Shown here: positions 1 to 64,000 of the stretch, one piece after another
Layout of the letters: each line of letters opens with the position of its first letter
Numbering within the stretch: the stretch's first letter is position 1
Source: an uncultured Candidatus Saccharibacteria bacterium
GTDB taxonomy: Bacteria > Patescibacteriota > Doudnabacteria > UBA920 > O2-02-FULL-48-8
DNA length: 64,000 nt
Assembly (NCBI GenBank): GCA_964605735.1
Contig: CAZSDS010000001.1
Coordinates: 340,813 to 404,812 of the forward strand
Reading direction: 5' to 3'
Made by a program: the position numbers and the translations under genes
Notes under the pieces: generated by a model
Database searches by the model: none
The model's input: only the letters and a program-made list of their open reading frames with translations
What the model was told of the DNA's origin: nothing

Positions 1-1005
1 TTTCAGCCACATGGAATTGTCTTAGCCCATTTTTGCTGATCACCTCAGCAAAACCATTTCTTATTTCAACCTGCTCAAACGCCACTTTTACAAGCAAATC
101 ATCCGCATATTCGGTCATTGTCACTACCTGCAGATTCTTAAACTGCTTGACCGGCTTTGAAAACTTATTGAATCCTTTTGCGGCAAATGCCCGGGTAATC
201 TGAAGCGCGCGGTCAGAACGGAAATTGAACATGATCATCGCATCATTGTCGGAAATTTTAGCCGCCTGGCCGTTTGGCTGTCTGATAATCGTTGGCGGAA
301 CCATTTCATCGTAGATATGCTGGCTGTAATAGTCGCGAATGGCGTTTTCAGCGGTATCAAATTCGTTTCCTTCACCATAAACCATAGCCCGATATGCCTG
401 CTCAGTCAGGTTCCAGTGCTCAGCGCGGTCCATTGCGTAAAACCGCCCGACAATAGTGGCAATACTGCCCGTGCCAACCTGCTTGATTTTCGCGTTTAAT
501 TTCTCCAAGGATTCCAAAGCGATTTGCGGCGGCGTGTCGCGGCCGTCCAAAAACATGTGTACGTAAACTTTTTGAAGGCCATTTTCTGCGGCCAAACCCA
601 AAAGCGCGTACAAGTGCTCGTCATAACTATGCACACCACCCGGACTGCACAGACCAACAAGGTGTAAGGCAGAATTATTTTCCTTAACATGGTTGACTGC
701 TTCCAGAAATGCCGGGTTGTTGAAGAAACTCCTGTCTTCAATGGCTGTGGTGATGCGGGATAAATCCTGGCCAACAATTCTCCCAGCACCCAGGTTCAAA
801 TGACCGACTTCCGAGTTGCCCATTTCGCTCCACGGCAAACCCACTGACGGACCTGACGCCTGCAAAACAGTTGACGGGTAATGGTCAACCAAAGTGTTCA
901 TCTTGATCGGATTTGCTGCGGCAACGGCATTTCCATGCGTAGGAGTTGCAATCCCAAATCCATCCAACACAATCAAAACTAATTTTTTATAGGGTTTAAA
1001 ATCCA
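1..1005 (-). CDS. gpmI: 2,3-bisphosphoglycerate-independent phosphoglycerate mutase (partial; N-terminus at 1005, remainder beyond window start)
   Basis: Minus-strand frame from ATG at 1003-1005 translates MDFKPYKKLVLIVLDGFG...SEMGNSEVGHLNLGAGRIV, the canonical iPGM N-terminal metal-binding region. No stop before position 1. Confidence 0.85.
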
Positions 1006-1006
1006 T

Positions 1007-2236
1007 TTATTTATCCAAAACTTTTATTGCTGGGAGTGATTTTCCTGACATATACTCGAGCATTGCGCCGCCGCCGGTGGATACATGGTCTATATACTCT
1101 CCAACCTTGGCGCGGGTGATAATTTCAAGGCTTTCTCCGCCACCGACCACCCCGAATGCCGAACCCTTGGTGTGGATGGCAAAAGCCTGGGCGATCCCCA
1201 TGCTCCCGAATGAAAATTTTTGTTTTTCAATCAAACCCATGGGCCCGTTCCATATCAATGTCTTAGCTGACTTAATATGCTTTGAAAAATCCTGAATTGT
1301 TTGCGGGCCGATATCATAAATGCATTCTTCAGGCTTAACCTTTTCCGGCGTCACGGCTCTGGACTGCGAATCTTCGGTTCTGGCCACCACCACGTCAATC
1401 GGCAAAACTATTTTTGATTTGTAATGTCTGAGCAGTTCTTTTGCCAGAGGAATTTCTGCAGCTTTGGAATGGCCAATTTCATAACCTTTGGCTTTCAGAA
1501 AGCTGTTTGCGATTGCCCCGCCAATCAAAATTTTTTCGGCTTTTCCCGCCAGGTTATTTATGGTCTCGATCTTGTCTGAAATCTTTGCTCCGCCCATGAT
1601 TATGATTAGGGGCAGGGCTGGCTTTTTTATGGCTTTATTTAGCGCGTTGATTTCCGCCATCAGAGACACTCCTGCGTAAGCGGAAATTTTCTGGGCGATT
1701 CCCACCATGGAAGCGGTTTTCCTGTGGCTTACGGAAAAGGCATCGTTGACGTAAACGTCCCCAAACTTTTCCAGCACTTTCACAAAACTGGTGTCGTTGT
1801 TGTCTTCACCTGGATAGAACCGCAAATTTTCCAAAAAAAGTATATCACCGCCAGCCAATTTCTTTGTCAGGTCTGAATAATCTTTTGCCGTAATATCTTC
1901 TGACAAAAAATAGATGTGGTTAGACACCTTGTAGTCGGGCAACGAATCCTTAATCCTCACTATCTTTCTGCCCAAAAGCGCCGCTAACTGTTCTGCTGCA
2001 GGAAACAGGCTTTTTTCAGCAAGCCATTTCCCTTCTGGCCTACCAAGATGCGAGATGATGATAATTTTAGCCTGTTGCTTTACTAAATAGTTGATTGTAG
2101 AGAGCGAAGATTTGATCCTGGTATCATCTGATACTTTATAAGCTCCAGATTTATCCTGGGTCAAAGGTACATCAAAACCAACCCGCAACAAAACCCGTCT
2201 CCCTTTGAGTTTTACTGAAGTGATAGGTTTGATCAT
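1007..2236 (-). CDS. pgk: phosphoglycerate kinase
   Basis: 409 aa ORF with typical PGK features: N-terminal substrate-binding basic patch, hinge and C-terminal nucleotide-binding GGGA motif (VVGGGES...GGGAMLE). Confidence 0.95.
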   Translation of the reverse strand: MIKPITSVKLKGRRVLLRVGFDVPLTQDKSGAYKVSDDTRIKSSLSTINYLVKQQAKIIIISHLGRPEGKWLAEKSLFPAAEQLAALLGRKIVRIKDSLPDYKVSNHIYFLSEDITAKDYSDLTKKLAGGDILFLENLRFYPGEDNNDTSFVKVLEKFGDVYVNDAFSVSHRKTASMVGIAQKISAYAGVSLMAEINALNKAIKKPALPLIIIMGGAKISDKIETINNLAGKAEKILIGGAIANSFLKAKGYEIGHSKAAEIPLAKELLRHYKSKIVLPIDVVVARTEDSQSRAVTPEKVKPEECIYDIGPQTIQDFSKHIKSAKTLIWNGPMGLIEKQKFSFGSMGIAQAFAIHTKGSAFGVVGGGESLEIITRAKVGEYIDHVSTGGGAMLEYMSGKSLPAIKVLDK

Positions 2237-2242
2237 GCAAAA

Positions 2243-3304
2243 CTAATTCTTCCCGATCGCAATAGCCTGTTCAACAAAACGGTTTGAATAGCCAAACTCA
2301 TTGTCGTACCAGGCCACTACTTTTACTAAATCGCCGTCCACAACTTGCGTTAGGCTCAAATCCACTATTGATGAGTGAGGGTTGCCAATGATGTCTGAGG
2401 AAACAATCGGCTCATTGGTGACTTCCAGGACATGCTCCCACATCGGGTGCCGAGCCGCTTCAATAAACGCCTTATTAACTTCTTCCACTGTTGTCTTTTT
2501 GCCCAAAACCAGGCTGAAATCCGATAACGATCCGCATGGTGTCGGGACGCGGTACGCTGCGCCACCAAGCAATTCCTTTAATTCAGGAATAGCCTCAGTG
2601 GTGGCAATGGTTGCGCCAGTGCTGGTCGGAATGATGTTGGCTGCTGCCGCGCGGGCACGTCTCAAATCATTGGATTTTCCTCCAGGCGGCGGCCCGTCAA
2701 CAAGGTTTTGTTCAGCGGTGTATGAGTGTATGGTGGACATAAGCATCTTTTTTATCCCAAATTTCGAGTGCATAACCGCAATCACAGGAGAGATGCAGTT
2801 GGTCGTGCAGGATGCATTGGAGATGATGTTTTGCTTTGCGTCGTACTTGTCATGGTTTACGCCAATGATGTAAGTCGGCGTAAGCCCCTTGTCCTTGGCT
2901 GGCGCTGAAATGATGACTTTTCGGGCTCCGGCCATAAGGTGCGCTCCAGCCTTCTCTGAATCAGTAAACCTGCCTGTAGATTCAAGCACCACATCCACTG
3001 CCAAGTCGCGCCAAGGCAACATTGCAGGATCTTTTTCCGCAAAGATAGGTATTTTTTTGCCGTCTACAATCAAAGTCCCGACTGAAGAAACTGTTGAGTT
3101 GGCTTTTTCCGGGCGATCACTGGTTTCTACTTTTTTCCCATACACGCCGTACACAGTATCGAATTTCAACAGGTGCGCCAAAACATGAGGCTCAGTTAAG
3201 TCGTTGATAGCCACTATTTCAAGCTCTGGCTTTTCCAGAGCAATTTTAAAAGCTTGTCGTCCGATTCGGCCGAAGCCGTTTATTGCGACTCTGATCTTCT
3301 CCAT
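2243..3304 (-). CDS. gap: glyceraldehyde-3-phosphate dehydrogenase
   Basis: 353 aa with INGFGRIGR Rossmann motif and catalytic SCTTNC motif. Confidence 0.95.
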   Translation of the reverse strand: MEKIRVAINGFGRIGRQAFKIALEKPELEIVAINDLTEPHVLAHLLKFDTVYGVYGKKVETSDRPEKANSTVSSVGTLIVDGKKIPIFAEKDPAMLPWRDLAVDVVLESTGRFTDSEKAGAHLMAGARKVIISAPAKDKGLTPTYIIGVNHDKYDAKQNIISNASCTTNCISPVIAVMHSKFGIKKMLMSTIHSYTAEQNLVDGPPPGGKSNDLRRARAAAANIIPTSTGATIATTEAIPELKELLGGAAYRVPTPCGSLSDFSLVLGKKTTVEEVNKAFIEAARHPMWEHVLEVTNEPIVSSDIIGNPHSSIVDLSLTQVVDGDLVKVVAWYDNEFGYSNRFVEQAIAIGKN

Positions 3305-3506
3305 GTTATTTGATCTCGTAAATTAGCAAGGCAACAAACATTGCCCAAACCAGGAAAATAGCAAACTCTTTGTCATCCTTGAACATCAGATGCTTGTGCA
3401 GCCATTTTTCCAAATGAAATTCCTTGTGAGCCCAGTGTTTTTTCTTCATTTGTTTTTGTTTATTTTATTAATATTTTTTGTATAAACGCACAATTTAGCC
3501 TGATTT

Positions 3507-4388
3507 TCAGGCTTTTCCGTTGGTTTTCAGCAATTTTATCTTTGTTTCAGCCATTATCTGAAGAGCTTCCGTAGCTGGAGCCAAAATTTTCCTCGGATCA
3601 TAAATCTGAGGATTCTTATTTAAATTATCCCTTAAAGCTTTATTAAATGCAACCCTTAAATCCGTATCAATGTTGAAAACCGCAACGCCGTGCCTGATAG
3701 CCGCTCGCATTTGAGGATCAGGCACACCTGAAGCACCATGCAAAACCAGCGGAATTTTGACTTTTTTGTTGATGGCGGCCAATCTTTTCACATCAATATG
3801 CTCTTTTAAGGTAGAAAGTATTTTCTGGACTTTTGGGTTTACGGGAATTCCATGCATGGAACCTACAGCCACTGCCAAGGTATCAACTCCGGTTTCAGCC
3901 ACAAAACTTGCAGCCTCATTAGGGTCAGTCATCAAATCCTCCCCTGATTTCACTTCCTGCCAATCTTCGTTGCCCAAGAGTCTCCCAATTTCCGCCTGCA
4001 CCCAGACCCCATGCTTGTGCGCATAATCAACAACCTTCCTGGTCAGTCTTACATTTTCCTTGTACTCCATCCCCGAAGCATCAATCATGACTGAACTATA
4101 ACCGATGTCAATCAGCTTTTTGATCAAATTAAAATCCTTACAGTGGTCCTGATGCAGCGCAATTGGCACGCTTGCCTTCTTAGCCATTGTCTTTATCAAA
4201 CCTGCTATTTCCTCCAGACCCGCATATTCAATTGAGCCAACAGAGGTTTGGACGATTACAGGAGCTTTTTGATTTTCCGCCGCACGAATAATTCCCGCAG
4301 TTGTTTCCAAATTCTGCGTGTTAAAAGCAGGAACCGCATACTTACCCACTATCTGTTTTTTAATCAGCTTGTTGATGTGTACTAACAT
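3507..4388 (-). CDS. fba: class II fructose/tagatose-bisphosphate aldolase
   Basis: 293 aa; FbaA/KbaY-like N-terminus (KYAVPAFN), Zn-ligand histidines (HQDH, LHGASG). Confidence 0.9.
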   Translation of the reverse strand: MLVHINKLIKKQIVGKYAVPAFNTQNLETTAGIIRAAENQKAPVIVQTSVGSIEYAGLEEIAGLIKTMAKKASVPIALHQDHCKDFNLIKKLIDIGYSSVMIDASGMEYKENVRLTRKVVDYAHKHGVWVQAEIGRLLGNEDWQEVKSGEDLMTDPNEAASFVAETGVDTLAVAVGSMHGIPVNPKVQKILSTLKEHIDVKRLAAINKKVKIPLVLHGASGVPDPQMRAAIRHGVAVFNIDTDLRVAFNKALRDNLNKNPQIYDPRKILAPATEALQIMAETKIKLLKTNGKA

Positions 4389-4394
4389 TTCTGT

Positions 4395-4688
4395 TTATCC
4401 GTTTAATTTTTCTACCAAATACCTGACCACTAGAGTGTAGCTTGCGATTGAGATTGTTAAAGCCACAACCATTCTTATAATCGCACTTCTAAAACCTTTA
4501 AAATTGGCGAGCAAAAACATTGAAACCACAAACACCGGAACCGTAAAGAACAAATAATTGCCTATAAAAATATTTCTGAGAATCTCATAATTGGACTTGT
4601 CGCCGAAATCTATCCAGCCTAAAATAAAAATCAAAGCAAAAAACAACAAAACATTGGCCAAAGAAAGGGGCAAAGCCAAGACCCGCAT
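4395..4688 (-). CDS. hypothetical small membrane protein (3 predicted TM)
   Basis: 97 aa hydrophobic ORF tightly packed after the next ORF. No recognisable family. Confidence 0.45.
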   Translation of the reverse strand: MRVLALPLSLANVLLFFALIFILGWIDFGDKSNYEILRNIFIGNYLFFTVPVFVVSMFLLANFKGFRSAIIRMVVALTISIASYTLVVRYLVEKLNG

Positions 4689-4891
4689 CAGAACTGTACT
4701 CCTGTCTTCATTATCTCCAGAATGCCGGGGAGTTTATCGCCGGTCTTAGGCGTACAAAGCGCATAAATTATCTTGAATTGACAATCATGTGTCTTTTTTG
4801 TGGTTGTCTTCAAGCCTCTAAAAAATATGACTGCAAAAACCAAGACTAAAAAGATAATCAACCGGTTTCTGTTTTTCTTTCGCATGTACAT
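4688..4891 (-). CDS. hypothetical small membrane protein
   Basis: 67 aa ORF with one TM helix and a basic N-terminus; 1-nt overlap with downstream ORF. Confidence 0.35.
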   Translation of the reverse strand: MYMRKKNRNRLIIFLVLVFAVIFFRGLKTTTKKTHDCQFKIIYALCTPKTGDKLPGILEIMKTGVQF

Positions 4892-5044
4892 ATGTTTTAT
4901 CAGCTCAAAGTGTTATATATCCCCACAACAACCAGGCAAGCTATAAGAGCAAAAAACACCATGCTCAACAGCGCAAAGAATGTGCGGTTGGCGTGATGGT
5001 GTCTGCCGTATGCGTGTTTTTGCCTGTAAACGTGTTTTTCCATA

Positions 5045-5752
5045 TTAGTTTATGTATTTCTCCATCAGGTCTCTGATGGTTTTAAAAACACCTGTATTCT
5101 CATTTAGTTCGAATTCACAGCTTGGCAATGTTTCCGCGTCCGTATTGTTCACGTCATAAAACATATAAACGCTCTCCTGCCCGTCAAAAGCTATTGGACA
5201 GGTGCCAGTAAACTCTGTGGATTTAATTTCGTCAAAATCCAGGCTGGCAATTTGGGTTTTCAGGCGGGACAGCTCCGTAGACGTGAGAGTACCTGTTTTT
5301 TCTGCATCATTTATGATGTTCCCTTCCTGGGTGATGGTTGTCCAATCTTCGCACATCATTCCAGTCATGCATAAGCCCCCGTATCTTCTGACGGAAACGA
5401 GATTGGCTGTGTAATCAATCTCTTCCCAGCTTTCCGGGACATCACAAGGCGTCGGGAAACGCCTTATTTCACCTGTCTGGCCGTGCCTGGCCCAAGCTAT
5501 GACCTGGATACAGGCTGACGGATTGCCGTTGTTCTGGTTTTGGTTGTTGTGAGTAATAGCCGGCAATTCGATTTTGAAATTATCCATCTGCCACCAGAAA
5601 ACAACTGAAAGTATGGCCAGTAAAAACAACACCAGAATTGAAGAGGCTAAATAGTGGTGCCTGTTCAGCCAATGCCTGCCAAAATCATCATGATGCGGAA
5701 TCATGGAATTAGGGTCCTGGTCTGGGTGGGAGTAGTAGTTTTTCTTGGCCAT
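5045..5752 (-). CDS. hypothetical membrane-anchored protein with conserved CIQVI...FPTPCDVPExWE Cys motif (paralog of 11880..12479)
   Basis: 235 aa; N-terminal TM helix, then the motif ACIQVIAWARHGQTGEIRRFPTPCDVPESWEE shared with the 11880..12479 product. Confidence 0.6.
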   Translation of the reverse strand: MAKKNYYSHPDQDPNSMIPHHDDFGRHWLNRHHYLASSILVLFLLAILSVVFWWQMDNFKIELPAITHNNQNQNNGNPSACIQVIAWARHGQTGEIRRFPTPCDVPESWEEIDYTANLVSVRRYGGLCMTGMMCEDWTTITQEGNIINDAEKTGTLTSTELSRLKTQIASLDFDEIKSTEFTGTCPIAFDGQESVYMFYDVNNTDAETLPSCEFELNENTGVFKTIRDLMEKYIN

Positions 5753-5780
5753 TTATTTCAATTTTATTTTTTAGGCAGAC

Positions 5781-6746
5781 TTAGGCTGGCTTAACCAGAT
5801 TTGCAGGGACTTCCCCTTTCAACGCAGCCACAATGTTTTCTGCGGCAACCTTGCTCATATTGTCTCTGGTTTCTACTGTCGCGGAAGCTGTGTGCGGTGT
5901 GATGACGATATTTTCAAGATCTGCCAGGCCAGGGGTCAACTGCGGCTCATTTTCCCAAACATCAATCCCAGCCGCGAAGATATCGCCGTTTTTTAAGGCA
6001 TTAAGCAAAGCCACCTCATCCACCACAGGTCCGCGCGCAGTATTAACCAAAACCGCGGTCTTTTTCATCATGTCAAACTGGTGGGCTGAGATAAGGTGCT
6101 TAGTAGTTGGCAAAAGGGGCACGTGAATGGAAATAAAATCGGAATTTTTTAAAAGCTCATCCAGTGTTGAGTGCTTGGACCCGATTTCAGCATCCAATTC
6201 CGTATTTGGTTGAGGATTAGTGTATAAAACTTTCATGCCAAAACCCTTAGCAGCACGTCTGGCCAATGCCCCACCTATCCTGCCCATGCCAATCACTCCA
6301 AGCGTTTTGCCATAAACATCCTGTCCGAGCAGTAGGAAAGGCTGCCACCCCTTGTACTTTCCTGCACGGGAGAACCGATCTGATTCCACTACTCTGTGCG
6401 CAGCTGCCAGCATCAAAGCCATTGCATGATCAGCAACTGCGTCTGTCAGAACGTCCGGGGTATTCGTCACTAAAATATTCCTCTTTGCCGCTTCCTCCAA
6501 ATTGATGTTGTCATAGCCGACTGCATAGTTGGCCACAACCTTAAGCTGTGGGCCAGCCGCATCCATGACTTCCCCGTCAATTTTGTCCACCAGCTGTGAC
6601 AAAATCGCGTCTGCGCCTTGAATATGTCCAATCAGCTCTTCACGGGACAATGGCCGGTCAAGCTGAGAGACTTCAACATCCAGATGATTGGCTTTTAATA
6701 CATCAATACCTGCCTGAGGAACACCCCTTGTGACGAATACTTTCAT
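5781..6746 (-). CDS. D-isomer-specific 2-hydroxyacid dehydrogenase (glyoxylate/hydroxypyruvate reductase-like)
   Basis: 321 aa; NAD-binding GVIGMGRIG motif and catalytic R/E/H pattern of the GhrB/HprA family. Confidence 0.85.
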   Translation of the reverse strand: MKVFVTRGVPQAGIDVLKANHLDVEVSQLDRPLSREELIGHIQGADAILSQLVDKIDGEVMDAAGPQLKVVANYAVGYDNINLEEAAKRNILVTNTPDVLTDAVADHAMALMLAAAHRVVESDRFSRAGKYKGWQPFLLLGQDVYGKTLGVIGMGRIGGALARRAAKGFGMKVLYTNPQPNTELDAEIGSKHSTLDELLKNSDFISIHVPLLPTTKHLISAHQFDMMKKTAVLVNTARGPVVDEVALLNALKNGDIFAAGIDVWENEPQLTPGLADLENIVITPHTASATVETRDNMSKVAAENIVAALKGEVPANLVKPA

Positions 6747-7801
6747 TTTTGTTTCCTAATTTTAATGTTGTTGAAGATGAAATCAATTTTTGACGCCAGT
6801 ATTTCTGTGCTTAACGGCGAAGGGTTGATTTTACTCATGTCTACCTTAAAAACTCCTTCAATATTTGCGTATGGGAGTGCAGGGCCAATAATACTCAGAA
6901 AATACTTGTCTAGGGGAATAATAATAACTTTTCTGTACATATCTTGTGCAAAATACCCTCCAGAAATGTAAAATTCAAGGCCCTCTTGACCATCAATGAT
7001 CGCCTTACTTACTCCGTGCTCAGGTGCAAAGGCTATAACACTGGTCGAGTTTTTTAGTTTTTCATACTCACTATTAACAGCAATACCAATAGCAGGATTA
7101 ATTCTATTATATCCTAGTGTTTCTATAGTAACATCAGAAACAAATGTTTCGCCCATAAAAGACCTTAGATTTATATGCTTCAAAAAATCCCTTCCCCCAT
7201 TCATCAGGTCTATTGCTTCGTTCAACCTAACATCTCCAGGATAGGTAATGGAAACACCCGATTCATCATGTACATAGGATATAGGTTCCAAAATCCTAGG
7301 AGTTTCTTTGAATGACTCCACTATCTTTCTAAAGTATGATATTGCTTCCTTTTCATGATTCTTATCATAGTATATTGTGAAGCTATACTCAGGTGTTTCT
7401 GGTATTGGGAAAATGTCGGAATTGCTCTTCAGAATGGCCATTTTCGTAGGAAAACCGGGATTTTCCTGACCATTAAGCAACATATCATTAGTGGTGAATT
7501 CCAAAGATTGGTTATTCAACCTGACTTTATGTTTACCAGTTTCTCTTAATTCACCGAGTCCTCCACGAGTAATGACAAACCTGAATTTTTTCTCCGAATC
7601 GGAAACATCCTCAAAATAGTACGGATCCTTTAGTGGGTAAACAGCCCAAGCGGCTGGATAGCTAAATTGAAATCCGAGTTTTTCATGGGAAAATGTCTTA
7701 TATTCTTCCCCTGTACTAAATTCATAATAAGCAATACCCACCGCTATTACCAGTATAACCAATATCAAGACCCAACTTTTTTTTCGGAGAGAACCAAACA
7801 T
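6743..7801 (-). CDS. hypothetical signal-anchored secreted protein
   Basis: 352 aa; N-terminal TM/signal anchor, AT-rich codon usage, GFQFSYPAAW motif shared with two other secreted proteins in the window. 4-nt overlaps with both neighbours. Confidence 0.55.
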   Translation of the reverse strand: MFGSLRKKSWVLILVILVIAVGIAYYEFSTGEEYKTFSHEKLGFQFSYPAAWAVYPLKDPYYFEDVSDSEKKFRFVITRGGLGELRETGKHKVRLNNQSLEFTTNDMLLNGQENPGFPTKMAILKSNSDIFPIPETPEYSFTIYYDKNHEKEAISYFRKIVESFKETPRILEPISYVHDESGVSITYPGDVRLNEAIDLMNGGRDFLKHINLRSFMGETFVSDVTIETLGYNRINPAIGIAVNSEYEKLKNSTSVIAFAPEHGVSKAIIDGQEGLEFYISGGYFAQDMYRKVIIIPLDKYFLSIIGPALPYANIEGVFKVDMSKINPSPLSTEILASKIDFIFNNIKIRKQK

Positions 7802-8781
7802 TACTTAAATTCCTTCGGCCTGAACTTAGGGTTCTTTTTCATGAATGATTCCATCTGTTTCCTGGTCTGCAAGCCTTTGTGCGGTCCTACGTGCAATACC
7901 ACGTTGCCACCATTGATTGTGCCCCAAACCATAGCTTCTTCAATCGACTTTCCGTGAATAATGGCAGCTGTAAATCCAGTTCCGTAAGCATCGCCGGCAC
8001 CCGTAGCTTCAATCCTTGGCCCAGGATATTCCCGGATAAACCAAATCTTTTTTCCATCTGAGGCGTAAGAACCTTCCCTGCCGTCTGTAATCACGGCAAT
8101 CGGGGCGCCAAGCTTGTGCATGGCTTTCATCAGCTTAGGGATGTCTCGGGTTTTTTGTTCAGTCACCAATGCCGCCTCTTCCCTGTTCAGGAACAAAATT
8201 TCGGTGCGCTTGTAAATTTCTGCCAGTTTCTTGGCTCCCATGCGCATCTGGAAAGTTCCTGGATTGAAAGAAACCTTGATGTGCGGATTCTTTTTCAGGA
8301 AAGTAGCAAAATCCTTGTGGAATTTTTCAGTGCCTGCTCCTAGGGATGAGAAATAAATCCAATCAGTATCCAGTTTAGTCGGCATGCTGTAGTCGAACTT
8401 GTGGTGTTTTAGCAAAATTGTTCGCTCGCCCTGAAAAACCAGGACAATGTGAAAATTTGTTTCCACATTCTTATTTACATGCACGTACTTGGTGTCAATA
8501 CCTTCCGCCTTCAGCGCGTTGATGATAATTTTTCCGTTTGCATCAGCGCCTAAAGCAGAAACAAAAGCATTTTTTAGCCCCAATCGAGCAGATCCTACCG
8601 CATTGTTTGTGGAATTGCCTGCCGGCAGAGTGGTTAAATTCTCATATGGGATTTTATCAGCGTAGGTTAGGCAGAGTTGGCAATCGGTTTTATCCAAATT
8701 GCAGTGAACGGACGCTTCGTGAAGTTCAACAAAAGCATCGATGGTGGTGTCTCCAATGGAAACAATGTCATATTTAGCCAT
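7801..8781 (-). CDS. PfkB-family carbohydrate kinase (ribokinase-like)
   Basis: 326 aa; ribokinase-fold signatures incl. C-terminal GAGDAY anion-hole motif. Confidence 0.85.
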   Translation of the reverse strand: MAKYDIVSIGDTTIDAFVELHEASVHCNLDKTDCQLCLTYADKIPYENLTTLPAGNSTNNAVGSARLGLKNAFVSALGADANGKIIINALKAEGIDTKYVHVNKNVETNFHIVLVFQGERTILLKHHKFDYSMPTKLDTDWIYFSSLGAGTEKFHKDFATFLKKNPHIKVSFNPGTFQMRMGAKKLAEIYKRTEILFLNREEAALVTEQKTRDIPKLMKAMHKLGAPIAVITDGREGSYASDGKKIWFIREYPGPRIEATGAGDAYGTGFTAAIIHGKSIEEAMVWGTINGGNVVLHVGPHKGLQTRKQMESFMKKNPKFRPKEFK

Positions 8782-9016
8782 TTTTCAGTTTGTTTCTTAG
8801 GATTAATTGCTTTGATTTACTTATGAATTATAAAAGCTATACCATATAAAAGCAAATGCTTTGCAAATTATCCACAACGACACTCTTGTGCAAATATTTG
8901 GTAACTTTTATTGTAATTTCTTGGGCCCAGAGCGGTTCCTCAGGTCCAGGCCATTGACCAACAATGAGAAGCTTGGTAAAACACTACCTGACAAGTACGC
9001 GCGTTTGAACCGTCCA

Positions 9017-9044
9017 CAAAAACACCGGTTACCCGGTGTTTTTG
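9017..9044. terminator. bidirectional rho-independent terminator hairpin (aaaaacaccgg-ttac-ccggtgttttt)
   Basis: Perfect 11-bp palindrome flanked by A-run and T-run, immediately 3' of the transketolase C-subunit gene. Confidence 0.7.
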
Positions 9045-9045
9045 G

Positions 9046-10047
9046 TTATTTTCTTTTGATGACTTTCTTTACGGCTTTATAGACTGCCGCAGAATCCATT
9101 CCCCATTTTGCTATCAGTTCATTAGGTTCCCCTGACTCTCCAAAATGATCTGGCATGCCCACATACTCTTGGGGCACAGGATAATTTCTGGACAAAACTT
9201 CAGCCACGGCTGAACCGACACCCCCGGTAACCTGATGCTCTTCCGCAGAAACCACACAGCCGGTTTTTTTCGCAGAAGCAATGACGGTTTTTTCATCCAT
9301 TGGCTTTACTGAACCCACGTTTATGACTTCGCACTCAATTCCCTCCTGGGAGAGTTTTTCCGCGGCTTGCAAGGCGTAATAGACTTGCGGTCCGGCGGCA
9401 GTGATTGTGCAATCAGAACCGGTTCTGAATACCTGAGCTTTACCGATTTCAAATGGCGTATTTTCCGTTGTGAATTGCGGGGTTTTTTCGCGGGCCAGCC
9501 TGATATAAACCGGTCCATGAATCTTGCCGGCGGCAATGGTCATTTTTCTGGCTTCAATGGCGTCGCAAGGCACGAGAACAATCATTCTTGGCAATACTCG
9601 CGAAATTGCAATGTCTTCCATGGCTTGATGTGTTGCTCCGTCCGGTCCCACGGAAATCCCGGCGTGCGAACCGATTACCTTTACGTTGTTGCCGGAATAG
9701 CACACAGAAACCCTGATCTGGTCCCAACTGCGTCCAGGTGAGAAAGTTGCATAAGAAGTGCAAAAAGCGACCTTTCCTTCATGAGCCATGCCAGCGGCAA
9801 TCCCAACCATGTTCTGCTCAGCCACCCCTACCTCCACATATCGCTCAGGAAACTGGTTTGCAAAATCAGACATCATGGTTGAACCAGTCAAATCACAACA
9901 AAGTCCAACTACATTTGGGTCTTCTTTGCCAAGAATTACAAGTCCTTCTCCAAAACCTTTCCGGATCGGCACTTGTTCAATCTGATCCGTGAACATGTCA
10001 GGAGAAAGTTCCATTATTGATTTGGTTTTTCTGGTTTTCTTTGCCAT
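9046..10047 (-). CDS. transketolase, C-terminal (pyrimidine-binding) subunit
   Basis: 333 aa with transketolase Pyr and C-terminal domains (GVAEQNMVG...). Confidence 0.9.
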   Translation of the reverse strand: MAKKTRKTKSIMELSPDMFTDQIEQVPIRKGFGEGLVILGKEDPNVVGLCCDLTGSTMMSDFANQFPERYVEVGVAEQNMVGIAAGMAHEGKVAFCTSYATFSPGRSWDQIRVSVCYSGNNVKVIGSHAGISVGPDGATHQAMEDIAISRVLPRMIVLVPCDAIEARKMTIAAGKIHGPVYIRLAREKTPQFTTENTPFEIGKAQVFRTGSDCTITAAGPQVYYALQAAEKLSQEGIECEVINVGSVKPMDEKTVIASAKKTGCVVSAEEHQVTGGVGSAVAEVLSRNYPVPQEYVGMPDHFGESGEPNELIAKWGMDSAAVYKAVKKVIKRK

Positions 10048-10926
10048 TTATTCATGCTCTCCTCTGATTCTTCCGCCAAGTGTCCTTAATTCCTCAAGCG
10101 CTTTTTTGGCCTGCTCGCCTTTTTTAGGCGCACCCGGAACATCTGATGCATCCGGCGGCACTCCATGCCATTCGTATCTGTATTCCATAAAATCAACGCC
10201 TTTGCCCGGAATAGTATGCGCTATTATCATAGTCGGATTTTCGTAAATGGCTTTGGCTTTGTTGCAGGCATCAATAATCTCCCTCATATTGTGCCCGTCA
10301 ACGTTGATCACAGTCCAGCCAAAAGACTCCCACTTTTCACGATACGGTTCCAGCGGCATAACATCTTCAGTGTAACCATCTATCTGAATATTGTTTCGGT
10401 CAACAATAGCAGTAAGATTTCGCAAATTATTTTTTCCGGCGAACATTGCCGCTTCCCAAACCTGTCCTTCCTGGGTCTCACCATCACCCATGACGCAATA
10501 CACTCGCCATGATTTTTTATCCACTTTCAAACCGGTATATGCCATGCCCACTGCCTGTGATATTCCCTGGCCAAGCGGTCCGGAAGAATTCTCAACTCCC
10601 GGCAAAACTTCATTATGCGGATGCCCGTGCAATCTTGTGCCAAGCTTGCGCAAAGTAGCCAATTCTTGTATCGGGAAAAATCCGGCATGCGCTAAAGTTG
10701 CATACCAGACAGGGCAGATATGCCCAGCAGACAAAACAAATCTGTCTCTGTTAGGCATTTCAGGGTTTTTTGGGTCGTAATTCATGATGCCGCCAAAGTA
10801 TAAGGCTGTAAACACGTCAGCCATGCCCAACGGCCCGGCACTGTGGCCGGACTTGGCCGCAACAAGCATCTTGATGATGTCTTGTCTGATTTCGTTTGCT
10901 TTTGTTTCTAGTTCTCTAATGTTCAT
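10048..10926 (-). CDS. transketolase, N-terminal (TPP-binding) subunit
   Basis: 292 aa with GHSAGPLGMAD and GDG...NN TPP-binding motifs; immediately upstream of the C-subunit gene (split transketolase). Confidence 0.9.
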   Translation of the reverse strand: MNIRELETKANEIRQDIIKMLVAAKSGHSAGPLGMADVFTALYFGGIMNYDPKNPEMPNRDRFVLSAGHICPVWYATLAHAGFFPIQELATLRKLGTRLHGHPHNEVLPGVENSSGPLGQGISQAVGMAYTGLKVDKKSWRVYCVMGDGETQEGQVWEAAMFAGKNNLRNLTAIVDRNNIQIDGYTEDVMPLEPYREKWESFGWTVINVDGHNMREIIDACNKAKAIYENPTMIIAHTIPGKGVDFMEYRYEWHGVPPDASDVPGAPKKGEQAKKALEELRTLGGRIRGEHE

Positions 10927-11219
10927 GTGATAAATTCGGAAATAATGTTAGCGATGTAATAAGAAATTATCCAGGAAAACGGGAATATGCTTAATACTGA
11001 TGAACCAATTAGTGATCTTCTCCAAAAAATTTTATGAATTGGAACAAGGGAATATATCAGCAAGCCTGTTAACCCGAGAATTGTTCCAATCACTGTCAAT
11101 GCATGCGTGGAAACATCACGATCCCCTTTTGATAATGCAGTGAACAGGGACATGTCCAAAAGTACTCCTGCCTGCACTATTATCATGAACAAAGGTAAAA
11201 TTCGTTCTCTGTTTCTCAT
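10923..11219 (-). CDS. hypothetical small membrane protein
   Basis: 98 aa, 3 predicted TM segments; 4-nt overlap with transketolase N-subunit start. Confidence 0.4.
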   Translation of the reverse strand: MRNRERILPLFMIIVQAGVLLDMSLFTALSKGDRDVSTHALTVIGTILGLTGLLIYSLVPIHKIFWRRSLIGSSVLSIFPFSWIISYYIANIISEFIT

Positions 11220-11222
11220 TTG

Positions 11223-11876
11223 TCAGTTTATTTCTGCGACCAATTCCTCAATTGCCTGTTTTGGATGCTCAGCTTTGACTATTGCTGAACCGGCAATTAT
11301 CCAATCTGCTCCGGCTTCTGCTATTTGTTTCGCTGTCCCGATTTTTGCGCCTCCATCTACGCAAATTATTACACTTTTCATGAGTTTTTTCAATTCTCTG
11401 ATCTTGTCCAGAGTTTCATATTCAAACGGCCTGCCCTGAGCGCCAGGATGCACACCCATCAGCTGAATCATATCAACGCGTTTGAGAAACAAAGCAATCT
11501 GATACGGCTTGGTTTCCGGATTTATGGCCAATCCAACTTTCAACCCAAGTTTGCGCGCTGCATCGATGACATCATCAATGTCGGTTTTCAGATGAAAAGC
11601 CTCATAGTGAATAATCACCCATTTGAAACCGAGCACTTTACAGTGGCTGAAATACTGGTCCGGTTCATAGGTCATAAAATGTGCCATCAGCTCAAACGGG
11701 GCATTCGTCATTTTTGGCAGATCATCAGGCATAACGGTTTTGTTGGGCAGAAACTCGCCATCAACGAAATCTATATGCATTTTTTTGAAATAGTGCCCCA
11801 ATGCAAAAAGTTCCGCATATTTCTTGCGGAAATCTGAGATATCATTGGTTAAAATTGCCGGGATAATTTCTGCCAT
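11223..11876 (-). CDS. rpe: ribulose-phosphate 3-epimerase
   Basis: 217 aa TIM-barrel with HxD...MGVHPG...DGG motifs typical of RPE. Confidence 0.9.
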   Translation of the reverse strand: MAEIIPAILTNDISDFRKKYAELFALGHYFKKMHIDFVDGEFLPNKTVMPDDLPKMTNAPFELMAHFMTYEPDQYFSHCKVLGFKWVIIHYEAFHLKTDIDDVIDAARKLGLKVGLAINPETKPYQIALFLKRVDMIQLMGVHPGAQGRPFEYETLDKIRELKKLMKSVIICVDGGAKIGTAKQIAEAGADWIIAGSAIVKAEHPKQAIEELVAEIN

Positions 11877-11879
11877 GGA

Positions 11880-12479
11880 TTAGTAGTTATACCAATCACC
11901 AGGATCTATGTCCTGCTTAACGTCATTATTATTAATTTCTACCACGATTGGCGCATGAGATTCGCATTTCACGTTTAACCCACACGTAACAAACTCCGAA
12001 TAATAAGCACTCATACCTCTACCAATCGCATAAACATAATACTTGCCTGTCGGGACTTCAACCTCGTAATCAGCTTGGTTGTAAGCTGTTTCAATACAAA
12101 TCTTTTCCTCGGAAATCAAATTGTCAGCACAAATAGTCATTGGCGGTATTCCCTCGCTTGGATATGACAATTTGCCTTTAATAACACCCTTGCCTTGTGT
12201 TGGGACTTGATTCACTTGTTCCCACCCCTCCGGCACATCACACGGCGTTGGAAATTCCTTAACTTCCCCAGTTTCTGGATTCCGAGCAGAAGTTATCACC
12301 TGAATACAAACACGCGCCTCTTCCGGGCCTGAATATTCCAGCTGATAGATGAACGCCACAGCCAGCAAAAAAGCAAAAGCTAAAAACGCATAACCCCACA
12401 GGTAATGACTGGCAAACCAATTCGGTTTATTGTCTGGCGGCTGCACTTGCGGCAACTGCGTGTTCATGCGGTTCATCAT
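11880..12479 (-). CDS. hypothetical membrane-anchored protein, paralog of 5045..5752
   Basis: 199 aa; N-terminal TM then RVCIQVITSARNPETGEVKEFPTPCDVPEGWEQ, matching the 5045..5752 product. Confidence 0.6.
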   Translation of the reverse strand: MMNRMNTQLPQVQPPDNKPNWFASHYLWGYAFLAFAFLLAVAFIYQLEYSGPEEARVCIQVITSARNPETGEVKEFPTPCDVPEGWEQVNQVPTQGKGVIKGKLSYPSEGIPPMTICADNLISEEKICIETAYNQADYEVEVPTGKYYVYAIGRGMSAYYSEFVTCGLNVKCESHAPIVVEINNNDVKQDIDPGDWYNY

Positions 12480-12928
12480 CAGAGATTTATGTCGATCTTT
12501 TTTACTTTATCGATTCGCCTCTTAAAACGCGGCTCAGAATTAAACGGAGTGGTCAAAAATGTATGCACAATTTTCTTGGCATTATCAATGGTCAGATAAT
12601 CCGACGGCAAGCACAAAATATTTGCGTCATCATCATTTCGGGCGGCCTGCGCAGACTGCTCATTCCAGGCTAAAGCTGCGCGCGCACCTTTTGCCTTGTT
12701 TGCCACAATGCACACTCCCTGCCCTGACCGGCAAACCAAGATCCCAAAAGTGTACGGCTCACTGCCAACCTTTGTGGCCACAGGCCAGGCGTAGTCCGGG
12801 TAATCGTCGTCGCTTTTATAGTCAAAAGCCCCCAGATCCTTTGGTTCAAAATGCCATTCCCTCAGCCACTTTATGACTTCATTTTTCAGTTTTATCCCTC
12901 CATGGTCAGCGCCTAGATATACTGTCAT
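12479..12928 (-). CDS. rpiB: ribose-5-phosphate isomerase B
   Basis: RpiB/LacAB fold (MTVYLGADHGG...LVCRSGQG). ATG at 12926-12928 overlaps the tpiA stop (ATGA coupling); upstream in-frame extension rejected. Confidence 0.85.
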   Translation of the reverse strand: MTVYLGADHGGIKLKNEVIKWLREWHFEPKDLGAFDYKSDDDYPDYAWPVATKVGSEPYTFGILVCRSGQGVCIVANKAKGARAALAWNEQSAQAARNDDDANILCLPSDYLTIDNAKKIVHTFLTTPFNSEPRFKRRIDKVKKIDINL

Positions 12929-13707
12929 GTTTTTCTGTGAATTGATTCCCTTGCAAATTCCTTCATTATCTCCCAAAAATTTTCAGCATCCAAAGAAGCC
13001 CCGCCCACAAGCGCCCCGTCAATCTCCGGAAATGAAGCGAACTCATGGACATTTGCTTTGTTTACAGTCCCGCCGTAAAGAATTTTCATATGCGCGGCGT
13101 GTCCTTTACCAACTTTTTTCGCGAGCAGATTTCTTATATGGCTAATCAATTGCGCAGCATGCTCGCCGGTTGCGGGGAATGAATTCTTCATGGTGGAAAT
13201 GGCCCAGAACGGCTCATATGCAAAAACTATTTTACCTATCTGGTCGCGGTTAAACCCCTTAACCGCCGCATTGAACTGTTTGTTAACAACTTTCTTCATG
13301 TCCTGCATTTTGGCCTTTTCCTCGCCACCCAGGCAAATCACCGGACGGATGTGGTGCTTCAAAATTGCCGCAACTTTACGATTAACATCCTTATCAGTTT
13401 CCCCAAAATACAGGCGGCGCTCTGAATGGCCAAGAATGACATATTCCACTCCCCGCCCTTTCAGTTGGGCAGCGGAAATTTCTCCAGTAAACGCCCCAGC
13501 CTCAGCCCAAGCCACATTTTGCGCACCCAGCTTAACTTGATGCACATGGTGATAGAACGGAGCCAGAAAAATTGCCGGAGGGCAAATTACCACCTCTGCG
13601 TGCGAGTTCACTGAGTACATGCGATGCTCTACAGCCAAAAGCAGGGCACGGGCCTGCTCCATTGTTTCCGGATTCATTTTCCAATTGGCTATGATGAGCT
13701 TTTTCAT
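12925..13707 (-). CDS. tpiA: triosephosphate isomerase
   Basis: 260 aa; ANWKMN, GHSERR and YGGS motifs. Confidence 0.95.
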   Translation of the reverse strand: MKKLIIANWKMNPETMEQARALLLAVEHRMYSVNSHAEVVICPPAIFLAPFYHHVHQVKLGAQNVAWAEAGAFTGEISAAQLKGRGVEYVILGHSERRLYFGETDKDVNRKVAAILKHHIRPVICLGGEEKAKMQDMKKVVNKQFNAAVKGFNRDQIGKIVFAYEPFWAISTMKNSFPATGEHAAQLISHIRNLLAKKVGKGHAAHMKILYGGTVNKANVHEFASFPEIDGALVGGASLDAENFWEIMKEFARESIHRKT

Positions 13708-13708
13708 T

Positions 13709-14731
13709 TTATTTTGTCTTTTTTTCGTGGTCCATGGGCAGACGCAACAGATCTGCGGCAGTCTCAGGCATGATCGTGTTCACGTAAACGTCAGACCCAA
13801 GTTCGAATCCGCCCCAAACATTAAGTCTTGGTAGGATCTCCAGATGCCAGTGGTAGCTGTTCAAATCATACCTGGTCATGACCCGGTGTGAAATCGGCAA
13901 AGTGTGGATGTAGTAATTATACGCCGGATTATTCAATTTGTAATATAGTTTTTGCAATGTCTGCTTTAAAACACGGCCCAGCGCCTTGCGCTCCTCATCC
14001 GTAACTTCAGTAAAATTGGCCATATGCCGCTTTGGAATGATGCGCAAAGCGTAGGGCACTCGAGCCGCAAACGGACAAAAAACCAAAAAGTCCTCATCAT
14101 CAATTACCACACGTTCTTTGTCAGACAACTCTTTCATGATCATTTGGCAGTACACACATGATCCATTCTGCTGATAGTACATATAACTGCCAGTCACTTC
14201 CTCATGCAGATGTTCCGGGACAAAAGGAGTGGCAAAAATCTGGGAATGGGGATGGAGTAAAGAAGCGCCGCCAGCTTTCCCGTGGTTTTGTAAAATATGG
14301 ATATAACGAACCTCCGGATGGCCGCTTAACTCTTTTATGCGTTGTTGATAGCTAAACAGGTTGGCATCCATGATATCATCGGACAAAAAGCCTGTCAGGA
14401 CATTGTGCTCACGCGTGATAATCACCTCATGGTCACCGATCCCCTCCCTGACATTGTAAAAATCCGTTTTCTTCCTTCCTCCGGCATGCCCCAAAGCCTC
14501 AAACTTATTTGGAATTACCCGGACCTTCCAGTCCTTCCCTTCAGGGAACGAGATAATTTCCAAATTGTAACCTTCATTACCTGGGCAAAATACGCACTTT
14601 GAATCACAGACAGGCAATCCTGCAGGATCTGGACTGGCCGGCTCTTGCCCGAAGTCCTCCGGTCGTTTGCTCCTGTTTGGGGCAAACAGAACCCAGTGAT
14701 GGGATACTATATCTTGTCTAAATTCGCTCAA
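13709..14731 (-). CDS. galT: galactose-1-phosphate uridylyltransferase family (HIT superfamily)
   Basis: 340 aa; N-terminal CxxC Zn site (CVFCPGNE) and catalytic HPHSQ (HxHxQ) motif. Confidence 0.8.
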   Translation of the reverse strand: MSEFRQDIVSHHWVLFAPNRSKRPEDFGQEPASPDPAGLPVCDSKCVFCPGNEGYNLEIISFPEGKDWKVRVIPNKFEALGHAGGRKKTDFYNVREGIGDHEVIITREHNVLTGFLSDDIMDANLFSYQQRIKELSGHPEVRYIHILQNHGKAGGASLLHPHSQIFATPFVPEHLHEEVTGSYMYYQQNGSCVYCQMIMKELSDKERVVIDDEDFLVFCPFAARVPYALRIIPKRHMANFTEVTDEERKALGRVLKQTLQKLYYKLNNPAYNYYIHTLPISHRVMTRYDLNSYHWHLEILPRLNVWGGFELGSDVYVNTIMPETAADLLRLPMDHEKKTK

Positions 14732-15257
14732 TCTTTTGTGTAAATTTGAATGTTTCCACTATCTTGCTGAACATCGAGCCCTTGCCTCGTAAAACCAACA
14801 ACCTGTCGCCCTCTTTGACCAAAATTATTTCTTCCGGCTGTTCTGTCCCCTGGGAAATCATTGTTGCGTTTAATCCGCCAACTCTGACCTGTCTTTCCTC
14901 TGTTCTGAACAAAGACTCCTTGACTGCACGCTCCTCAGATTCAGGATACAAACTGACCTTAAAGTATTCATTTACGTCCGTAGGACTGACAAAACTGATA
15001 GTATTCCCGGCTTCCGATTCCAGCCCCCAATTTTTTGGATATTTAAAGGAAAAACCTGACGGATGGTTAAACGAAGCCCAGGTGCGCGTACCCGTGGTTT
15101 CAGCCATCTGGTTCTGAAAATATATTTCGCTGATCTGAATCTGGGCGATCAAAGCCGAGCACACCAAAACAGCGATGGCGATCGTCCAGACCAACCAGCG
15201 ATTATCGTGAATTTTTATTTTATGCGGATGCCTCCACTTTGTTTTTCTTTTTGCCAT
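14718..15257 (-). CDS. hypothetical signal-anchored secreted protein
   Basis: 179 aa; basic N-terminus + TM, then GFSFKYPKNW motif resembling 6743..7801 and 26649..27086 products. Confidence 0.5.
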   Translation of the reverse strand: MAKRKTKWRHPHKIKIHDNRWLVWTIAIAVLVCSALIAQIQISEIYFQNQMAETTGTRTWASFNHPSGFSFKYPKNWGLESEAGNTISFVSPTDVNEYFKVSLYPESEERAVKESLFRTEERQVRVGGLNATMISQGTEQPEEIILVKEGDRLLVLRGKGSMFSKIVETFKFTQKIERI

Positions 15258-15280
15258 TTTTGTTTCCGATTAATTTGTTT

Positions 15281-15688
15281 TTAAGTTTTTTTATCCAGGT
15301 ACTGCTGGAGAAGTATTGCGGCGGCAATGTTATCCTTTATGCTTCTTTGATCCTTCTCTTTTATTTGTTGTTCCTGCAGAGACTTGCCAGAAGCAACACT
15401 GGAGAATCTTTCGTCCACGTATTCAACCTTAAGTCCGGTTTTTTTGTTCAGTTCTTCGCCAAACTGCTGGGCTTTCTTCGCCGACTCACCCATTTCTCCC
15501 TGCAAGGATAAAGGCAACCCTATGATAATCTTTTCGATTTCATACTCTCCCGCCAGTTTCTGGATTTCTGACACAGCAACTTTTGTCTCAAGTGTATGCT
15601 GAAGGGGAAAAGCTAATTTTTGCTCCTCATCAGTCATGGCCACGCCAACTCTGACCGTCCCCCAATCAACGCTCATTAATCTGCTCAT
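15281..15688 (-). CDS. ruvX: Holliday junction resolvase-like protein YqgF/RuvX
   Basis: 135 aa RNase H-like fold, MSVDWGTVRVGVA N-terminus typical of YqgF. Confidence 0.85.
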   Translation of the reverse strand: MSRLMSVDWGTVRVGVAMTDEEQKLAFPLQHTLETKVAVSEIQKLAGEYEIEKIIIGLPLSLQGEMGESAKKAQQFGEELNKKTGLKVEYVDERFSSVASGKSLQEQQIKEKDQRSIKDNIAAAILLQQYLDKKT

Positions 15689-15691
15689 TTA

Positions 15692-16960
15692 TTATTGTGT
15701 TTCGCCTAAGGTCACAGCGACTTCTTTTTCGCTTCCGCCGCTTAAAATCTTCATCCGAACGGTGTCACCTGGGCTGTAATTTTTCAAAATACCCGCCAAG
15801 CTGTGGTCTTTGTTAACCCGCTGTCCATTTATCTCCAAAATTATGTCATTCTCTTTGATACCCGCTTTGGAAGCGGCGGAATTTGCCACAACAGCCGGCT
15901 GGTTGCCGCTGGCCACCACCCAAGCTCCATAATTCACGCTTAAATTACTTTCCTCTTTGATGGCATCATTAACCAGAACATACCTTACCCCCAAAAACGG
16001 CTTAACAATCTTTCCAAATTTCTCAAAGCTGGCCAGATCAAGTTTCAAATCGTTCACTGGAATGGCAAAACCAACAAGCTGGCCCTGAGCGTCAATTGCC
16101 GTGTTAATGCCTATCACAGAACCGCCAATATCAAGGAGCGGTCCGCCCGAATTGCCTGGGTTAATGGCGGCATCAGTCTGGATTACACCCTCCAATTGTT
16201 CTGAACCACTACTGCCTGTTGCCGTAATTGTCCTTCCAATTCCTGAAACAACACCTGTGGTTACGGTGTTCTGGTACTGAGCCAGGGAATTTCCAATTGC
16301 AATGACGCGCTGTCCGATTTCAAGTTTGGAAGAATCGCCCAGCGGCAAAGTTGGGAAGCCGGAACCCTCAATCTTGACCAAAGCCAGATCATTTACAGGA
16401 TCACGGGACAGGACTTTAGCGTCATGGGTTTTCCCGTCTGTGGTCAAAACAGTGTAGCTGGCTTCTTCGTCGCTGACCACGTGTTTATTTGTAACAATCA
16501 AGCCCTCCGCCGTGATAAGAAATCCGGTTCCGCCGCCAACCTGCTGGATGTTGGGCGAAGAATCGTTATTGCGGGAATTAAAGAAAGGGTCAAAGCTGAA
16601 CGGCCCAAAATCAAATGGAGATGAAGAATACCCCGGAATCTTGTTGAGGTCTTTTGAAACAATGATCGAAACCACGGCTGGAGAGGCGCGCTTCACTACA
16701 TCTATCACTGCAGATTGCTCATCAACCTGAACTGTTTTAATTTCATCAAGATCCCCGCTCAGGCGGTTTCCCCTGTCATAAAGAGGAGCCAGATAAACTG
16801 AGCCAATCACACTGCCGCCCATGCCAAAAATAAAGCTCAGCAAAATCACTATCGTGAGCATTTTAGACCTTTCTTGTCTGTGGACAAGGTCTCCGGTCAA
16901 ACTTTTTTCTTGTATATTGGTATTTTTTTCTTCGGAATTTGATCCCATATATGCCTCCAA
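15692..16960 (-). CDS. htrA: HtrA/DegP-family serine protease with PDZ domain
   Basis: 422 aa; N-terminal TM, trypsin-like catalytic H (TNKHVV), D, S (GNSGGPL) and one C-terminal PDZ domain. Confidence 0.9.
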   Translation of the reverse strand: MEAYMGSNSEEKNTNIQEKSLTGDLVHRQERSKMLTIVILLSFIFGMGGSVIGSVYLAPLYDRGNRLSGDLDEIKTVQVDEQSAVIDVVKRASPAVVSIIVSKDLNKIPGYSSSPFDFGPFSFDPFFNSRNNDSSPNIQQVGGGTGFLITAEGLIVTNKHVVSDEEASYTVLTTDGKTHDAKVLSRDPVNDLALVKIEGSGFPTLPLGDSSKLEIGQRVIAIGNSLAQYQNTVTTGVVSGIGRTITATGSSGSEQLEGVIQTDAAINPGNSGGPLLDIGGSVIGINTAIDAQGQLVGFAIPVNDLKLDLASFEKFGKIVKPFLGVRYVLVNDAIKEESNLSVNYGAWVVASGNQPAVVANSAASKAGIKENDIILEINGQRVNKDHSLAGILKNYSPGDTVRMKILSGGSEKEVAVTLGETQ

Positions 16961-17023
16961 TTACCCATTAATTATAACACAAACTAATCACCCAAACCAA
17001 ATTTTTTCTTGGCGGTTAACAAA

Positions 17024-17788
17024 CTAAGTTGTTGTGATAATTTCACAACCGGCCTTAGTCACAAGTACAGTATGTTCAAAATGAGCCGAAGGAAGTCCGT
17101 CATATGTTCGGACAGTCCAGCCGTCCCGGTCAAAAATTATACGCCCTTTACCCATATTAACCATTGGTTCAATGGCAATAACCAATCCTTCTTGCACCTG
17201 CGGTCCTGTTCCGGGAATGCCAAAGCACGGGACATCTGGTTCTTCGTGGACGCTATTGCCAACGCCGTGCCCCACCAATTCTCTAACAACCTGAAATCCG
17301 TAATATTTCACGGTACTTTCAATGGCATGTCCGATGTTCCCTGTGAATGCCCCTGCTTTCACCACCTTCAGGGCGTTTTCCAGGCTTAACTTGGTCACAT
17401 CAATCAAATTCAAATATTTTTTGTCGACTTGCCCGACCGGCACTGTAATTGCCGCGTCAGTGTAAACCCCACGGTACTCCACGCCCAAATCCAAAGAAAC
17501 AATGTCGCCATTGCGTAAAATTTTGGTTTTTTTGGGTATGCCGTGAACTATTTCGCTGTTTACGGATACGCATAAACTTGCAGGGAAGGGGGTATCTTGC
17601 GGCGAAGATTTGTAGTTTTTAAAAGAGGGTGAAGCGCCTCGTCCTTTTATCTCCCGTTCAGCCAACTGGTCAAGGTCATAGGCGGAAATCCCCGGTTCAA
17701 CCCTGCTTGCGACCAGATTTAAAACTTCGGCCAGAATTTGTCCGCTTTTTTTCAGAGTTTCGAGTTGTTTGTCGTCCTTGATGATCAT
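17024..17788 (-). CDS. map: methionine aminopeptidase type I
   Basis: 254 aa pita-bread fold with the conserved metal-ligand D, D, H, E, E pattern. Confidence 0.95.
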   Translation of the reverse strand: MIIKDDKQLETLKKSGQILAEVLNLVASRVEPGISAYDLDQLAEREIKGRGASPSFKNYKSSPQDTPFPASLCVSVNSEIVHGIPKKTKILRNGDIVSLDLGVEYRGVYTDAAITVPVGQVDKKYLNLIDVTKLSLENALKVVKAGAFTGNIGHAIESTVKYYGFQVVRELVGHGVGNSVHEEPDVPCFGIPGTGPQVQEGLVIAIEPMVNMGKGRIIFDRDGWTVRTYDGLPSAHFEHTVLVTKAGCEIITTT

Positions 17789-18347
17789 TGATAAATTTCT
17801 GGATATCAGCGGCTACTGCATTGATACTGCGATGGCCGTCCACTGACCTGAGCTTCCCCTGTGATTTAAAGTAATTTAAAGTTTTCGCTACCTGCAACCT
17901 ATACATATTAATCCTATTTTCGACATATTTCCAGTCCTGGTCGTCGCGCATCCGCTTAAGAGATCTTTTTTTGACTTCAGAGGCGGGAAGGCTGATGCCA
18001 ATAACCAGATAGTCGCGGTCCCGCTGTTTGAGCAGTTTTGTCAGAAGCTGGGCTTCAGGCTTCAGCCGCGGATTGCCTATGAACAGCAAATCTTCATTTC
18101 TTCGTGCGGCCGCAAGCTGTTTTGTGATGAACTCCTTCATCAGTTTAACCGGAGCGGCTTGGCCTTTGCTGAATGTCCTGCGCAAAAGTTCGCCAACGGC
18201 GTTTTTTTGTTTGGCCATCTTCCGCCAGTGCTTTCCTGACTCAACAGGACGCATCTTGTATTTTTTTCTCAGTATGAGAGCTTGCGTGTCTTTCCCGGCC
18301 GCCGGCGCTCCCAACAGTATCACATCAAATCCTAACTTGGTGGCCAT
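17697..18347 (-). CDS. divergent adenylate-kinase-family paralog (P-loop GAPAAGKDT)
   Basis: 216 aa collinear with adenylate kinases (P-loop, NMP-binding and C-terminal helix regions) but with GKDT instead of GKGT and a K/R/S-rich C-terminal tail overlapping map by about 90 nt. Confidence 0.6.
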   Translation of the reverse strand: MATKLGFDVILLGAPAAGKDTQALILRKKYKMRPVESGKHWRKMAKQKNAVGELLRRTFSKGQAAPVKLMKEFITKQLAAARRNEDLLFIGNPRLKPEAQLLTKLLKQRDRDYLVIGISLPASEVKKRSLKRMRDDQDWKYVENRINMYRLQVAKTLNYFKSQGKLRSVDGHRSINAVAADIQKFINDHQGRQTTRNSEKKRTNSGRSFKSGRKQG

Positions 18348-18912
18348 GGTCGAGTTTCTTTAAGATGTCTGCGTGCACTTTTTCTATGCTTTGATCGCCG
18401 TTAATGCGAATCAGGCAGTGCTGTCGGTCAAAATAGTCAAGCAGCGGGTACGTCTTTTCATCATACTCCTTGAAACGAATGTCTATCACTTCCGGGTTGT
18501 CATCTGCGCGCGAATCAGCCCTTTTCAAAAGCCTTTGCAAAACATGGGATTTAGGCACATCAATGTAAATTGCTTTAACCCGGTCAACCTTGTACTTTGA
18601 GATGCCTTCGTCCAAAATTTTTATCTGATGGATATCCCTTGGGAATCCGTCCAGAACCAAACCCTCCGCTTTAGGCAAGCTTTTTAGCTTATCGTGGAAA
18701 ATTTTTCTGATCCAATCATCCGGGATAATATGGCCTTTATCTATAAATTTTTTAATGTCTTTGGCTCGCTCATCTTTTGCCTTGGAAACTTCCCGCAGGG
18801 TTTGCCCCAAACTTAAGTAATTATAGTTTAATATCGGAGCAAGCAATTTCCCCTGCGTGCCCTTTCCGGAACCTGGCGGACCTATCAAAATAAGAAAGTT
18901 TTTTATTTTCAT
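18325..18912 (-). CDS. adk: adenylate kinase (short type, no LID insertion)
   Basis: GPPGSGKGTQ P-loop, LDGFPR motif. ATG at 18910-18912 chosen; the upstream in-frame TTG at 18942 lacks an SD. Confidence 0.85.
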   Translation of the reverse strand: MKIKNFLILIGPPGSGKGTQGKLLAPILNYNYLSLGQTLREVSKAKDERAKDIKKFIDKGHIIPDDWIRKIFHDKLKSLPKAEGLVLDGFPRDIHQIKILDEGISKYKVDRVKAIYIDVPKSHVLQRLLKRADSRADDNPEVIDIRFKEYDEKTYPLLDYFDRQHCLIRINGDQSIEKVHADILKKLDHGHQVRI

Positions 18913-18949
18913 CTTCTTTATTATAACAGCTTTCACCGGCAATAAAAAT

Positions 18950-18980
18950 ATAAAAACCCCGCTTTGAGAGCGGGGTTTAT
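18950..18980 (-). terminator. hairpin + T-run between secY and adk (possible internal terminator/attenuator)
   Basis: ccccgct-ttgag-agcgggg stem-loop; on the minus strand it is followed by tttttatattttt. Confidence 0.45.
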
Positions 18981-18987
18981 GGTCTGA

Positions 18988-20286
18988 TTAAAATTCCTCG
19001 TAATCTCGCATGACCATTTGCGCCTGGGTTTGTTTGATGACCTCAATCACCACAGAAACCACAATCAGCAAACTGGTTCCGCCCAAAGTCAGAGCCTGCG
19101 TTTTGGTGAAATACTGGACGATGTAAGGGAGGACGGCAACTAACCCCAAGAATACGGCGCCAGCCAATGTGATTCGATTCAGAACTTTGTACAGGAACTC
19201 TGCGGTCTGACGGCCTGGGCGCAAACCTGGCACAAATCCGCCCTGCTTTTGCACATTATCCGCAATCTCATCAGGGTTGAAGACAATTGCAGTGTAGAAG
19301 TATGTGAAAGCGACCACCAAAATGAAGTACATGATGCCGTAGTAAGTCTGGTTCTGGAAGAAGACGTTTATGTCCTGAGCGGCATTCGCAATCCATGGAG
19401 TCTTGGCTTGTGAGAAAAAATTTGCGATCAATCCAGGGAAAAGCAAAATGGAAATTGCAAAGATGATTGGAATAACGCCGGCCTGGTTAATGCGCAATGG
19501 TAAGTGAGTGTTCACACCTCCATACATTTTGTTGCCGCGCACTCGTTTGGCGTATGACACTGGAATATTGCGCTGGGCTTCCGTAATCAGGACAATGCCG
19601 GCAATCACCAGCAGGGACGCAATCAGGAAGCCAATTACCATACCAAGGCTCTGGCCGGCAATCTGCCCGGAGGCATCCGTTATGCTGGTCCAGATCTGCT
19701 GGCCGTACTGAGGCAGCTGCGCCACAATACCTGCAAAAATTATCAATGAAATTCCGTTGCCGAGTTTGTATTCTGTAATCAATTCACCAATCCACATCAG
19801 GAGCATGGTGCCAGCGGTGACTGACAGCAATGTCACGAACCACTGGAAAGGCGTGAAATCAAGGACAATGCCTGACCCAGAAGTTCTGGAAAGCAGAATG
19901 ATTGTTCCGTAAGCCTGAATTGCAGCCAAAGGCACAGTCAGGACGCGCATGTACTGGTTGATTTTAGCCCTGCCAGCTTCCCCACCCTCTTTCTGCAGTT
20001 CACCCAATTTAGGAATGATGATTGTTAAAAGCTGCATGATAATGGACGCGGTAATATAAGGACCAACACCAAGCATTGCTACGGAAAAATTGCTCAACGC
20101 GCCACCAGAAAAAATGTTATACAACCCAAAAAGCTGGTTGCTGTTTAACAAAGCCTGCAAGTTTCCAACTTCCAGGCCTGGGATAGGCACGTGAGCCAGA
20201 ATTCTGGTGACAACCAGAAGCATGGCAACAATAAAAATCTTATTGCGAAGCTCCTTTACTTTCCAGATTTGAGCTAAACGTGACAT
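18988..20286 (-). CDS. secY: preprotein translocase subunit SecY
   Basis: 432 aa with 10 TM segments and typical SecY conserved loops. Confidence 0.95.
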   Translation of the reverse strand: MSRLAQIWKVKELRNKIFIVAMLLVVTRILAHVPIPGLEVGNLQALLNSNQLFGLYNIFSGGALSNFSVAMLGVGPYITASIIMQLLTIIIPKLGELQKEGGEAGRAKINQYMRVLTVPLAAIQAYGTIILLSRTSGSGIVLDFTPFQWFVTLLSVTAGTMLLMWIGELITEYKLGNGISLIIFAGIVAQLPQYGQQIWTSITDASGQIAGQSLGMVIGFLIASLLVIAGIVLITEAQRNIPVSYAKRVRGNKMYGGVNTHLPLRINQAGVIPIIFAISILLFPGLIANFFSQAKTPWIANAAQDINVFFQNQTYYGIMYFILVVAFTYFYTAIVFNPDEIADNVQKQGGFVPGLRPGRQTAEFLYKVLNRITLAGAVFLGLVAVLPYIVQYFTKTQALTLGGTSLLIVVSVVIEVIKQTQAQMVMRDYEEF

Positions 20287-20307
20287 ATGTATTGATTTAA
20301 ATTTAAA

Positions 20308-20790
20308 TTAAGCTTTTTTTACTTCAGTTGCAGGTTGGGAAGCCGCAGGTTCGGAGATTTTTCCGCCAGCTTTTTCAATCTTCTCGCGTGCCTGCAGAGA
20401 TACTTCAATCTTTTCAAAAGTGAAGGATTTTTTGGTTTCACCAATGCCCAAAACTTTTACCGGAGCAAAGGCTGACTTAATCAAGCCTTTGTTAAGCAAA
20501 GTCTTTGGGTTAATTGTAGCACCTGATTCGAATTTTTCGGAAATGGTCTTGAGGTTAACTGACTGGGCTTTTGGAGCCAGGCTCTTGAAACCGCGCTTTT
20601 TTGGCAACTGGCGGTGAAGCGGCATGTTTCCGCCTTCAAAGCCGACAGGGATTTTGCCGCCGGAGCGGGCCTTTTGCCCTTTGGCGCCCTTCCCGGAAAA
20701 AGTTCCATGGCCAGAGCCAACACCGCGTCCGACAACTTTGCGGCGCTTGGTTGCTCCTTTATATGGTCTGAGTGTAGAAAGTTTTAACAT
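20308..20790 (-). CDS. rplO: 50S ribosomal protein L15
   Basis: Gly/Arg-rich L15 N-terminus (GRGVGSGHGTFSGKG). Follows rpsE directly, with no rpmD between them. Confidence 0.93.
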   Translation of the reverse strand: MLKLSTLRPYKGATKRRKVVGRGVGSGHGTFSGKGAKGQKARSGGKIPVGFEGGNMPLHRQLPKKRGFKSLAPKAQSVNLKTISEKFESGATINPKTLLNKGLIKSAFAPVKVLGIGETKKSFTFEKIEVSLQAREKIEKAGGKISEPAASQPATEVKKA

Positions 20791-20794
20791 AGGA

Positions 20795-21343
20795 TTAAGC
20801 TGCTACTTTCTGAGCTGCTGGCTTTGTTGCGGCCTGAGCTCGCGGCTTCATTTTGGACAATGCCATGTAAGTAGCCATGACGTTATTGATCTTGTTTGAA
20901 GAGCCGATCATCTTTGAAAGCACATTCTTCACGCCAACCATATCCAACACTTGTCGGATGGCGCCGCCGGCAATAACACCTGTACCCGGCTTAGCTGGCT
21001 TCAAGAATACGGTGGCAGATTTAAACTTAAGCTTGATCTCGTGAGGAATGGTGTCGTTTACCAATGGAACGGTAATCATATTCTTTTTAGCTGTGTTGAC
21101 GGCTTTGTTCATTGCTTCTGAGACGTCTCCGCCTTTGCGCACGCCAATACCGACCCGGCCTTTCTTGTCGCCGATCACAACCAAAGCACGGAATCGCATT
21201 CGCTTACCACCGCCGGTCACGCGAGTAACGCGTGCAACTTCAATGGTCTTCTGTTCGAATTCCCTTTTGCCTTGTTCGCCGCGTCCGCCTGGTCGGCGTC
21301 CGCGTCTTTGTCCATGTTGTCCTGTTTGTCCTTGAGGTCTCAT
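20795..21343 (-). CDS. rpsE: 30S ribosomal protein S5
   Basis: S5 dsRBD and C-terminal domains; R/G-rich N-terminal extension. Confidence 0.93.
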   Translation of the reverse strand: MRPQGQTGQHGQRRGRRPGGRGEQGKREFEQKTIEVARVTRVTGGGKRMRFRALVVIGDKKGRVGIGVRKGGDVSEAMNKAVNTAKKNMITVPLVNDTIPHEIKLKFKSATVFLKPAKPGTGVIAGGAIRQVLDMVGVKNVLSKMIGSSNKINNVMATYMALSKMKPRAQAATKPAAQKVAA

Positions 21344-21352
21344 AAGATTTCC

Positions 21353-21700
21353 TTAAAACTTCAATCCGGCTTCGCGTGCTGCGTCAGCCAAACTCTTAAT
21401 GCGGCCGTGATAGCGGTTGCCTCCTCGATCAAAGACAACTTCAGTAATGCCAGCTGATTTCGCTTTTTCTGCAGCCAACTTGCCCACTTGTGCGGCAATG
21501 TCGGTTTTCTTGGCTTTGGCAGACAGTTCTTTTGAAGAAGCTGAAGCCAAAGTCTTTCCGGCCTGGTCATCAATCATCTGTACGTAAATATGGTTGGTGG
21601 ATCGGAAAACGCTCATGCGAGGACGGTCCTTGGTGCCGCTAACTGTCGCACGGATGCGGTTGCGGCGCAAAGCTTTCAACTGAGTCTTGTTGGTTCTCAT
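21353..21700 (-). CDS. rplR: 50S ribosomal protein L18
   Basis: 115 aa, typical L18 family sequence; position between rpsE and rplF. Confidence 0.92.
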
Positions 21701-21701
21701 A

Positions 21702-22256
21702 TTACTTGCCTCCTCCCACAGCCTTCACTACCTTACCTGCCTTGCGGCGGATGGTTTCATCGCTGTACTTAATGCCTTTGCCTTTGTATGGCTCCGGTGG
21801 TCTCTGCTCGCGAACAACAGCCGCAAACTGGCCAACCATCTGCCTGTCGAATCCAGAAATAGTAATAGTGTTCTTTTCAACTTTTACTTCCAGTCCTTTA
21901 GGGATTTCCATTTCAACCGGGTGGGAGTAACCCAGGTTCAAAACAAGTTTTGTTCCCTGAACCGCTGCCTTATAACCTACTCCGTTGACTTCCAAAACTT
22001 TGGTAAAGCCATTTGTCACGCCAGTAACCATGTTATTGATCAAAGCGCGGAACAAACCCCAGAGCGCGCGTTCCTGTTTGTTGTCAGGGCGGGCAACGCT
22101 GACGGTGATTTCATTGTTCTCCAAAGCCACTTGGACTTTTGGATGCAATTCCAAAGACAGTTCGCCTTTAGCGCCTTTGATTTTCACCATATTCTCTTTG
22201 ACTTCGGCAGTGACTCCTGAAGGGAGTGTTACCGGCTTTTTACCTACGCGGCTCAT
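21702..22256 (-). CDS. rplF: 50S ribosomal protein L6
   Basis: Starts MSRVGKKPV (ATG 22254-22256 verified); two L6 repeats. Confidence 0.93.
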
Positions 22257-22260
22257 AAAT

Positions 22261-22653
22261 TTACCAAATCTGGCAGATAATTTCGCCACCGACCTTTTGG
22301 GTGCGGGCGTTCTTATCTGTCATTAATCCTCTAGAAGTCGAGACAACAGTGATTCCAGCACCGCCTAAGGCGCGCGGAATTTCTGCGTTGCGGGTGTAGA
22401 TTCTTTGTCCTGGCTTGGAAATTCTCTTCAATCCGGTGATTGCTGGTTCGCCAGTTCCGTCATACTTTAAGCCAAGAACCAAAGTTTTCATGACGCCATC
22501 TTCCTTTACGTCAGCGCTCTTTAACCAGCCTTCGGCTACCAAAAGCTTGGCCAAGTTGTGCTTGAACTTTGAGTATGGCAAAGATACTTCCTGCTTCTTT
22601 ACCATCAGGGCGTTTCTGATTCTTGTTAACATGTCTGAAATTGTGTCAGTCAT
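22261..22653 (-). CDS. rpsH: 30S ribosomal protein S8
   Basis: Starts MTDTISDMLTRIRNA (ATG 22651-22653 verified). Confidence 0.93.
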   Translation of the reverse strand: MTDTISDMLTRIRNALMVKKQEVSLPYSKFKHNLAKLLVAEGWLKSADVKEDGVMKTLVLGLKYDGTGEPAITGLKRISKPGQRIYTRNAEIPRALGGAGITVVSTSRGLMTDKNARTQKVGGEIICQIW

Positions 22654-22673
22654 AGTAGTGTCAAAATTCCTTC

Positions 22674-22868
22674 TTACCAAGAGGCCTTAGAAACTCCAGG
22701 GATCTCGCCGTTTGAGGCAAGCTCACGGAAGCAAATGCGGCACAGGTTAAAATCCCGCATGTATCCGCCCTTGCGTCCGCAACGCCAACAGCGGCGCACT
22801 ACGCGAGTGGAATACTTCGGTTTTGTTCTTGACCTGAGTGATTTAATTGTCTGTGCTTTTGTAGCCAT
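22674..22868 (-). CDS. rpsZ: 30S ribosomal protein S14 type Z (zinc-ribbon form)
   Basis: 64 aa, MATKAQ..., CxxC...CxxC (RCWRCGR...CRICFRE). Confidence 0.92.
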
Positions 22869-22875
22869 ATGTCTA

Positions 22876-23433
22876 TTAATTCTTCTTAAGTAACGCTTCT
22901 TGGAACGGGAATCCCATTGATCTGAGCAAGCTTTCGGCCTGCTTGTCATCACGGGCGGAAGTCTGAATGTTGATCTCGAATCCGAATGTGTGCTCTAAGT
23001 GCTCTCGAGATGTTTCCGGGAAAACAATCTGCTCTTTTATGCCAAGGCTGTAATTGCCGTGTCCGTCAAAACTCTTGGGGCTGATACCTTTGAAGTCTCG
23101 GACACGCGGCAATGCGACTCTAATCAGCTTTTCGAGGAAGTCATACATGCGCTGGCCGCGGAGCGTAACCATCAGACCGACCACCTGGTTTTCTCTGATC
23201 TTAAAGCCCGCAATGGACTTCTTGGCCAGGGTCTTAACAGGGGCTTGTCCGGTGATTTTCCGCAAATCTTCGATGATTGCATCCAACAGTTTCTGGTCCT
23301 TCAGGGTTCTGCCGACACCGACGTTCACCACAACTTTCTCAACTTTCGGTATAGCCATCTTATTCTTGATGCCCAGATTCTTGCTCAGTTCCTGGACAGT
23401 CTTTTCTTTGTAATGGGTTCTTAAGCTTGTCAT
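22876..23433 (-). CDS. rplE: 50S ribosomal protein L5
   Basis: 185 aa L5 family; operon position. Confidence 0.93.
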
Positions 23434-23438
23434 ATAGT

Positions 23439-23765
23439 TTACTTGATGGTTTTACCACACTTCTTGCATTTGCGGAATTTGCCGGAGTCAGTGACTTCGT
23501 GGCCTACGCGGGTAGGCTTGCCGCAATTAGGGCAGATCAGGACAATTTTTGATGCCGGCATGCCGGCTGGCACTTCCATGCGCTGGCCCTTTTCGCCCTG
23601 CTTCTTTGGTTTGGAGTATCGGACGTGCAAATTCAAGCCTTCGGCTACAACTCGGTTGGATTCAGGAAGAACCTGCAATACTTTGCCTGTCTTTCCTTTG
23701 TCCTTTCCGGCCAAAACCTTGACCTCGTCGCCCTTCTTGATATTCATGCTAAATCTGGTCTTCAT
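23439..23765 (-). CDS. rplX: 50S ribosomal protein L24 with C-terminal CxxC...CxxC zinc-ribbon-like segment
   Basis: KOW motif (GDEVKVLAGKDKGKTGKV) then CPNCGKPTRVGHEVTDSGKFRKCKKCG. Confidence 0.9.
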   Translation of the reverse strand: MKTRFSMNIKKGDEVKVLAGKDKGKTGKVLQVLPESNRVVAEGLNLHVRYSKPKKQGEKGQRMEVPAGMPASKIVLICPNCGKPTRVGHEVTDSGKFRKCKKCGKTIK

Positions 23766-23766
23766 A

Positions 23767-24138
23767 TTAGATCACTTCCTCAGCCAATGAAATAATTTTA
23801 GTGTAACCAAGCTCACGCAATTCTCGCGGAATTGGTCCGAAAATGCGGGTGCCGCGTGGTTCCGGAGAGTCTTTGGTCACCAATACTGCTGCGTTGTCGT
23901 CAAATCTGATATATGATCCGTCTTGTCGCCTGGTTTCTTTGCGGGTGCGGACAATAACTGCATAAACCTTATCACCCTTCTTCACCTGGCCTTTTGGGCT
24001 GGCTACTTTCACAGAAGCGACAATAACATCACCAATTCTTGCAAATCGTCTCTTGTTTTTTCCGTTCACGCTGAAAGAGGCAATTTCCTTTGCTCCGGTG
24101 TTGTCTGCAACTTTTAGACGGCTTCTTACTTGGATCAT
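23767..24138 (-). CDS. rplN: 50S ribosomal protein L14
   Basis: 123 aa L14 family ([17 protein letters not shown]). Confidence 0.95.
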
Positions 24139-24163
24139 ATACTTATAAACTTACAAAAATTAA

Positions 24164-24430
24164 TTAAACTTTGCGGGTAACTACCCAATTCTTGGTCTTG
24201 CTGATCGGCTTGGATTGCATAATCTCAACCTTGTCGCCAATCTGGTATGTAGCGCCAGCAGTGTCTGCGGCGTACTTTTTGGAGGTGCGATAGCGCTTCT
24301 GGTACTTAGGGTGGACCTTAATGGTGTCCACTTTGACGATAACTGTGTTCGTCATCTTGTTGGAAGCTACCTGCCCTACCAGCGTCAGGCCTGATTTTTG
24401 CACAGCCTTTTCTTCAATTTTTTCTGGCAT
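24164..24430 (-). CDS. rpsQ: 30S ribosomal protein S17
   Basis: 88 aa OB-fold S17 family. Confidence 0.92.
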   Translation of the reverse strand: MPEKIEEKAVQKSGLTLVGQVASNKMTNTVIVKVDTIKVHPKYQKRYRTSKKYAADTAGATYQIGDKVEIMQSKPISKTKNWVVTRKV

Positions 24431-24431
24431 A

Positions 24432-24614
24432 TTATTTGGCGTTAAGGACGGTTAAGATTCTTGCAATGTCTTTCTTGATGGAAGTCAAAACGTGGTTGTT
24501 CTTCACTTCTCGCGAATGGATCTTGAACTGCATGTCTCGGACTTGTTCTCTCAGGGCAGCCAATGTCTTCTTCATCTCAGCTTCACTCATTTTCTTGATT
24601 TCTTCGATCTTCAT
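24432..24614 (-). CDS. rpmC: 50S ribosomal protein L29
   Basis: 60 aa helical L29 family; operon position between rplP and rpsQ. Confidence 0.9.
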   Translation of the reverse strand: MKIEEIKKMSEAEMKKTLAALREQVRDMQFKIHSREVKNNHVLTSIKKDIARILTVLNAK

Positions 24615-24615
24615 A

Positions 24616-25029
24616 TTAGTTCTGCTCCTTTGAGATAAAGCGTGACTTTACTGGAAGTTTATGTGAGGCCAATCGCATTGCTTCCTGAGCCTGTGCGTAA
24701 GTAACGCCATCCATTTCAAACATGATGCGTCCCTTCTGCACTACGGCCACGAAGTGGTCTACTGCACCCTTACCGCTACCCATTGGGGATTCGTTGCCGT
24801 GGGAGGTTACGGATTTGTCAGGGAAAATTCTGATCCAAACTTTGCCGCCGCGCTGGATATAGCGGGTCATGGCGCGTCGGGCGGCTTCAATCTGGCGGCT
24901 GGTTACCCAGCTGTTTTCCATTGCCTTTAAAGCGAATGATCCGAAGGCAATTGAGTTGCCGGCCATTGCTTTCCCCTTGGACCTTCCTCGGTGGTGCTTG
25001 CGATGTTTAACTTTCTTTGGAATCAACAT
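24616..25029 (-). CDS. rplP: 50S ribosomal protein L16
   Basis: 137 aa L16/L10e family. Confidence 0.95.
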
Positions 25030-25048
25030 AAACGTCTAATTAACTTAA

Positions 25049-25717
25049 TTAAATCTTGAGCTTTTGCTTGGTACCCTCAAACACTTCACCTTTATTGATC
25101 CAGACCTTGATGCCGATTGTACCATAAGTGGTAAAGGCAGTGGTTCTGGCAAAATCAATGTTGGCGCGCAAAGTATGGAGAGGGAGCTTGCCTTTGAACA
25201 ATCTTTCTGTTCTTGCAATTTCAGCGCCGCCGAGTCTGCCTGCCATTTCAATCTTCACGCCTACTGCACCGGCTTCCATGACTTTTTCGATCGCCTGCTT
25301 CATGGCGCGGCGGAAAGCAATACGCTTTTCAATCTGGTCTGCAATATCCTGGGCAATCACCTGGGCCTGGAGGCTGACATCTTTTACGTCTTCGATGTTC
25401 AGTTTGATGTCGCGCTTGCTTTTCTTGTCAAAGCCGAGATGCTTGAAAATCTTTTTCTTCAACTCTTCAATGCCATTGCCGCCTTTTCCAATGATCATGC
25501 CTGGTTTGGTGGTCTTGATGTTGATCACAGTACTGTTGGCGGTTCGCTCAATGTCGATTCTAACCAACCCTGCTTTCTTCAATTCGTTCATCAAGAAAGC
25601 GCGGATGGTTGCGTCTTCCTGGAGGTTCTGAGCGTAACCAGTTTTAACCAGCCACTTGGATTTCCAAGTGTCAGTGATTGTCAATCTTAAGCTGTTGGCA
25701 TTGATCTTCTGACCCAT
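25049..25717 (-). CDS. rpsC: 30S ribosomal protein S3
   Basis: 222 aa with KH domain and S3 C-terminal domain. Confidence 0.95.
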
Positions 25718-25741
25718 ATATGTTCCGTTAAATTAAGTGTC

Positions 25742-26320
25742 TTATTCTCCGCTCTTGCGGTTAAACAAACGTCTCTTTAATGTGCTTGTCTGCTTCTTGA
25801 TCTTTTCTTCAGATTTAGGAGCAACTCTTGGCGCAGCATCGTTCTTTATGTCCACTTTGCCTTCCTGAACTTCGTTCTTGGCTGCCTTGGCTTCTGCTTT
25901 GGACTTATCCTGTTCTGCGGTTCGGGCAAAGATGGTTCGGGTTTTCTTTGACTTTGTCTTAGGCTTTGACTCAAGGATGATGTTAATGTGGCTCATGCGC
26001 TTGCGGATGATGAAACCCTGGCCTTGCGCGCGTGGGAACATTCTTTTCATCACTGGTCCGCCGTCTATAGTCACAGCCTTGACCACCAAGTCTTCCTTTT
26101 TCATATCATGATTATGGACTGCGTTTGCGATTGCTGAATTCAATACTTTGGTCATTGGCAAAGCTGCTGACTTGGAGCTGAATCGAAGCTGCTCTAATGC
26201 AACATCAACACGCGCCTTTCTGATCAGGTCTGCTACCAGTCTCAGCTTTCTTGGAGATACGTGAATGTATCTGGCGAATGCTTTGACTTCTATAGGTTTT
26301 TGGGATGCTTGCTTTGCCAT
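25742..26320 (-). CDS. rplV: 50S ribosomal protein L22 with ~75-aa lysine-rich C-terminal extension
   Basis: L22 core (aa 1-115) followed by low-complexity K/E/A-rich tail. Confidence 0.9.
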   Translation of the reverse strand: MAKQASQKPIEVKAFARYIHVSPRKLRLVADLIRKARVDVALEQLRFSSKSAALPMTKVLNSAIANAVHNHDMKKEDLVVKAVTIDGGPVMKRMFPRAQGQGFIIRKRMSHINIILESKPKTKSKKTRTIFARTAEQDKSKAEAKAAKNEVQEGKVDIKNDAAPRVAPKSEEKIKKQTSTLKRRLFNRKSGE

Positions 26321-26344
26321 ACTAGTAGTTAATCAAAATTACTG

Positions 26345-26647
26345 TTATTTAGCTGATGCCGGAGCGGCTGGCTTGGCTTCTTCTTTGGCCATCTTGCCGC
26401 CGTGGCGGATGAACTTGCGGGTTGGCGCAAATTCGCCGAGCTTGTGCCCAACCATGTTTTCTGAAACCAATACGGTTACAAAAGTTCTGCCATTGTGGAC
26501 ATCAAACTTCATGCCTACCATTTCAGGAAAAATCGTTGAGTCTCGAGACCAAGTCTTGATGACACTGCCGCTATTTGGTTTAGTCTTCTGGACTTTTTCC
26601 CAGAGCTTTGGGTCAACAAATGGACCCTTTTTAAGTGATCGTGACAT
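26345..26647 (-). CDS. rpsS: 30S ribosomal protein S19
   Basis: 100 aa S19 family ([12 protein letters not shown]...). Confidence 0.95.
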
Positions 26648-26648
26648 A

Positions 26649-27086
26649 TTATTTAGTAAACCTGAAGGTTGTTAAGATATTTTCTATTATTGCTGCTGAG
26701 GAATCTTGAGACTCAAAGGTGTATACAGAAGAATCGCTGCCCAAACTGTACATTATTTCGTTCTCCGTATCATACACTTTCACCTCATTACCGTTTATCG
26801 TAGTTGTTCTGGTTGGTGGTAACCCAGCAGTTTCTGGTCCAGAAACTATCAACGAAATTACGGTATTCCCATTTCTGTCTATGAAAGAAAATGTAGACGA
26901 TGCATCTGTTCTCACTTCCAAGTCGGTTGGATGTTGGAGTTTAAACCCATACTGGTCGTTAACATAGGTAATCACTTCAGATGTGGTCTGCTGAGTACCA
27001 GAAGTTTCCTGATTCGAAGCAGATTGTTGAGTACAAGCCGCAGCTACTAGAGAAATGCCAGCAATTAATAGTAGTATCTTTTTCAT
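26649..27086 (-). CDS. hypothetical lipoprotein inserted between rplB and rpsS
   Basis: [18 protein letters not shown] lipobox signal; ATG 27084-27086 lies 1 nt after the rplB stop and the gene ends 1 nt before rpsS. S/T-rich mature region with [11 protein letters not shown] motif. Confidence 0.7.
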
Positions 27087-27087
27087 A

Positions 27088-27927
27088 TTACTTGCTTCGT
27101 CTCTTAACAATAAACTTTGCTGAACTCTTCTTTGGGTTGCGGGTTCTTACGCCTAACGCATGCTTGCCCCATGGAGTCTTCGGATACTTCAAACCGATTG
27201 GGTTATGTCCTTCACCACCGCCGTGCGGGTGATCCACCGGGTTCATGGCCTTACCTCTGACGGTTGGGCGAATACCCATGTGGCGGACTCGTCCAGCTTT
27301 TCCGATTCTGACATACATCCAGTCAACGTTTGATACTTGTCCGATGGTGGCGTAAGACTTTACCGGTACTCTGCGGATTTCGCCGGAAGGCATTTTCAGA
27401 AGCGCATAATCACCTTCCATGGATTGGATGATCGCGTAAGTTCCAGCTGATCTGGCAAACTGACCGCCTTTTCCGCCACCCAGGATTTCAATGTCATGGA
27501 TGTTGGTGCCGACTGGGATGTTTCTGATCATCATGCGGTTGCCTGGCTTGATTTCAGTTCGCTCTGCGGTCATTACCACTTGTCCGATTTTCATGCCATC
27601 CGGAGCCAAGATAAATCTTTTTTCTCCGTCTCTGTATGCAAGCAATGAAATGAAAGCGCTTCGTCCCGGATCATACTGCAAGGTCTGCACTTTGGCAGGG
27701 ATATTCATCTTGTCGAGTCTGCTGAAATCAATTGCTCGGAGTTTCTTGCGGTGGCCGCCGCCGATGTGGCGGACAGTAATTTTACCAGAGTGGTTTCGTC
27801 CGGCTGATTTCTTCTTTGACCTGATCAGCGCACGAGGAACTTTCACATCCGCCTTCAATCCTGAATAGTCGGTGACGGAGTGGATTCTGCGCCCTGCTGA
27901 AGTTGGTTTGTAAATCTTAATCGCCAT
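27088..27927 (-). CDS. rplB: 50S ribosomal protein L2
   Basis: 279 aa L2 family incl. conserved GGGH region. Confidence 0.95.
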   Translation of the reverse strand: MAIKIYKPTSAGRRIHSVTDYSGLKADVKVPRALIRSKKKSAGRNHSGKITVRHIGGGHRKKLRAIDFSRLDKMNIPAKVQTLQYDPGRSAFISLLAYRDGEKRFILAPDGMKIGQVVMTAERTEIKPGNRMMIRNIPVGTNIHDIEILGGGKGGQFARSAGTYAIIQSMEGDYALLKMPSGEIRRVPVKSYATIGQVSNVDWMYVRIGKAGRVRHMGIRPTVRGKAMNPVDHPHGGGEGHNPIGLKYPKTPWGKHALGVRTRNPKKSSAKFIVKRRSK

Positions 27928-27928
27928 A

Positions 27929-28408
27929 TTATACTCCTTCGGCCAAACCGGAGATGGTCTCTCCTGCCTTTAAGGTCACAATTGCTTTCTTCCAGTCTGA
28001 AGTTCTGCCTGATGTGCGGCCGTATGCTCTGAACTTGCCTTTGGTGTTTACGATATTCACATCAGTGACATGAACATCATAAACGGATTCAATAGCCTTC
28101 CTGATTTCAATCTTATTGGCCTTGCGGTCAACTACAAATACGTATCTGCCTTGGGTGGAGAGCTGGTTGGATTTCTCTGACAAATGGTACTGCTTGAGCA
28201 CTCGGTGGGCGCGGCCGGTATCATCCTTAAGCTGGGCAGGAGCGCTCTCTGTCTTCTTGCCTTCTTTGGCCATGTTCAAGACATCGTCGTTCTTTCCACT
28301 TGGGGTGGATCCGCCCTTGGCGGACTTTGCGACTTTCTTTGTGGTCTTGTTCTTGTTAGCACCAGCCTCTGGCTGGGCTTTGCCGGTGATTTTGTCGAGT
28401 AATCCCAT
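27929..28408 (-). CDS. rplW: 50S ribosomal protein L23 with ~60-aa K/A-rich N-terminal extension (alternative start possible near 28273)
   Basis: L23 core (RAHRVLKQYHLSEK...KKAIVTLK) preceded by low-complexity lysine/alanine-rich region. Confidence 0.85.
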   Translation of the reverse strand: MGLLDKITGKAQPEAGANKNKTTKKVAKSAKGGSTPSGKNDDVLNMAKEGKKTESAPAQLKDDTGRAHRVLKQYHLSEKSNQLSTQGRYVFVVDRKANKIEIRKAIESVYDVHVTDVNIVNTKGKFRAYGRTSGRTSDWKKAIVTLKAGETISGLAEGV

Positions 28409-28409
28409 A

Positions 28410-29051
28410 TTATTTCTTTAAATAAGTCTTTTCAATTACTTCCAACGCATCTTTTGTAACAATGACGTCGTTCTTAAGCAGGTCAATTACGTTCAATCGG
28501 TTGGCTGGCAATACGGTAACGTTCGGCAGGTTCTTGGCCACTCTTTCAATGCCGGCGTCGTGCTTGGCCAAAATCAAAACATAATTTTTGTCCAAACCTG
28601 ACTTGCCTGCAAAAGCTTTCAACTTGCTGGCCAAATCCTTAGTCTTTTCAACGCCTTCAATCTTATCCAGTACGGCAACTTTCTTGTTGTTCAGCTTGTC
28701 AGTCAAAACAGTAAACAAAGCCTTGCGGAATGCGCTGCGGTTCATCTTGATGGACCAGTTCCTGGTGTTGCGCGGACCGAAAGTGACTCCGCCGCCCTTC
28801 CACAATGGAGAACGGATGGAACCTGCTCGGGCGCGGCCTGTGCCTTTTTGCTTCCAAGGCTTTTTGCCGGAACCGGACACTTCACCGCGGTACTTGGTGT
28901 GGGCAATTGAACTGCGAGCGTTACTGAGCTGTGTGCGAACTGCCTGGTGCACCAAATTTGCGTCGATTTCTTCCACTCCGAAAATTCTGGAATTCAAATC
29001 CACTTCTGAAACTTTGTCGCCCGCTGTATTGTATACTACTGCCTTTGCCAT
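28410..29051 (-). CDS. rplD: 50S ribosomal protein L4
   Basis: 213 aa L4/L1e family. Confidence 0.93.
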   Translation of the reverse strand: MAKAVVYNTAGDKVSEVDLNSRIFGVEEIDANLVHQAVRTQLSNARSSIAHTKYRGEVSGSGKKPWKQKGTGRARAGSIRSPLWKGGGVTFGPRNTRNWSIKMNRSAFRKALFTVLTDKLNNKKVAVLDKIEGVEKTKDLASKLKAFAGKSGLDKNYVLILAKHDAGIERVAKNLPNVTVLPANRLNVIDLLKNDVIVTKDALEVIEKTYLKK

Positions 29052-29052
29052 A

Positions 29053-29721
29053 TTATTCTTTGATTATGTTCGGAAAATCCGTAAACACTCCGTCCACGCC
29101 CATTCCCTTGGCAATCAGGTAATCATGGATGCTGTTAACAGTCCAAGCGAAAACCTTTACACCCAGGCGCCTCATGGATTTCATGTGCACCGGAGTGACC
29201 AAAGTATGAACCGGATGGATTGAGTAAAGATCTAACTGTTTGGCTACTGCCATCATGAATGGCCACATGTAGCCCATTTTTGGACCGATTATGAATCCCA
29301 GGGGGATTTTTCCGTCCAAAGCCCTAACCTTCTTCAAAACAACCGGGTTGTTTGAGGAGATTAAAACCTTGTGCGGAAAACTTTTCACGGCATCCAAAAC
29401 TGCTTGTTCCATGCCATCGACTTTCAGCTCCAAATTCAAAGGCAATTTTGCTGCCTGCAAAAATTCGTTCAGTTCTGGAATTTCACGGCCTTCTTTTTTG
29501 GAGATGTTCTTGACCTCCTCCAAAGTCAGGTCCGAAATTTTTCTGCGGTCGTCGTGCGTTCGGATTAGTGTGGGGTCGTGGATTATTACCACTTTACCAT
29601 CCTTGGTCAGGCGCAAATCCGCCTCAACCATCTGAACGCCCGCGTCGATTCCTGCTTGTAAAGAACCTATCGTGTTTTCCGGGGCCAAACCCGCGGCCCC
29701 GCGATGCCCGATAATCAGCAT
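29053..29721 (-). CDS. glycerophosphodiester phosphodiesterase family protein inserted between rplC and rplD
   Basis: Starts MLIIGHRGAAGLAPENT (GDPD HR(G) motif); catalytic E/D/H pattern. ATG 29719-29721 is 1 nt after the rplC stop and the gene ends 1 nt before rplD. Confidence 0.8.
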   Translation of the reverse strand: MLIIGHRGAAGLAPENTIGSLQAGIDAGVQMVEADLRLTKDGKVVIIHDPTLIRTHDDRRKISDLTLEEVKNISKKEGREIPELNEFLQAAKLPLNLELKVDGMEQAVLDAVKSFPHKVLISSNNPVVLKKVRALDGKIPLGFIIGPKMGYMWPFMMAVAKQLDLYSIHPVHTLVTPVHMKSMRRLGVKVFAWTVNSIHDYLIAKGMGVDGVFTDFPNIIKE

Positions 29722-29722
29722 A

Positions 29723-30322
29723 TTAAACAGTCTGGATTTTGACCATTGCACCCGGTGCGCCAGGGATCGCTCCTTTAATCGCAATCAAATTCTTGGCTGT
29801 ATCTATATCAACAACTTCCAGATTCTTTACGGTTCTTGAACCGGCCATGTGGCCTGCCATGCGCAAACCTTTTCTGACGTGCTGTGGGAAGCGCATACCA
29901 ATGGAACCTACGGCGCGAGGGTGGTCGTGGCCGTGTGAAGCCGGCTGTCCGCCGAATCCATATCTCTTGATAGGCCCAGCAAAACCGCGCCCCTTCATCT
30001 GGGAAGTAACTTTCACAACATCGCCAACAGCAAAGGTGTCAACTTTGATTTCCTGTCCTTTTTCAAATTTGGCGTCAGCTGGAATTCTGAATTCAACAAG
30101 TCTGGCGAAATTCTTCATGCCCTTCAAGTGGCCTGCAGTAGCCTTGTTCTGGCTCTTCTTTTTGCCAAAGCCAACCTGCACTGCTGTGTACTTGTCCTTA
30201 TCAGCGGTTCTGACCTGGGTAACCTTAACTGGAGATGCCTTCAAAATCGTAACAGGAACGACTTTGCCGTCCTTGTTGAAGATTTGAGACATATGAAGTT
30301 TTTCTGCGACGATGAATTTCAT
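29723..30322 (-). CDS. rplC: 50S ribosomal protein L3
   Basis: Starts MKFIVAEKLHMSQIF (ATG 30320-30322 verified); L3 family. Confidence 0.93.
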   Translation of the reverse strand: MKFIVAEKLHMSQIFNKDGKVVPVTILKASPVKVTQVRTADKDKYTAVQVGFGKKKSQNKATAGHLKGMKNFARLVEFRIPADAKFEKGQEIKVDTFAVGDVVKVTSQMKGRGFAGPIKRYGFGGQPASHGHDHPRAVGSIGMRFPQHVRKGLRMAGHMAGSRTVKNLEVVDIDTAKNLIAIKGAIPGAPGAMVKIQTV

Positions 30323-30582
30323 AAAAGCTTGTTGCATTTATTTGGATAAACAAAAACCGATCAGATCCTTCTCTCTTTTCTCCGTATCCGGAGCAAGAGC
30401 AGAACCTAAGCGGTTCATGTAAACGAGGATGCATTTGTTTCCTGCTGACTAGGCAGAAGATATTCTTTTTTGATCTCCTGAGGTTATATGTTGCTTTTTG
30501 CCGGTTTCCGGCGTGGCCGGACCAGGCGCAGTCTGCGTATTAACCTGTGGAATTTAACAAACGGAACCCAAAAACCCAAACT

Positions 30583-30903
30583 TTACATTTTAATCTCTAC
30601 ATCAACACCTGCCGGGAGGTTCAAATTTGAGAGGGCATCAATGGTCTTAGGTGTCGGGGTTGAGATATCAATCAATCTTTTGTGAACGCGCATTTCGAAT
30701 TGTTCGCGGGCATTCTTGTGGACGAAGGTCGAGCGAAGCACCGTATATTTGGTCTTTTCAGTCGGCAAAGGCACAGGACCAATGACTCCAGCCCCGGTTC
30801 GCTTTGCAGTGTCTACAATCTGTCGAGCGGACTGGTCAATGAGCTTATGGTCATAGGCTCTGATTTTGATTCTTATTCTGGCTGTATCGGTTGCCTGCGG
30901 CAT
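30583..30903 (-). CDS. rpsJ: 30S ribosomal protein S10
   Basis: 106 aa collinear with bacterial S10 ([16 protein letters not shown]...). Confidence 0.95.
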
Positions 30904-30955
30904 ATATCGAAATGTGGATAACTAAGTTATAAACTGGTTATTAAACAACTTTGAT

Positions 30956-30984
30956 ATTCTAAACGATTTTGCTTAAAAAGTCAA
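30956..30984 (-). promoter_or_regulatory. candidate sigma70-type promoter of the S10 operon (-35 TTGACT, 17-nt spacer, -10 TAGAAT)
   Basis: Read on the minus strand: TTGACT ttttaagcaaaatcgtt TAGAAT, about 45 nt upstream of the rpsJ ATG and downstream of the tuf terminator. Confidence 0.5.
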
Positions 30985-31061
30985 TTCTCCCCGCTAAAAT
31001 TGTCCAACAAGCTGTGGAAAACCCCCTTTTTGCTAAGAAAATTGCTTATTTCTAAGCCATT

Positions 31062-31103
31062 TTTTCAAGAAAATCCCTCCCTTTCGGGAGAAAGGGAGGG
31101 AAC
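31062..31103 (-). terminator. rho-independent terminator downstream of tuf
   Basis: 11-bp perfect stem tccctcccttt/aaagggaggga with loop cgggag, followed on the minus strand by TTTTCTT. Confidence 0.75.
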
Positions 31104-31108
31104 TTTTC

Positions 31109-32290
31109 TTATTTGTTGATCTTCAATACCACTCCAGCACCTACGGTGTGACCGCCTTCGCGAACTGCGAAGCGCATCTTTTCTTCCAAAGCAACTGGGG
31201 TAATAAGTTTGATGTTCAAGGTAACGGTGTCACCCGGCATGACCATTTCCTGGCCTTCTGGGAGGATAACTTCACCGGTTACGTCAGTGGTTCGGATGTA
31301 GAACTGAGGCTTGTATCCCTTGAAGAAAGGAGTGTGGCGTCCGCCTTCTTCCTTGGTCAAGATATATACTTCAGCTTCAAATTCAGTGTGAGGAGTAACT
31401 GATCCTGGCTTTGCCAAAACCTGTCCGCGTTCAACATCTTCCTTTTTTGTACCACGGAGCAAAATACCTGCGTTGTCACCAGCTTGACCCTTGTCCAACT
31501 GCTTGTTGAACATTTCGATACCAGTCACAACAGTCTTGGTGGTTGGGCGGATACCAACGATTTCGATTTCATCGTTAAGGTTGATAACGCCTCTTTCAAT
31601 ACGGCCGGTAACTACGGTACCGCGGCCTTCAATTGAGAAGATGTCTTCGATAGGCATCAAGAAAGGCTTGTCAGTTTCTCGAACTGGGTCTGGGATGTAA
31701 GTATCAAGAGCTTCAACCAGTTTGGTGATTGATTCTTCGTACTTGGCATCGCCTTCGATAGCCTTCAAAGCGGATCCACGGATAATAGGTGTTTCTTTTC
31801 CTGGGAATCCGTATTTGGTCAAAAGATCGCGGACTTCTTCTTCAACCAAGTCCAAAAGCTCTGGATCTTCAACCATATCGCACTTGTTGAGGTAAACAAC
31901 AATGTATGGAACGCCGACCTGCTTTGCGAGCAAAATGTGTTCGCGGGTCTGAGGCATTGGGCCGTCAGCAGCAGACACAACCAAGATGGAGCCGTCCATT
32001 TGGGCAGCACCGGTGATCATGTTCTTAATGTAGTCAGCGTGACCTGGACAGTCGACGTGAGCGTAGTGGCGCTTGTCAGACTGGTACTCGACGTGAGTGG
32101 TATTGATGGTAATACCACGAGCCTTTTCTTCTGGAGCGTTGTCGATTTGTGCGTAGTCGCGCTCCTGGGCAAAACCCTTCTTAGCCAAAACGTGGGTGAT
32201 GGCGGCAGTCAAAGTGGTCTTACCATGGTCAACGTGACCGATGGTACCGACGTTGACGTGCACTTTGGAACGGTCAAATTTGTCAGCCAT
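31109..32290 (-). CDS. tuf: elongation factor Tu
   Basis: Starts [27 protein letters not shown] (ATG 32288-32290 verified); G1-G5 GTPase motifs. The 13-codon upstream extension in the ORF track is rejected. Confidence 0.97.
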
Positions 32291-32646
32291 TGTATTCCTT
32301 GGGCACGTACAGCTTCTTAGGCTTGTCATTCTGATCTAAGCGAAACCTGCCTATATTGTGGCGGTCTCTCCTGTCTTTGCAGACAGATTTAGCCAAGTTC
32401 AGGATGACTCCAAAACCTTAAAAGCCTCTGTGCGAGTTAATTTATAAGCTTACTAATTATAAGAGAAATCCTTGAATATTGCAAGGATAATTTCTCTTGC
32501 AGTAAAAGCGCCGCTTGTTTCCAAGAAGCCGCTATATAGTAATATTTTCATCCGACATCGTCAACTATAGACCTAAGGCGCGCTCTTTTTTGTTTTGACA
32601 CCAGTCGTTCAACTGGTTTATGCTTCCAGGCATAAGGAGGGTCCTT

Positions 32647-32949
32647 ATGGGAGATTTCGGAACTTTTGTCTTGATGCTTGTGGTGACATCCGGCCTCGGC
32701 TACAGGTCAGTTCAGCTCGATTGTCTAGCTGAACGGGGCCAGCTGGAGAACATCTCACGGGCAAACAAGCTTGCCGGCATGTTCCAAATCTGCATGGTGT
32801 TGACGGTGGCCACAAGCATCAAAATGTGCTACAGCCACATCGCTGACACAGTTCTGATGGCTGTTGCCATGAGCGCTTTGGTGGCTGTCGAAATCTTCTC
32901 CCTGTGGTTCTACGCCATTCGTGGCGTGGTCCTCGACTACGAACCATGA
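32647..32949 (+). CDS. hypothetical small membrane protein (3 predicted TM), opposite strand, between fusA and tuf
   Basis: AAGGAGG at 32634-32640 with 6-nt spacer to ATG 32647; 100 aa hydrophobic product; own terminator at 32962-32994. Confidence 0.55.
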   Translation: MGDFGTFVLMLVVTSGLGYRSVQLDCLAERGQLENISRANKLAGMFQICMVLTVATSIKMCYSHIADTVLMAVAMSALVAVEIFSLWFYAIRGVVLDYEP

Positions 32950-32961
32950 CCCGCTCTCATG

Positions 32962-32994
32962 ACCTGCCCCGTCCCTGGCAGGTCTTTTTTTCTG
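32962..32994 (+). terminator. rho-independent terminator of the 32647 gene
   Basis: gacctgcc-ccgtccct-ggcaggtc followed by TTTTTTTCT. Confidence 0.7.
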
Positions 32995-33020
32995 AATAAC
33001 ATCGCAACCATAGTGGACGC

Positions 33021-33055
33021 AAAAAAACAAGCCCTTCGCAGGGGCTTGTTTTTAG
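33021..33055. terminator. bidirectional terminator 3' of fusA
   Basis: caagccc-ttcgca-ggggcttg hairpin flanked by A7 and T5. Confidence 0.65.
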
Positions 33056-33056
33056 T

Positions 33057-35180
33057 TTAGCTTACTTGACCGACGCGCTGTTTGCCTGCGCCTTCAATGA
33101 TCTTTTCAGCAACATTTCTTGGGACTTCTTCGTAGTGGTCGAATTCCATGGTGTATGAGGCCTGACCCTGGGACATGGATCGGATCTGTGTTGCGTATCC
33201 GAACATTTCAGCCAACGGCACTTCCGCATCCACAACCTTCAGGTTGCCGCGGTCAGTCATTTCGTTGATTTTGCCGCGCTTTGCATTCAAGTCACCAATC
33301 ACATCACCTAAAGATGACTCAGGAGTCAAAACTTCAACTTTCATGATCGGTTCAAGCAATACTGGAGTTGCTTTTCTCACGCCTTCCTGGAAAGCCTGTG
33401 ATCCGGCAATTTTGAATGCGATTTCAGATGAGTCAACTTCGTGGTATGAGCCGTCTGTCAAAGTCACTTTTGCGTCAATCAACGGATATCCGGCAATAAC
33501 GCCTCGTTCTGTTGCTTCCTTGATACCCTTTTCAACGGCCGGGATATATTCTCGAGGAATGACACCGCCAACGATTTCGTTAACGAATTCAAAACCTTTG
33601 CCAGCTTCATTAGGTTCAACAGTGATGACAACGTGTCCGTATTGTCCGCGCCCACCGGTCTGTCTGATGTATTTGTGTTCTGCTTCAGCTTTGCCTTTGA
33701 TGGTTTCGCGGTAAGCAACCTGCGGTCTGCCGACATTCGCTTCAACTTTAAACTCGCGCTTCATGCGGTCAACCAGAATTTCCAAATGCAATTCACCCAT
33801 GCCGGAAATCAATGTCTGGTTAACTTCTTCGTCAGTCTTAACTTTGAAGGTTGGGTCTTCTTCAGCCAGTTTTTGCAAAGCAATGCCCATTTTTTCCTGG
33901 TCTGCCTTGGTCTTAGGCTCAATAGCTACGGAAATGACCGGCTCTGGGAATTTAATGGCTTCCAGCTGGATTGGGCTGTCCACTGCACAAAGCGTATCGC
34001 CAGTGAAAGTTTCCTTTGGCCCTACCAATGCAGCAATATCTCCGGCATACACTACTTTAACGTCTTCACGTTTGTCAGCATGCATTCGGACAATGCGCCC
34101 TACGCGCTCTTTGTTGCCGCTTCTTGTGTTCAAAACGTATGAACCTGCTTCCAGTTTGCCGCTGTAAACGCGGAAGAAAGCAAGTTTACCCACGAATGGG
34201 TCAGTCGCAATTTTAAATGCCAACGCAGTAAGAGGCTCTGAGTCAGATGGCTTTCTAACAATGGCTTCTCCGGTCTTTGGGTTGGTGCCTTTGATGTCGC
34301 CGCGGTCAACCGGACTTGGCAGGAAGTTGGTCACTCCGTCAAGCAGGGTTTGTACAATAATACCGCGTCCGTCTCCGCCGAATACCGGGAAGAAAGTGCC
34401 GGATTGGGTTGATTTTCTGATTGCGGACAAAAACTCCTGCTCAGTCAATTCTTCCCCACCGAGATACTTTTCCATCAAGGCGTCATCCGATTCAACAACT
34501 TTCTCCATCAGCCTCTGGCGGTATTCTTTTGCCTTCTCAAGCATGTCAGCCGGGATTTCCCCCACTGTAAAGTCGCGGTCAGAAAATTCCTTGTAGGTGT
34601 AAGCCTTCATGGAAACCAGGTCAACCACGCCGCAAATATCCTTTTCAAATCCAATTGGCAATTGCACAGGATAGGCGTTTGGTGACAATCGCTTGTGGAT
34701 TGCATCCAGGGACTTATAAAAGTCGCCGCCGGTTTGGTTGATTTTGTTGACGAAGCACATACGAGGCACGCCGTACTTGTCAGCCTGGCGCCACACGGTT
34801 TCGGACTGAGGTTCAACGCCCATCTTGCCGTCAAAAACCACAATAGCACCATCAAGCACGCGCAAAGAACGCTCCACTTCCACAGTGAAGTCTACGTGTC
34901 CAGGCGTATCGATAATGTTGATCTTGTGCTTAACGTCGCCTCCAAGCTTAATGTACTTGGGGATCCAGAAACAGGTAACAGCTGCCGCAGTAATGGTAAT
35001 GCCGCGTTCGCGTTCCTGTTCCATCCAGTCAGTGGTGGTTGCGCCCTCGTGTACCGCGCCAATCTTATGAGTCAGCCCGGTGTTGTATAGAATACCTTCG
35101 GTAGTTGTGGTTTTACCTGCGTCAATGTGCGCGATAATCCCGATGTTACGCGTGGATTCTATTGGATATTCTCTAGCCAT
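33057..35180 (-). CDS. fusA: elongation factor G
   Basis: 707 aa; [10 protein letters not shown]1 motif, domains II-V of EF-G. Confidence 0.97.
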
Positions 35181-35251
35181 AAATTAGGTTAATAACTTGA
35201 TTTTTTAAATGATTTGATATATATTGGTTCGATTGATAAAAGGAGGTGTGA

Positions 35252-35497
35252 GTGAAACGGATCTCATCGGTTCTGGCTGTTGTCGGGCTGGTTCTTACCC
35301 TGGTTTGGGTCCTGAATGACCCAATGGATGAAGAAACTGCCCTGTTCCGGTCCGGAGCATCAACTGAAGAAGTTCTGGCCGCACGGGAGACTTACGTCCC
35401 GCCGGAACGACCGACTTGGATGCTGATCGCCGGAATCGCTTTGATGATTCCGCTCGGCTTCTCGTTTCTGCGCCGGCAACTCGATCACCGGCGCTGA
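35252..35497 (+). CDS. hypothetical small membrane protein (2 TM), opposite strand, in rpsG-fusA spacer
   Basis: AGGAGG 35241-35246, GTG start 35252; 81 aa with two hydrophobic helices; terminator 35510-35540. Confidence 0.5.
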   Translation: MKRISSVLAVVGLVLTLVWVLNDPMDEETALFRSGASTEEVLAARETYVPPERPTWMLIAGIALMIPLGFSFLRRQLDHRR

Positions 35498-35509
35498 AAA
35501 ACCGATCTT

Positions 35510-35540
35510 GGGTGTGCAACTTTGCACACCCATTTTTTTA
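35510..35540 (+). terminator. rho-independent terminator of the 35252 gene
   Basis: gggtgtgc-aacttt-gcacaccc followed by ATTTTTTTA. Confidence 0.7.
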
Positions 35541-36023
35541 TCGTCTCTGGAATCTTGCGAAGTGAGCGAATGCCTTGTTGGCTTCAGCCATCTTGTGCAC
35601 GTCTTCTCGCTTCTTAATAGCCGCTCCAAGCTTGTTGTATGCTTCCATCAATTCTTCGCCGAGCTTTTCAGCCATTGGCTTGCCCTTTTTGCTTCGGGCA
35701 GCAACAATAATCCATTTCATACCCAAAGAAGTTTTTCTTGGTTCCATAACTTCCATAGGGACCTGATAGTTGGCGCCACCGATTCGGCGGCCCTTAACTT
35801 CCAATATTGGGGAAACGTTTTTGATTGCCTGTTCGAAAACCGCTTTTGGGTCAGTCTTCATTTTTTCTTCAATAAAATCCAAAGCTCCGTAAACAATCCT
35901 CTGGGCGGTTGATTTCTTTCCGCGTTCCATAATGTAGTTTATGAACTTGGAAATCTTTACGGAATTGTACTTTATGTCTGGGTTAACCGGATGTTTCTTG
36001 TATGCTCTTGCTTTTCTTGGCAT
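35538..36023 (-). CDS. rpsG: 30S ribosomal protein S7
   Basis: 161 aa S7 family. Confidence 0.95.
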
Positions 36024-36027
36024 TGCT

Positions 36028-36441
36028 TTATGCTTTCTTTACTCCGTACTTACTTCGGCTGCGCTTTCGACCTTCTACGCCGGCGGCATCAAGTTTGCCA
36101 CGAACAATGTGATAGCGGACACCTGGCAAGTCTTTTACACGACCGCCGCGGATCATGACTACGCTGTGTTCCTGCAGGTTGTGGCCAATGCCTGGGATGT
36201 ATGCCAGAACTTCCATGCCGTTTGTCAAACGGACACGGGCAACTTTTCTGATAGCTGAGTTTGGCTTCTTAGGGGTAACTGTATAAACACGAACACAGAC
36301 ACCGCGCTTGAACGGAGTGCCTTTGTCAAAAGTGAACGGACGGTTCTTAAGCAGGTTCAAACCGCGCTGGAGAGCAGGGCTCTTTGAGCGGGAAGTCTGT
36401 TTTGTTCGTCCTTTTCGAACTAATTGGTTAACTGTAGGCAT
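36028..36441 (-). CDS. rpsL: 30S ribosomal protein S12
   Basis: 137 aa S12 family ([12 protein letters not shown]...). Confidence 0.95.
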
Positions 36442-36775
36442 TTATAATGGACCTTAAAATTACTGAATAATGGTTTACGAATATCTTTGAAGTGCGACCA
36501 GAACAAATTTTAGGCAAACAAAAACGGCATCTGCCTTGCCGCAACTCGAACACAAGGAGAAATCAGCCTCTAGATTGTTTACCGTTACTGGCTTAAATTA
36601 ACAGGTTTTTCAGGTTTTGTCAAATGTTCGGGCGCAAGACTGGGCACAAAGCGCCAGCATTGACAAAATGGCCAAAATATGCCATTATTGTGTGTTACGA
36701 GAATAAATAAGGAACGCGGTCGGACACCTTCGTTTGCTTGTCTAGCGCTCTGTACTGGGACTACAGGAGGAATGA

Positions 36776-37129
36776 ATGTCAGACGAAAAACTCAAAGCAG
36801 CGTCCAGTGAAATTTCTGAAATTCTCAGGAAGGCTGAATTACCGCCGGCGGATGAAATCCTGGCACTGGTAATTGCCAGTATCGTGGTAGTCAATCGTCA
36901 TATGGAGTCAGCGCAGCGAGCAGGGGATGACGAGTTTCTCCGCATGATGCGACGAACGCTCCACGCCCTACCTGAATCAATCACGCAGTTTATCCAGGCG
37001 TGGCAACTGGGCAGGACCAATCAAGCCACTGCTTCGGCTGGGGACCTCATTCGGCAGAAGTTCGACCACATCTTGCGGGACTCGAAGGAAATCGACACCA
37101 GACGTCGAATCTTCATGAGCCGAAGATGA
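36776..37129 (+). CDS. hypothetical protein
   Basis: AGGAGG 36765-36770, ATG 36776; 117 aa, no recognisable motif; terminator at 37142-37179. Confidence 0.5.
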   Translation: MSDEKLKAASSEISEILRKAELPPADEILALVIASIVVVNRHMESAQRAGDDEFLRMMRRTLHALPESITQFIQAWQLGRTNQATASAGDLIRQKFDHILRDSKEIDTRRRIFMSRR

Positions 37130-37134
37130 TCTAA

Positions 37135-37180
37135 CAAAAAACCGGCAGGTGCGCAATGCGTCTGCCGGTTTTTCTTTTTG
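37135..37180. terminator. bidirectional rho-independent terminator
   Basis: ccggcag-gtgcgcaatgcgt-ctgccgg flanked by A-run and TTTTTCTTTTT. Confidence 0.7.
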
Positions 37181-37188
37181 CAAAAAAT

Positions 37189-37830
37189 TTATCTAAATGA
37201 GAAAGAGGTATCCCCTGTTATTAAACCAAACAGGAATATCACAGGCGGAAGTAAAACTGAAGCCAGAAACCCAGGTACCATCAAAATAATGATGATCAGG
37301 AAAAACCCAAAGCGCTCAAGCTCCAGCAATCGATACATTAAATTATGGTCAATATACCCCAAGATGCTGGCCAAAACTTTTGACCCATCAAGCGGCGGAA
37401 CCGGCAACATGTTAAATACGGCCAGGACCAGGTTAACGGTAATTGTTTGAACAAGCAAGTACTCGCCCATTTCTGACAAACCAGGAGTCAGACGATAAAC
37501 AATTCCAGCCAGAATTGCCAAAACCAAGTTGGTCAGTGGTCCGACAATCGTCACCAAAAACATGTCCCGCCTGATGTCGCTTAGGTTGTTGTAGTTAACC
37601 GGCACTGGCTTGGCTGCCCCTAAAATCGGCAGGCCAGCCAAAGCCAGCAAAGCTGGCAGAACAATTGAACCAAATAAATCTATATGCGGAATGGGATTCA
37701 GTGTCAGTCGGCCCATGTATTTGGCAGTGGGATCACCAAGCCTAAATGCCATCAGCCCGTGCGCAACCTCATGGAAAATGACTGAGAATAATAAAATTAC
37801 AATAAATATGCCAATTGATACGATATCCAT
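37189..37830 (-). CDS. M50-family (site-2 protease-like) zinc metalloprotease
   Basis: HEVAHGL (HExxH) motif in TM helix and downstream LNxxP-like region. ATG at 37828-37830 (MDIVSIGIFIV) chosen; the longer 38031 start is rejected as an unsupported extension. Confidence 0.75.
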   Translation of the reverse strand: MDIVSIGIFIVILLFSVIFHEVAHGLMAFRLGDPTAKYMGRLTLNPIPHIDLFGSIVLPALLALAGLPILGAAKPVPVNYNNLSDIRRDMFLVTIVGPLTNLVLAILAGIVYRLTPGLSEMGEYLLVQTITVNLVLAVFNMLPVPPLDGSKVLASILGYIDHNLMYRLLELERFGFFLIIIILMVPGFLASVLLPPVIFLFGLITGDTSFSFR

Positions 37831-38125
37831 ACTCCAGGTGTTTTTTAATATTGATAAAAGCTCATATGTTGTGGCGAAGCGGGTGCTGATGGCAGGGATT
37901 GTCGCAGGCACTCTACTGCCGTGACCAAGCAGCGAACCACCGTAGAGGAGTCCTGACAAAGTCGGGATTATATAATATTGCAGTTCGACTGCGTGCCCCA
38001 ACAGCAGCGAGCGCACAGCCACCTCAAGCATTGACTGCTTTTAGCAATTATGCTATCATTTGCAGGTGCTTCAAACGCTCTCTAAATCATAACGACATTT
38101 TAATTGTTTAACAAGGAAATTATCC

Positions 38126-38314
38126 ATGCGCAAATGTACAGTTTGCGGCAAGGGCTACTCAAACACTGTTAAGCGCTCTCACTCAATGCAAGCCACCAAG
38201 TACCGCTTGTACCCTAACCTGCAATGGTTGAAACTCGACCATGGCCAGAGAGTGAAAGCTTGCACCAAGTGCATCAAGGCTCACAGCAGAAAATTAGCCA
38301 AAGTCGCCGTCTAA
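38126..38314 (+). CDS. rpmB: 50S ribosomal protein L28 (zinc-ribbon form)
   Basis: 62 aa, CTVCGK...CTKCIKAH; SD AAGGAAA upstream. Confidence 0.9.
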   Translation: MRKCTVCGKGYSNTVKRSHSMQATKYRLYPNLQWLKLDHGQRVKACTKCIKAHSRKLAKVAV

Positions 38315-38315
38315 A

Positions 38316-38352
38316 AATCCCTTCAGCAAAAAAGCTCGATAGGGATTTTTTG
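38316..38352 (+). terminator. terminator-like hairpin after rpmB
   Basis: aaatccct...agggattttttg with long loop. Confidence 0.4.
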
Positions 38353-38403
38353 TTGTGCGCATGCTATATTGTTCAAACGCCGGCAATTTTTTATAATACG
38401 AAC

Positions 38404-39945
38404 ATGCAACAATTACTTTCAAAACTGCTCAACAATTTCACAATGTACCAGGTCGCGCTGTACGCCCTGCGGGGTTTTATTGGCACGGCTGTGGTTTTAA
38501 GCTTATTTGGGGTGCTAGATTACACTTGGTGGCACATAGTCGGCAACCTGATTTTGTTTATAGTATTCTGTGTCGCCAGCAACTACTTGCTGGCAAAACT
38601 GTTTAAAGTCAAGACCAATTACGAATCGCAATTTATTACTGCTGAAATTCTGACTGTAATAGTCGGCCCGCTCAACCCATTTGCCTGGTGGTGGGCAATT
38701 TTCTTGATCTCCTTCCTGGCAATGGCCAGCAAATATGTTTTGGTTTACAAGCAGCGCCACATTTTTAATCCGGCGGCGTTTGGCATATTCGCCTCAGCCC
38801 TGCTTATTGAACAAGGCGCATCCTGGTGGATTGGCGGACGCTACATGTTGCCCTTTGTGATTCTGGGCGGTATTCTGATTCTGCAAAAACTGCGCTGGTT
38901 CCATTTGGCAATTTCATTCCTGCTGACTTATTTTGCGGCGCTGGTCATAACTTTGTTTTTGCAAGGCGCAGACAACAGCATTATCCTTCAGTCGCTGCAG
39001 ACAACAGTGCTGGATTCCGCGCTCATCTTCTTTGTAACCGTTATGCTGATTGAACCTCTGACAGCCCCGCGCAGCACTAATCGCCGCATTGCTTACGGCG
39101 TGATCATCGCCCTCTTTATTATCCTGCACCAAACGTACTGGCCGCCTGAATGGCCAACATACGCTTACAGCTTTGAAACCGGACTTCTCTTTGGGAACCT
39201 GGTCGCTTTCCTGGCAGGCAGAAAAGATGAAAGACAGACCCTGAAGCTGGTTCAGAAAAAGGCTGAAAACTCAGACACCTTCAGCTTCTGGTTTGAACCT
39301 TTGCGCAAATTCGATTTTGTGCCTGGTCAGTACCTGGAATGGATGCTGGTCCATGACAAGCATGACAGCCGCGGAGTCAGAAGATTTTTCACTATTTCCG
39401 CGGCTCCAAGCGAGCAGTACTTGAGGCTGATCACTCGCTTTTATCCAAACCCAAGCACTTACAAACAGGCGTTGATGAACATGAAACCTGGGGATGAAAT
39501 TGTTGTCTCCCGACTTGAAGGTGAATTTGTTCTGCCGAATGAGGCTGGAAAAAAATTAGCTTTCATTGCAGGCGGCGTTGGCATAGCCCCTTTCTTAAGC
39601 TTCTTTAAACACCTGACTGACACAAAACAAAAACGCGACATAGTCATGCTTTATGCAAACAAAACTCCTGGCGACATCGCGTTTGCCGAAGAAATTGACT
39701 CAGCCAAAGCAGTCGGGGTCAAAAACTTCCACGTGGTAACTGAACCGGATTCAAACTGGACCGGCTTATCCGGATTTATAACAGACGATATGGTCAAAGA
39801 ACAGATTCCTGACTGGAAGGATCGAACCTTTTATCTTTCAGGACCTGAACCAATGGTTTTGAGTTACGAAAAACTATTAAAAGGAATTGGACTGCCGTCC
39901 AGCCAAATCAAAAGAGATTTCTTCCCAGGCTACCAACCGCAGTAA
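38404..39945 (+). CDS. polytopic membrane domain fused to FNR-type FAD/NAD(P)-binding reductase domain (membrane oxidoreductase, family uncertain)
   Basis: About 310-aa N-terminal domain with 8-9 hydrophobic segments and an IFNPAAFG motif; C-terminal RRFFTISAAP (RxYS-like FAD site) and GGVGIAPF (NAD(P) site) typical of ferredoxin-NADP reductase-like domains. TATAAT 6 nt upstream of the ATG and no SD. The upstream extension to 38224, which overlaps rpmB, is rejected. Confidence 0.7.
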   Translation: MQQLLSKLLNNFTMYQVALYALRGFIGTAVVLSLFGVLDYTWWHIVGNLILFIVFCVASNYLLAKLFKVKTNYESQFITAEILTVIVGPLNPFAWWWAIFLISFLAMASKYVLVYKQRHIFNPAAFGIFASALLIEQGASWWIGGRYMLPFVILGGILILQKLRWFHLAISFLLTYFAALVITLFLQGADNSIILQSLQTTVLDSALIFFVTVMLIEPLTAPRSTNRRIAYGVIIALFIILHQTYWPPEWPTYAYSFETGLLFGNLVAFLAGRKDERQTLKLVQKKAENSDTFSFWFEPLRKFDFVPGQYLEWMLVHDKHDSRGVRRFFTISAAPSEQYLRLITRFYPNPSTYKQALMNMKPGDEIVVSRLEGEFVLPNEAGKKLAFIAGGVGIAPFLSFFKHLTDTKQKRDIVMLYANKTPGDIAFAEEIDSAKAVGVKNFHVVTEPDSNWTGLSGFITDDMVKEQIPDWKDRTFYLSGPEPMVLSYEKLLKGIGLPSSQIKRDFFPGYQPQ

Positions 39946-42426
39946 CTATAATTCGATATTCCAATTTACGTTTCTGTCCAGCAGTTGCAACATCTGGCCT
40001 TGAGGGATCGGCGGGCTGAACAAATAGCCTTGTGCTTTGTCACACTCCCTATCTTTAAGGAAACGAAGCTGGTCATAGCGCTCGACTCCCTCTGCGGTCA
40101 CCAACACCCCCAAACTGCGCGAGAGATTGATCACGGCATTGGCAATTGCCGTGTCTTTTTCTTTCATGGGAATCCCCTTCATGAACGAATGCGAAACTTT
40201 CAAACTGTGAACCGGAAACTTCTTCACGTAATCAAGTGACGAATGGCCAGTGGTGAAATCGTCGATCGCAAATTTTATCCCATCTTTCCTGAGCTGAACC
40301 ATCATGTTGTAAAGGTTGTGTGAATTCTCCACCAAAACGCTTTCTGTAAGCTCAAATTCCAACCGCTTTGGGTCAAACTCACATTCCGCCAAAATCTTTC
40401 TGATGTTTCTGATCAAATGCCTCTGCCGTAACTGTCTTGCCGACAAATTGACTGACAAATCTAGCATATGGCCGTACCTTTCCCAGGTTTTTACATCCAG
40501 GCATGCCTGGCGCAATACCCACTCGCCGATCGGCTGAATCAGTCCGGTGGTCTCGGCTATTGGGATAAACTCATCCGGGAAAGTCAGGCCAAGCTCCGGG
40601 TGCATCCATCTGATCAAGGCTTCCACCTGCACAATCCTTCCGGTTGGAATGTCGATTTGCGGAATGTAATAAACAAGGAATTCATTGTTCTCCAGTGCCT
40701 TTCGCAAAGTGTTTTCCATGGCCAATTGCTGGAAAGTGGTCGCGTTCATGGATGGGTTGTAGTACTGGAAGTTGTTGCGGCCCATTTCTTTGGCGCGGTA
40801 CAAAGCTGAATCAGCGTTCTTCATAAGCGAAGACACATCGGTCCCGTCATATGGATAAACTGAAATCCCAATGCTTGGCGTGATATAAAGTTCGTGGGTA
40901 TCAAGCCTGAACGCGGGCTTAAGCGCTTCCAGGATTCTGGAGCATGCCTGGCCTATCTCTTCTTCGCGGACAATGCCGCCCAGGATAATGCCGTATTCAT
41001 CTCCGCCAAGACGCGCCAGCATATCCGTATCATCCAAACAGCTGGCCAGCCTTAAACTGACCTCCTGAATCAGCCGGTCGCCAATGGAATGCCCCAGCGA
41101 TTCATTAATCATCTTAAACCGGTCAAGGTCAATTATCATTGTGCCGAACAACTTATCCTGTTTTTCCTCCAGCAGATTCCCTAATCTTTCTGTAAAATAA
41201 TTGCGGTTCGGCAAATCAGTCAGGCTGTCATGATAATGGCTGTATTGGGCTCTTTCTTCTGCAGCTTTCCTTTCAGTTATGTCACGGAAATTGACGACAA
41301 TTGCTTTGACATTGGCATCATGCAAAAGATTTGTGCTGGAAGTTTCCACCCACCTCCAAACACCGTCCGCGTGCCTGATTCGCATTTCATGGACTGTAGT
41401 ATCGCCTGGAGTAGCCAGCAGTTTTGCGAACTCCTCCATGACGTAGTTAATGTCAGCCGGATGGACATAATCAAATCCGTTTCGGGTGCCGAATTCAACG
41501 GTGTCATAACCCAGCACCCGCGTAATGGACGGGCTGGAATAGATAACCGTTCCTTTTGCGTCAATCAGGGCAATAACATCAGAGCTTTTTTCAATCAAAG
41601 CCCGGAATCTGGCTTCATGGCTTTTCAGCTTTTCCTCGGATTTTTTTTCTTCTGTAATATCCCTGATTTCCAAAACCGCACCAACCAGCTCGCCTTCATT
41701 TACTATCGGGCTGGACGAGCACAAACTATAAAAAAACTCGCCATTTTTTCTGATGTAAACACTCTCATGGTCTCTAACCGGTTTCATTTCAGCCAACGCC
41801 CTGTCAACCTTGCATTCATCCTGGGGAAAAGGACTGCCGTCAGGCTTTGTATGGTGAATCACCTCATGCAGACTCTTGCCTCTGACACTATCCAATGAAT
41901 GCCCAATCATTTTCTCCGCCGCCGGATTCATAAACGTGACGCAATTTTTGGCATCCATCAAAAACAAGCCGACAGTGGTGTTGTCAGTTATGCTTTTAAT
42001 TAAATAATTTTGGTGTTCCAGGGAAGAAATTTCCCTGACAGTGTCAGTAACGTCAATGCAGGAACCAATATACCCCACGAACTCTCCTCCTGGCAGGTAA
42101 AGTGGCGAACCGTTTTCCATAAACCAGCGGTAGCGTCCATCATGGCGGCGCAGGCGGTACTTCAACCCAAATTCTTTCCTTCGATCAAAATTTTCCGTAT
42201 AAACCTTCAAACACCTTTCCACGTCTTCCGGATACATGCTGTCCACCCATCCGTAGCCAAGTTCCTGCTCCATTTCCCTGCCGGTGAACTCAAGCCAGCG
42301 CTTGTTGAAGAACGTGCAATTTTTGCTTGTGTCAGACATCCAGACCAAAACCGGAGCACTGTCAGCCATCGCCTGGAAAAGCGAGAGCGCATCAGATAAT
42401 TTTTGTTTCTGCAGTTCTTTATTCAT
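39946..42426 (-). CDS. PAS-PAS-PAS-GGDEF-EAL signalling protein (c-di-GMP cyclase/phosphodiesterase)
   Basis: 826 aa; three PAS repeats, GGDEF domain (RLGGDEYG variant), EAL domain (EFELTE, DDFTTG, sensor-type motifs). Its stop codon directly abuts the stop of the convergent 38404 gene. Confidence 0.9.
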   Translation of the reverse strand: MNKELQKQKLSDALSLFQAMADSAPVLVWMSDTSKNCTFFNKRWLEFTGREMEQELGYGWVDSMYPEDVERCLKVYTENFDRRKEFGLKYRLRRHDGRYRWFMENGSPLYLPGGEFVGYIGSCIDVTDTVREISSLEHQNYLIKSITDNTTVGLFLMDAKNCVTFMNPAAEKMIGHSLDSVRGKSLHEVIHHTKPDGSPFPQDECKVDRALAEMKPVRDHESVYIRKNGEFFYSLCSSSPIVNEGELVGAVLEIRDITEEKKSEEKLKSHEARFRALIEKSSDVIALIDAKGTVIYSSPSITRVLGYDTVEFGTRNGFDYVHPADINYVMEEFAKLLATPGDTTVHEMRIRHADGVWRWVETSSTNLLHDANVKAIVVNFRDITERKAAEERAQYSHYHDSLTDLPNRNYFTERLGNLLEEKQDKLFGTMIIDLDRFKMINESLGHSIGDRLIQEVSLRLASCLDDTDMLARLGGDEYGIILGGIVREEEIGQACSRILEALKPAFRLDTHELYITPSIGISVYPYDGTDVSSLMKNADSALYRAKEMGRNNFQYYNPSMNATTFQQLAMENTLRKALENNEFLVYYIPQIDIPTGRIVQVEALIRWMHPELGLTFPDEFIPIAETTGLIQPIGEWVLRQACLDVKTWERYGHMLDLSVNLSARQLRQRHLIRNIRKILAECEFDPKRLEFELTESVLVENSHNLYNMMVQLRKDGIKFAIDDFTTGHSSLDYVKKFPVHSLKVSHSFMKGIPMKEKDTAIANAVINLSRSLGVLVTAEGVERYDQLRFLKDRECDKAQGYLFSPPIPQGQMLQLLDRNVNWNIEL

Positions 42427-42510
42427 GCTAAAGCAATTCTCCTGTGCGTAAATTCACATCATTTATAATAATACCCGCTAATCCCATGCAAACCTTACTG
42501 TACCTTTGCA

Positions 42511-42548
42511 CTAAAAAACTCCCGCATAGCTAAAACGCTTTGGGAGTT
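42511..42548 (-). terminator. rho-independent terminator downstream of mscL
   Basis: aactccc...gggagtt stem with T-run on the minus strand. Confidence 0.55.
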
Positions 42549-42556
42549 TTGTATAA

Positions 42557-42985
42557 TCAGTTTAACTGGGATGTACAAGACGGACAGCGGGTCGCCTGAA
42601 GATTGATCGGAGTGAAACAATATGGGCAACTTTTTGTGTTTGGAGCTGGTTTTGGTTTGTTCCTAAACTTGTTAATCTGCCTGACCATCAGGAATATAAC
42701 AAAAGCTATAATCAGGAAATTAATGGTCGCGTTTATGAACAGCCCGTAGTTGAGGGTGGGGACGCCCGCCTGCTTTGCTTCTGCCAGTGTGCTATAAACT
42801 CCGCTCCCGAGATTAAAAAACAAATTGCTAAAATCCACCTTTCCAACAATTACCCCAAGCGGCGGCATGACCACATCATTAACCAGCGAATCCACAATTT
42901 TCCCGAATGCCGCACCGATTATGACACCTACAGCCAAATCAATGGCATTTCCTTTTACGGCAAATTCTTTAAATTCTTTCAGCAT
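42557..42985 (-). CDS. mscL: large-conductance mechanosensitive channel MscL with C-terminal CxxC-x12-CxxC tail
   Basis: [31 protein letters not shown] is the canonical MscL N-terminus/TM1; C-terminus [21 protein letters not shown]; SD AAGGAG 5 nt upstream. Confidence 0.9.
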
Positions 42986-43042
42986 ATAAACTCCTTAATA
43001 TCCCAACCATTTTAACCTGTTTTGTTTGAGGTGGCAACGGCA

Positions 43043-43082
43043 GAAAACAAAAACTGCCAGACAAATAGTCAGGCAGTTCCCG
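43043..43082 (-). terminator. terminator downstream of the DUF4383-like gene
   Basis: ctgccagac/gtcaggcag imperfect stem followed by T-run on the minus strand. Confidence 0.5.
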
Positions 43083-43111
43083 CGAATGCAGTGTCTCAGT
43101 GTCTAAAGTAG

Positions 43112-43510
43112 TTAGAACCGCGGACCTGTGCCCATGTTTGTGGTGTTCATAGGCGCTGGTGCAGAAGATTTGCTGGCAAAGCCTGCATAAAGCAGCAACA
43201 GAGTCAAGCCAACGTGCAACCAGTTATCCGCGTTGTTGATCTCCATCAAACCAAGCAGTTTCTCATCCGTGCCCGTGATAAAGCCGAGCACGGCCACTAA
43301 CAAATAAATCACACCGAATATCCTGGCGTAGGTTCTTGCTGAGGATTCGCCCATTGCAGCCATAGCCAAAGCTACAAGCCCTGAAAGCAAGTGGACGATG
43401 TTGTGGACTGCGTCAACTTCAAAGATCCCAAGAACCGGGTCATTGAAGAATCCCAAAACACCAACCACCACAAAAACCACACCCAAGATCATTACGATTG
43501 TTTTTGCCAT
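43112..43510 (-). CDS. DUF4383-like small membrane protein (4 TM)
   Basis: 132 aa; MAKTIVMILGVVFVVVGVLGFF...NIVHLLSG pattern typical of the DUF4383 family (assignment from memory of the family signature). Confidence 0.6.
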   Translation of the reverse strand: MAKTIVMILGVVFVVVGVLGFFNDPVLGIFEVDAVHNIVHLLSGLVALAMAAMGESSARTYARIFGVIYLLVAVLGFITGTDEKLLGLMEINNADNWLHVGLTLLLLYAGFASKSSAPAPMNTTNMGTGPRF

Positions 43511-43659
43511 ATTTTTCTAAATTAGTTTAGTAAATACGACCTTTAATGCTTATATTCAGTATATCTGAGAATAAAACGCCAGCAAATCTTTTATCCACAG
43601 CTAGACTGGATACGTTATTATTGTCGAACGCGAGCTAAAAACTGGCAATTAGCAATTTA

Positions 43660-43700
43660 AACAAAATAAAAAGCCCGCGGGTGAAAGATCCGTGGGCTAT
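43660..43700 (-). terminator. terminator downstream of coiled-coil gene
   Basis: agcccgcgg...ccgtgggct stem followed by T-rich run on the minus strand. Confidence 0.5.
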
Positions 43701-43705
43701 GTCTC

Positions 43706-43966
43706 TTACGCGGTGCTTGTGCGTCTTGCCTGGCTGAGCGCAGTCAGTCTGGCAAGTATCTCCTGGGAGCGTTTTTGGTCGCTTTCCTTGAGGTTCCGGA
43801 GACGCTCAATATCAACCTGGTTCGTGGCCTGGAGGTCGCTGATGCGCGACTCCAAGTGAGTTCTGTAATTCTTGGGAAGACCATCCTTTTTGGCTTTCTC
43901 CAGCTGGCGCTGAAGTTTTTGAATTTCCCTGGTGCGATCTTCAATCGCATGCTCAAGCCGCGGCAT
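43706..43966 (-). CDS. hypothetical coiled-coil protein
   Basis: 86 aa, heptad-rich (LQRQLEKAKK..., ERLRNLKESDQKRSQEIL); SD AAGGAGG 7 nt upstream of ATG. Confidence 0.55.
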   Translation of the reverse strand: MPRLEHAIEDRTREIQKLQRQLEKAKKDGLPKNYRTHLESRISDLQATNQVDIERLRNLKESDQKRSQEILARLTALSQARRTSTA

Positions 43967-44226
43967 AAGCTTTCCTCCTTTCTGTAACGTTGTGTGGATC
44001 TATCCATCAAAAAACCGACCATCTGGCCGGGTCTTCATAGGATCTGTTTCTATCTGGAACTTACCTTTTCCTATTTGAACCCGCGCGGACAGGGACCATG
44101 GCAAAGTAGCCGAGGACCATGCGAATAGTCCAGGTGCACTTGGCAATGAGTTGGTTCAAATGAAGAAAATTCATATGTGTTGTTAACACCTCTGCAATTA
44201 TATCATCTGGCAAATAACCGGGTCAA

Positions 44227-44258
44227 ATTGCCAATAAAAAAGCTGACGATAACCGTCT
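44227..44258 (-). terminator. rho-independent terminator downstream of the Cys-rich small ORF
   Basis: gctgacga-taaccgtc-tcgtcagc followed on the minus strand by TTTTTT. Confidence 0.65.
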
Positions 44259-44277
44259 CGTCAGCAAAATAGTTTGA

Positions 44278-44472
44278 TCAGTCTCCCCAGGACCACAGTG
44301 GCCTGCATTTTCCCGGATCAGGGTGCAAAAAAAGCATGCAGCAGGGCCCCAGGGCGAGCACATGGGGATAAGCCACCAGCCCGCAGGAACAACACCTAAC
44401 CTTCCCGTCCTTGGTAGGTGCAGTTTTTTCATGCGTCCCAATCGCAGTTCCCGAAATCTGATCAGTCTTCAT
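44278..44472 (-). CDS. candidate small Cys/His-rich protein (64 aa)
   Basis: AAGGAGG with 5-nt spacer before ATG (44470-44472): MKTDQISGTAIGTHEKTAPTKDGKVRCCSCGLVAYPHVLALGPCCMLFLHPDPGKCRPLWSWGD; 6 Cys; GC-rich codons; dedicated terminator. Confidence 0.45.
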   Translation of the reverse strand: MKTDQISGTAIGTHEKTAPTKDGKVRCCSCGLVAYPHVLALGPCCMLFLHPDPGKCRPLWSWGD

Positions 44473-44659
44473 TCTACCCTCCTTAACAAACAAAAAACCG
44501 GCTTTTGGCCGGACTGTTCAATGTGCACTTGGCAACAGAAAATCAGCCGACCTTAGTCGGTAAAATAAAACCAGAAATGATTCTGAGAAATAACTGATTT
44601 CATGTTGCTCTAATTATACATGAAGCAAATAAATCCAGTCAATCTTTGCGTTGGCAAGA

Positions 44660-44690
44660 AAAAGACCAAGCCAGGGCTTGGTCTGAAAGG
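44660..44690 (-). terminator. strong hairpin + T-run about 220 nt downstream of parB
   Basis: agaccaagcc-agg-ggcttggtct perfect 10-bp stem followed by TTTTCTTG on the minus strand. Confidence 0.55.
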
Positions 44691-44910
44691 AAGATGCGCG
44701 GGGCATCAGTAGTCGTCGCCACCCGCGAGGGTGAGAGGCTTTTTAGCCGGGAGCTTTGGTTCGTCTGCCGGTGCAACTGGCGGGACGGGTTTCTGCTGCG
44801 GCTGTTCGTCCGCCGACTGAGGAACCTGATCCGCCCTGTCTTCATGCCTTGGGTTCAAGGCATGGAGAAAAGAAGCATGATACATTGCTTACCCCCTTGA
44901 TTGAGCCATT

Positions 44911-45876
44911 CTACTCGAGTTTGTGCATCTTGTCCAGGAAGGAATTCAGCTCTTCCTGGGAGAAAAATTCGATGGTAATTTTACCTGACTCTCCATTCTT
45001 TTGAACGCGAACCTTGGTCCCTAATTTCCCCCGCAATTCAGATTCAATAGCCTGCAGTTCAGGGTCGGAGTTGGGGCGCTGACCTTTAATTTGCTTAGGC
45101 CTTTCCATGATCTCACGAACCCGGTCCTCCACTTGCCTGACTGTCAGGTTCTCTGCTTTTATCATGTCGAACATAGCCAGCTGTTTTTCCATCCCAATCA
45201 ATCCCAAGATGGCCCGGCCGTGTCCTTCGCTGATCTCTGCTTCCGCAATTGCCCTCTGAATTTTCAATGGCAAATTCAGCAAACGAATCATGTTTGTGAC
45301 TGTGGTGCGGCCTTTACCGACTTTCTTGGCAACTTCTTCTTGAGTAAGTTTATACTGGTCAATCAACTGCTGGTAAGCCTGGGCCTCTTCAATCGGATCC
45401 AGGTTATGACGCTGTATGTTTTCGATCAACGCAAGCTCGAGCTTCTGCTGTTCTTCCATTGCATCGCGGACAATTGCCGGGACTTTTGTCAGGCCGGCTA
45501 ATTGCGAAGCGCGCCAGCGCCGTTCACCCACAATGATCTGGTAATTGTCGTCTTTGGTTGGAACAACTACAAGCGGCTGTAAAATGCCATGCTCTTTGAT
45601 GGAATTAGCCAGCTCCTGCAAATATTCTTCTTTGAAAACTTTGCGGGGCTGCCATGGATTTGGCTGGATCTTACTGACTTCAATTTCAGTAAGATTCTGG
45701 CCGGCTGGAGAGGCTGGCTGTGGAGTTGTCGCTGGCTGGTGGATTGGCTCAGGTGAGCTGATTGTCGGTGTTGGGGCAGGAGTTGTGCTTTGTGTTTCGT
45801 CCATATTAAGAGAGCCTTTTAGGCTTTGATAAGGCTGTAATTCTAAATCATCTTGTAAATCACTGGCGTCTGGCAT
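44911..45876 (-). CDS. parB: ParB/Spo0J-family partition protein with P/T-rich N-terminal extension (no adjacent parA)
   Basis: ParB N-domain motif VGERRWRA, HTH region and C-terminal dimerisation region; the first ~80 aa are low-complexity P/T/S-rich. Confidence 0.85.
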   Translation of the reverse strand: MPDASDLQDDLELQPYQSLKGSLNMDETQSTTPAPTPTISSPEPIHQPATTPQPASPAGQNLTEIEVSKIQPNPWQPRKVFKEEYLQELANSIKEHGILQPLVVVPTKDDNYQIIVGERRWRASQLAGLTKVPAIVRDAMEEQQKLELALIENIQRHNLDPIEEAQAYQQLIDQYKLTQEEVAKKVGKGRTTVTNMIRLLNLPLKIQRAIAEAEISEGHGRAILGLIGMEKQLAMFDMIKAENLTVRQVEDRVREIMERPKQIKGQRPNSDPELQAIESELRGKLGTKVRVQKNGESGKITIEFFSQEELNSFLDKMHKLE

Positions 45877-46096
45877 AAACTTTCCATCCGTTCTATATGC
45901 AAAAATTCTATCAGAATATTAGTAGTTGGACAAATAAATAAAAATTCTAAGACAATAGACCTTTTGCCATCGCCGTAACGATTTGTCCTGAAGGAGGCTG
46001 TCGCAGTCCGCCAGAAGGCGGACGAGACGGAGCAGAAAATTTAACGCGAGTTAAATTTTACTGCGTACTCCTGAAGGGTAAATCGTGCAGGCGTCA

Positions 46097-46130
46097 AAAA
46101 AAAGTACCCTTAGGTACTTGGAATTTTTTT
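46097..46130. terminator. bidirectional hairpin with flanking A8/T7 runs
   Basis: aagtacc-ctta-ggtactt stem; aaaaaaaa upstream and ttttttt downstream. Confidence 0.45.
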
Positions 46131-46249
46131 ATTGGTGCCGCTGGACGTTTGATCGGCGTTCGGTGTCGTCCTGTGTTAATAATCAAAATCTATTTGCAAA
46201 TCCATCAGGACTAACCTCACTTCTGCCCGTTCGATCATTTTTATTGCAC

Positions 46250-46287
46250 CAAAAAAACATCCAATTCGGATGCTTTAGATGTTTTTT
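46250..46287 (-). terminator. terminator immediately 3' of tRNA-Leu
   Basis: aaaaaaacatc...gatgttttttt 11-bp inverted repeat directly after the tRNA CCA end. Confidence 0.65.
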
Positions 46288-46374
46288 TGGTGCCGCTGGA
46301 CGGAGTCGAACCGTCATGAGCGTAAGCCCACACGATTTTGAGTCGTGCGTGTCTGCCAGTTCCACCACAGCGGC
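46288..46374 (-). tRNA. tRNA-Leu (anticodon CAA), 87 nt with encoded CCA
   Basis: Minus-strand sequence GCCGCTG...CAGCGGCACCA folds as a cloverleaf: 7-bp acceptor stem, anticodon loop CTCAAAA, long variable arm, T-arm GGTTCGACTCC. Confidence 0.9.
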
Positions 46375-46388
46375 ATTACCGACATATT

Positions 46389-46895
46389 CTAAACTATTTT
46401 CAGCTTTTTGAAAAGTCTGGCTATTAGAACCGCCACGATAACCGCGATCAGGAAACTGCCCAGAATATCGGTTGGATAATGAACCCCAACATAAATACGT
46501 GCCAGGGACCCAACCACTGCCAGGGCAAAAAACGGCCAGAACAGCTTGGTTTTCCAAAAAGCAAAGGCCAAACTGAAATATATAACCGTATGGCCTGAAG
46601 GAAAGGACATCATCAAATCTTCCGGGACCAGGTTCTTTATGTCCATAACTTCGAACGGCCGCGGCCTGGACACCACCCGCTTGATAATCTCAACAATGAT
46701 TAGTCGAGAAAAAACCACGTTCCCTATCGCCAGCAGAACATTCTGCCGGTATCCTTGCACAAACCAAAGCAACAAAACAACCACGCCAAAAACAAACATG
46801 AAATGATCAGCAAAAAACACGCCAATCTGGTCAGCAATGCCGGATTCCCCAGACAAGCCGTGAATCCAGGAAAATATTCGTACGTCTAAATTCAT
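46389..46895 (-). CDS. PAP2-family membrane phosphatase
   Basis: 168 aa; KxxxxxxRP, PSGH and SRxxxxxHxxxD motifs. Confidence 0.8.
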   Translation of the reverse strand: MNLDVRIFSWIHGLSGESGIADQIGVFFADHFMFVFGVVVLLLWFVQGYRQNVLLAIGNVVFSRLIIVEIIKRVVSRPRPFEVMDIKNLVPEDLMMSFPSGHTVIYFSLAFAFWKTKLFWPFFALAVVGSLARIYVGVHYPTDILGSFLIAVIVAVLIARLFKKLKIV

Positions 46896-48118
46896 TGGAT
46901 AGGAAACTTTTTGGTAAATACCTTAACTTCTTCCCGAACAGTTGGTGCCAGCGCCGGGTCCGTGATCACAGCCGTGATCCAGGAAGCAATTTTGCTCATT
47001 TCTTTTTCTTTCATGCCGCGGGTTGTTACCGCCGCAGTTCCGATCCTGATACCGGACGGATCCTGAGGGGTTTGCTTGTCAAACGGAATCATATTTTTGT
47101 TGACCACAATTCCAGACTGCTCCAAAATCTGCTGAGCCGCCTTGCCGCCAATGCCCTTGTTTGTCAGGTCCACTAAAATCAGATGGTTATCAGTGCCGTC
47201 AGAAACCAACCGGAACCCAAAATCCTGCAAAGCATAAGCCAATGCCTTAGAGTTTCTGACGATTTGCTCAGCATACCGTTTAAAACCGGCAGTTGCCGCC
47301 TCTTTCATGGCAACGGCAATGGCCGCGATAGTATGCTCGTGCGGGCCACCCTGCACCCCAGGAAAAACCGCCTTATCAATTTGCGAACCATATTTATCCT
47401 TGCACATGATGATGGCGCCCCGCGGCCCCCGTAGGGTTTTATGGGTTGTGGTGGTGACCACGTCAAAATCAGGAATTGGGCTTTCATGCACCCCGCCAAC
47501 AATCAATCCGGCAATATGCGAAACGTCAGCCATGGCAATTGCCTTAACTTTATCTGCGATTTCCCGGAACTTTCTAAAATCAATTTCCCGCGGGTACGCA
47601 GTATATCCGGTTAGGATCAGTTTTGGCTTGACCTTGTCAGCCATTTTCAAAATTTCCGTGTAATCAAGTCTACCCGTCTTTCTGGAGATCTCGTAATGAA
47701 TAAAATTGTAGATTTTTCCGGAAAAATTCACAGGCGAGCCGTGAGTTAAGTGCCCGCCATGCGCCAGATCAAGCGCCATAATCCTGTCTTTTGGCTCCAA
47801 CAATGCCGCGAACACCGCCATGTTCGCCGGACTGCCTGAGTGCGGCTGAACATTTACGTGCCAGTCCAAAGGCAGTTCAAAAACTTTGCGCACTCGCTCT
47901 ATCGCCAACTCTTCCACCTGATCAATAATTTCATTGCCTGCATAATATCTGCGGCGCGGAAAGCCTTCTGAATACTTGTTGGTAAGCACGGATCCCAAAG
48001 CCTCGCGCACGCTTTTCGACACATAATTCTCTGATGCAATCAATTCCAAAACCTCGGATTGCCTTTTGCGCTCCGAGTTGATCAAACTATTTAATTGCGG
48101 ATCAGAGGTTTTTAACAT
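46892..48118 (-). CDS. glyA: serine hydroxymethyltransferase
   Basis: 408 aa; PLP-lysine region TTTHKTLRGPRG and SHMT N-terminal motifs. Confidence 0.95.
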   Translation of the reverse strand: MLKTSDPQLNSLINSERKRQSEVLELIASENYVSKSVREALGSVLTNKYSEGFPRRRYYAGNEIIDQVEELAIERVRKVFELPLDWHVNVQPHSGSPANMAVFAALLEPKDRIMALDLAHGGHLTHGSPVNFSGKIYNFIHYEISRKTGRLDYTEILKMADKVKPKLILTGYTAYPREIDFRKFREIADKVKAIAMADVSHIAGLIVGGVHESPIPDFDVVTTTTHKTLRGPRGAIIMCKDKYGSQIDKAVFPGVQGGPHEHTIAAIAVAMKEAATAGFKRYAEQIVRNSKALAYALQDFGFRLVSDGTDNHLILVDLTNKGIGGKAAQQILEQSGIVVNKNMIPFDKQTPQDPSGIRIGTAAVTTRGMKEKEMSKIASWITAVITDPALAPTVREEVKVFTKKFPIQ

Positions 48119-49275
48119 TATCGCAAGTTAGTGAAAAGCAAACTAAACAGTCCAGCCAGAACGAATATTGGAACGAAGCTTACGGTAAACTGCAAAACAA
48201 CCAAAATCAGCAACATGGCCATAAGCTTGCCAATAACCAGGTTCTGCTCAAAGAATACCACATAAGGCATGATATGGGTTTCCACTGCCTTATCGTAAGA
48301 GTAAGCGGTAATCGGCACAATTAAGGAATGCTTGCTGATAGTTCCCAGCGTATTGGTAGCGATCACTCCCCGAAGGTTCGCAAAGAACGGCCTGATTACC
48401 CAGAAAACAGCATTAAACACGCCAAATGTCCGGGTTAAAACCGCTTTACTGCGCTTATCTGACAAGACCCCCACATAAAGCATTACAACCGTGGCAACCA
48501 GGGTTGAAATCGATATTATTGTACCAAATTGGAAGAAATCCGGTACGGTCATGAAAATAAAGATCGGCCAGATGACCAGCTGGACAAATTCCTCCCCAAA
48601 CCCCCAATACGCCACCATGCTTTTTGGGTATTGGGCAAACATCTTCCAAGTGTCGGAATATTTATATTCCTTGGGCTCGAATTTTTCAACGGTCGTGAAC
48701 AGCGGGACATTCGAGAACAGCATCAGGATGGTGACAATGACAAACAGCGTCGCAAATCCGAATTCGTTCAAAATATAACCGCCCAAAAACGGACCAACAA
48801 TGAAAATGATTGAGTTCAACGCATATAAGCCGCTGCTTTCCCGTCCGCGTTGTTCTGCGTTCGAGAATCTGGACATGTCCGCATGGAATGCCGGCCAGTA
48901 CAAGGTCTTCTGGATTGCCAAAGCCAAAGGCGCAAGATAAATCAGGTCAGGCACTTCCCTGCTGGCAAACAGCAACCCCCAGTACATGACCATGAATATG
49001 GTGCTGTAAAGAATAGAATGCTCGTACCCGCGCCACGTTGCAATTTTCCCGCCAATCGGCATCAGGAAAAGATAAATCACATACACCGCAACGAAGAACA
49101 AAACAACCTGCTGAATGGTAAAACCCAGCACCGAATACAAAAAAATCGGCTCGAACAACATTACGGCTGTGGTGGCCAGATCTGAAAAGGCTTTCGCCCA
49201 ATACATTTCCTTTATTTCCCGGCTAAGCTGATGGGATAAATAACCTGGATGTATGTATCTGCTGATTTGAAACAT
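48118..49275 (-). CDS. MFS-type membrane transporter (12 TM)
   Basis: 385 aa polytopic protein with two 6-TM halves. Confidence 0.6.
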   Translation of the reverse strand: MFQISRYIHPGYLSHQLSREIKEMYWAKAFSDLATTAVMLFEPIFLYSVLGFTIQQVVLFFVAVYVIYLFLMPIGGKIATWRGYEHSILYSTIFMVMYWGLLFASREVPDLIYLAPLALAIQKTLYWPAFHADMSRFSNAEQRGRESSGLYALNSIIFIVGPFLGGYILNEFGFATLFVIVTILMLFSNVPLFTTVEKFEPKEYKYSDTWKMFAQYPKSMVAYWGFGEEFVQLVIWPIFIFMTVPDFFQFGTIISISTLVATVVMLYVGVLSDKRSKAVLTRTFGVFNAVFWVIRPFFANLRGVIATNTLGTISKHSLIVPITAYSYDKAVETHIMPYVVFFEQNLVIGKLMAMLLILVVLQFTVSFVPIFVLAGLFSLLFTNLR

Positions 49276-49294
49276 TTGTTTTATTTGTCCTTCT

Positions 49295-49909
49295 CTACAA
49301 CTTTTTTATTGCTTTTTGTATCCTGGAAAATTTGACAACTCCTTCTCTTATAAGTGTAACATTTTGTCCGTCAATCTGCAGTAAGGTGGAAATTGAATTT
49401 TTCTTAAGCCTGCCGCCATCAAGATAATAGTCCGGCACTGCTTTCTTCCCATGATACTGTGTTTTTACTTCATTCAGCGTATAAGCCGTTGGTTGGCCGC
49501 TGAGGTTGGCTGATGTTGTAGTTATTGGTTTGCCAAACTTTTTGACCAACTGCTGGGTGATGACACTGGCAGGGTTTCTGATGCCAATAGTCCCCGTGCG
49601 TCCGGAAAGCATGACCCAGTTTTTTGCTTTTGACCTGAGAGGAAGAACAAACGAAACTGCTCCGGGCCAAAATGTCTTCATTAATTTTTTTGCATACGGA
49701 CTGATTCTCAGGACTTTTTGCGCTTTTTCAATGGAAGGAAAAATTACTTGGATTGGTTTTTTAAAACTTCTGCCTTTCAACGCGTATAGTTTTTTAATTG
49801 CGGCCAAGTTGGTTGCGTCCACTGCAAATCCGTACGCTGTGTCAGTTGGATAAACAACCAATCCCCCTTGTTTGAGAATTTTCACCGCTTCCTGGATATC
49901 CTTATGCAT
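49295..49909 (-). CDS. tsaC: L-threonylcarbamoyladenylate synthase (YrdC/Sua5 family)
   Basis: 204 aa; YrdC fold (VVYPTDTAYG, TSAN motifs). Confidence 0.85.
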   Translation of the reverse strand: MHKDIQEAVKILKQGGLVVYPTDTAYGFAVDATNLAAIKKLYALKGRSFKKPIQVIFPSIEKAQKVLRISPYAKKLMKTFWPGAVSFVLPLRSKAKNWVMLSGRTGTIGIRNPASVITQQLVKKFGKPITTTSANLSGQPTAYTLNEVKTQYHGKKAVPDYYLDGGRLKKNSISTLLQIDGQNVTLIREGVVKFSRIQKAIKKL

Positions 49910-50603
49910 GCTGGGCCAATGCCTCCTCTGCCCGCTTAATGTCCTCCGGATAGCCTATTGGCAGCCAGAATCCGGCTTCAACTGTTTTAACCTTGTATTT
50001 GTCAACCATCTGGAACATGGTTTGCGGCAACCCATACTCCCCGTTTTTCAGCTGAACCAAATCATAACCAAAAAATTCCTGATTCAGTTTATACGCGCCC
50101 ATCAGAACAAAGAACGGCGCAGTAAAATCTTCTGAGACAGAAGGAAGAAGTGAAACAAAGTTTCCGTCTGTGTCAGTAATAATTTTCCCAAAGCGCCGGA
50201 AATTTTGCGGAAAATCCTTTTCCCTGCTCACATCCTTAACAAGAAAAGCCGGCGCATTGCTCTTAGCCAATTTCTCCAAATCCTCTTTCTTGTACAAGTC
50301 ATCCCCGTTGACCACCAAAAAATCGCCTTTGATCACATCCTTGCACACTGAAACAGCCCAACCAGAACCTTTCAGCTCGCTCTCCACAAAAGTAATTTTT
50401 TTGCTGGAATTTTTCAGCGCTTCTTTGATTTGCTCGCCAAAATGCCCGATTACAACAACCACTTCCTGAACCTCATCAGGAAGCTGGCTGATTGTCCTTT
50501 CCAAAATTGATCGCCCGGAAACTTTCAGAAGCGGCTTGGGTGTATTTTCGGTCAACGGAAGCATTCTTACTCCGCGGCCTGCCGCCAAGATGATTGCCTG
50601 CAT
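49902..50603 (-). CDS. sugar-phosphate nucleotidyltransferase (NTP_transferase family)
   Basis: LAAGRGVRMLPLT...KPLL signature of glucose-1-P nucleotidylyltransferase-like enzymes. Confidence 0.8.
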   Translation of the reverse strand: MQAIILAAGRGVRMLPLTENTPKPLLKVSGRSILERTISQLPDEVQEVVVVIGHFGEQIKEALKNSSKKITFVESELKGSGWAVSVCKDVIKGDFLVVNGDDLYKKEDLEKLAKSNAPAFLVKDVSREKDFPQNFRRFGKIITDTDGNFVSLLPSVSEDFTAPFFVLMGAYKLNQEFFGYDLVQLKNGEYGLPQTMFQMVDKYKVKTVEAGFWLPIGYPEDIKRAEEALAQHA

Positions 50604-50615
50604 TATGCTCTTGCC

Positions 50616-52997
50616 TTACTCCTTTATTACAAAATTCATTAATCTGTCCGGAACAAAAATTTCTTTCACGATTTCTTTTCCGCCTATGGCCGAAGCAACC
50701 CCCTGGTCTGCCAAAGCTTTGGCTTTGACTTCCTCCTGGGCAGTGCCGGCTTTGACGGTTACGGTTGCGCGCAATTTGCCCATGACTTGAATCGCGACCA
50801 CCACCTCTGTTTCTGCGATTTGTGACTCATCGTACTTTGGCCAGAACTCCCTGTGGATGCTGGTGTAGTGTCCCAAACCGTTCCATATCTCCTCCGTCAA
50901 ATGCGGAGCAAACGGCGCCATCAATTTCAATAAGGTTTCGAAATCACTCTTGTTCAAGCGAGGGTTATTGTTCAAAAATTCCATGAACGCCGCCACGGCA
51001 GTGTTGTACTTGAAGGCGTTCAAATCATCCGTGATTTTTTTGATCAGTTTATGGATGGCTGGTTTTGGTGATTCATCATCCGTGGGCTTCATCACGCTGA
51101 TCTTATCCAAGAAACGCCGCACGCCGATAACCCCTTTTTCGTTCCAGGAAACAGTTTCGCTGTGCGGACCCAAAAACATTTCGTACATGCGCACCGTGTC
51201 CGCCCCGTATGATTCGACAAAATCATCCGGGTTGACCACGTTGCCGCGGCTCTTGCTCATTTTTTCGCCGTCAGCGGCCAAAACCATTCCGTGCGGAATT
51301 CGGCGCAGGTAGGGCTCTTTATACGGGATAACACCCTGGTCATACAAGAACAAGTTCCAGAACCTGGAGTACAGCAAATGCAAGGTTGTGTGTTCCATGC
51401 CGCCGAAATAAACATCAACTGGCTGCCAGTATTTCAACTTTTCCTGGGAAGCCAGCTCTGAATTATTATGCGGATCCGAGTACCTTAAATAGTACCAGGA
51501 GCTTCCCGCCCATTGCGGCATAGTGTTAGTTTCGCGTTTAGCCGGGCCTTGGCATTGCGGACATGTGGTGTTGACCCAGGATTCAACAGAAGCCAGAGGC
51601 GATTCGCCCGTGCCTGTTGGCTCGTATTTTTCAATGTCAGGCAGCTTAACGGGCAATTGCTCTTCCGGCACAGCCACCACGCCGCACTTTTCGCAGTGGA
51701 CCAAAGGAATCGGCTCACCCCAGTAGCGCTGGCGGGAAAACACCCAGTCTCGCAATTTAAACTGAATCTTAGGCTGGCCAAAATCCGCGGTCATGTGCTT
51801 GCGCGCTTCCTGCGTGGACATGAAATTATACTCGCCGGAATTTATCAGTGTACCTTCTCCGGTCCACAATTCATTATTTTCTTCTGAATTTTTTGCCGGG
51901 CCTCCTGAAACAGCCGGAGCAACAACTTTCCTGATCTTCAGATTATATTTCTTGGCGAATGCATAGTCGCGCTCATCATGCGCCGGCACAGCCATAACCG
52001 CTCCTGTACCATAACCGGACAAAACATAATCAGCCACCCAAACCGGAATTTCTTCTTCCGTGGCAGGATTGATCACATACGCGCCGGTAAAGACGCCTGT
52101 TTTTTCCTTATCCAAAGCAGTTCGTTCCAACTCAGTTTTTGCTGAAGCCTGTTTGGCGTAATCCTCAACTGCCTGCTTTTGCTCAGGCGTGGTGATTTTC
52201 TCCACCAACGGATGATCAGGAGCAATCACCATGTAAGTTGCCCCAAACAGCGTGTCCGGCCGAGTCGTGAAAACTTCAACATGTTCACCACCGCTTGCCA
52301 ACAAAAACTTTATCAGCGCGCCCTCAGAGCGCCCGATCCAATTTGCCTGCTGAACCTTCACTGGCTCCGGCCAGTCTAAATCCTTCAAACCGTCCAGCAA
52401 CTTCTGGGCATAGTCAGTGATTTTCAAATACCACTGGCGCATTTCCCGTTTTTCAACCTGAGTTCCGCATCTTTCGCATCTGCCGTCTATGACTTCTTCG
52501 TTGGCCAATCCGGTTTTGTCCTTTGGGCACCAGTTGATGGAACCGGTTGCCTCATAAGCCAAACCTGCTTTGAAAAATTTCAGAAAAATCCATTGGGTCC
52601 ATTTGTAATATTCCGGATAAGTGGTGTTTATTTCCCTTTTCCAATCGAAACCAATTCCCCAACTTTGGATTTGCCTCTTAGTGTTGGCGATATTCTGCGC
52701 AGTGGAGACTTTTGGGTGGATGCCGGTCTTGATGGCATAATTTTCCGCAGGCAAGCCAAAAGCGTCCCAGCCAATCGGATACATTGTTTCAAAATTCTGC
52801 ATGCGCAAAAACCGGCTATAAACGTCACCGGCAACGTACGGACGCAAATGACCCATATGCAAACCAGCCCCTGACGGATATGGAAATTCAATCAACACGA
52901 ATTTCTTCGGTTTAATCAAATCATCAGAGGTGGAATATGTGTGGTTTTCCATCCAATATTTCTGCCATTTGGCTTCAATTGATTTGTGGTCGTACAT
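50616..52997 (-). CDS. leuS: leucyl-tRNA synthetase
   Basis: 793 aa class I aaRS; HMGH and KMSKS motifs; editing domain. Confidence 0.95.
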   Translation of the reverse strand: MYDHKSIEAKWQKYWMENHTYSTSDDLIKPKKFVLIEFPYPSGAGLHMGHLRPYVAGDVYSRFLRMQNFETMYPIGWDAFGLPAENYAIKTGIHPKVSTAQNIANTKRQIQSWGIGFDWKREINTTYPEYYKWTQWIFLKFFKAGLAYEATGSINWCPKDKTGLANEEVIDGRCERCGTQVEKREMRQWYLKITDYAQKLLDGLKDLDWPEPVKVQQANWIGRSEGALIKFLLASGGEHVEVFTTRPDTLFGATYMVIAPDHPLVEKITTPEQKQAVEDYAKQASAKTELERTALDKEKTGVFTGAYVINPATEEEIPVWVADYVLSGYGTGAVMAVPAHDERDYAFAKKYNLKIRKVVAPAVSGGPAKNSEENNELWTGEGTLINSGEYNFMSTQEARKHMTADFGQPKIQFKLRDWVFSRQRYWGEPIPLVHCEKCGVVAVPEEQLPVKLPDIEKYEPTGTGESPLASVESWVNTTCPQCQGPAKRETNTMPQWAGSSWYYLRYSDPHNNSELASQEKLKYWQPVDVYFGGMEHTTLHLLYSRFWNLFLYDQGVIPYKEPYLRRIPHGMVLAADGEKMSKSRGNVVNPDDFVESYGADTVRMYEMFLGPHSETVSWNEKGVIGVRRFLDKISVMKPTDDESPKPAIHKLIKKITDDLNAFKYNTAVAAFMEFLNNNPRLNKSDFETLLKLMAPFAPHLTEEIWNGLGHYTSIHREFWPKYDESQIAETEVVVAIQVMGKLRATVTVKAGTAQEEVKAKALADQGVASAIGGKEIVKEIFVPDRLMNFVIKE

Positions 52998-53087
52998 GGG
53001 TTTTTGGTTAAATTAGCTTAAATTATTGGTCAGGTTGCAAAAAATCGAGAATTGCTTAAAATAGTTATACAAAACAAAGGGGGTCTT

Positions 53088-53525
53088 ATGGTCGCCCGGC
53101 TTAAGTCGTCTGATCCGGTTGGAATGTTCAAGATCAAGGCACGAGACCTTTTACATCACGTGATGCTTACCCACCGCCAGTTCTGGACCAAGCTGGATCC
53201 GCTCTGTGACGCAAAAACCATCCCTATCCCCATCATCGTAGTGGGTGAAGACGAACCTTTCAAAAAAGAACTGGAGAAGACCAATCCGGCTGGCGCACCC
53301 ATTGCCTTGGCCATCCTGCAGGTGATGATGCTCAGCCCAAAATGGCAAAAAGTGGCGGAAGCCCGCGAGCAAACCAGCCAAAGCGTTAATTTCGCAGTGG
53401 CGATCAAGAACATCCCGCGGCCAATTTATGCCAGGCCTAAGCCTGGTGAGAAAAAAACCTACACGTTCACGCCCGAAGATGAACGATTCTTGCGTGAGAT
53501 TTCACAAGGCCAACAAGTCAGATAA
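53088..53525 (+). CDS. hypothetical protein
   Basis: SD AAAGGGGG 5 nt before ATG 53088; 145 aa; no recognisable family. Confidence 0.5.
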   Translation: MVARLKSSDPVGMFKIKARDLLHHVMLTHRQFWTKLDPLCDAKTIPIPIIVVGEDEPFKKELEKTNPAGAPIALAILQVMMLSPKWQKVAEAREQTSQSVNFAVAIKNIPRPIYARPKPGEKKTYTFTPEDERFLREISQGQQVR

Positions 53526-53541
53526 TTTTGTCTGGCTTTTT

Positions 53542-54348
53542 TTATTTAACCCCGTAAGCAACCAGTGCATTTTCAAAGGTCAATTTGGCCATTTCGTGCG
53601 GGTCCACTCCCCGGTGCTGGGCCATCGCATCAACAATATACTTTACGTAGACAGGTTCATTTCTCTTGCCTCTGTAAGGCGGTGGAGCCAGGTACGGCGC
53701 GTCAGTCTCTGAAAGTATTCTATCAGACGGAAGATTTCTGCACACTTCCCTGAGCTTGCCAGTTTTATCAAACATCAATATCCCATTAAGCGCTACATGA
53801 AACCCCAGGTCAAGGAATTTTTTTGCGGTTTCCCAATCGCCGGTATATGAGTGGATGATGCCGCGGCTTTGGTACTCGGTCCTGAGGATTTCAAGGCAGT
53901 CCTGGTACGCGTCCCGGCAATGGATGACAACCGGCAAGCTGTGTTTTTTGGCAAAGCGCAGTTGTGCTACAAACGCCTGTTTCTGCAATTCTTTTGCTTT
54001 TGCATCATCAGCGGGAACTCGGAAATAATCAAGTCCGATTTCCCCCACTGCCACCACTTTCTCATTCAGAAGGGCTTCATACCGGCTTTCGTCAAAACCC
54101 TGCATTTCGTTAACCTTTCCTTCATCCGGATCATCCACCACCTGCCAGGTGTGGCTTGGGTGCAAGCCGACTGTGGCGTAAACGCCTTCCTTGTATCTGA
54201 GGGCCAGTTCCGCCGCGCTTTGGGAAGTAGCCAGCGACGTCCCGACGTTCGTCATCCAAACCCCGCTGTCCAGCGCCCGTTTCACCACCTCCCCGCTTTC
54301 TTCACCGTATGCGGCAAAATTTGTATGTGCGTGTGTGTCAAAGTACAT
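53542..54348 (-). CDS. tatD: TatD-family metal-dependent hydrolase
   Basis: MYFDTHAHTNF start and conserved H/E/D metal ligands of TatD. Confidence 0.9.
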   Translation of the reverse strand: MYFDTHAHTNFAAYGEESGEVVKRALDSGVWMTNVGTSLATSQSAAELALRYKEGVYATVGLHPSHTWQVVDDPDEGKVNEMQGFDESRYEALLNEKVVAVGEIGLDYFRVPADDAKAKELQKQAFVAQLRFAKKHSLPVVIHCRDAYQDCLEILRTEYQSRGIIHSYTGDWETAKKFLDLGFHVALNGILMFDKTGKLREVCRNLPSDRILSETDAPYLAPPPYRGKRNEPVYVKYIVDAMAQHRGVDPHEMAKLTFENALVAYGVK

Positions 54349-54380
54349 TTTTTGTCTAAGGCTAAATCAATTATTCAAGG

Positions 54381-55841
54381 CTAATCAATTTTTGCGAACA
54401 ACGGTTCAGCTTTCACGATCTTTTCCGCTTCCAGCGCGCTCCTGATTTTGTTGGCAGTATCCGGCATAACAGGCGCGAGCTTGGCGGAAATGTCATAAAG
54501 GAGCGCACAAAGATTGACAAGCAATTCTTTTACTTTATCAGGATCTGTCTTGTAAAGCTCCCACGGCTTGCTCTTGTCTATCAACTGGTTAGCCCAGGCA
54601 ATTTCTTCCCAAATCTTTACCAAGCCTTCAGAAAAATTGGCTTTGGCGATGGCCTCAGACGCCGGGGACAAATCGCGGGGCGATTCAGGGTACTCACCAA
54701 CGTCGCCATCCAGATACTTTTCAACCATATTGGTGGTGCGGGAGAAAAGGTTACCCAAGCCGTTGGCCAGATCGCCGTTGTATCTGGCTTTAAGCTTTTC
54801 CTCGCTGACGTCGCCGTCATGACCAAAAGGAACTTCGCGCAGCAGGAAATAACGGACAGCATCCGTTCCGTATTTATCCGCCCACTCAACCGGATCTATG
54901 ACATTGCCCAAACTCTTTGACATCTTTTGTCCGGCAATCGTAAAGAAGCCATGCACAAAAATGGTTTTTTGTAACGGGATTCCCAAAGACAAAAGCATTG
55001 CCGGCCAGATGGTGGCATGCACGCGCAAAATGTCTTTGCTCATAAGTTGGATGTCTGCCGGCCAATACTTTGGAAGTTCATCATCCGGACCTGCCCAACC
55101 TAGTCCGGTCAGATAGTTCAGGAACGCGTCTGCCCAGACATAAGTGGTGTGGGATTTGTCCCAGGGCAATGGGATTCCCCATTTTACGTTCTTTCTGGAA
55201 AATGAAACGTCTTCCAATCCTTCTTTTTTATAAAAGCTGACGATTTCATTCTTTCTTTCAATCGGCAAAATCTGCAGTTCGTCACTTTCAATTTTCTTAA
55301 GCAATTCATCCTGGTACTTGGACAAACGGAAAGCATAGGTTTCTTCCGAAAGCCACTCAGGCTCAACTTTATGGTCAGGGCACTTGCCGTCCACTAAATC
55401 CTTTTCCTTCTTAAACTGCTCACAGCCGCGGCAATACCAGCCTTCATACGCGCTTAAATAAATATCGCCGTTGTCATACATCTTCTGCAAAGCGGCGGAG
55501 ACAGCTTTTATGTGTTCCGGGTTTGTCGTCCGTATAAACTTATCATTGCTGACATCCAACTTCTCCCAAGCCTTTACGAATTTTTCAGAAATTTCATCCA
55601 CAAATTCTTTGGGCTGTTTGCCGTTTTTTTCCGCGGCCTGTTCAATCTTTACGCCGTGCTCATCCGTTCCCACCAGAAAAAAAGTATCATTTCCGATTTG
55701 TCTGTTAAGGCGCGCCAAAACATCCGCGGCAATTGTCGTGTACGCGTGGCCGATGTGCGGCTTGTCGTTCACATAATAAATTGGCGTGGTTACGTAAAAT
55801 TTCTTCTTTTCTTGTTCTGTCTTTTCTGCTTTGTCTGCCAT
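54381..55841 (-). CDS. metG: methionyl-tRNA synthetase
   Basis: Starts MADKAEK (ATG 55839-55841 verified); HIGH (PHIGHAYT), KMSKS and Zn knuckle (CRGC...C..H) motifs. Confidence 0.93.
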   Translation of the reverse strand: MADKAEKTEQEKKKFYVTTPIYYVNDKPHIGHAYTTIAADVLARLNRQIGNDTFFLVGTDEHGVKIEQAAEKNGKQPKEFVDEISEKFVKAWEKLDVSNDKFIRTTNPEHIKAVSAALQKMYDNGDIYLSAYEGWYCRGCEQFKKEKDLVDGKCPDHKVEPEWLSEETYAFRLSKYQDELLKKIESDELQILPIERKNEIVSFYKKEGLEDVSFSRKNVKWGIPLPWDKSHTTYVWADAFLNYLTGLGWAGPDDELPKYWPADIQLMSKDILRVHATIWPAMLLSLGIPLQKTIFVHGFFTIAGQKMSKSLGNVIDPVEWADKYGTDAVRYFLLREVPFGHDGDVSEEKLKARYNGDLANGLGNLFSRTTNMVEKYLDGDVGEYPESPRDLSPASEAIAKANFSEGLVKIWEEIAWANQLIDKSKPWELYKTDPDKVKELLVNLCALLYDISAKLAPVMPDTANKIRSALEAEKIVKAEPLFAKID

Positions 55842-55996
55842 AAAAATCCTTGCGAAAATGATAAAAAAAGGCCGCTTAGGCCTCTTCATTATACCACAAC
55901 TGCATAAAATTTGCATTACAAAAATCTGGTATTTGCTCGCGTCTAAAAGTCCTTGTATACTGGATGCATACGCGGCGCATCCTGTGGAGGTCAGTC

Positions 55997-56329
55997 ATGC
56001 AAAACACCCGAACTGAAACGGCAACCCTTCCGGTCAGAGATGAAGCAGAGTTCAGTCCGTTTCAGACGGTTAAGCGGCCACTCTCCGCGCAAGTGGACGA
56101 GACAAATTTCATAAAAACGATGGAGGAATTATTCGGGCCCCATCACCCTATCGCATTCCTGGGGTGTGAAAGAACAGCTGAGTTCTATATTGTCCAATAC
56201 GCCGTATTGCTGGATCCTGGCGAGGATCCTTACAAGCGGCTGGTGCATACGGACATCAACTGGCAAATTCTGACCCATTTCTGGGTTCTGGATAAAAAAG
56301 TCAGGCGCTGCTTCCCGGATGTGCGCTAA
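55997..56329 (+). CDS. hypothetical protein
   Basis: GGAGG 6 nt before ATG 55997; 110 aa; bidirectional terminator follows. Confidence 0.5.
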   Translation: MQNTRTETATLPVRDEAEFSPFQTVKRPLSAQVDETNFIKTMEELFGPHHPIAFLGCERTAEFYIVQYAVLLDPGEDPYKRLVHTDINWQILTHFWVLDKKVRRCFPDVR

Positions 56330-56336
56330 TGAAACA

Positions 56337-56375
56337 AAAAAGACCCTCCAAAAAATCGGGGGGTCGTTTTTATTT
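56337..56375. terminator. bidirectional rho-independent terminator
   Basis: gaccctcc...ggggggtc stem flanked by A6 and T5. Confidence 0.65.
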
Positions 56376-56385
56376 GTTGTTGTAA

Positions 56386-57426
56386 TTAAGCTTCCAATTT
56401 CTCTTCCATTTCGTGGATGCTCTCGCTGTTCATGACATCGGTTATAAACACCTGCACGCCGCTGATTACAGGAACAGCAATGATCGCCCCAACCAATCCG
56501 CCTAACGAGCCCCCTATCAGGATTCCCAAAATAACCAGGATTGGGTTGAGGCCAACGCTCTTACTCATGATCATTGGCACAAGCAAATGGTTTTCCAATT
56601 GCTGGACAATTATGTAAAGAATCACGACGGCCAAGGCCAGTGGCGGATTCTGGATAAAGGCGAAGAAGGCAGCAGGAATTACCGAGATTATCGGACCTAT
56701 GTATGGAATGATTTCCAGCAATCCGGCAATCAGAGCCAAAACCAGAGCATACTCAACGCCCAGAATCAGCAGGCCAATATAAGTCAGCGTGAAAATCGAA
56801 ACAGATAAAATCAACTGCCCCAAAACCCAAGCACCCATTTTGCGCTGGATTTTTGTCACAAGCTTGTTGGCATAACCCTGGTTTTTATACGGCACCAGGT
56901 GTTTGATGAAATTTTTTGTGCCATTTTCTTCAGCGCTCAGATAGAACGAGACAACCAAAACCGTGATCACTGAGACAAAGCCTGTGATAATGCCGCGGGT
57001 GGTGTTGAAAATTCCTTGTGAAATTGATCCGGCGAATTCCTGAAAATTCTGGGTTACCGTCTCATCAATTCCAAATTGTGCCAGGTTTTCACGGAAACCG
57101 CCCACCCTGGACAAGAAGCTTTCATAAAAGTTGCTCTGTGAGAGCTGGGTAAACTGTTGGATAATCGGCGGGACAAGCAAGGCAATAACCATGGCAAAAA
57201 TGCCCAAGAATATGGTGTAAACAATCAAAACGCTCAAGCCACGCGGCACGCGTCTCTTCCCCAGGTAGTCTGCCAGAGGGTCGATGGCGGAAGAAATGAT
57301 CACCGAAATCAAAAACAACAGCAGAATATCGCGCACGGCAAACAAAAACCACAGCAAAAGAATAATAACCAGCACTTTCAGAATTGTGATGGATGAAATA
57401 TTTACCGTTGTATGATTGCTATTCAT
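56386..57426 (-). CDS. AI-2E family transporter (PerM/UPF0118)
   Basis: Polytopic membrane protein with the AI-2E family pattern. ATG at 57424-57426 chosen; the 45-codon upstream extension to 57561 is unsupported. Confidence 0.8.
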   Translation of the reverse strand: MNSNHTTVNISSITILKVLVIILLLWFLFAVRDILLLFLISVIISSAIDPLADYLGKRRVPRGLSVLIVYTIFLGIFAMVIALLVPPIIQQFTQLSQSNFYESFLSRVGGFRENLAQFGIDETVTQNFQEFAGSISQGIFNTTRGIITGFVSVITVLVVSFYLSAEENGTKNFIKHLVPYKNQGYANKLVTKIQRKMGAWVLGQLILSVSIFTLTYIGLLILGVEYALVLALIAGLLEIIPYIGPIISVIPAAFFAFIQNPPLALAVVILYIIVQQLENHLLVPMIMSKSVGLNPILVILGILIGGSLGGLVGAIIAVPVISGVQVFITDVMNSESIHEMEEKLEA

Positions 57427-57479
57427 GGATTGATTATACCTAAATTGCTTAAACGTTGGCAATTGGATTGCCGGAACAG

Positions 57480-58325
57480 TTACTTGCCCCTCAGTTTTTT
57501 CAGGATTTTGATGTTCATTGGGTCGTCGGCTGGGTTGTCTTTTGGCGTTTCCAGGATCCAATCCAGTTTGCCGAAAACTTTGTGCTTGGCCAAAATCTTA
57601 AAACCTTCCAAACCGATTTTCCCCTGGCCAATGTGTTCATGCCGGTCCAGGTGTTTTCCGCACTCAGCTTTTGAGTCATTGGCGTGGACCACAACCAGCT
57701 TTTCGAATCCAATCAGCTTATCAAACTGCTTGAGCGTGTCATCAATTGATTTCTTGTTTGTTAAGTCATACCCGGACGCAAACATGTGGCAGGTGTCGAG
57801 ACAAACTCCAATGTCATACTTTTTCAGCGTTTTGTGATCCAGAATTTCCGCCAGTTCCTCAAACGTATCGCCCACAATTCTCCCTGCGCCCGCGGAAATT
57901 TCCAAAAGCAGCTGTGTGCTTCCCTTATACCCATCCATGATTTTTTCGATAGCCAGGGAAACTCGCTCCAACCCTTCCTTCTCAGTCAACTCGCCAAAAC
58001 TTCCCAAGTGCGTCATGATGGCTTTGGCCCCTATCAGACTGCCGCGCTCCAACTCCTGCCTGACCACTGAGATTGAGCCGTAGTAAATGTTGGTTTTAGT
58101 TGAAGCAAAGTTGATGAAATATGGCGTGTGAATGTAGCAGGTATCAAAACCGTGTTTTTCCATCTCTCCCTTAAACTGCTTTTGAACTTCCTTGGTTATC
58201 TCCTTGACCGGGCCGCCGTGCGGCGAACGCGAAAAAATCTGAAAGACTTCTGCCCCGACTTTTGCCGCATTTGCCGGAGCGTTATACAAACCCCCGGCTA
58301 TTGAAACATGTGTGCCTATTCGCAT
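57480..58325 (-). CDS. nfo: endonuclease IV (AP endonuclease family 2)
   Basis: 281 aa TIM-barrel with the Zn-ligand H/E/D pattern of Nfo (MRIGTHVS...). Confidence 0.9.
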   Translation of the reverse strand: MRIGTHVSIAGGLYNAPANAAKVGAEVFQIFSRSPHGGPVKEITKEVQKQFKGEMEKHGFDTCYIHTPYFINFASTKTNIYYGSISVVRQELERGSLIGAKAIMTHLGSFGELTEKEGLERVSLAIEKIMDGYKGSTQLLLEISAGAGRIVGDTFEELAEILDHKTLKKYDIGVCLDTCHMFASGYDLTNKKSIDDTLKQFDKLIGFEKLVVVHANDSKAECGKHLDRHEHIGQGKIGLEGFKILAKHKVFGKLDWILETPKDNPADDPMNIKILKKLRGK

Positions 58326-58382
58326 ATAATCTAATTCTAGGGAGGAATTGGTGAATATACAAGCCCTAAGCCAGGAGGAGAG

Positions 58383-58559
58383 ATGCTGCGTCTTGTCCCC
58401 AAGATCAAAGGCAAGTTCGGGAAGGTCCGGAAATCCCTGAGCTTCGTCGAATCTACAGAGCGCCTACCGGACGGCACCGTGAAAACCGTGTACAAGAGCG
58501 GAACCGTTTACCTGGTAAAGCCTGTTGAGTACCAGCAGATGAAACTGCCGGGATTTTAG
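58383..58559 (+). CDS. candidate small protein (58 aa)
   Basis: AGGAGGAG SD directly upstream of the ATG; MLRLVPKIKGKFGKVRKSLSFVESTERLPDGTVKTVYKSGTVYLVKPVEYQQMKLPGF; terminator at 58598-58622. Below the 60-aa cutoff of the supplied ORF track. Confidence 0.5.
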   Translation: MLRLVPKIKGKFGKVRKSLSFVESTERLPDGTVKTVYKSGTVYLVKPVEYQQMKLPGF

Positions 58560-58587
58560 TGAACGAATATTGCACCTGCGCCGCGAG

Positions 58588-58624
58588 CAAAACAAAACCG
58601 AGACCTTGTCTCGGCTTTTTTATA
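58588..58624. terminator. bidirectional rho-independent terminator
   Basis: ccgagac-cttg-gtctcgg flanked by A-rich and T-rich runs; serves the 58383 ORF and the convergent peptidase gene. Confidence 0.7.
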
Positions 58625-59900
58625 ACTCCAGTTTTTTGGCAAAAACTGATTCATCCGCATACGGACCAATCACAGCCAAATCCATATTTTCATTTTTGAG
58701 AATATCGTGGGCAACCTTATTGATGTCATCCAGCGTAACCTTATCCAGCTCTTCAAAAGTTTGTTTGATTGTTCGAATTTTTCCAAGAAAAGCTTCTTGT
58801 CCCAGATACCACTCCATCTTATCCTGCGGATCTTCCATTGCCAAAGCAATTTTTCCTTTGATGTAGTCCTTGGCTTTTTTCAATTCAGCGCTGGAGATGC
58901 CATCTTTCCTGACTTTTCTTAATTCATCAAGAATGACTTCCAAAGCCTGTGGAGCGGAACTAACTTTTAATCCGGATTGAATTATGAAGCTCCCAGCGTC
59001 CAGGTAATTGTTGTAAGAAGTTGAGATGTAATAAGCCAAACCCAGGCGTTCACGGATTCGGATAAACATGCGCGAACTCATACCGCCGCCCAAAGTGGCT
59101 GAGAGCAGGCGCAAAGGAAAATTGTGTTTGCTTCGGTAAGGATAAGCGCCAAAACCAAGAATCATATGCCCCTGCTCCGTCAATTTGTTCTTTACGACAA
59201 GCCTGGGGTTTCTTTGTTTTTCAACGACAGGCGCATAGGAACCAAATTTTTTGTTTGGCAGTTTCCCCCAGTGTTCATTAACCAGCTTTTCCAGTTTATC
59301 GGCATCAAATTGCCCGGCAACCGCAATAATGGTGTTCCCTGGCTGGTAAAATTTTTCCCTGAATTTAAGCACATCCTCTCTGGTCACGGATCTAATGACT
59401 TCCGGTGTCCCTGCAATATCCCTGCCCAAAGCGCAACCCTCCCACAACAACTCCTCAAAAAGCGTTTCAACGTGAATCTGAGGAGTGTCCTTGTACATGT
59501 TTATTTCTTCTATAATCACACCCTTTTCCCGCTCAATTTCCTTTTCATCAAACAGCGGATTCTGCACCATATCAGTTAGCACGCCAAAAACCAGAGGTAA
59601 ATGTTCATGCGCCGCCCGGATGTAATATTGGGTGTGTTCCTTGCCTGTATTGGCATTGAATTCCCCTCCCACCGCATCAATCACCTCAGACAGTTTTTTT
59701 GCGGTTGGGTATTTGGCGCTGCCTTTAAAGTGCAGATGCTCCAAAAAGTGCGCCATGCCGTTCTGCTCCAACTTCTCATAACGAGATCCAGCCTTCACGA
59801 AAACCGACATCGTGACAGATGCCGCAGTTTCGATAGGAACGGTTAGTAATGTTAGCCCGTTTTGCAGGACTTTCTTAGTGTATAAGGGTTGTGCTGACAT
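58620..59900 (-). CDS. M16-family (insulinase/pitrilysin-like) zinc peptidase
   Basis: HFLEHLHF (HxxEH) inverted zinc motif plus downstream E; both M16 halves present. Confidence 0.85.
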   Translation of the reverse strand: MSAQPLYTKKVLQNGLTLLTVPIETAASVTMSVFVKAGSRYEKLEQNGMAHFLEHLHFKGSAKYPTAKKLSEVIDAVGGEFNANTGKEHTQYYIRAAHEHLPLVFGVLTDMVQNPLFDEKEIEREKGVIIEEINMYKDTPQIHVETLFEELLWEGCALGRDIAGTPEVIRSVTREDVLKFREKFYQPGNTIIAVAGQFDADKLEKLVNEHWGKLPNKKFGSYAPVVEKQRNPRLVVKNKLTEQGHMILGFGAYPYRSKHNFPLRLLSATLGGGMSSRMFIRIRERLGLAYYISTSYNNYLDAGSFIIQSGLKVSSAPQALEVILDELRKVRKDGISSAELKKAKDYIKGKIALAMEDPQDKMEWYLGQEAFLGKIRTIKQTFEELDKVTLDDINKVAHDILKNENMDLAVIGPYADESVFAKKLEL

Positions 59901-59926
59901 TTCGGTTTCTTATGATCTGGCTTAGA

Positions 59927-61258
59927 TTAACAATGAAGTTTTTCCGTAAAATATGCAAGCAATTCATCGACTTTCACGCGATCCTGTTGCATGGTGTCCC
60001 GGTCCCTTACTGTCACAGCGCCGTCATTGGCAGTCTCAAAATCCACGGTCACACAATAAGGCGTTCCGATTTCATCCTGTCTGCGGTAGCGTTTGCCTAT
60101 TGAACCGGTTTCATCATACTGGCACATCCATTTGCTTTGCAGGTTCTTCAAAATATCAAGCGCTGGTTTGGTCAATTCCTCTTTTTTAGACAACGGCAAA
60201 ACTGCAACTTTGATTGGCGCCAGCTCTTTAGGTAATCGCAAAGTCACTTCTTTTTCATGCACCGCGTCATCTTTGCCGGAACGGGCTTCTGTTTCCGTAT
60301 AAGCTGACAGCAAGACCGCTAAAACTGTTCGGTCCACGCCAAGCGACGGCTCAATTACATGCGGTATATATGTTTCGTTTGTGCTCTCATCTCTGTACTG
60401 CATTAACTCGCCAGATTTTTTTTCATGGGCACTCAGATCATAATCGGTTCTATAAGCCAAACCATAAAGTTCTTTTTGTCCAAAGGGATAATCAAATTCA
60501 ATATCAATCGTCCTCTTACTATAAAACGCCCGGTCCTCATCGGAAATTTCAACGTAGTGAACTTTTGATTCATCCAAACCAATAGTTTTAATCCATTTTT
60601 TCAATTCCTCTAACCAATGATCAAAATGCTTTTCCCAATCGTGCGGGTGGACAAAATACTCAATTTCCATCTGTTCAAATTCGCGGGTTCGGAAAATATA
60701 ATTTCCTGGGGTGATCTCATTTCGAAACGCCTTACCAATTTGTGCCACGCCAAAAGGGATTTTCTTTCTGGAAGTTTCTTGAATCTGTTTGAAATCAACA
60801 AATATTGCCTGGGCTGTTTCCGGCCTGAAATAGACTACGCTGGTTTCATCCTGAACCGGACCCAAATGAGTCTGCAACATTAAATTAAACTGTTTGCTTT
60901 CAGTAAATTCACTTCCTCCGCACTGGGTGCATTTTTCTGGTCTTTGGTCTGCCCGATATCGGCTATGGCATTTCTTACACTCAGTTAAAGGATCGGTGAA
61001 AGTAGCAATATGTCCGGACGCCTCCCAGACTTTAGGGTTCATCAAAATAGCGGCATCCAAGCCGACCATGTCCCTGCGCTCCTGCACAAACATCTTCCAC
61101 CAGAGCTTCTTGATGTTGTTCTTCAATTCCACGCCTAAAGGTCCGTAATCCCAGGAGTTGGCCAAGCCACCGTAAATTTCAGATCCGGGAAATATAAAAC
61201 CACGCCTTTTAGCGAGGTTAACAATTTTCTCCATCAAATCAGGTTGTTGTTTAGACAT
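59927..61258 (-). CDS. glyQS: glycyl-tRNA synthetase (dimeric class II type)
   Basis: Class II motifs and anticodon-binding domain. ATG at 61256-61258 (MSKQQPDLMEKIV) preferred; the alternative start at 61276 adds 6 residues. Confidence 0.9.
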   Translation of the reverse strand: MSKQQPDLMEKIVNLAKRRGFIFPGSEIYGGLANSWDYGPLGVELKNNIKKLWWKMFVQERRDMVGLDAAILMNPKVWEASGHIATFTDPLTECKKCHSRYRADQRPEKCTQCGGSEFTESKQFNLMLQTHLGPVQDETSVVYFRPETAQAIFVDFKQIQETSRKKIPFGVAQIGKAFRNEITPGNYIFRTREFEQMEIEYFVHPHDWEKHFDHWLEELKKWIKTIGLDESKVHYVEISDEDRAFYSKRTIDIEFDYPFGQKELYGLAYRTDYDLSAHEKKSGELMQYRDESTNETYIPHVIEPSLGVDRTVLAVLLSAYTETEARSGKDDAVHEKEVTLRLPKELAPIKVAVLPLSKKEELTKPALDILKNLQSKWMCQYDETGSIGKRYRRQDEIGTPYCVTVDFETANDGAVTVRDRDTMQQDRVKVDELLAYFTEKLHC

Positions 61259-61344
61259 ATTATTCCGTGATGACACTGGCTGTCAGGCATATAAACCTGA
61301 CTGGATGCGGCACCTCATTAATTGTCTTTAGATTGTAACACAGG

Positions 61345-62049
61345 TTACTGGTTTTTTGTACCTTTCTTTTTACGGAACTCAGAAATTTTATGAGGAAGGT
61401 TAACGAAGTACCAGATTACGTAGAGCGCAGTCAGTAATACCATAATCCCCAAAATCTGGGGAGCGACTTCAAAACTTTGCTCACCTAATGCCGCGGAAAA
61501 AACAATCAGCGGCAGAATGCCAAGCAAGTTGGCTATCGTAAATTTCCAGTAGCTAATGCTTGATGCTCCAGCCAAATAATTCCAAATGTCAAAGGAAGTG
61601 ATTGGGTTTATTTTCAAAATAAAAATCGCCCAGGTTCCGTTTTTTTCCATGTACTCCTCAAACTTGGCCATCTGCTTGGCGGAAATGAATTTGACCAGGA
61701 GCGGTTTGCCCCAGCGCTGGCCAATCCAAAAACTGATGCTTGATCCTATAAAGTTTGCGATCATAACGTAAAGAATGGTTTGGAAAAAACCGAAGATTGC
61801 GGCCCCAACCGGGTAAACAAACCAACCAGGGATAAAGGCAATCAAAACTTCCAGCACCACCAGCCAGACATAAGAGAACGCCGCCCATGGCCCGAGGTCA
61901 ACCAAATAATCCCTGAACTTGCTGGCGTCATTCGCAAACAAATTAAACACGACTTCGCCCTGGAAGAACGACCAAAACGCCCACACCAAAGCCGCTGTCA
62001 GCAACAGCGTGATTGACACATCCAATATGCGGCGTTGTTTCTCCGTCAT
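61345..62049 (-). CDS. TVP38/TMEM64 (DedA-like) family membrane protein
   Basis: Hydrophobic protein with the G-x-x-x-G/W re-entrant pattern of SNARE-associated/DedA proteins. ATG at 62047-62049 chosen over the 62091 start. Confidence 0.65.
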   Translation of the reverse strand: MTEKQRRILDVSITLLLTAALVWAFWSFFQGEVVFNLFANDASKFRDYLVDLGPWAAFSYVWLVVLEVLIAFIPGWFVYPVGAAIFGFFQTILYVMIANFIGSSISFWIGQRWGKPLLVKFISAKQMAKFEEYMEKNGTWAIFILKINPITSFDIWNYLAGASSISYWKFTIANLLGILPLIVFSAALGEQSFEVAPQILGIMVLLTALYVIWYFVNLPHKISEFRKKKGTKNQ

Positions 62050-62190
62050 TGAATTAAGTTTAACATAAATAAGGCGGCCTGTTTTGAGCATTGCTCTCGT
62101 TTTCTAATTTGCAAAAAAATACTTGTGATTATATATACGAAAGTGCCTCGTGTCAAGTTACAGCGGGGCTGGGGCTTACGGGAAATTGCC

Positions 62191-62225
62191 TAGAAAAAGA
62201 GCCCTACACTGTGATAGTATAGGGC
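62191..62225 (-). terminator. terminator downstream of the secreted-protein gene
   Basis: agcccta...tagggct stem followed by CTTTTTCT on the minus strand. Confidence 0.5.
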
Positions 62226-62244
62226 TAGAATTTGCGGGCACCGG

Positions 62245-62718
62245 CTATTCGTCAGCTCGGCGCCTGTTGTACACTGGCCTGAGATAGTTGGCCGGGTTGC
62301 TGGCTTCCTCCAGGGAATTTTGCTTTTCAGCGTAGCCGGTATCGCTGAAAACGAACTCAACCGGGTCACCTCGCTCAGAAAGGAGCATGCCCGCGAAGTC
62401 ACTATAGTGGCGGTGACCTCGCGTGACGCGGAGAGTCTGCGGTCCCTTGTTTGAATGAAGCCGGACAACTATGTTACCGGTCTCGTCATCCAGGGACACG
62501 CTTTCCATGCGCCAGGGCTCATTCTGCAAATACTTCATCAGCAGAATCTCCTGAGCCTCTTTCTGAGCCTTCGTTACCCGGACATGCGCCGGCGCCGGAT
62601 TCATCAGGCTTGCTGGCGCATTCCCTGCTGGCGCGTCCAGTGGCTTGTCGCTGACTGCGGAGATGGTGAAGAACAAACCTATCACGATAGCTGCTAACGT
62701 GTTCAATTTGCGGGACAT
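62245..62718 (-). CDS. hypothetical secreted protein
   Basis: AGGAGG 6 nt before ATG (62716-62718); MSRKLNTLAAIVIGLFFTISAVSD signal peptide; 157 aa; GC-rich. The upstream 64 codons in the ORF track are rejected. Confidence 0.6.
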   Translation of the reverse strand: MSRKLNTLAAIVIGLFFTISAVSDKPLDAPAGNAPASLMNPAPAHVRVTKAQKEAQEILLMKYLQNEPWRMESVSLDDETGNIVVRLHSNKGPQTLRVTRGHRHYSDFAGMLLSERGDPVEFVFSDTGYAEKQNSLEEASNPANYLRPVYNRRRADE

Positions 62719-62752
62719 GAGCGCCCTCCTGACTCCTGGCGATGCGGGAAAA

Positions 62753-63115
62753 CTATGCGTGAGCCGACCACCTGACGCTGCCTGGATCTGTATCATCCGT
62801 TTCGATCTCGAGCTTGTAGACGTTGAGCCATTCGCCACAGTCCAGCTTGCGCCGGATCGCAGGCTTGACGTTGACCAGCCGGAGCACGGGCTCAGACGAC
62901 AAACCTGCAAGCTTGAATGCGGTTCGGAGAATGGACCAGGTGCCTTCGGAAAGCACGTGATCGAGTTCCTCGCAGTCGAGGATTACCTTGCTCGCGCCGT
63001 CCCTCAGTTCCTGGATTTTCTCGTAAAGAGTGTTGTCGAGGTCAGAAGTTTCGAACACGCCGCTGAATTTCAACCGGCCTGCGGTTTCCGTTTTCTCTAT
63101 GTGCCAACTTTTCAT
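62753..63115 (-). CDS. STAS-domain protein (anti-sigma-factor antagonist-like), orphan
   Basis: AGGAGG 4 nt before ATG (63113-63115); VILDCEELDHVLSEGTWSIL...LVNVKPAIRRKL aligns with the SpoIIAA/STAS fold pattern. Confidence 0.65.
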   Translation of the reverse strand: MKSWHIEKTETAGRLKFSGVFETSDLDNTLYEKIQELRDGASKVILDCEELDHVLSEGTWSILRTAFKLAGLSSEPVLRLVNVKPAIRRKLDCGEWLNVYKLEIETDDTDPGSVRWSAHA

Positions 63116-63158
63116 AGGGCCTCCTATCAGTTGGATCAAAAAGTATAGCAGTTCCTGG

Positions 63159-64000
63159 CTATTCTGGCAAGATCTTCTGGTATCTGTAAGTGGAAGCCAT
63201 TTGCCCAAAGCTTCCGGCGTCAATTGCAGTTCGGATTCGTTCCATCAAATTCAAATAAAAACGCAGGTTATGCATGGTGGCCAGTCGCAGGGCCAGAGGT
63301 TCTTCTGTCATAAACAAGTGGCGCAAATAAGAGCGGGTAAAATTCAGGCAGCAATAGCAGTTGCAGGTATTATCTACCGGTGAAAAATCTTCCTTGAATT
63401 GCTCATTGTTTATGTTGATAGTTATGTAGCCGTCTCCCTGGCCAGGCTTGAGGTTCACATACAACCGTCCATGGCGGGCCTCGCGGGTTGGGATCACACA
63501 GTCAAAGCTGTCACAGCCGCGGGCAACTGCCTGGACAATTTGCTCTGGAGTGCCTACGCCCAGCAAGTGTTTGGCTTTGTCTTCTTCCAAATACGGTACG
63601 GAGTTTTCAATTGCTTTATACATTTCCTCTTCCGGCTCACCCACTGCCACGCCGCCGATCGCATAACCCACAAAACCTATTTCCCTGATCTGCCTGGCTG
63701 ATTTCTGGCGAAGCTCCGGGAAAGTTGAGCCTTGCACGATTCCCCACAACTCTTGGCCCGGGTTTACCGTGTGCCTGACCACCCTGTCATGTTCAGTTTT
63801 GGACCTAAGCGCCCATTTGGCAGTCCGTTCAATTGAGTCCATAACATCTTTTTCCGTTGCCGGATAGCCTGGGAAGTCATCCAGTACAACTGCAATGTCT
63901 GATCCCAGATTCAGCTGGATCTGCATGGAAATTTCAGGTGTAAGATTATGCATGCTCCCGTCCACATCTGAGCGGAAAGTCACACCCTGATCAGTGAGCT
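63159..64000 (-). CDS. tgt: queuine tRNA-ribosyltransferase (3' part; N-terminus beyond window end)
   Basis: C-terminal Zn site CNCYCC...H and TGT catalytic-barrel motifs; frame stays open to the window edge. Confidence 0.9.
   Translation of the reverse strand, partial: LTDQGVTFRSDVDGSMHNLTPEISMQIQLNLGSDIAVVLDDFPGYPATEKDVMDSIERTAKWALRSKTEHDRVVRHTVNPGQELWGIVQGSTFPELRQKSARQIREIGFVGYAIGGVAVGEPEEEMYKAIENSVPYLEEDKAKHLLGVGTPEQIVQAVARGCDSFDCVIPTREARHGRLYVNLKPGQGDGYITININNEQFKEDFSPVDNTCNCYCCLNFTRSYLRHLFMTEEPLALRLATMHNLRFYLNLMERIRTAIDAGSFGQMASTYRYQKILPE

Follow-up and report, generated by a model that had tools for sequence, protein, structure and literature searches.

A predicted Nqr/Rnf-like membrane oxidoreductase gene abutting a convergent PAS-GGDEF-EAL gene

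Two convergent genes and their flanking elements

The window analysed here, a 64-kb stretch of DNA from a genome of ~800 kb, contains two convergent genes whose stop codons touch (Table 1). The plus-strand gene runs from ATG 38404 to TAA 39943-39945 and encodes a protein of 513 aa, in which a membrane domain is fused to a ferredoxin-NADP-reductase (FNR)-type module, and the minus-strand gene encodes a large PAS-GGDEF-EAL protein. The genes located 5' of the fusion gene are rpmB (L28) and a gene for an M50 protease. In the public gene call, the same protein (P0001) is given a length of 531 aa and a start at TTG 38350, whereas ATG 38404 is supported by the family alignment.

The element located 3' of rpmB probably terminates rpmB transcription, so that the fusion gene would form its own transcription unit, and better-formed counterparts are found at the equivalent position in the relatives L083, L084 and L086. 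The candidate promoter of the fusion gene was not recovered by a strict consensus scan because its -35 box is weak. Between the TATAAT box and the ATG lie only 6 nt (ACGAAC), and no GGAG-like motif is present upstream of this ATG. The original prediction had drawn attention to both features, which are correct as described; a recognisable Shine-Dalgarno (SD) sequence is, however, also absent from most other genes of the window, and its absence is thus not distinctive. TATAAT at -6 is found at no other gene of the window. It is located exactly 6 nt 5' of the homologous ATG in L081, L082, L083, L084/85 and L088, which together with the window copy makes six lineages, and 8 nt 5' of it in a seventh (L086/87). 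This conservation lends comparative support to the earlier suggestion of a leaderless mRNA, and the fusion gene is probably transcribed alone from the TATAAT promoter as such a transcript. The GGDEF-EAL gene is preceded by an AGGAG motif 12 nt 5' of its ATG, which suggests a conventional leader; a promoter-like site lies within the 130 nt that separate this gene from mscL.

The zero spacing of the two genes was likewise described accurately, and no hairpin is present at the stop-stop junction of the window. In relatives, the two stops are 11-146 nt apart, and the gap contains an A-tract, a GC hairpin and a T-tract. This bidirectional terminator is clear in six of the seven relatives checked and weaker in L081. 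Since the relatives retain the terminator and the window lacks it, comparison of the junctions indicates that the zero spacing is a derived state, caused by a local deletion of the terminator in the window genome, rather than a design feature. As the terminator separates both genes in six of these seven relatives, the two genes would be independent transcription units.

Table 1. Features of the convergent gene pair and its surroundings, in positions of the window.
Feature	Position	Strand	Details and basis
A-tract, hairpin and T-tract 3' of rpmB (38126-38314)	38313..38351	+	sequence reading
Candidate promoter of the fusion gene	38369..38397	+	weak -35 TTGTTC (38369-38374), 17-nt spacer, perfect -10 TATAAT (38392-38397)
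NqrB/RnfD-like membrane domain	38404..39219	+	residues 1-272, ~10 TM segments; profile, fold
FNR-type FAD/NAD(P)H module	39226..39945	+	residues ~275-513, plus stop; Pfam, NCBIfam, PDB profile, Foldseek
Weak terminator-like hairpin within the 3' end of the fusion gene	39890..39904	-	5 bp; consensus match only
Abutting stops	39943..39948	.	TAA (+) and TAG (-), 0 nt between
PAS-PAS-PAS-GGDEF-EAL protein	39946..42426	-	826 aa; stop TAG, CTA on + strand, 39946-39948
EAL domain	40713-40009	-	residues 572-806; E=4.9e-68
Terminator-like hairpin, antisense within the EAL-coding region	40132..40153	+	7 bp, 5 GC, T-rich tail; consensus match only
GGDEF domain	41235-40771	-	residues 398-552; E=1.8e-46
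PAS3	41622-41251	-	residues ~269-392
PAS2	41997-41656	-	residues ~144-257
PAS1	42381-42019	-	residues ~16-136
Promoter-like site of the GGDEF-EAL gene	42465..42492	-	TTTGCA-16-TATTAT

Architecture of the fusion protein

The original prediction described the N-terminal part of the fusion protein as a multi-TM domain reminiscent of NqrB/RnfD, and profile, fold and the FNPA motif (H119-I-F-N-P-A) all bear this out. In a profile search against the PDB, the membrane domain matched NqrB (E=4.4e-8), with a match spanning NqrB 272-395, and RnfD (E=2.8e-5). The AF2 model of the full-length protein is of high confidence (pLDDT 90.9; membrane domain 88), and the top 15 Foldseek matches of the membrane domain are all RnfD or NqrB proteins, the same fold being seen in NqrB of the Na+-NQR of Vibrio cholerae (7xk3_B) and RnfD of RNF (8rbq_D, 9eri_D, 7zc6_D) with TMq values of 0.62-0.71. 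The NCBIfam rnfD match of the window protein is weak (E=2e-3), and PF03116 is annotated on many of its homologues.

Within the membrane domain, positions T79, H119, N122, E217, E258 and N265 are conserved. The first four of these align with T162, N200, N203 and D346 of NqrB, which are riboflavin ligands (listed in PMC10643135), and the fusion protein shares with NqrB an R-x-F-x-N-P-A segment as well as the acidic residue of the riboflavin site. On its own, the N-terminal half of this alignment, which contains T79, H119 and N122, is weak (5 bits); the mapping of the pocket thus relies on collinearity, on a common R-x-(F/I)-(L/F)-N-P-A motif and on the agreement in fold. By contrast, the NqrB loop 209-271, which bears the covalently bound FMN at Thr236, is reduced to ~15 residues, and the column of S140 varies (N, D, G, I, A, E, L), even among loci with ApbE. 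These alignments indicate that an NqrB-like pocket for a non-covalently bound flavin is retained, whereas the covalent-FMN threonine is lost. The protein was not assigned to NqrB or RnfD proper, because the [S/T]GAT-type covalent-FMN loop is deleted and the 64-kb window contains neither nqr nor rnf genes. It further differs from NqrB by lacking the N-terminal quinone-binding extension, and the direct fusion to an NAD(P)H dehydrogenase module would imply an outward flow of electrons rather than their return to quinone.

The C-terminal module had been predicted to be a ferredoxin-NADP-reductase-like FAD/NAD(P) module, and it is an intact FNR: Pfam NAD_binding_1 (PF00175) covers residues 387-487 (E=5.3e-19), and the motif set of the superfamily (R-x-Y/F-S/T, GGxGxxP, (C/S)GP and a C-terminal aromatic residue) is complete. 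The corresponding segments R326-R-F-F-T-I-S, G390-G-V-G-I-A-P, S479-G-P-E-P-M and F507-P-G-Y form invariant or near-invariant columns. The NCBIfam matches are the reductase modules of flavohemoproteins, GbcB and BenC, the PDB profile matches are cytochrome b5 reductase and the FAD domain of NqrF, and Foldseek agrees with the FNR fold; a match to NAD_binding_6 is partial and lies below the cut-off. The module has the FAD/NAD(P)H motifs and fold in common with NqrF, flavohemoglobin reductase modules and cytochrome b5 reductase; however, it lacks the 2Fe-2S ferredoxin domain of NqrF, and the fusion lacks the globin or heme domain of flavohemoglobin. Bacterial NADPH oxidases (NOX), such as that of Streptococcus pneumoniae (8qq7/8qt6), also combine a membrane domain with a C-terminal FNR-like module and move NAD(P)H electrons across the membrane, but homology is limited to the dehydrogenase module: the NOX membrane part is a bis-heme 6-TM ferric-reductase domain, whereas the window protein has an RnfD/NqrB fold without conserved His pairs. 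Given this fold, and with H119 as the sole near-invariant His, an identity as ferric reductase or NOX was rejected. The combination of an NqrB/RnfD-like domain with an intact FNR makes a membrane-bound NAD(P)H-driven electron-transfer enzyme the best reading of sequence and model.

Operon context and subfamilies

The fusion architecture as such is not new. An 'Nqr/Rnf-like' subunit has been described bioinformatically and modelled for Ktedonobacter racemifer (Méheust 2021, PMC8238504; Huang 2024, PMC10979944), and in this complex the flavinylation site is lost and the non-covalent flavin site is kept (PMC8238504, PMC10979944). By its PF03116-type membrane domain, PF00175 module, missing flavinylated Thr and retained pocket, the window gene belongs to this already described kind. 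A genome scan recovered the same family, including members in Ktedonobacteria, groups of the candidate phyla radiation (CPR) and Mesorhizobium.

The defining feature of the published system is its clustering with genes for ApbE and for an NqrC/RnfG-like FMN_bind subunit, and an operon in the order FMN_bind, ApbE and fusion gene was found at 61 of 76 evaluable distant loci. In the window, neither of these partners is adjacent to the fusion gene or present among the 20 non-housekeeping ORFs, and both are likewise absent at the other loci of the clade. This difference in context coincides with a difference in sequence located before the last TM helix: the FMN_bind-ApbE operon is present at 59 of 69 loci encoding an x-x-P-E motif, whereas 13 of the 14 loci encoding Y-x-x-E, the motif of the window protein, lack it. 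The closest relatives of the window copy additionally have a longer outer loop. The window copy is therefore placed, by motif and gene context, in a sequence-distinct subfamily without FMN_bind or ApbE neighbours.

In the proposed mechanism, NAD(P)H would reduce the FAD of the cytoplasmic FNR module, from which electrons might pass to the non-covalently bound flavin in the pocket matching the riboflavin site of NqrB and then to an acceptor on the outer side of the membrane. For most members of the family, this acceptor would be the ApbE-flavinylated FMN_bind protein encoded just upstream. Since the window copy falls into a distinct subfamily with no such gene nearby, its outer-face partner may be encoded elsewhere or be different.

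The c-di-GMP enzyme and readings of the gene pair

The predicted architecture of the convergent gene product, three PAS domains followed by GGDEF and EAL, was confirmed. The A-site of the GGDEF domain reads GGDEY at positions 474-478, and all orthologues have GGDE(Y/F); the RxxD I-site is absent from this domain, with DDTD at its place. The EAL domain retains the catalytic residues E602, N660, E692, D722-D723, K743, E779/E782 and Q799, all of them conserved among orthologues, so the protein is probably a catalytically competent c-di-GMP enzyme. It resembles DibA, PdeR/PRK10060 and DosP in domain order and EAL catalytic residues; DibA is its best NCBIfam match (E=1.6e-142, below the cut-off of that model), and no equivalog-level match was obtained. 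In contrast to these proteins, it is encoded in a reduced genome of ~0.8 Mb, a setting in which signalling proteins of this size are uncommon.

It had been proposed that conservation of the pair in relatives should be examined. This conservation holds for the nearest relatives, of which 9 of the 10 examined carry the convergent GGDEF-EAL gene with 46-68% identity, but not beyond them: the neighbour occurs at one of 67 evaluable distant loci, and in the P0024 lineage the GGDEF-EAL gene is missing from the otherwise identical block (M50, L28, fusion gene, GGDEF-EAL, MscL). As the whole block is syntenic, functional coupling is unproven, and the tail-to-tail contact appears to be synteny inherited within one small lineage. 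Retention of the neighbour down to 46% identity and the independent case in Kaistia (L045) leave some room for a functional link.

Taken together, the locus is likely to encode a single-polypeptide Nqr/Rnf-like membrane oxidoreductase, an orphan with respect to neighbouring FMN_bind and ApbE genes, next to a convergent GGDEF-EAL gene; the terminator between the two has been lost. The latter would be a separately transcribed gene co-inherited in one small-genome, CPR-like lineage.

The original prediction went further and suggested a redox-to-second-messenger module. Spelled out, the PAS domains would sense a redox signal generated by, or common to, the RnfD-FNR enzyme (a flavin, O2 or NAD(P)H/NAD(P)+), and the pair would be held together by selection. 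Indeed, the pair persists in the nearest relatives while the flanking genes vary, with an inserted malic-enzyme gene in L088; in P0015 a 190-aa ORF replaces MscL, and in L082 ATP synthase replaces DUF4383/ParB. Furthermore, the unrelated alphaproteobacterium Kaistia has a convergent PAS-GGDEF-EAL gene directly downstream of its fusion gene, a histidine kinase or response regulator is encoded in the first two downstream ORFs at 13 of 67 distant loci, and His191 of PAS2 is invariant within the clade. However, the PDB matches of the PAS domains are weak and generic, the best of them being an uncharacterised sensory box (E=1.9e-9), and neither an NCRFLQ motif nor any LOV, heme or FAD signature was found in them; the Kaistia case may be due to chance, since Alphaproteobacteria have many GGDEF-EAL genes; and across the wider family the fusion protein is partnered by ApbE and an FMN_bind protein rather than by a c-di-GMP enzyme. 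MscL directly follows the fusion gene in P0024, simple inheritance of the block can account for the adjacency, and convergent genes separated by a terminator are not co-transcribed. Such a module is thus not demonstrated and seems unlikely.

It is quite improbable that, in addition, the whole Y-x-x-E subfamily (window, clade, L001-L004 and L044) is self-sufficient without an NqrC-like partner or ApbE and that its output is read by the PAS-GGDEF-EAL protein in the window lineage. If this were true, reduced genomes would encode a single-polypeptide transmembrane NAD(P)H oxidoreductase, which perhaps reduces a host-derived or environmental acceptor, and the minimal cells of the window lineage would have a redox-to-c-di-GMP circuit.

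A regulatory role has also to be considered for the junction itself, at which overlapping convergent transcripts could cause interference or dsRNA processing and thereby mutually antagonistic expression. This would fit the missing spacer and hairpin in the window genome, which set it apart from its terminator-bearing relatives, and the closest terminator-like sites both fall within the coding region of the other gene, ~190 nt beyond the fusion-gene stop on the plus strand (40132-40153) and ~45 nt beyond the GGDEF-EAL stop on the minus strand (39904-39890). Consensus matches of this type numbered 12, with 5.7±2.3 expected. The plus-strand hairpin is a possible cryptic terminator; such hairpins may be enough to end transcription, or Rho may do so. 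Because a single genome has this arrangement, neutral genome compaction is likelier than an evolved regulatory device, and antisense coupling is very doubtful.

Finally, it is extremely unlikely that the RnfD-like domain conducts no electrons and either serves as an FNR-gated ion or solute channel or simply anchors a cytoplasmic reductase in the membrane. In favour of this reading, the domain is akin in fold to urea transporters, its next-best matches, and to the NqrB Na+ path; it lacks the covalent-FMN loop; and E74 aligns with NqrB E157, which belongs to the entry site of the proposed Na+ pathway. However, equivalents of D52 and E273 of this path are absent, and the most conserved membrane residues correspond to the riboflavin ligands of NqrB and not to its other Na+-path residues. 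Matches to urea transporters (E>0.28, TMq up to 0.46) fall far behind those to RnfD/NqrB (TMq ~0.7), and the operon with an extracytosolic flavoprotein and a flavin transferase in most members argues for transmembrane electron transfer.

Architecture and fold of the fusion protein

The architecture of the plus-strand fusion protein (RnfD-FNR) is already published: Méheust et al. 2021 (PMC8238504) defined "NQR/RNF-like systems", in which an NqrB/RnfD-like membrane domain and a C-terminal PF00175 domain are found in one protein. These systems occur mainly in Actinobacteria and CPR, and the proposal is that an FMN-binding protein outside the cytosol receives the electrons that they take from NAD(P)H (PMC8238504); a two-subunit complex was modelled by Huang et al. 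2024 (PMC10979944). The fusion oxidoreductase is a member of this known, biochemically uncharacterised kind, within which it belongs to an orphan subfamily.

NAD_binding_1 is the sole Pfam match of the protein (E=5e-19). Searched as a profile against the PDB, the first 272 residues matched NqrB (7xk3_B, E=4.4e-8) and RnfD (8ahx_D, E=2.8e-5; 7zc6_D, E=0.017), and nothing beyond these two. The full-length model (pLDDT 90.9, pTM 0.83) yielded a Foldseek search swamped by FNR matches, so that the N-terminal domain had to be modelled separately with AlphaFold (pLDDT 88); the best 15 Foldseek matches of this domain model are all RnfD or NqrB chains (TMq 0.62-0.71). Since profile and fold matches agree, the original prediction was right to see NqrB/RnfD in the FNPA motif of the membrane domain. 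Urea transporters, whose remote relationship to the NqrB/RnfD fold is known, come next in the Foldseek ranking with E>0.28, a distance that does not place the domain in a characterised transporter family. A ferric-reductase/NOX membrane domain is ruled out by the fold and by the absence of His pairs. The C-terminal half constitutes a complete FNR module with the conserved motifs R326-R-F-F-T-I-S for FAD and G390-G-x-G-x-x-P for the nucleotide, as well as S479-G-P and a C-terminal F-P-G-Y; structurally, this module comes closest to flavohemoglobin reductase modules, cytochrome b5 reductase and the FAD domain of NqrF.

The segment equivalent to NqrB residues 209-271, which bears FMN-Thr236, has shrunk to around 15 residues in the fusion family. 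The most conserved membrane positions of the family, T79, H119, N122 and E217, align with T162, N200, N203 and D346 of NqrB, the ligands of riboflavin (Hau et al. 2023, PMC10643135); because this mapping depends in part on a weakly scoring stretch of the alignment, we infer that the four residues map onto the riboflavin site. S140 lies in a near-invariant G-A-S-W-W motif, which the positive-inside rule places on the outer face, where the FMN loop of NqrB is located. Among 60 loci with an adjacent ApbE gene, about 13 have N, D, G, I, A, E or L at this position, which rules out S140 as an obligatory minimal site for flavinylation by ApbE. The reduced FMN-Thr236 loop, the variable Ser140 with its consequence for flavinylation and the riboflavin-ligand alignment all concur with Huang et al. 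2024 (PMC10979944).

Relatives and the orphan subfamily

Homologs of the fusion protein come chiefly from CPR/Patescibacteria genomes. A scan with one genome per species revealed 478 relatives, the best 80 of which are at most 45% identical and include many CPR groups, Ktedonobacteria (Dictyobacter, Ktedonospora) and Alphaproteobacteria (Mesorhizobium, Kaistia, Phyllobacterium, Methylocapsa). Neighboring ORFs were clustered, and 76 loci from these best 80 of 478 had enough upstream sequence; in 61 of the 76, an FMN_bind and/or ApbE gene lies on the same strand upstream of the fusion gene, frequently overlapping. The FMN_bind protein of this usual operon is membrane-anchored, matches PF04205 in 40 of 41 cluster members and carries the canonical D-x-V-S-G-A-T flavinylation motif; the identity of the other gene product as ApbE is based on E=1.5e-42. 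Upstream of the fusion gene of the window lie rpmB and an M50 protease gene, and no match to ApbE or FMN_bind was found among the 20 non-housekeeping ORFs of the 64-kb window.

In one subfamily, which comprises the window protein with its close relatives and the proteins of loci L001-L004 and L044, Y-x-x-E replaces x-x-P-E before the last TM helix. The operon is missing from 13 of 14 Y-x-x-E loci, though two of the 13 (L013 and L089) have too short an upstream sequence to judge, and present in 59 of 69 x-x-P-E loci (Fisher p=2.6e-8 for samples that are not phylogenetically independent). The motif is located in the outer loop equivalent to the NqrB region around P376, the docking place of NqrC (PMC10643135). 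Should the orphan subfamily function on its own, no simpler derivative of the Nqr/Rnf machinery would be known: one polypeptide would move electrons from NAD(P)H across the membrane in organisms without quinones and respiratory chains, which touches on how ultra-small symbiotic bacteria shed reducing equivalents.

Signal-transduction genes recurrently flank the Nqr/Rnf-like operon: in 13 of 67 distant loci, the two ORFs that follow the fusion gene include one for a histidine kinase, one for an OmpR-type response regulator or both, mostly in convergent orientation (L054, L060, L064, L065, L071, L072 (Mesorhizobium), L038, L045, L057, L058 and L061, among others).

The convergent GGDEF-EAL neighbor

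The fusion gene is part of the order rpsL-rpsG-fusA (-), a 117-aa ORF (+), M50 protease gene (-), rpmB (+), fusion gene (+), GGDEF-EAL gene (-), mscL (-), DUF4383 (-) and parB (-). The abutting stop codons, with 0 bases between them, the coordinates of both genes and the TATAAT ahead of the fusion ATG, as originally described, were all recovered on reading the sequence. The public call of the fusion protein (P0001, 531 aa) begins at TTG 38350; the start consensus M-x-x-I-x-x-x-L-x-x-x-T-M-Y of 40 aligned homologs agrees with the ATG at 38404.

Features of the window, with positions and strands
Feature	Position	Strand	Remarks
RnfD-FNR fusion ORF	ATG 38404 to TAA 39943-39945	+	513 aa
GGDEF-EAL ORF	42426 down to stop 39946-39948	-	826 aa
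TATAAT of fusion gene	38392-38397	+	six bases, then ATG
Promoter-like site of GGDEF-EAL gene	42492-42465	-	plus AGGAG 12 nt before ATG
Terminator-like hairpin within opposite coding region	40132-40153	+	
Terminator-like hairpin within opposite coding region	39904-39890	-	
Small ORF	36776-37129	+	117 aa, no family match
Small ORF	43706-43966	-	86 aa, coiled-coil-like, no family match
PsbP_2-matching ORF	6743-7801	-	
PsbP_2-matching ORF	14718-15257	-	
PsbP_2-matching ORF	26649-27110	-	
tRNA gene	46291-46374	-	sole Rfam match

The minus-strand protein consists of three PAS domains followed by GGDEF (E=1.8e-46) and EAL (E=4.9e-68) domains in Pfam. Directly after the fusion gene, an orthologous convergent PAS-GGDEF-EAL gene is present in nine of the ten nearest examinable relatives: P0002, P0012, P0014, P0015, P0017, P0018, P0019 and P0028, found by look-up, and L090, found in a metagenome scan. 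In these, the fusion proteins are 46-68% and the GGDEF-EAL proteins 43-70% identical to those of the window. The exception is P0024 (47% identical), where the M50-L28-fusion block is followed directly by mscL. In loci L086/L087 of this lineage (10037-10898), a flavokinase (PF01687) and a CTP_transf_like gene, the pair constituting a split riboflavin kinase/FAD synthetase, are found around 2.5 kb downstream of the fusion gene. Of the distant loci, 67 offered 2.5 kb or more of sequence past the fusion gene, and in these Kaistia (L045) alone has a convergent PAS-GGDEF-EAL neighbor, inserted ahead of a histidine kinase/response regulator pair. Used in turn as the query of a metagenome scan, the GGDEF-EAL protein retrieved one close relative, again L090, which also has the fusion gene beside it; the remaining 24 matches are generic GGDEF-EAL proteins of at most 42% identity without a fusion gene. 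Because the pair is found in nearly all close relatives but in a single distant locus, it represents lineage-specific, co-inherited synteny, with which functional coupling is compatible, though unproven.

It had been suggested that the two proteins form a redox-to-c-di-GMP module. The enzyme looks catalytically competent, as judged from its residues: GGDE(Y/F) and the full set of canonical EAL residues are conserved, and the I-site is absent. A search of the PAS domains for LOV, heme or FAD signatures matched nothing diagnostic, and such assignments were dropped; the sole cofactor hint in this region is an invariant His191 in PAS2. Rfam found one tRNA alone in the window and no c-di-GMP riboswitch or other structured RNA. 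The original interpretation is partly right: the membrane oxidoreductase and the leaderless transcript are supported, and the redox-to-c-di-GMP module stays of low probability. That a large and apparently active PAS-GGDEF-EAL enzyme is stably present in a genome of around 0.8 Mb suggests that c-di-GMP signaling is kept in this lineage.

Terminator loss, candidate promoter and surrounding genes

A gap of 11-146 nt separates the two stop codons in the relatives, and in six of the seven examined it contains a clear bidirectional intrinsic terminator (A-tract, GC hairpin, T-tract), for instance AAAAATCCCTCGCAAGAGGGATTTTT in L083, with counterparts in L082, L084, L088 and L090. The terminator of L081 is weaker (short stem, -4.8 kcal/mol), and L089 has a minimal one across the stops. 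No hairpin was found at the stop-stop junction of the window, in line with the terminator-free junction originally described, and neither protein is appreciably extended; because of these two observations, the zero spacing is, on this comparison, a derived state that arose by deletion of the shared terminator. It is plausible, rather than necessary as originally stated, that the 3' ends of the convergent mRNAs overlap. The gaps of L082 (7675-7782) and L088 (7489-7634) also fold large additional hairpins, the whole gaps reaching -49 and -40 kcal/mol, respectively; in L088, the hairpin arms are long AT-rich inverted repeats.

A recognizable Shine-Dalgarno sequence within 18 nt of the start is absent from most window genes, and its lack at the fusion gene thus carries little weight. 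A TATAAT 6 nt before the start codon is found at the fusion gene alone among window genes. It recurs exactly 6 nt from the homologous ATG in L081, L082, L083, L084/85 and L088, and at 8 nt in L086/87, and the conserved element is preceded by a terminator-like hairpin after rpmB. This geometry, kept across proteins that are 46-58% identical, supports a dedicated promoter from which a leaderless transcript would be produced. As it stands, the locus mainly shows known biology, a described protein family and inherited synteny, together with the loss of a shared terminator via genome compaction and a likely leaderless transcript. The upstream regions of many ribosomal-protein genes end in ...AATAAT/ATAAT right at the ATG.

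The window has a GC content of 46%, its minus strand holds about 60 of 64 ORFs, and the plus-strand GC skew is negative throughout; rpmB, the fusion gene and the 117-aa ORF are among the few genes opposite to this extreme strand bias. ORFs of similar size to the latter lie at the equivalent place in L081 and L082. Each of three membrane-anchored or lipoprotein-like ORFs matches PsbP_2 (PF18933) below threshold, over one shared stretch, and the three may be secreted paralogs that form a small family.

What the first reader, a model, noticed from the sequence alone, without database searches (positions are those of the whole stretch)
44130..44540. GC-rich non-coding island with a strongly signalled Cys/His-rich 64-aa ORF flanked by 13-nt direct repeats
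Between the coiled-coil gene and parB lie about 900 bp with almost no long ORFs. Inside is a minus-strand ORF (44278..44472) with a perfect AAGGAGG-5nt-ATG start and a dedicated hairpin + T6 terminator, encoding MKTDQISGTAIGTHEKTAPTKDGKVRCCSCGLVAYPHVLALGPCCMLFLHPDPGKCRPLWSWGD (6 Cys, 3 His, hydrophilic leader-like N-terminus). The unit is bracketed by the direct repeat GTGCACTTGGCAA (44136-44148 and 44523-44535), and its GC content looks higher than that of flanking genes. Candidates: a metal-binding/redox mini-protein, a precursor peptide of a modified peptide (no modifying enzymes nearby, which argues against a classical RiPP cluster), or a small mobile/acquired cassette.
Basis: seen in the sequence. 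Interest (0 to 1): 0.55.

Follow-up and report, generated by a model that had tools for sequence, protein, structure and literature searches.

The report
Small ORF behind a leader-peptide attenuator
The Cys-rich 64-codon ORF is real as an ORF but has no relatives; the conserved feature is the leader RNA in front of it, which in Doudnabacteria (candidate phyla radiation, CPR) relatives looks like a ribosome-sensing terminator switch placed before fast-evolving small genes.

Summary
The ORF (44278..44472, minus), its AAGGAGG-5 nt-ATG start, its terminator and the two exact 13-mers are all present. The interval is not GC-rich overall (0.477 against 0.464 for the window); only the ORF body is (0.554). 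A local 13-mer repeat is expected 0.56 times per 64 kb and no relative has it, so a cassette with target-site repeats is not supported.

The parB-to-DUF4383 gap holds two tandem minus-strand units. Each has a near-consensus sigma-70 promoter, a micro-ORF, an intrinsic terminator, a strong Shine-Dalgarno (SD) site, a small ORF and a second terminator. Both leaders are conserved downstream of parB in about 15 distinct Doudnabacteria-like loci; the downstream small ORFs are not.

The leader before the 64-aa ORF has an invariant AUG about 3 nt from the predicted start, an in-frame aromatic codon cluster (HFWFYF) and covarying, mutually exclusive helices. This fits ribosome-mediated transcription attenuation.

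The 64-aa protein has no homologue, family or fold match. Its C-terminal PLW tail occurs in 4 of 17 ORFs in the same slot and in none of 798 other ORFs. It is probably a real, attenuator-controlled, fast-evolving small protein of unknown role.

The parts
44613..44642 (-). Promoter of unit A: TTGACT, 18 nt, TATAAT
   Evidence: Matches 11 of 12 consensus positions. A TTGAC-type promoter sits at the same place in nearly all related loci. The -10 box is usually 9 nt from the ATG (range 6-11), with a purine at position 7 in all 11 loci I inspected by eye.
44553..44603 (-). Micro-ORF A (putative leader peptide) MKSVISQNHFWFYFTD plus stop. It has no SD, and its AUG is about 3 nt from the predicted transcription start.
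   Evidence: The ATG is present in all 19 type A leaders. The TGG is in frame in 17 of 17, although its distance from the ATG varies from 24 to 36 nt. Aromatic codons fill 70 of 102 positions in frame 0, against 20 and 24 in the other frames and 47.6 +/- 3.2 in composition-matched shuffles.
44492..44609 (-). Type A leader RNA (attenuator). P0 pairs 44608-44594 with 44546-44532. P1 pairs 44560-44556 with 44551-44547. The antiterminator pairs GGUCGGCUG (44551-44543) with CAGUCCGGCC (44516-44507). The terminator stem is 44512-44498 and the U-run 44497-44492.
   Evidence: MFE -38.6 kcal/mol, z -4.3. A covariance model built only from other genomes hits here at 33.5 bits, E 6e-4. Covariation results are, and the ribosome-mask folding.
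44523..44535 (+). 13-mer copy 2. On the RNA it reads UUGCCAAGUGCAC and lies in the variable linker/P2 loop of leader A, overlapping the last 4 nt of the P0 3' strand.
   Evidence: The homologous stretch in relatives has a different sequence.
44478..44484 (-). Shine-Dalgarno AAGGAGG of the 64-aa ORF, starting 8 nt after the attenuator U-run
   Evidence: An SD 8-25 nt after the U-run is present in all but two of the type A units (L122 gaps of 194 and 129 nt). No promoter-like site lies between the terminator and the SD.
44278..44472 (-). 64-aa Cys/His-rich ORF (the finding), ending in RPLWSWGD
   Evidence: No homologue was found. The codon-usage score is -0.07, between coding and non-coding values. 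The PLW tail is shared with ORFs in the same slot.
44236..44265 (-). Intrinsic terminator of the 64-aa ORF (8-bp stem plus T6)
44197..44226 (-). Promoter of unit B: TTGACC, 18 nt, TGaTATAAT
   Evidence: Matches 11 of 12 positions and has an extended -10.
44061..44174 (-). Micro-ORF B, MNFLHLNQLIAKCTWTIRMVLGYFAMVPVRAGSNRKR plus stop. It contains 13-mer copy 1 (44134-44146, codons I-A-K-C-T).
   Evidence: ORFs of 33-37 codons lie at the same place in 7 type B leaders and share a ..Q.ILG..VPV.VGS.. pattern.
44009..44180 (-). Type B leader RNA. The 5' UUUGAACC pairs with GGUUCAAAU at the end of the ORF. The GUCGGUUCA-type segment is complementary to the 5' flank and stem of the terminator (44030-44015, U-run 44014-44009).
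   Evidence: nhmmer E 8e-34. The putative antiterminator is 94% paired in 8 sequences, but it is conserved rather than covarying.
43706..43966 (-). 86-aa coiled-coil ORF behind leader B (SD AAGGAGG at 43980-43974), with its terminator at 43672-43698
   Evidence: The PDB search returns only generic coiled coils.

Best explanation
The finding sits inside two tandem regulatory units downstream of parB in a Doudnabacteria-like (CPR) chromosome. The 64-aa ORF is the output gene of the first unit.

Shown from sequence and comparison:
- A near-consensus promoter starts a ~115-nt leader.
- The first codons of the leader form a 16-codon ORF rich in aromatic codons (HFWFYF).
- The leader can fold in mutually exclusive ways. 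In one, the AUG region (P0) and hairpin P1 sequester the segment GGUCGGCUG. In the other, that segment pairs with the 5' half of the terminator hairpin, acting as an antiterminator. The terminator plus U6 ends 8 nt before the SD of the 64-aa ORF, which has no promoter of its own.

Inferred mechanism, ribosome-mediated transcription attenuation:
- With no translation, or when the ribosome runs to the stop codon in or next to P1, the terminator forms and the 64-aa ORF stays off.
- When the ribosome stalls on the Phe/Trp/Tyr codons, it covers the P1 5' strand. The freed segment captures the terminator 5' strand, RNA polymerase reads through, and the 64-aa protein is made.
- The stall could come from scarce charged aromatic tRNAs or from general translation stress.

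Unit B (a 37-codon ORF, a terminator and then the 86-aa coiled-coil ORF) has an analogous layout.

The 64-aa product is probably a real, fast-evolving small protein. Its only conserved feature is a C-terminal P-L-W-x-x-G tail, and its biochemical role is unknown. The 13-mer direct repeat is incidental.
For: Architecture: the promoters, terminators and SD sites are.

Conservation of leaders, not ORFs:
- blastn matches both leaders in L001, whose ParB is 79% identical, while tblastn finds nothing for the 64-aa peptide.
- Type A and/or type B leaders follow parB in about 15 distinct loci with ParB identity of 65% or more. None was detected in the more distant loci by nhmmer.

Structure:
- Covariance model R1, built from 8 other genomes, recovers the window leader over its full length at 33.5 bits.
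- On 16 sequences, P0, P1 and the terminator are 92% paired. 13 of 23 pairs change on both sides, 0 of 500 shuffles reach this, and slid-partner controls reach at most 42%.
- The antiterminator is 83% paired, with 4 of 9 pairs changing on both sides. Column 148 covaries with both its terminator partner (161) and its antiterminator partner (104).

Translation of the micro-ORF:
- The ATG is invariant.
- The TGG is in frame in 17 of 17 leaders, with ATG-to-TGG distances of 24, 27, 30, 33 and 36 nt.
- Aromatic codons fill 70 of 102 positions in frame 0, against 20 and 24 in the other frames. TTT/TTC and TAT/TAC synonymous variation is present.
- The stop codon lies in segment 2 in most leaders.

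Switch behaviour in silico. The energy gained when the terminator 5' strand pairs upstream averages -9.3 kcal/mol with a ribosome on the aromatic codons, -6.1 free, -2.2 at the stop, and -3.7 with shuffled upstream sequence. For the window the values are -10.7, -4.8 and -1.4, against -7.7 for the terminator. The potential collapses 2-4 codons after the Trp codon.

Codon-to-gene anecdote: a type A variant with Lys-Lys in place of the aromatic codons sits directly before an AA_kinase+ACT (aspartokinase-type) gene in L004.

Reality of the 64-aa ORF:
- A strong-SD ORF of 40-126 aa fills the slot in the related loci.
- A PLW tail occurs in 4 of 17 slot ORFs and 0 of 798 other ORFs of 40 aa or more, written as CCA CTG, CCG CTT and CCG CTC.
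Against: - There are no expression data of any kind.
- The predicted start leaves a ~3-nt 5' UTR without an SD, so translation of micro-ORF A is assumed rather than shown.
- A dN/dS-type test is weak: 0.68 in frame against 0.85-1.10 out of frame, on saturated sequences.
- Frame +2 is also often open.
- The 'VG-stop' ending of the peptides is explained by the RNA pairing.
- The covariation counts come from an alignment fitted to the model, and the sequences are related, so the statistics are inflated.
- In the folding test, the untranslated state still allows a moderate antiterminator (-6 kcal/mol).
- The regulated genes are not aromatic amino-acid genes, so the physiological logic is unclear.
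- The Lys-codon/aspartokinase link is a single case with only two Lys codons.
- The 64-aa ORF has atypical codon usage (-0.07, against 0.37 +/- 0.12 for genes), was not called on the source contig, and is not conserved in any available relative.
- The PLW motif was defined after seeing these sequences.
Confidence: 0.55

Rival explanations
1. The leaders are untranslated structured RNAs. They could be a riboswitch-like or protein-binding cis-regulator, or stand-alone small RNA genes that end at their own terminator. On this view the apparent micro-ORF is a by-product of RNA constraints.
For: P0 covaries strongly and includes the AUG and the 'VG-stop' codons. The peptide sequences are poorly conserved. 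There is no SD, and the AUG is probably not at the exact 5' end. The promoters and terminators are strong, as is typical of small RNA genes. Attenuator-derived RNAs are known to act in trans (rnTrpL, PMC6614838).
Against: No Rfam family matches, even at E up to 10. The AUG is invariant although its pairing partners vary. All length changes between the ATG and the TGG are multiples of 3. The aromatic-codon enrichment is specific to frame 0 and includes synonymous variation. The stop codon is consistently placed in the switching segment.
Confidence: 0.2
2. The 64-aa ORF is not a functional protein. Only the act of translating something after the leader matters, or only the leader RNA or peptide matters, and the ORF body drifts freely. 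That would explain why each genome has a different sequence.
For: No homologue exists in 5.8 billion clustered proteins or in 1.84 billion representatives. Codon usage is atypical and GC is high. The gene was not called on the source contig. Slot ORFs are unrelated between genomes whose ParB is 70-79% identical.
Against: A strong SD and an ORF of 40-126 codons are kept in the loci examined. A dedicated terminator follows the stop closely here, and similar hairpin-plus-T-run sequences can be seen by eye after the stop in some relatives (L004, L087, L089). The C-terminal PLW tail is confined to slot ORFs (4 of 17 against 0 of 798) and uses different codons. Some slot ORFs form a detectable family: L005/L083 at E 4.5e-13 and L083/L086 at E 2e-6.
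Confidence: 0.2
3. The units are small-peptide modules rather than attenuators. They could be type I toxin-antitoxin-like mRNAs whose 5'-3' fold-back blocks translation of a small hydrophobic peptide (micro-ORF B especially), or genes for short signalling peptides.
For: Micro-ORF B encodes a 33-37-aa hydrophobic peptide with a basic tail. Long-range pairing of the start region with the ORF end appears in both leaders, as in hok-type mRNAs according to established knowledge. The type A peptides end in x-V-G, which loosely recalls short hydrophobic peptide pheromones; this is from memory.
Against: The type A peptides are 16-26 aa and not hydrophobic. No antisense promoter or antisense RNA was detected. 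The terminator is followed at once by an SD-ORF without a promoter, which a toxin module does not need. PADLOC gives no hit.
Confidence: 0.05
4. The 64-aa ORF is the precursor of a modified peptide (RiPP), with the conserved C-terminal PLW tail as the recognition or modification site.
For: The sequence is Cys-rich. The body is hypervariable and a short motif is conserved. The tail contains Trp, and Trp crosslinks are known in some RiPPs; this is from memory.
Against: No radical-SAM enzyme, cyclase, dedicated protease or dedicated transporter was seen among the annotated ORFs of 130 aa or more between about 33 and 54 kb; these are EF-G, S7, S12, an M50 peptidase, a GGDEF-EAL protein, MscL, ParB, GlyA, an MFS transporter, LeuRS and TatD. 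Two further ORFs at 54.4-57.6 kb were not scanned. The other slot ORFs are not Cys-rich. The conserved part is a 6-residue tail rather than a leader.
Confidence: 0.04
5. A small mobile or acquired cassette inserted between the two 13-mers, which would be a target-site duplication.
For: The 13-mer repeat is exact and brackets the ORF. The ORF is GC-richer than the genome.
Against: The repeat count is within chance: 0.56 expected per window. The copies lie inside two different conserved elements, one in coding codons of micro-ORF B and one in a loop of leader A. Relatives without the 13-mer have the same promoter-leader-ORF layout. No terminal inverted repeats were found. There are no other copies of the unit in 64 kb. 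The neighbouring small ORFs outside the bracket are just as GC-rich.
Confidence: 0.02

Closest known systems
Classical ribosome-mediated transcription attenuators (trpL, pheL, hisL, thrL, leuL, ilvL leader peptides of Proteobacteria; also described for Actinobacteria, PMC1262725)
   Same: Both have a short leader ORF with a run of codons for the sensed amino acids. Both have alternative 1:2, 2:3 and 3:4 hairpins ending in an intrinsic terminator just before the regulated gene. In both, the stop codon is placed so that a finishing ribosome favours termination.
   Different: The leader ORF here has no SD and starts about 3 nt from the predicted 5' end. The codon run mixes Phe, Trp and Tyr. The regulated genes are orphan, hypervariable small ORFs rather than biosynthetic operons, with one aspartokinase exception in L004. 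The host is a CPR bacterium that is presumably auxotrophic. The units occur as a tandem array after parB.
Polycysteine leaderless short-ORF attenuators of mycobacteria (Canestrari et al., bioRxiv 10.1101/834739)
   Same: Both use a sensory short ORF at the very 5' end of the transcript without an SD. In both, ribosome stalling on a codon run remodels downstream RNA structure. Several independent units share one signal, which those authors call a 'ribulon'.
   Different: [quoted passage not shown] It has exact 5'-AUG leaderless starts and controls cysteine metabolism. Here the switch is a terminator/antiterminator pair, the 5' UTR is probably about 3 nt, and the targets have unknown function.
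Attenuator-derived trans-acting products (rnTrpL small RNA and peTrpL peptide of Sinorhizobium, PMC6614838 and PMC7298713)
   Same: A strong promoter plus terminator would release an abundant ~115-nt leader RNA and a 16-aa peptide that could have functions of their own.
   Different: No target or trans function can be inferred here, and there is no sequence similarity.
Drug-inducible leader-peptide attenuators of resistance genes (erm, cat and tet(M)-type leaders)
   Same: A short leader ORF whose ribosome stalling relieves a downstream block. The sensed signal is the state of the ribosome rather than a metabolite.
   Different: The downstream genes here are not resistance genes, and the leader peptides show no known arrest motif. 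This comparison is from memory and was not tested.

Membership tests
Ribosome-mediated (leader-peptide) transcription attenuator | A short ORF lies within the leader transcript upstream of the terminator. | tested here: met
   A 16-codon ORF runs from 44603. ORFs of 16-26 codons begin at an invariant ATG in all 19 type A leaders.
Ribosome-mediated (leader-peptide) transcription attenuator | A run of regulatory codons sits in frame, positioned so that a stalled ribosome masks segment 1 but not segment 2. | tested here: met
   Aromatic codons fill 70 of 102 positions in frame 0, against 20 and 24 out of frame. The in-silico antiterminator potential stays high up to the aromatic codons, peaks there in many leaders, and collapses 2-4 codons later.
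Ribosome-mediated (leader-peptide) transcription attenuator | Mutually exclusive anti-antiterminator, antiterminator and terminator helices end in a U-run. | tested here: met
   Covariation supports P0, P1 and the terminator (92% paired, 13 of 23 double changes) and the antiterminator (83% paired, with three-way covariation at column 148). The terminator was also found by the scan. Caveat: the alignment was fitted to the model.
Ribosome-mediated (leader-peptide) transcription attenuator | The regulated genes belong to the pathway of the sensed amino acid. | tested here: not met
   The downstream genes are orphan small ORFs without any family match. The only exception is the Lys-codon variant before an aspartokinase-type gene in L004.
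Ribosome-mediated (leader-peptide) transcription attenuator | The leader ORF is translated, and premature termination responds to tRNA charging. | not testable with these tools
   This needs Term-seq, Ribo-seq or reporter assays.
Leaderless short-ORF attenuator (mycobacterial type) | The transcript begins exactly at the A/G of the start codon. | tested here: inconclusive
   The -10 box is usually 9 nt from the ATG, with a conserved purine at position 7. This predicts a 3-nt 5' UTR rather than a true leaderless start. No transcription-start data exist.
Leaderless short-ORF attenuator (mycobacterial type) | Stalling unmasks the RBS of the downstream gene (translational control). | tested here: not met
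   Here the competing structure is an intrinsic terminator upstream of the SD, and the SD itself lies outside the helices.
RiPP precursor peptide | A modifying enzyme or dedicated protease/transporter lies in the same cluster. | tested here: not met
   Annotated neighbours between about 33 and 54 kb are housekeeping; the two ORFs at 54.4-57.6 kb were not scanned.
RiPP precursor peptide | A conserved leader (or follower) accompanies a variable core among homologous precursors. | tested here: inconclusive
   The body is variable and a 6-residue C-terminal PLW-x-x-G tail is shared by 4-6 slot ORFs. No recognisable leader is present.
Mobile cassette / MITE with target-site duplication | Direct repeats sit at the insertion boundaries, and an empty site exists in relatives. 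| tested here: not met
   The repeats lie inside conserved leaders. Relatives lack the 13-mer but keep the layout. The repeat is within chance expectation.
Mobile cassette / MITE with target-site duplication | Terminal inverted repeats and multiple genomic copies are present. | tested here: not met
   No terminal inverted repeats were found. There is a single copy in 64 kb.
Known structured RNA family (Rfam 15) | A match to a curated covariance model. | tested here: not met
   For 43400-45000 on both strands at E up to 10, only far sub-threshold hairpin-type matches to unrelated families appear, at or upstream of the promoter (one reaches 16 nt into the 5' end of leader A); none lies over the rest of the leaders or the ORF.

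The most novel reading that the evidence does not exclude
Doudnabacteria carry a small ribosome-directed regulon next to parB. It would be an array of leader-peptide attenuators that read aromatic-amino-acid supply or translation stress, a meaningful signal for a host-dependent auxotroph. In response they switch on a set of rapidly diversifying small proteins marked by shared C-terminal tails (PLW-x-x-G and GYGHGV). These proteins could be effectors or surface/host-interaction factors. The 64-aa Cys-rich protein would be this genome's version.
Probability: 0.2. Interest if true: 0.75.

Novelty: new variant of a known kind. Interest (0 to 1): 0.58.

Why it matters
Almost nothing is known about gene regulation in candidate phyla radiation (CPR) bacteria. 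My literature searches found no attenuator or leader-peptide element described for them.

A conserved, covarying leader that appears to couple ribosome stalling on aromatic codons to terminator readthrough would be a concrete, testable regulatory mechanism in this group. Its targets are orphan small proteins that differ between related genomes but keep a short C-terminal tail. That suggests a class of conditionally expressed, fast-evolving small proteins that standard annotation misses; the 64-aa ORF was not called on its source contig.

For the original finding, the result is partly deflationary. The direct repeats and the 'GC island' are incidental, and the ORF's chemistry (metal binding or redox) remains untestable.

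Tried and rejected
- Homology of the 64-aa peptide. The word-index search found nothing. Full HMMER against 1.84 billion representatives gave only two hits, both translated eukaryotic tandem repeats. tblastn against 80 loci found nothing. Pfam, NCBIfam, PADLOC and PDB gave nothing. The single-sequence AlphaFold2 model has pLDDT 53, so no fold search was run.
- Family of slot ORFs. The L083 slot ORF finds only itself in the database. A profile of the PLW-tail ORFs returned only those proteins and near-identical variants.
- Look-up of the 86-aa ORF to find strain variants returned no record. No relative closer than 79% ParB identity was available, so codon-level conservation of the 64-aa ORF could not be tested.
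- RNAalifold on plain MAFFT alignments of all type A leaders recovered only the terminator. A subgroup alignment and then a covariance model were needed.
- The dN/dS-style coding test on the micro-ORFs was uninformative because the sequences are saturated.
- Chorismate mutase lead for the 86-aa ORF. There are sub-threshold CM_2 and TIGR01806 hits, but the PDB search gives only generic coiled coils, so the lead was rejected.
- The 13-mer as a regulatory site. It is not conserved in any relative and is not palindromic, so it was rejected as a shared operator. Local gene conversion or chance remains possible.
Full report
**1. Checking the observation**

The minus-strand ORF 44278..44472 exists and translates to the quoted 64-aa peptide. 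AAGGAGG lies at 44484-44478, 5 nt before the ATG. An 8-bp hairpin followed by T6 lies at 44265-44242, starting 13 nt after the stop.

GTGCACTTGGCAA occurs exactly twice in the window, at 44134-44146 and 44523-44535.

The 'GC-rich island' does not hold at the scale claimed:
- 44130-44540 has GC 0.477 and the whole parB-to-coiled-coil gap 0.485, against 0.464 for the window.
- Only the ORF body is GC-rich (0.554). So are the flanking small ORFs (0.54 and 0.59), which lie outside the repeat bracket.

A local exact 13-mer repeat is not unusual. Simulated 64-kb sequences contain 0.56 such pairs on average, 44% contain at least one, and the real window has a second, unrelated pair.

**2. What is really in the gap**

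Read on the minus strand, the 945 bp between parB (44911..45876) and the 86-aa coiled-coil ORF form two tandem units.

| Element | Unit A | Unit B |
|---|---|---|
| Promoter | TTGACT-18-TATAAT, 44642-44613 | TTGACC-18-TATAAT, 44226-44197 |
| Micro-ORF | ATG at 44603, MKSVISQNHFWFYFTD | ATG at 44174, 37 codons |
| Leader terminator | stem 44512-44498 plus U6 | stem 44030-44015 plus U6 |
| SD | 8 nt after the U-run | AAGGAGG at 43980-43974 |
| Output ORF | the 64-aa ORF | the 86-aa ORF |
| Final terminator | 44265-44242 | 43698-43672 |

No promoter-like site lies between either leader terminator and the following SD. Both small ORFs must therefore be transcribed by readthrough.

One 13-mer lies in codons 10-14 of micro-ORF B. 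The other lies in the linker between the P0 3' strand and the terminator of leader A. These are non-equivalent positions.

**3. Origin and relatives**

ParB identifies the source as a Doudnabacteria-like CPR bacterium. The best matches are 79% (L001, L082, L083) and about 65-76% (Doudnabacteria MAGs and metagenome contigs). The source contig is in Logan (SRR7082976), where the gene caller did not call the 64-aa ORF.

The surrounding 24 kb is housekeeping. It holds EF-G, S7, S12, an M50 peptidase, a GGDEF-EAL protein, MscL, DUF4383, ParB, tRNA-Leu, PAP2, GlyA, an MFS transporter, Sua5, LeuRS and TatD.

**4. The leaders are conserved; the ORFs are not**

blastn of the gap against the loci matches leader A and leader B in L001, and part of leader A in L005 and L010. 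tblastn finds nothing for the 64-aa peptide.

Reading the DNA downstream of parB in every locus with ParB identity of 65% or more shows the same design:
- a TTGAC-type promoter;
- an ATG usually 9 nt (range 6-11) after the -10 box;
- a 16-26-codon ORF;
- hairpins, then a CCGRCC...GGYCGG terminator with a U-run;
- an SD 8-25 nt later in most units, followed by a small ORF of 40-126 aa.

Most loci have one or two 'type A' units followed by a longer 'type B' unit. nhmmer finds exactly one A and one B in the 64-kb window, and none in the more distant loci.

The downstream ORFs differ between genomes. Only L005, L083 and L086 form a detectable family (E 4.5e-13 and 2e-6).

**5. Structure of leader A**

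The window leader folds at -38.6 kcal/mol (z -4.3). The start-codon region pairs with the segment after hairpin P1 to form P0, and the terminator forms as well.

A covariance model was built only from eight leaders of the other subgroup. It recovers the window leader over its full length at 33.5 bits, E 6e-4, along with all other type A leaders.

On the resulting 16-sequence alignment:
- P0, P1 and the terminator are 92% paired.
- 13 of 23 pairs change on both sides.
- 0 of 500 shuffles reach this level.
- Slid-partner controls reach at most 42% paired.

For example, AUGAAUUUAACC pairs with GGUUAAGUUUGU in one subgroup, and AUGAAAUCAG pairs with CUGAUUUUCU in the window's subgroup.

A second helix is mutually exclusive with P1. 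It pairs the P1 3' strand and its neighbours with the terminator 5' strand. It is 83% paired, and 4 of 9 pairs change on both sides. Terminator column 148 covaries with both its terminator partner and this alternative partner. That is the signature of a terminator/antiterminator switch.

Caveats: the alignment was fitted to the model, and the sequences are related.

**6. Is the micro-ORF read?**

Evidence for translation:
- The ATG is present in all 19 leaders, although its pairing partners vary.
- The single TGG is in frame in 17 of 17 leaders, although its distance from the ATG takes the values 24, 27, 30, 33 and 36 nt.
- In the six codons around it, 70 of 102 frame-0 codons are aromatic. 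The other frames have 20 and 24, and composition-matched shuffles give 47.6 +/- 3.2. TTT/TTC and TAT/TAC alternate.
- The stop falls in the switching segment in most leaders.

Evidence against translation:
- There is no SD.
- A conserved purine 7 nt after the -10 box predicts a 3-nt 5' UTR rather than a true leaderless start.
- The dN/dS-type contrast is weak.
- Frame +2 is often open.

**7. Does the geometry work?**

I masked a ribosome footprint and asked how much energy the terminator 5' strand gains by pairing upstream before its 3' partner exists.

| State | Mean over 19 leaders (kcal/mol) | Window leader (kcal/mol) |
|---|---|---|
| Ribosome on the aromatic codons | -9.3 | -10.7 |
| No ribosome | -6.1 | -4.8 |
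| Ribosome at the stop | -2.2 | -1.4 |
| Shuffled upstream sequence (control) | -3.7 | -3.1 |
| Terminator hairpin itself | -10.3 | -7.7 |

Scanning the ribosome codon by codon shows that the potential collapses 2-4 codons after the Trp codon. This is the layout expected for a classical attenuator.

In L004, a type A variant in which Lys-Lys replaces the aromatic codons directly precedes an AA_kinase+ACT (aspartokinase-type) gene. This fits the model, but it is a single case.

**8. Leader B**

Leader B is conserved (nhmmer E 8e-34 for the window copy). It encodes a 33-37-aa hydrophobic peptide with a ..Q.ILG..VPV.VGS.. pattern.

Its GUCGGUUCA segment, at the end of the ORF, is complementary to UGAACCGAC, which forms the 5' flank and stem of the terminator. 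This pairing is 94% paired in 8 sequences, but it is conserved rather than covarying. Its 5' end pairs with the same segment. The logic looks analogous to leader A, but it is less well supported.

**9. The 64-aa ORF itself**

The ORF has no detectable relative by any sequence or fold method tried; the searches are listed under Tried and rejected.

Its codon-usage score is -0.07. That lies between true genes (0.37 +/- 0.12) and out-of-frame sequence (-0.61 +/- 0.26), and it is the best of its three frames.

Arguments that it is nevertheless a real gene:
- It has a strong SD and its own terminator.
- A comparable ORF is present in the same slot in the related loci.
- It shares a C-terminal tail with other slot ORFs: RPLWSWGD here, GPLWEGA in L004, HPLWMGS in L085 and DPLWN in L089, with SLFDHG (L087) and PAWDHG (L007) as looser forms. 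The tail is written with different codons.
- Among 815 ORFs of 40 aa or more in all six frames of 15 loci plus the whole window, a PLW tail occurs four times, and all four are ORFs directly behind a type A leader.

The motif was noticed after looking at these sequences, so this is suggestive rather than a formal test.

**10. Interpretation**

The best-supported reading is that leader A is a ribosome-mediated transcription attenuator and the 64-aa ORF is its output. The protein is probably real and fast-evolving, with unknown biochemical function.

The direct repeats are incidental:
- They are within chance expectation.
- They are absent from all relatives.
- They lie inside conserved elements rather than at cassette boundaries.

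A RiPP cluster and a mobile cassette are not supported. Metal binding cannot be assessed.

The main rival is that the leaders are untranslated structured RNAs or small RNA genes. It is weakened by the frame-specific signals but not excluded without expression data.

**11. Comparison with known systems**

The mechanism resembles the trp, phe and his leader-peptide attenuators. In placing the sensory ORF at the 5' end without an SD, it resembles the mycobacterial polycysteine leaderless short ORFs. According to that paper's abstract, however, those act by unmasking a ribosome-binding site rather than through a terminator.

It fails the usual membership criterion that the regulated genes belong to the pathway of the sensed amino acid. 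No Rfam family matches. Literature searches found nothing comparable for CPR bacteria or Doudnabacteria.

I therefore class it as a new variant of a known kind of system. Interest is moderate to good for the leaders and their orphan targets, and low for the repeat and GC observations that prompted the finding.

Noticed in passing
window 46132-46144 and 46287-46299: The exact 13-mer TTGGTGCCGCTGG occurs twice, 155 nt apart. The second copy covers the 3' acceptor/CCA end of tRNA-Leu(caa) at 46288-46374 (minus). This could be a remnant of an attachment-site duplication at a tRNA gene.
   Followed up: no
L004:6873-8444: A type A leader variant has a peptide with Lys-Lys (MNLQISQFVSKKGRHLVG) in place of the aromatic cluster. 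It lies directly upstream of a 477-aa AA_kinase+ACT (aspartokinase-type) gene. A second Lys-rich variant (MNSNSTQTKGVKKSGHIVG) is at L122:5047-5155.
   Followed up: partly
L001:7570-7650, L005:5177-5260, L008:7847-7940, L009:8389-8490, L089:4691-4795: After the type B terminator, these loci carry a 70-100-nt spacer that by eye contains a recurring stem (CUGAAUUCAG ... GAAUUCAG) around AGGCUUU..AUAGGA..GAGGCGU, before the SD of the next ORF. I did not align or fold it. This element is absent from the window.
   Followed up: no
L008:7941-8138, L010:7635-7844, L122:5300-5506: Small ORFs behind type B or B-like leaders (and one Lys-variant type A leader, in L122) end in a shared C-terminal motif, GYGHGV-stop (HPHGV-stop in L122). 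This is a second tail motif besides PLW-x-x-G.
   Followed up: no
window 43706-43966 (minus): The 86-aa coiled-coil ORF gives sub-threshold hits to chorismate mutase models (Pfam CM_2 E 0.014; TIGR01806 E 0.0021). This is tempting given the aromatic-codon leaders, but the PDB sequence search returns only generic coiled coils, so I treat the hits as spurious.
   Followed up: yes
window 44706-44885 (minus): A 59-aa Pro/Gln-rich ORF with its own SD lies between parB and leader A. A 13-bp hairpin sits inside its 5' part (44839-44868). tblastn finds no counterpart of the 59-aa ORF in the first 80 loci, and in several relatives leader A follows parB directly.
   Followed up: no
L009:6961-7060: A degenerate type A unit has the promoter, P2 hairpin, terminator and SD-ORF but no micro-ORF and no P0/P1. 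It may be a decayed or constitutively terminating copy.
   Followed up: no
window 42557-42985 (minus): MscL carries a C-terminal Cys-x2-Cys ... Cys-x2-Cys extension, with a weak double-zinc-ribbon hit (E 0.014).
   Followed up: no
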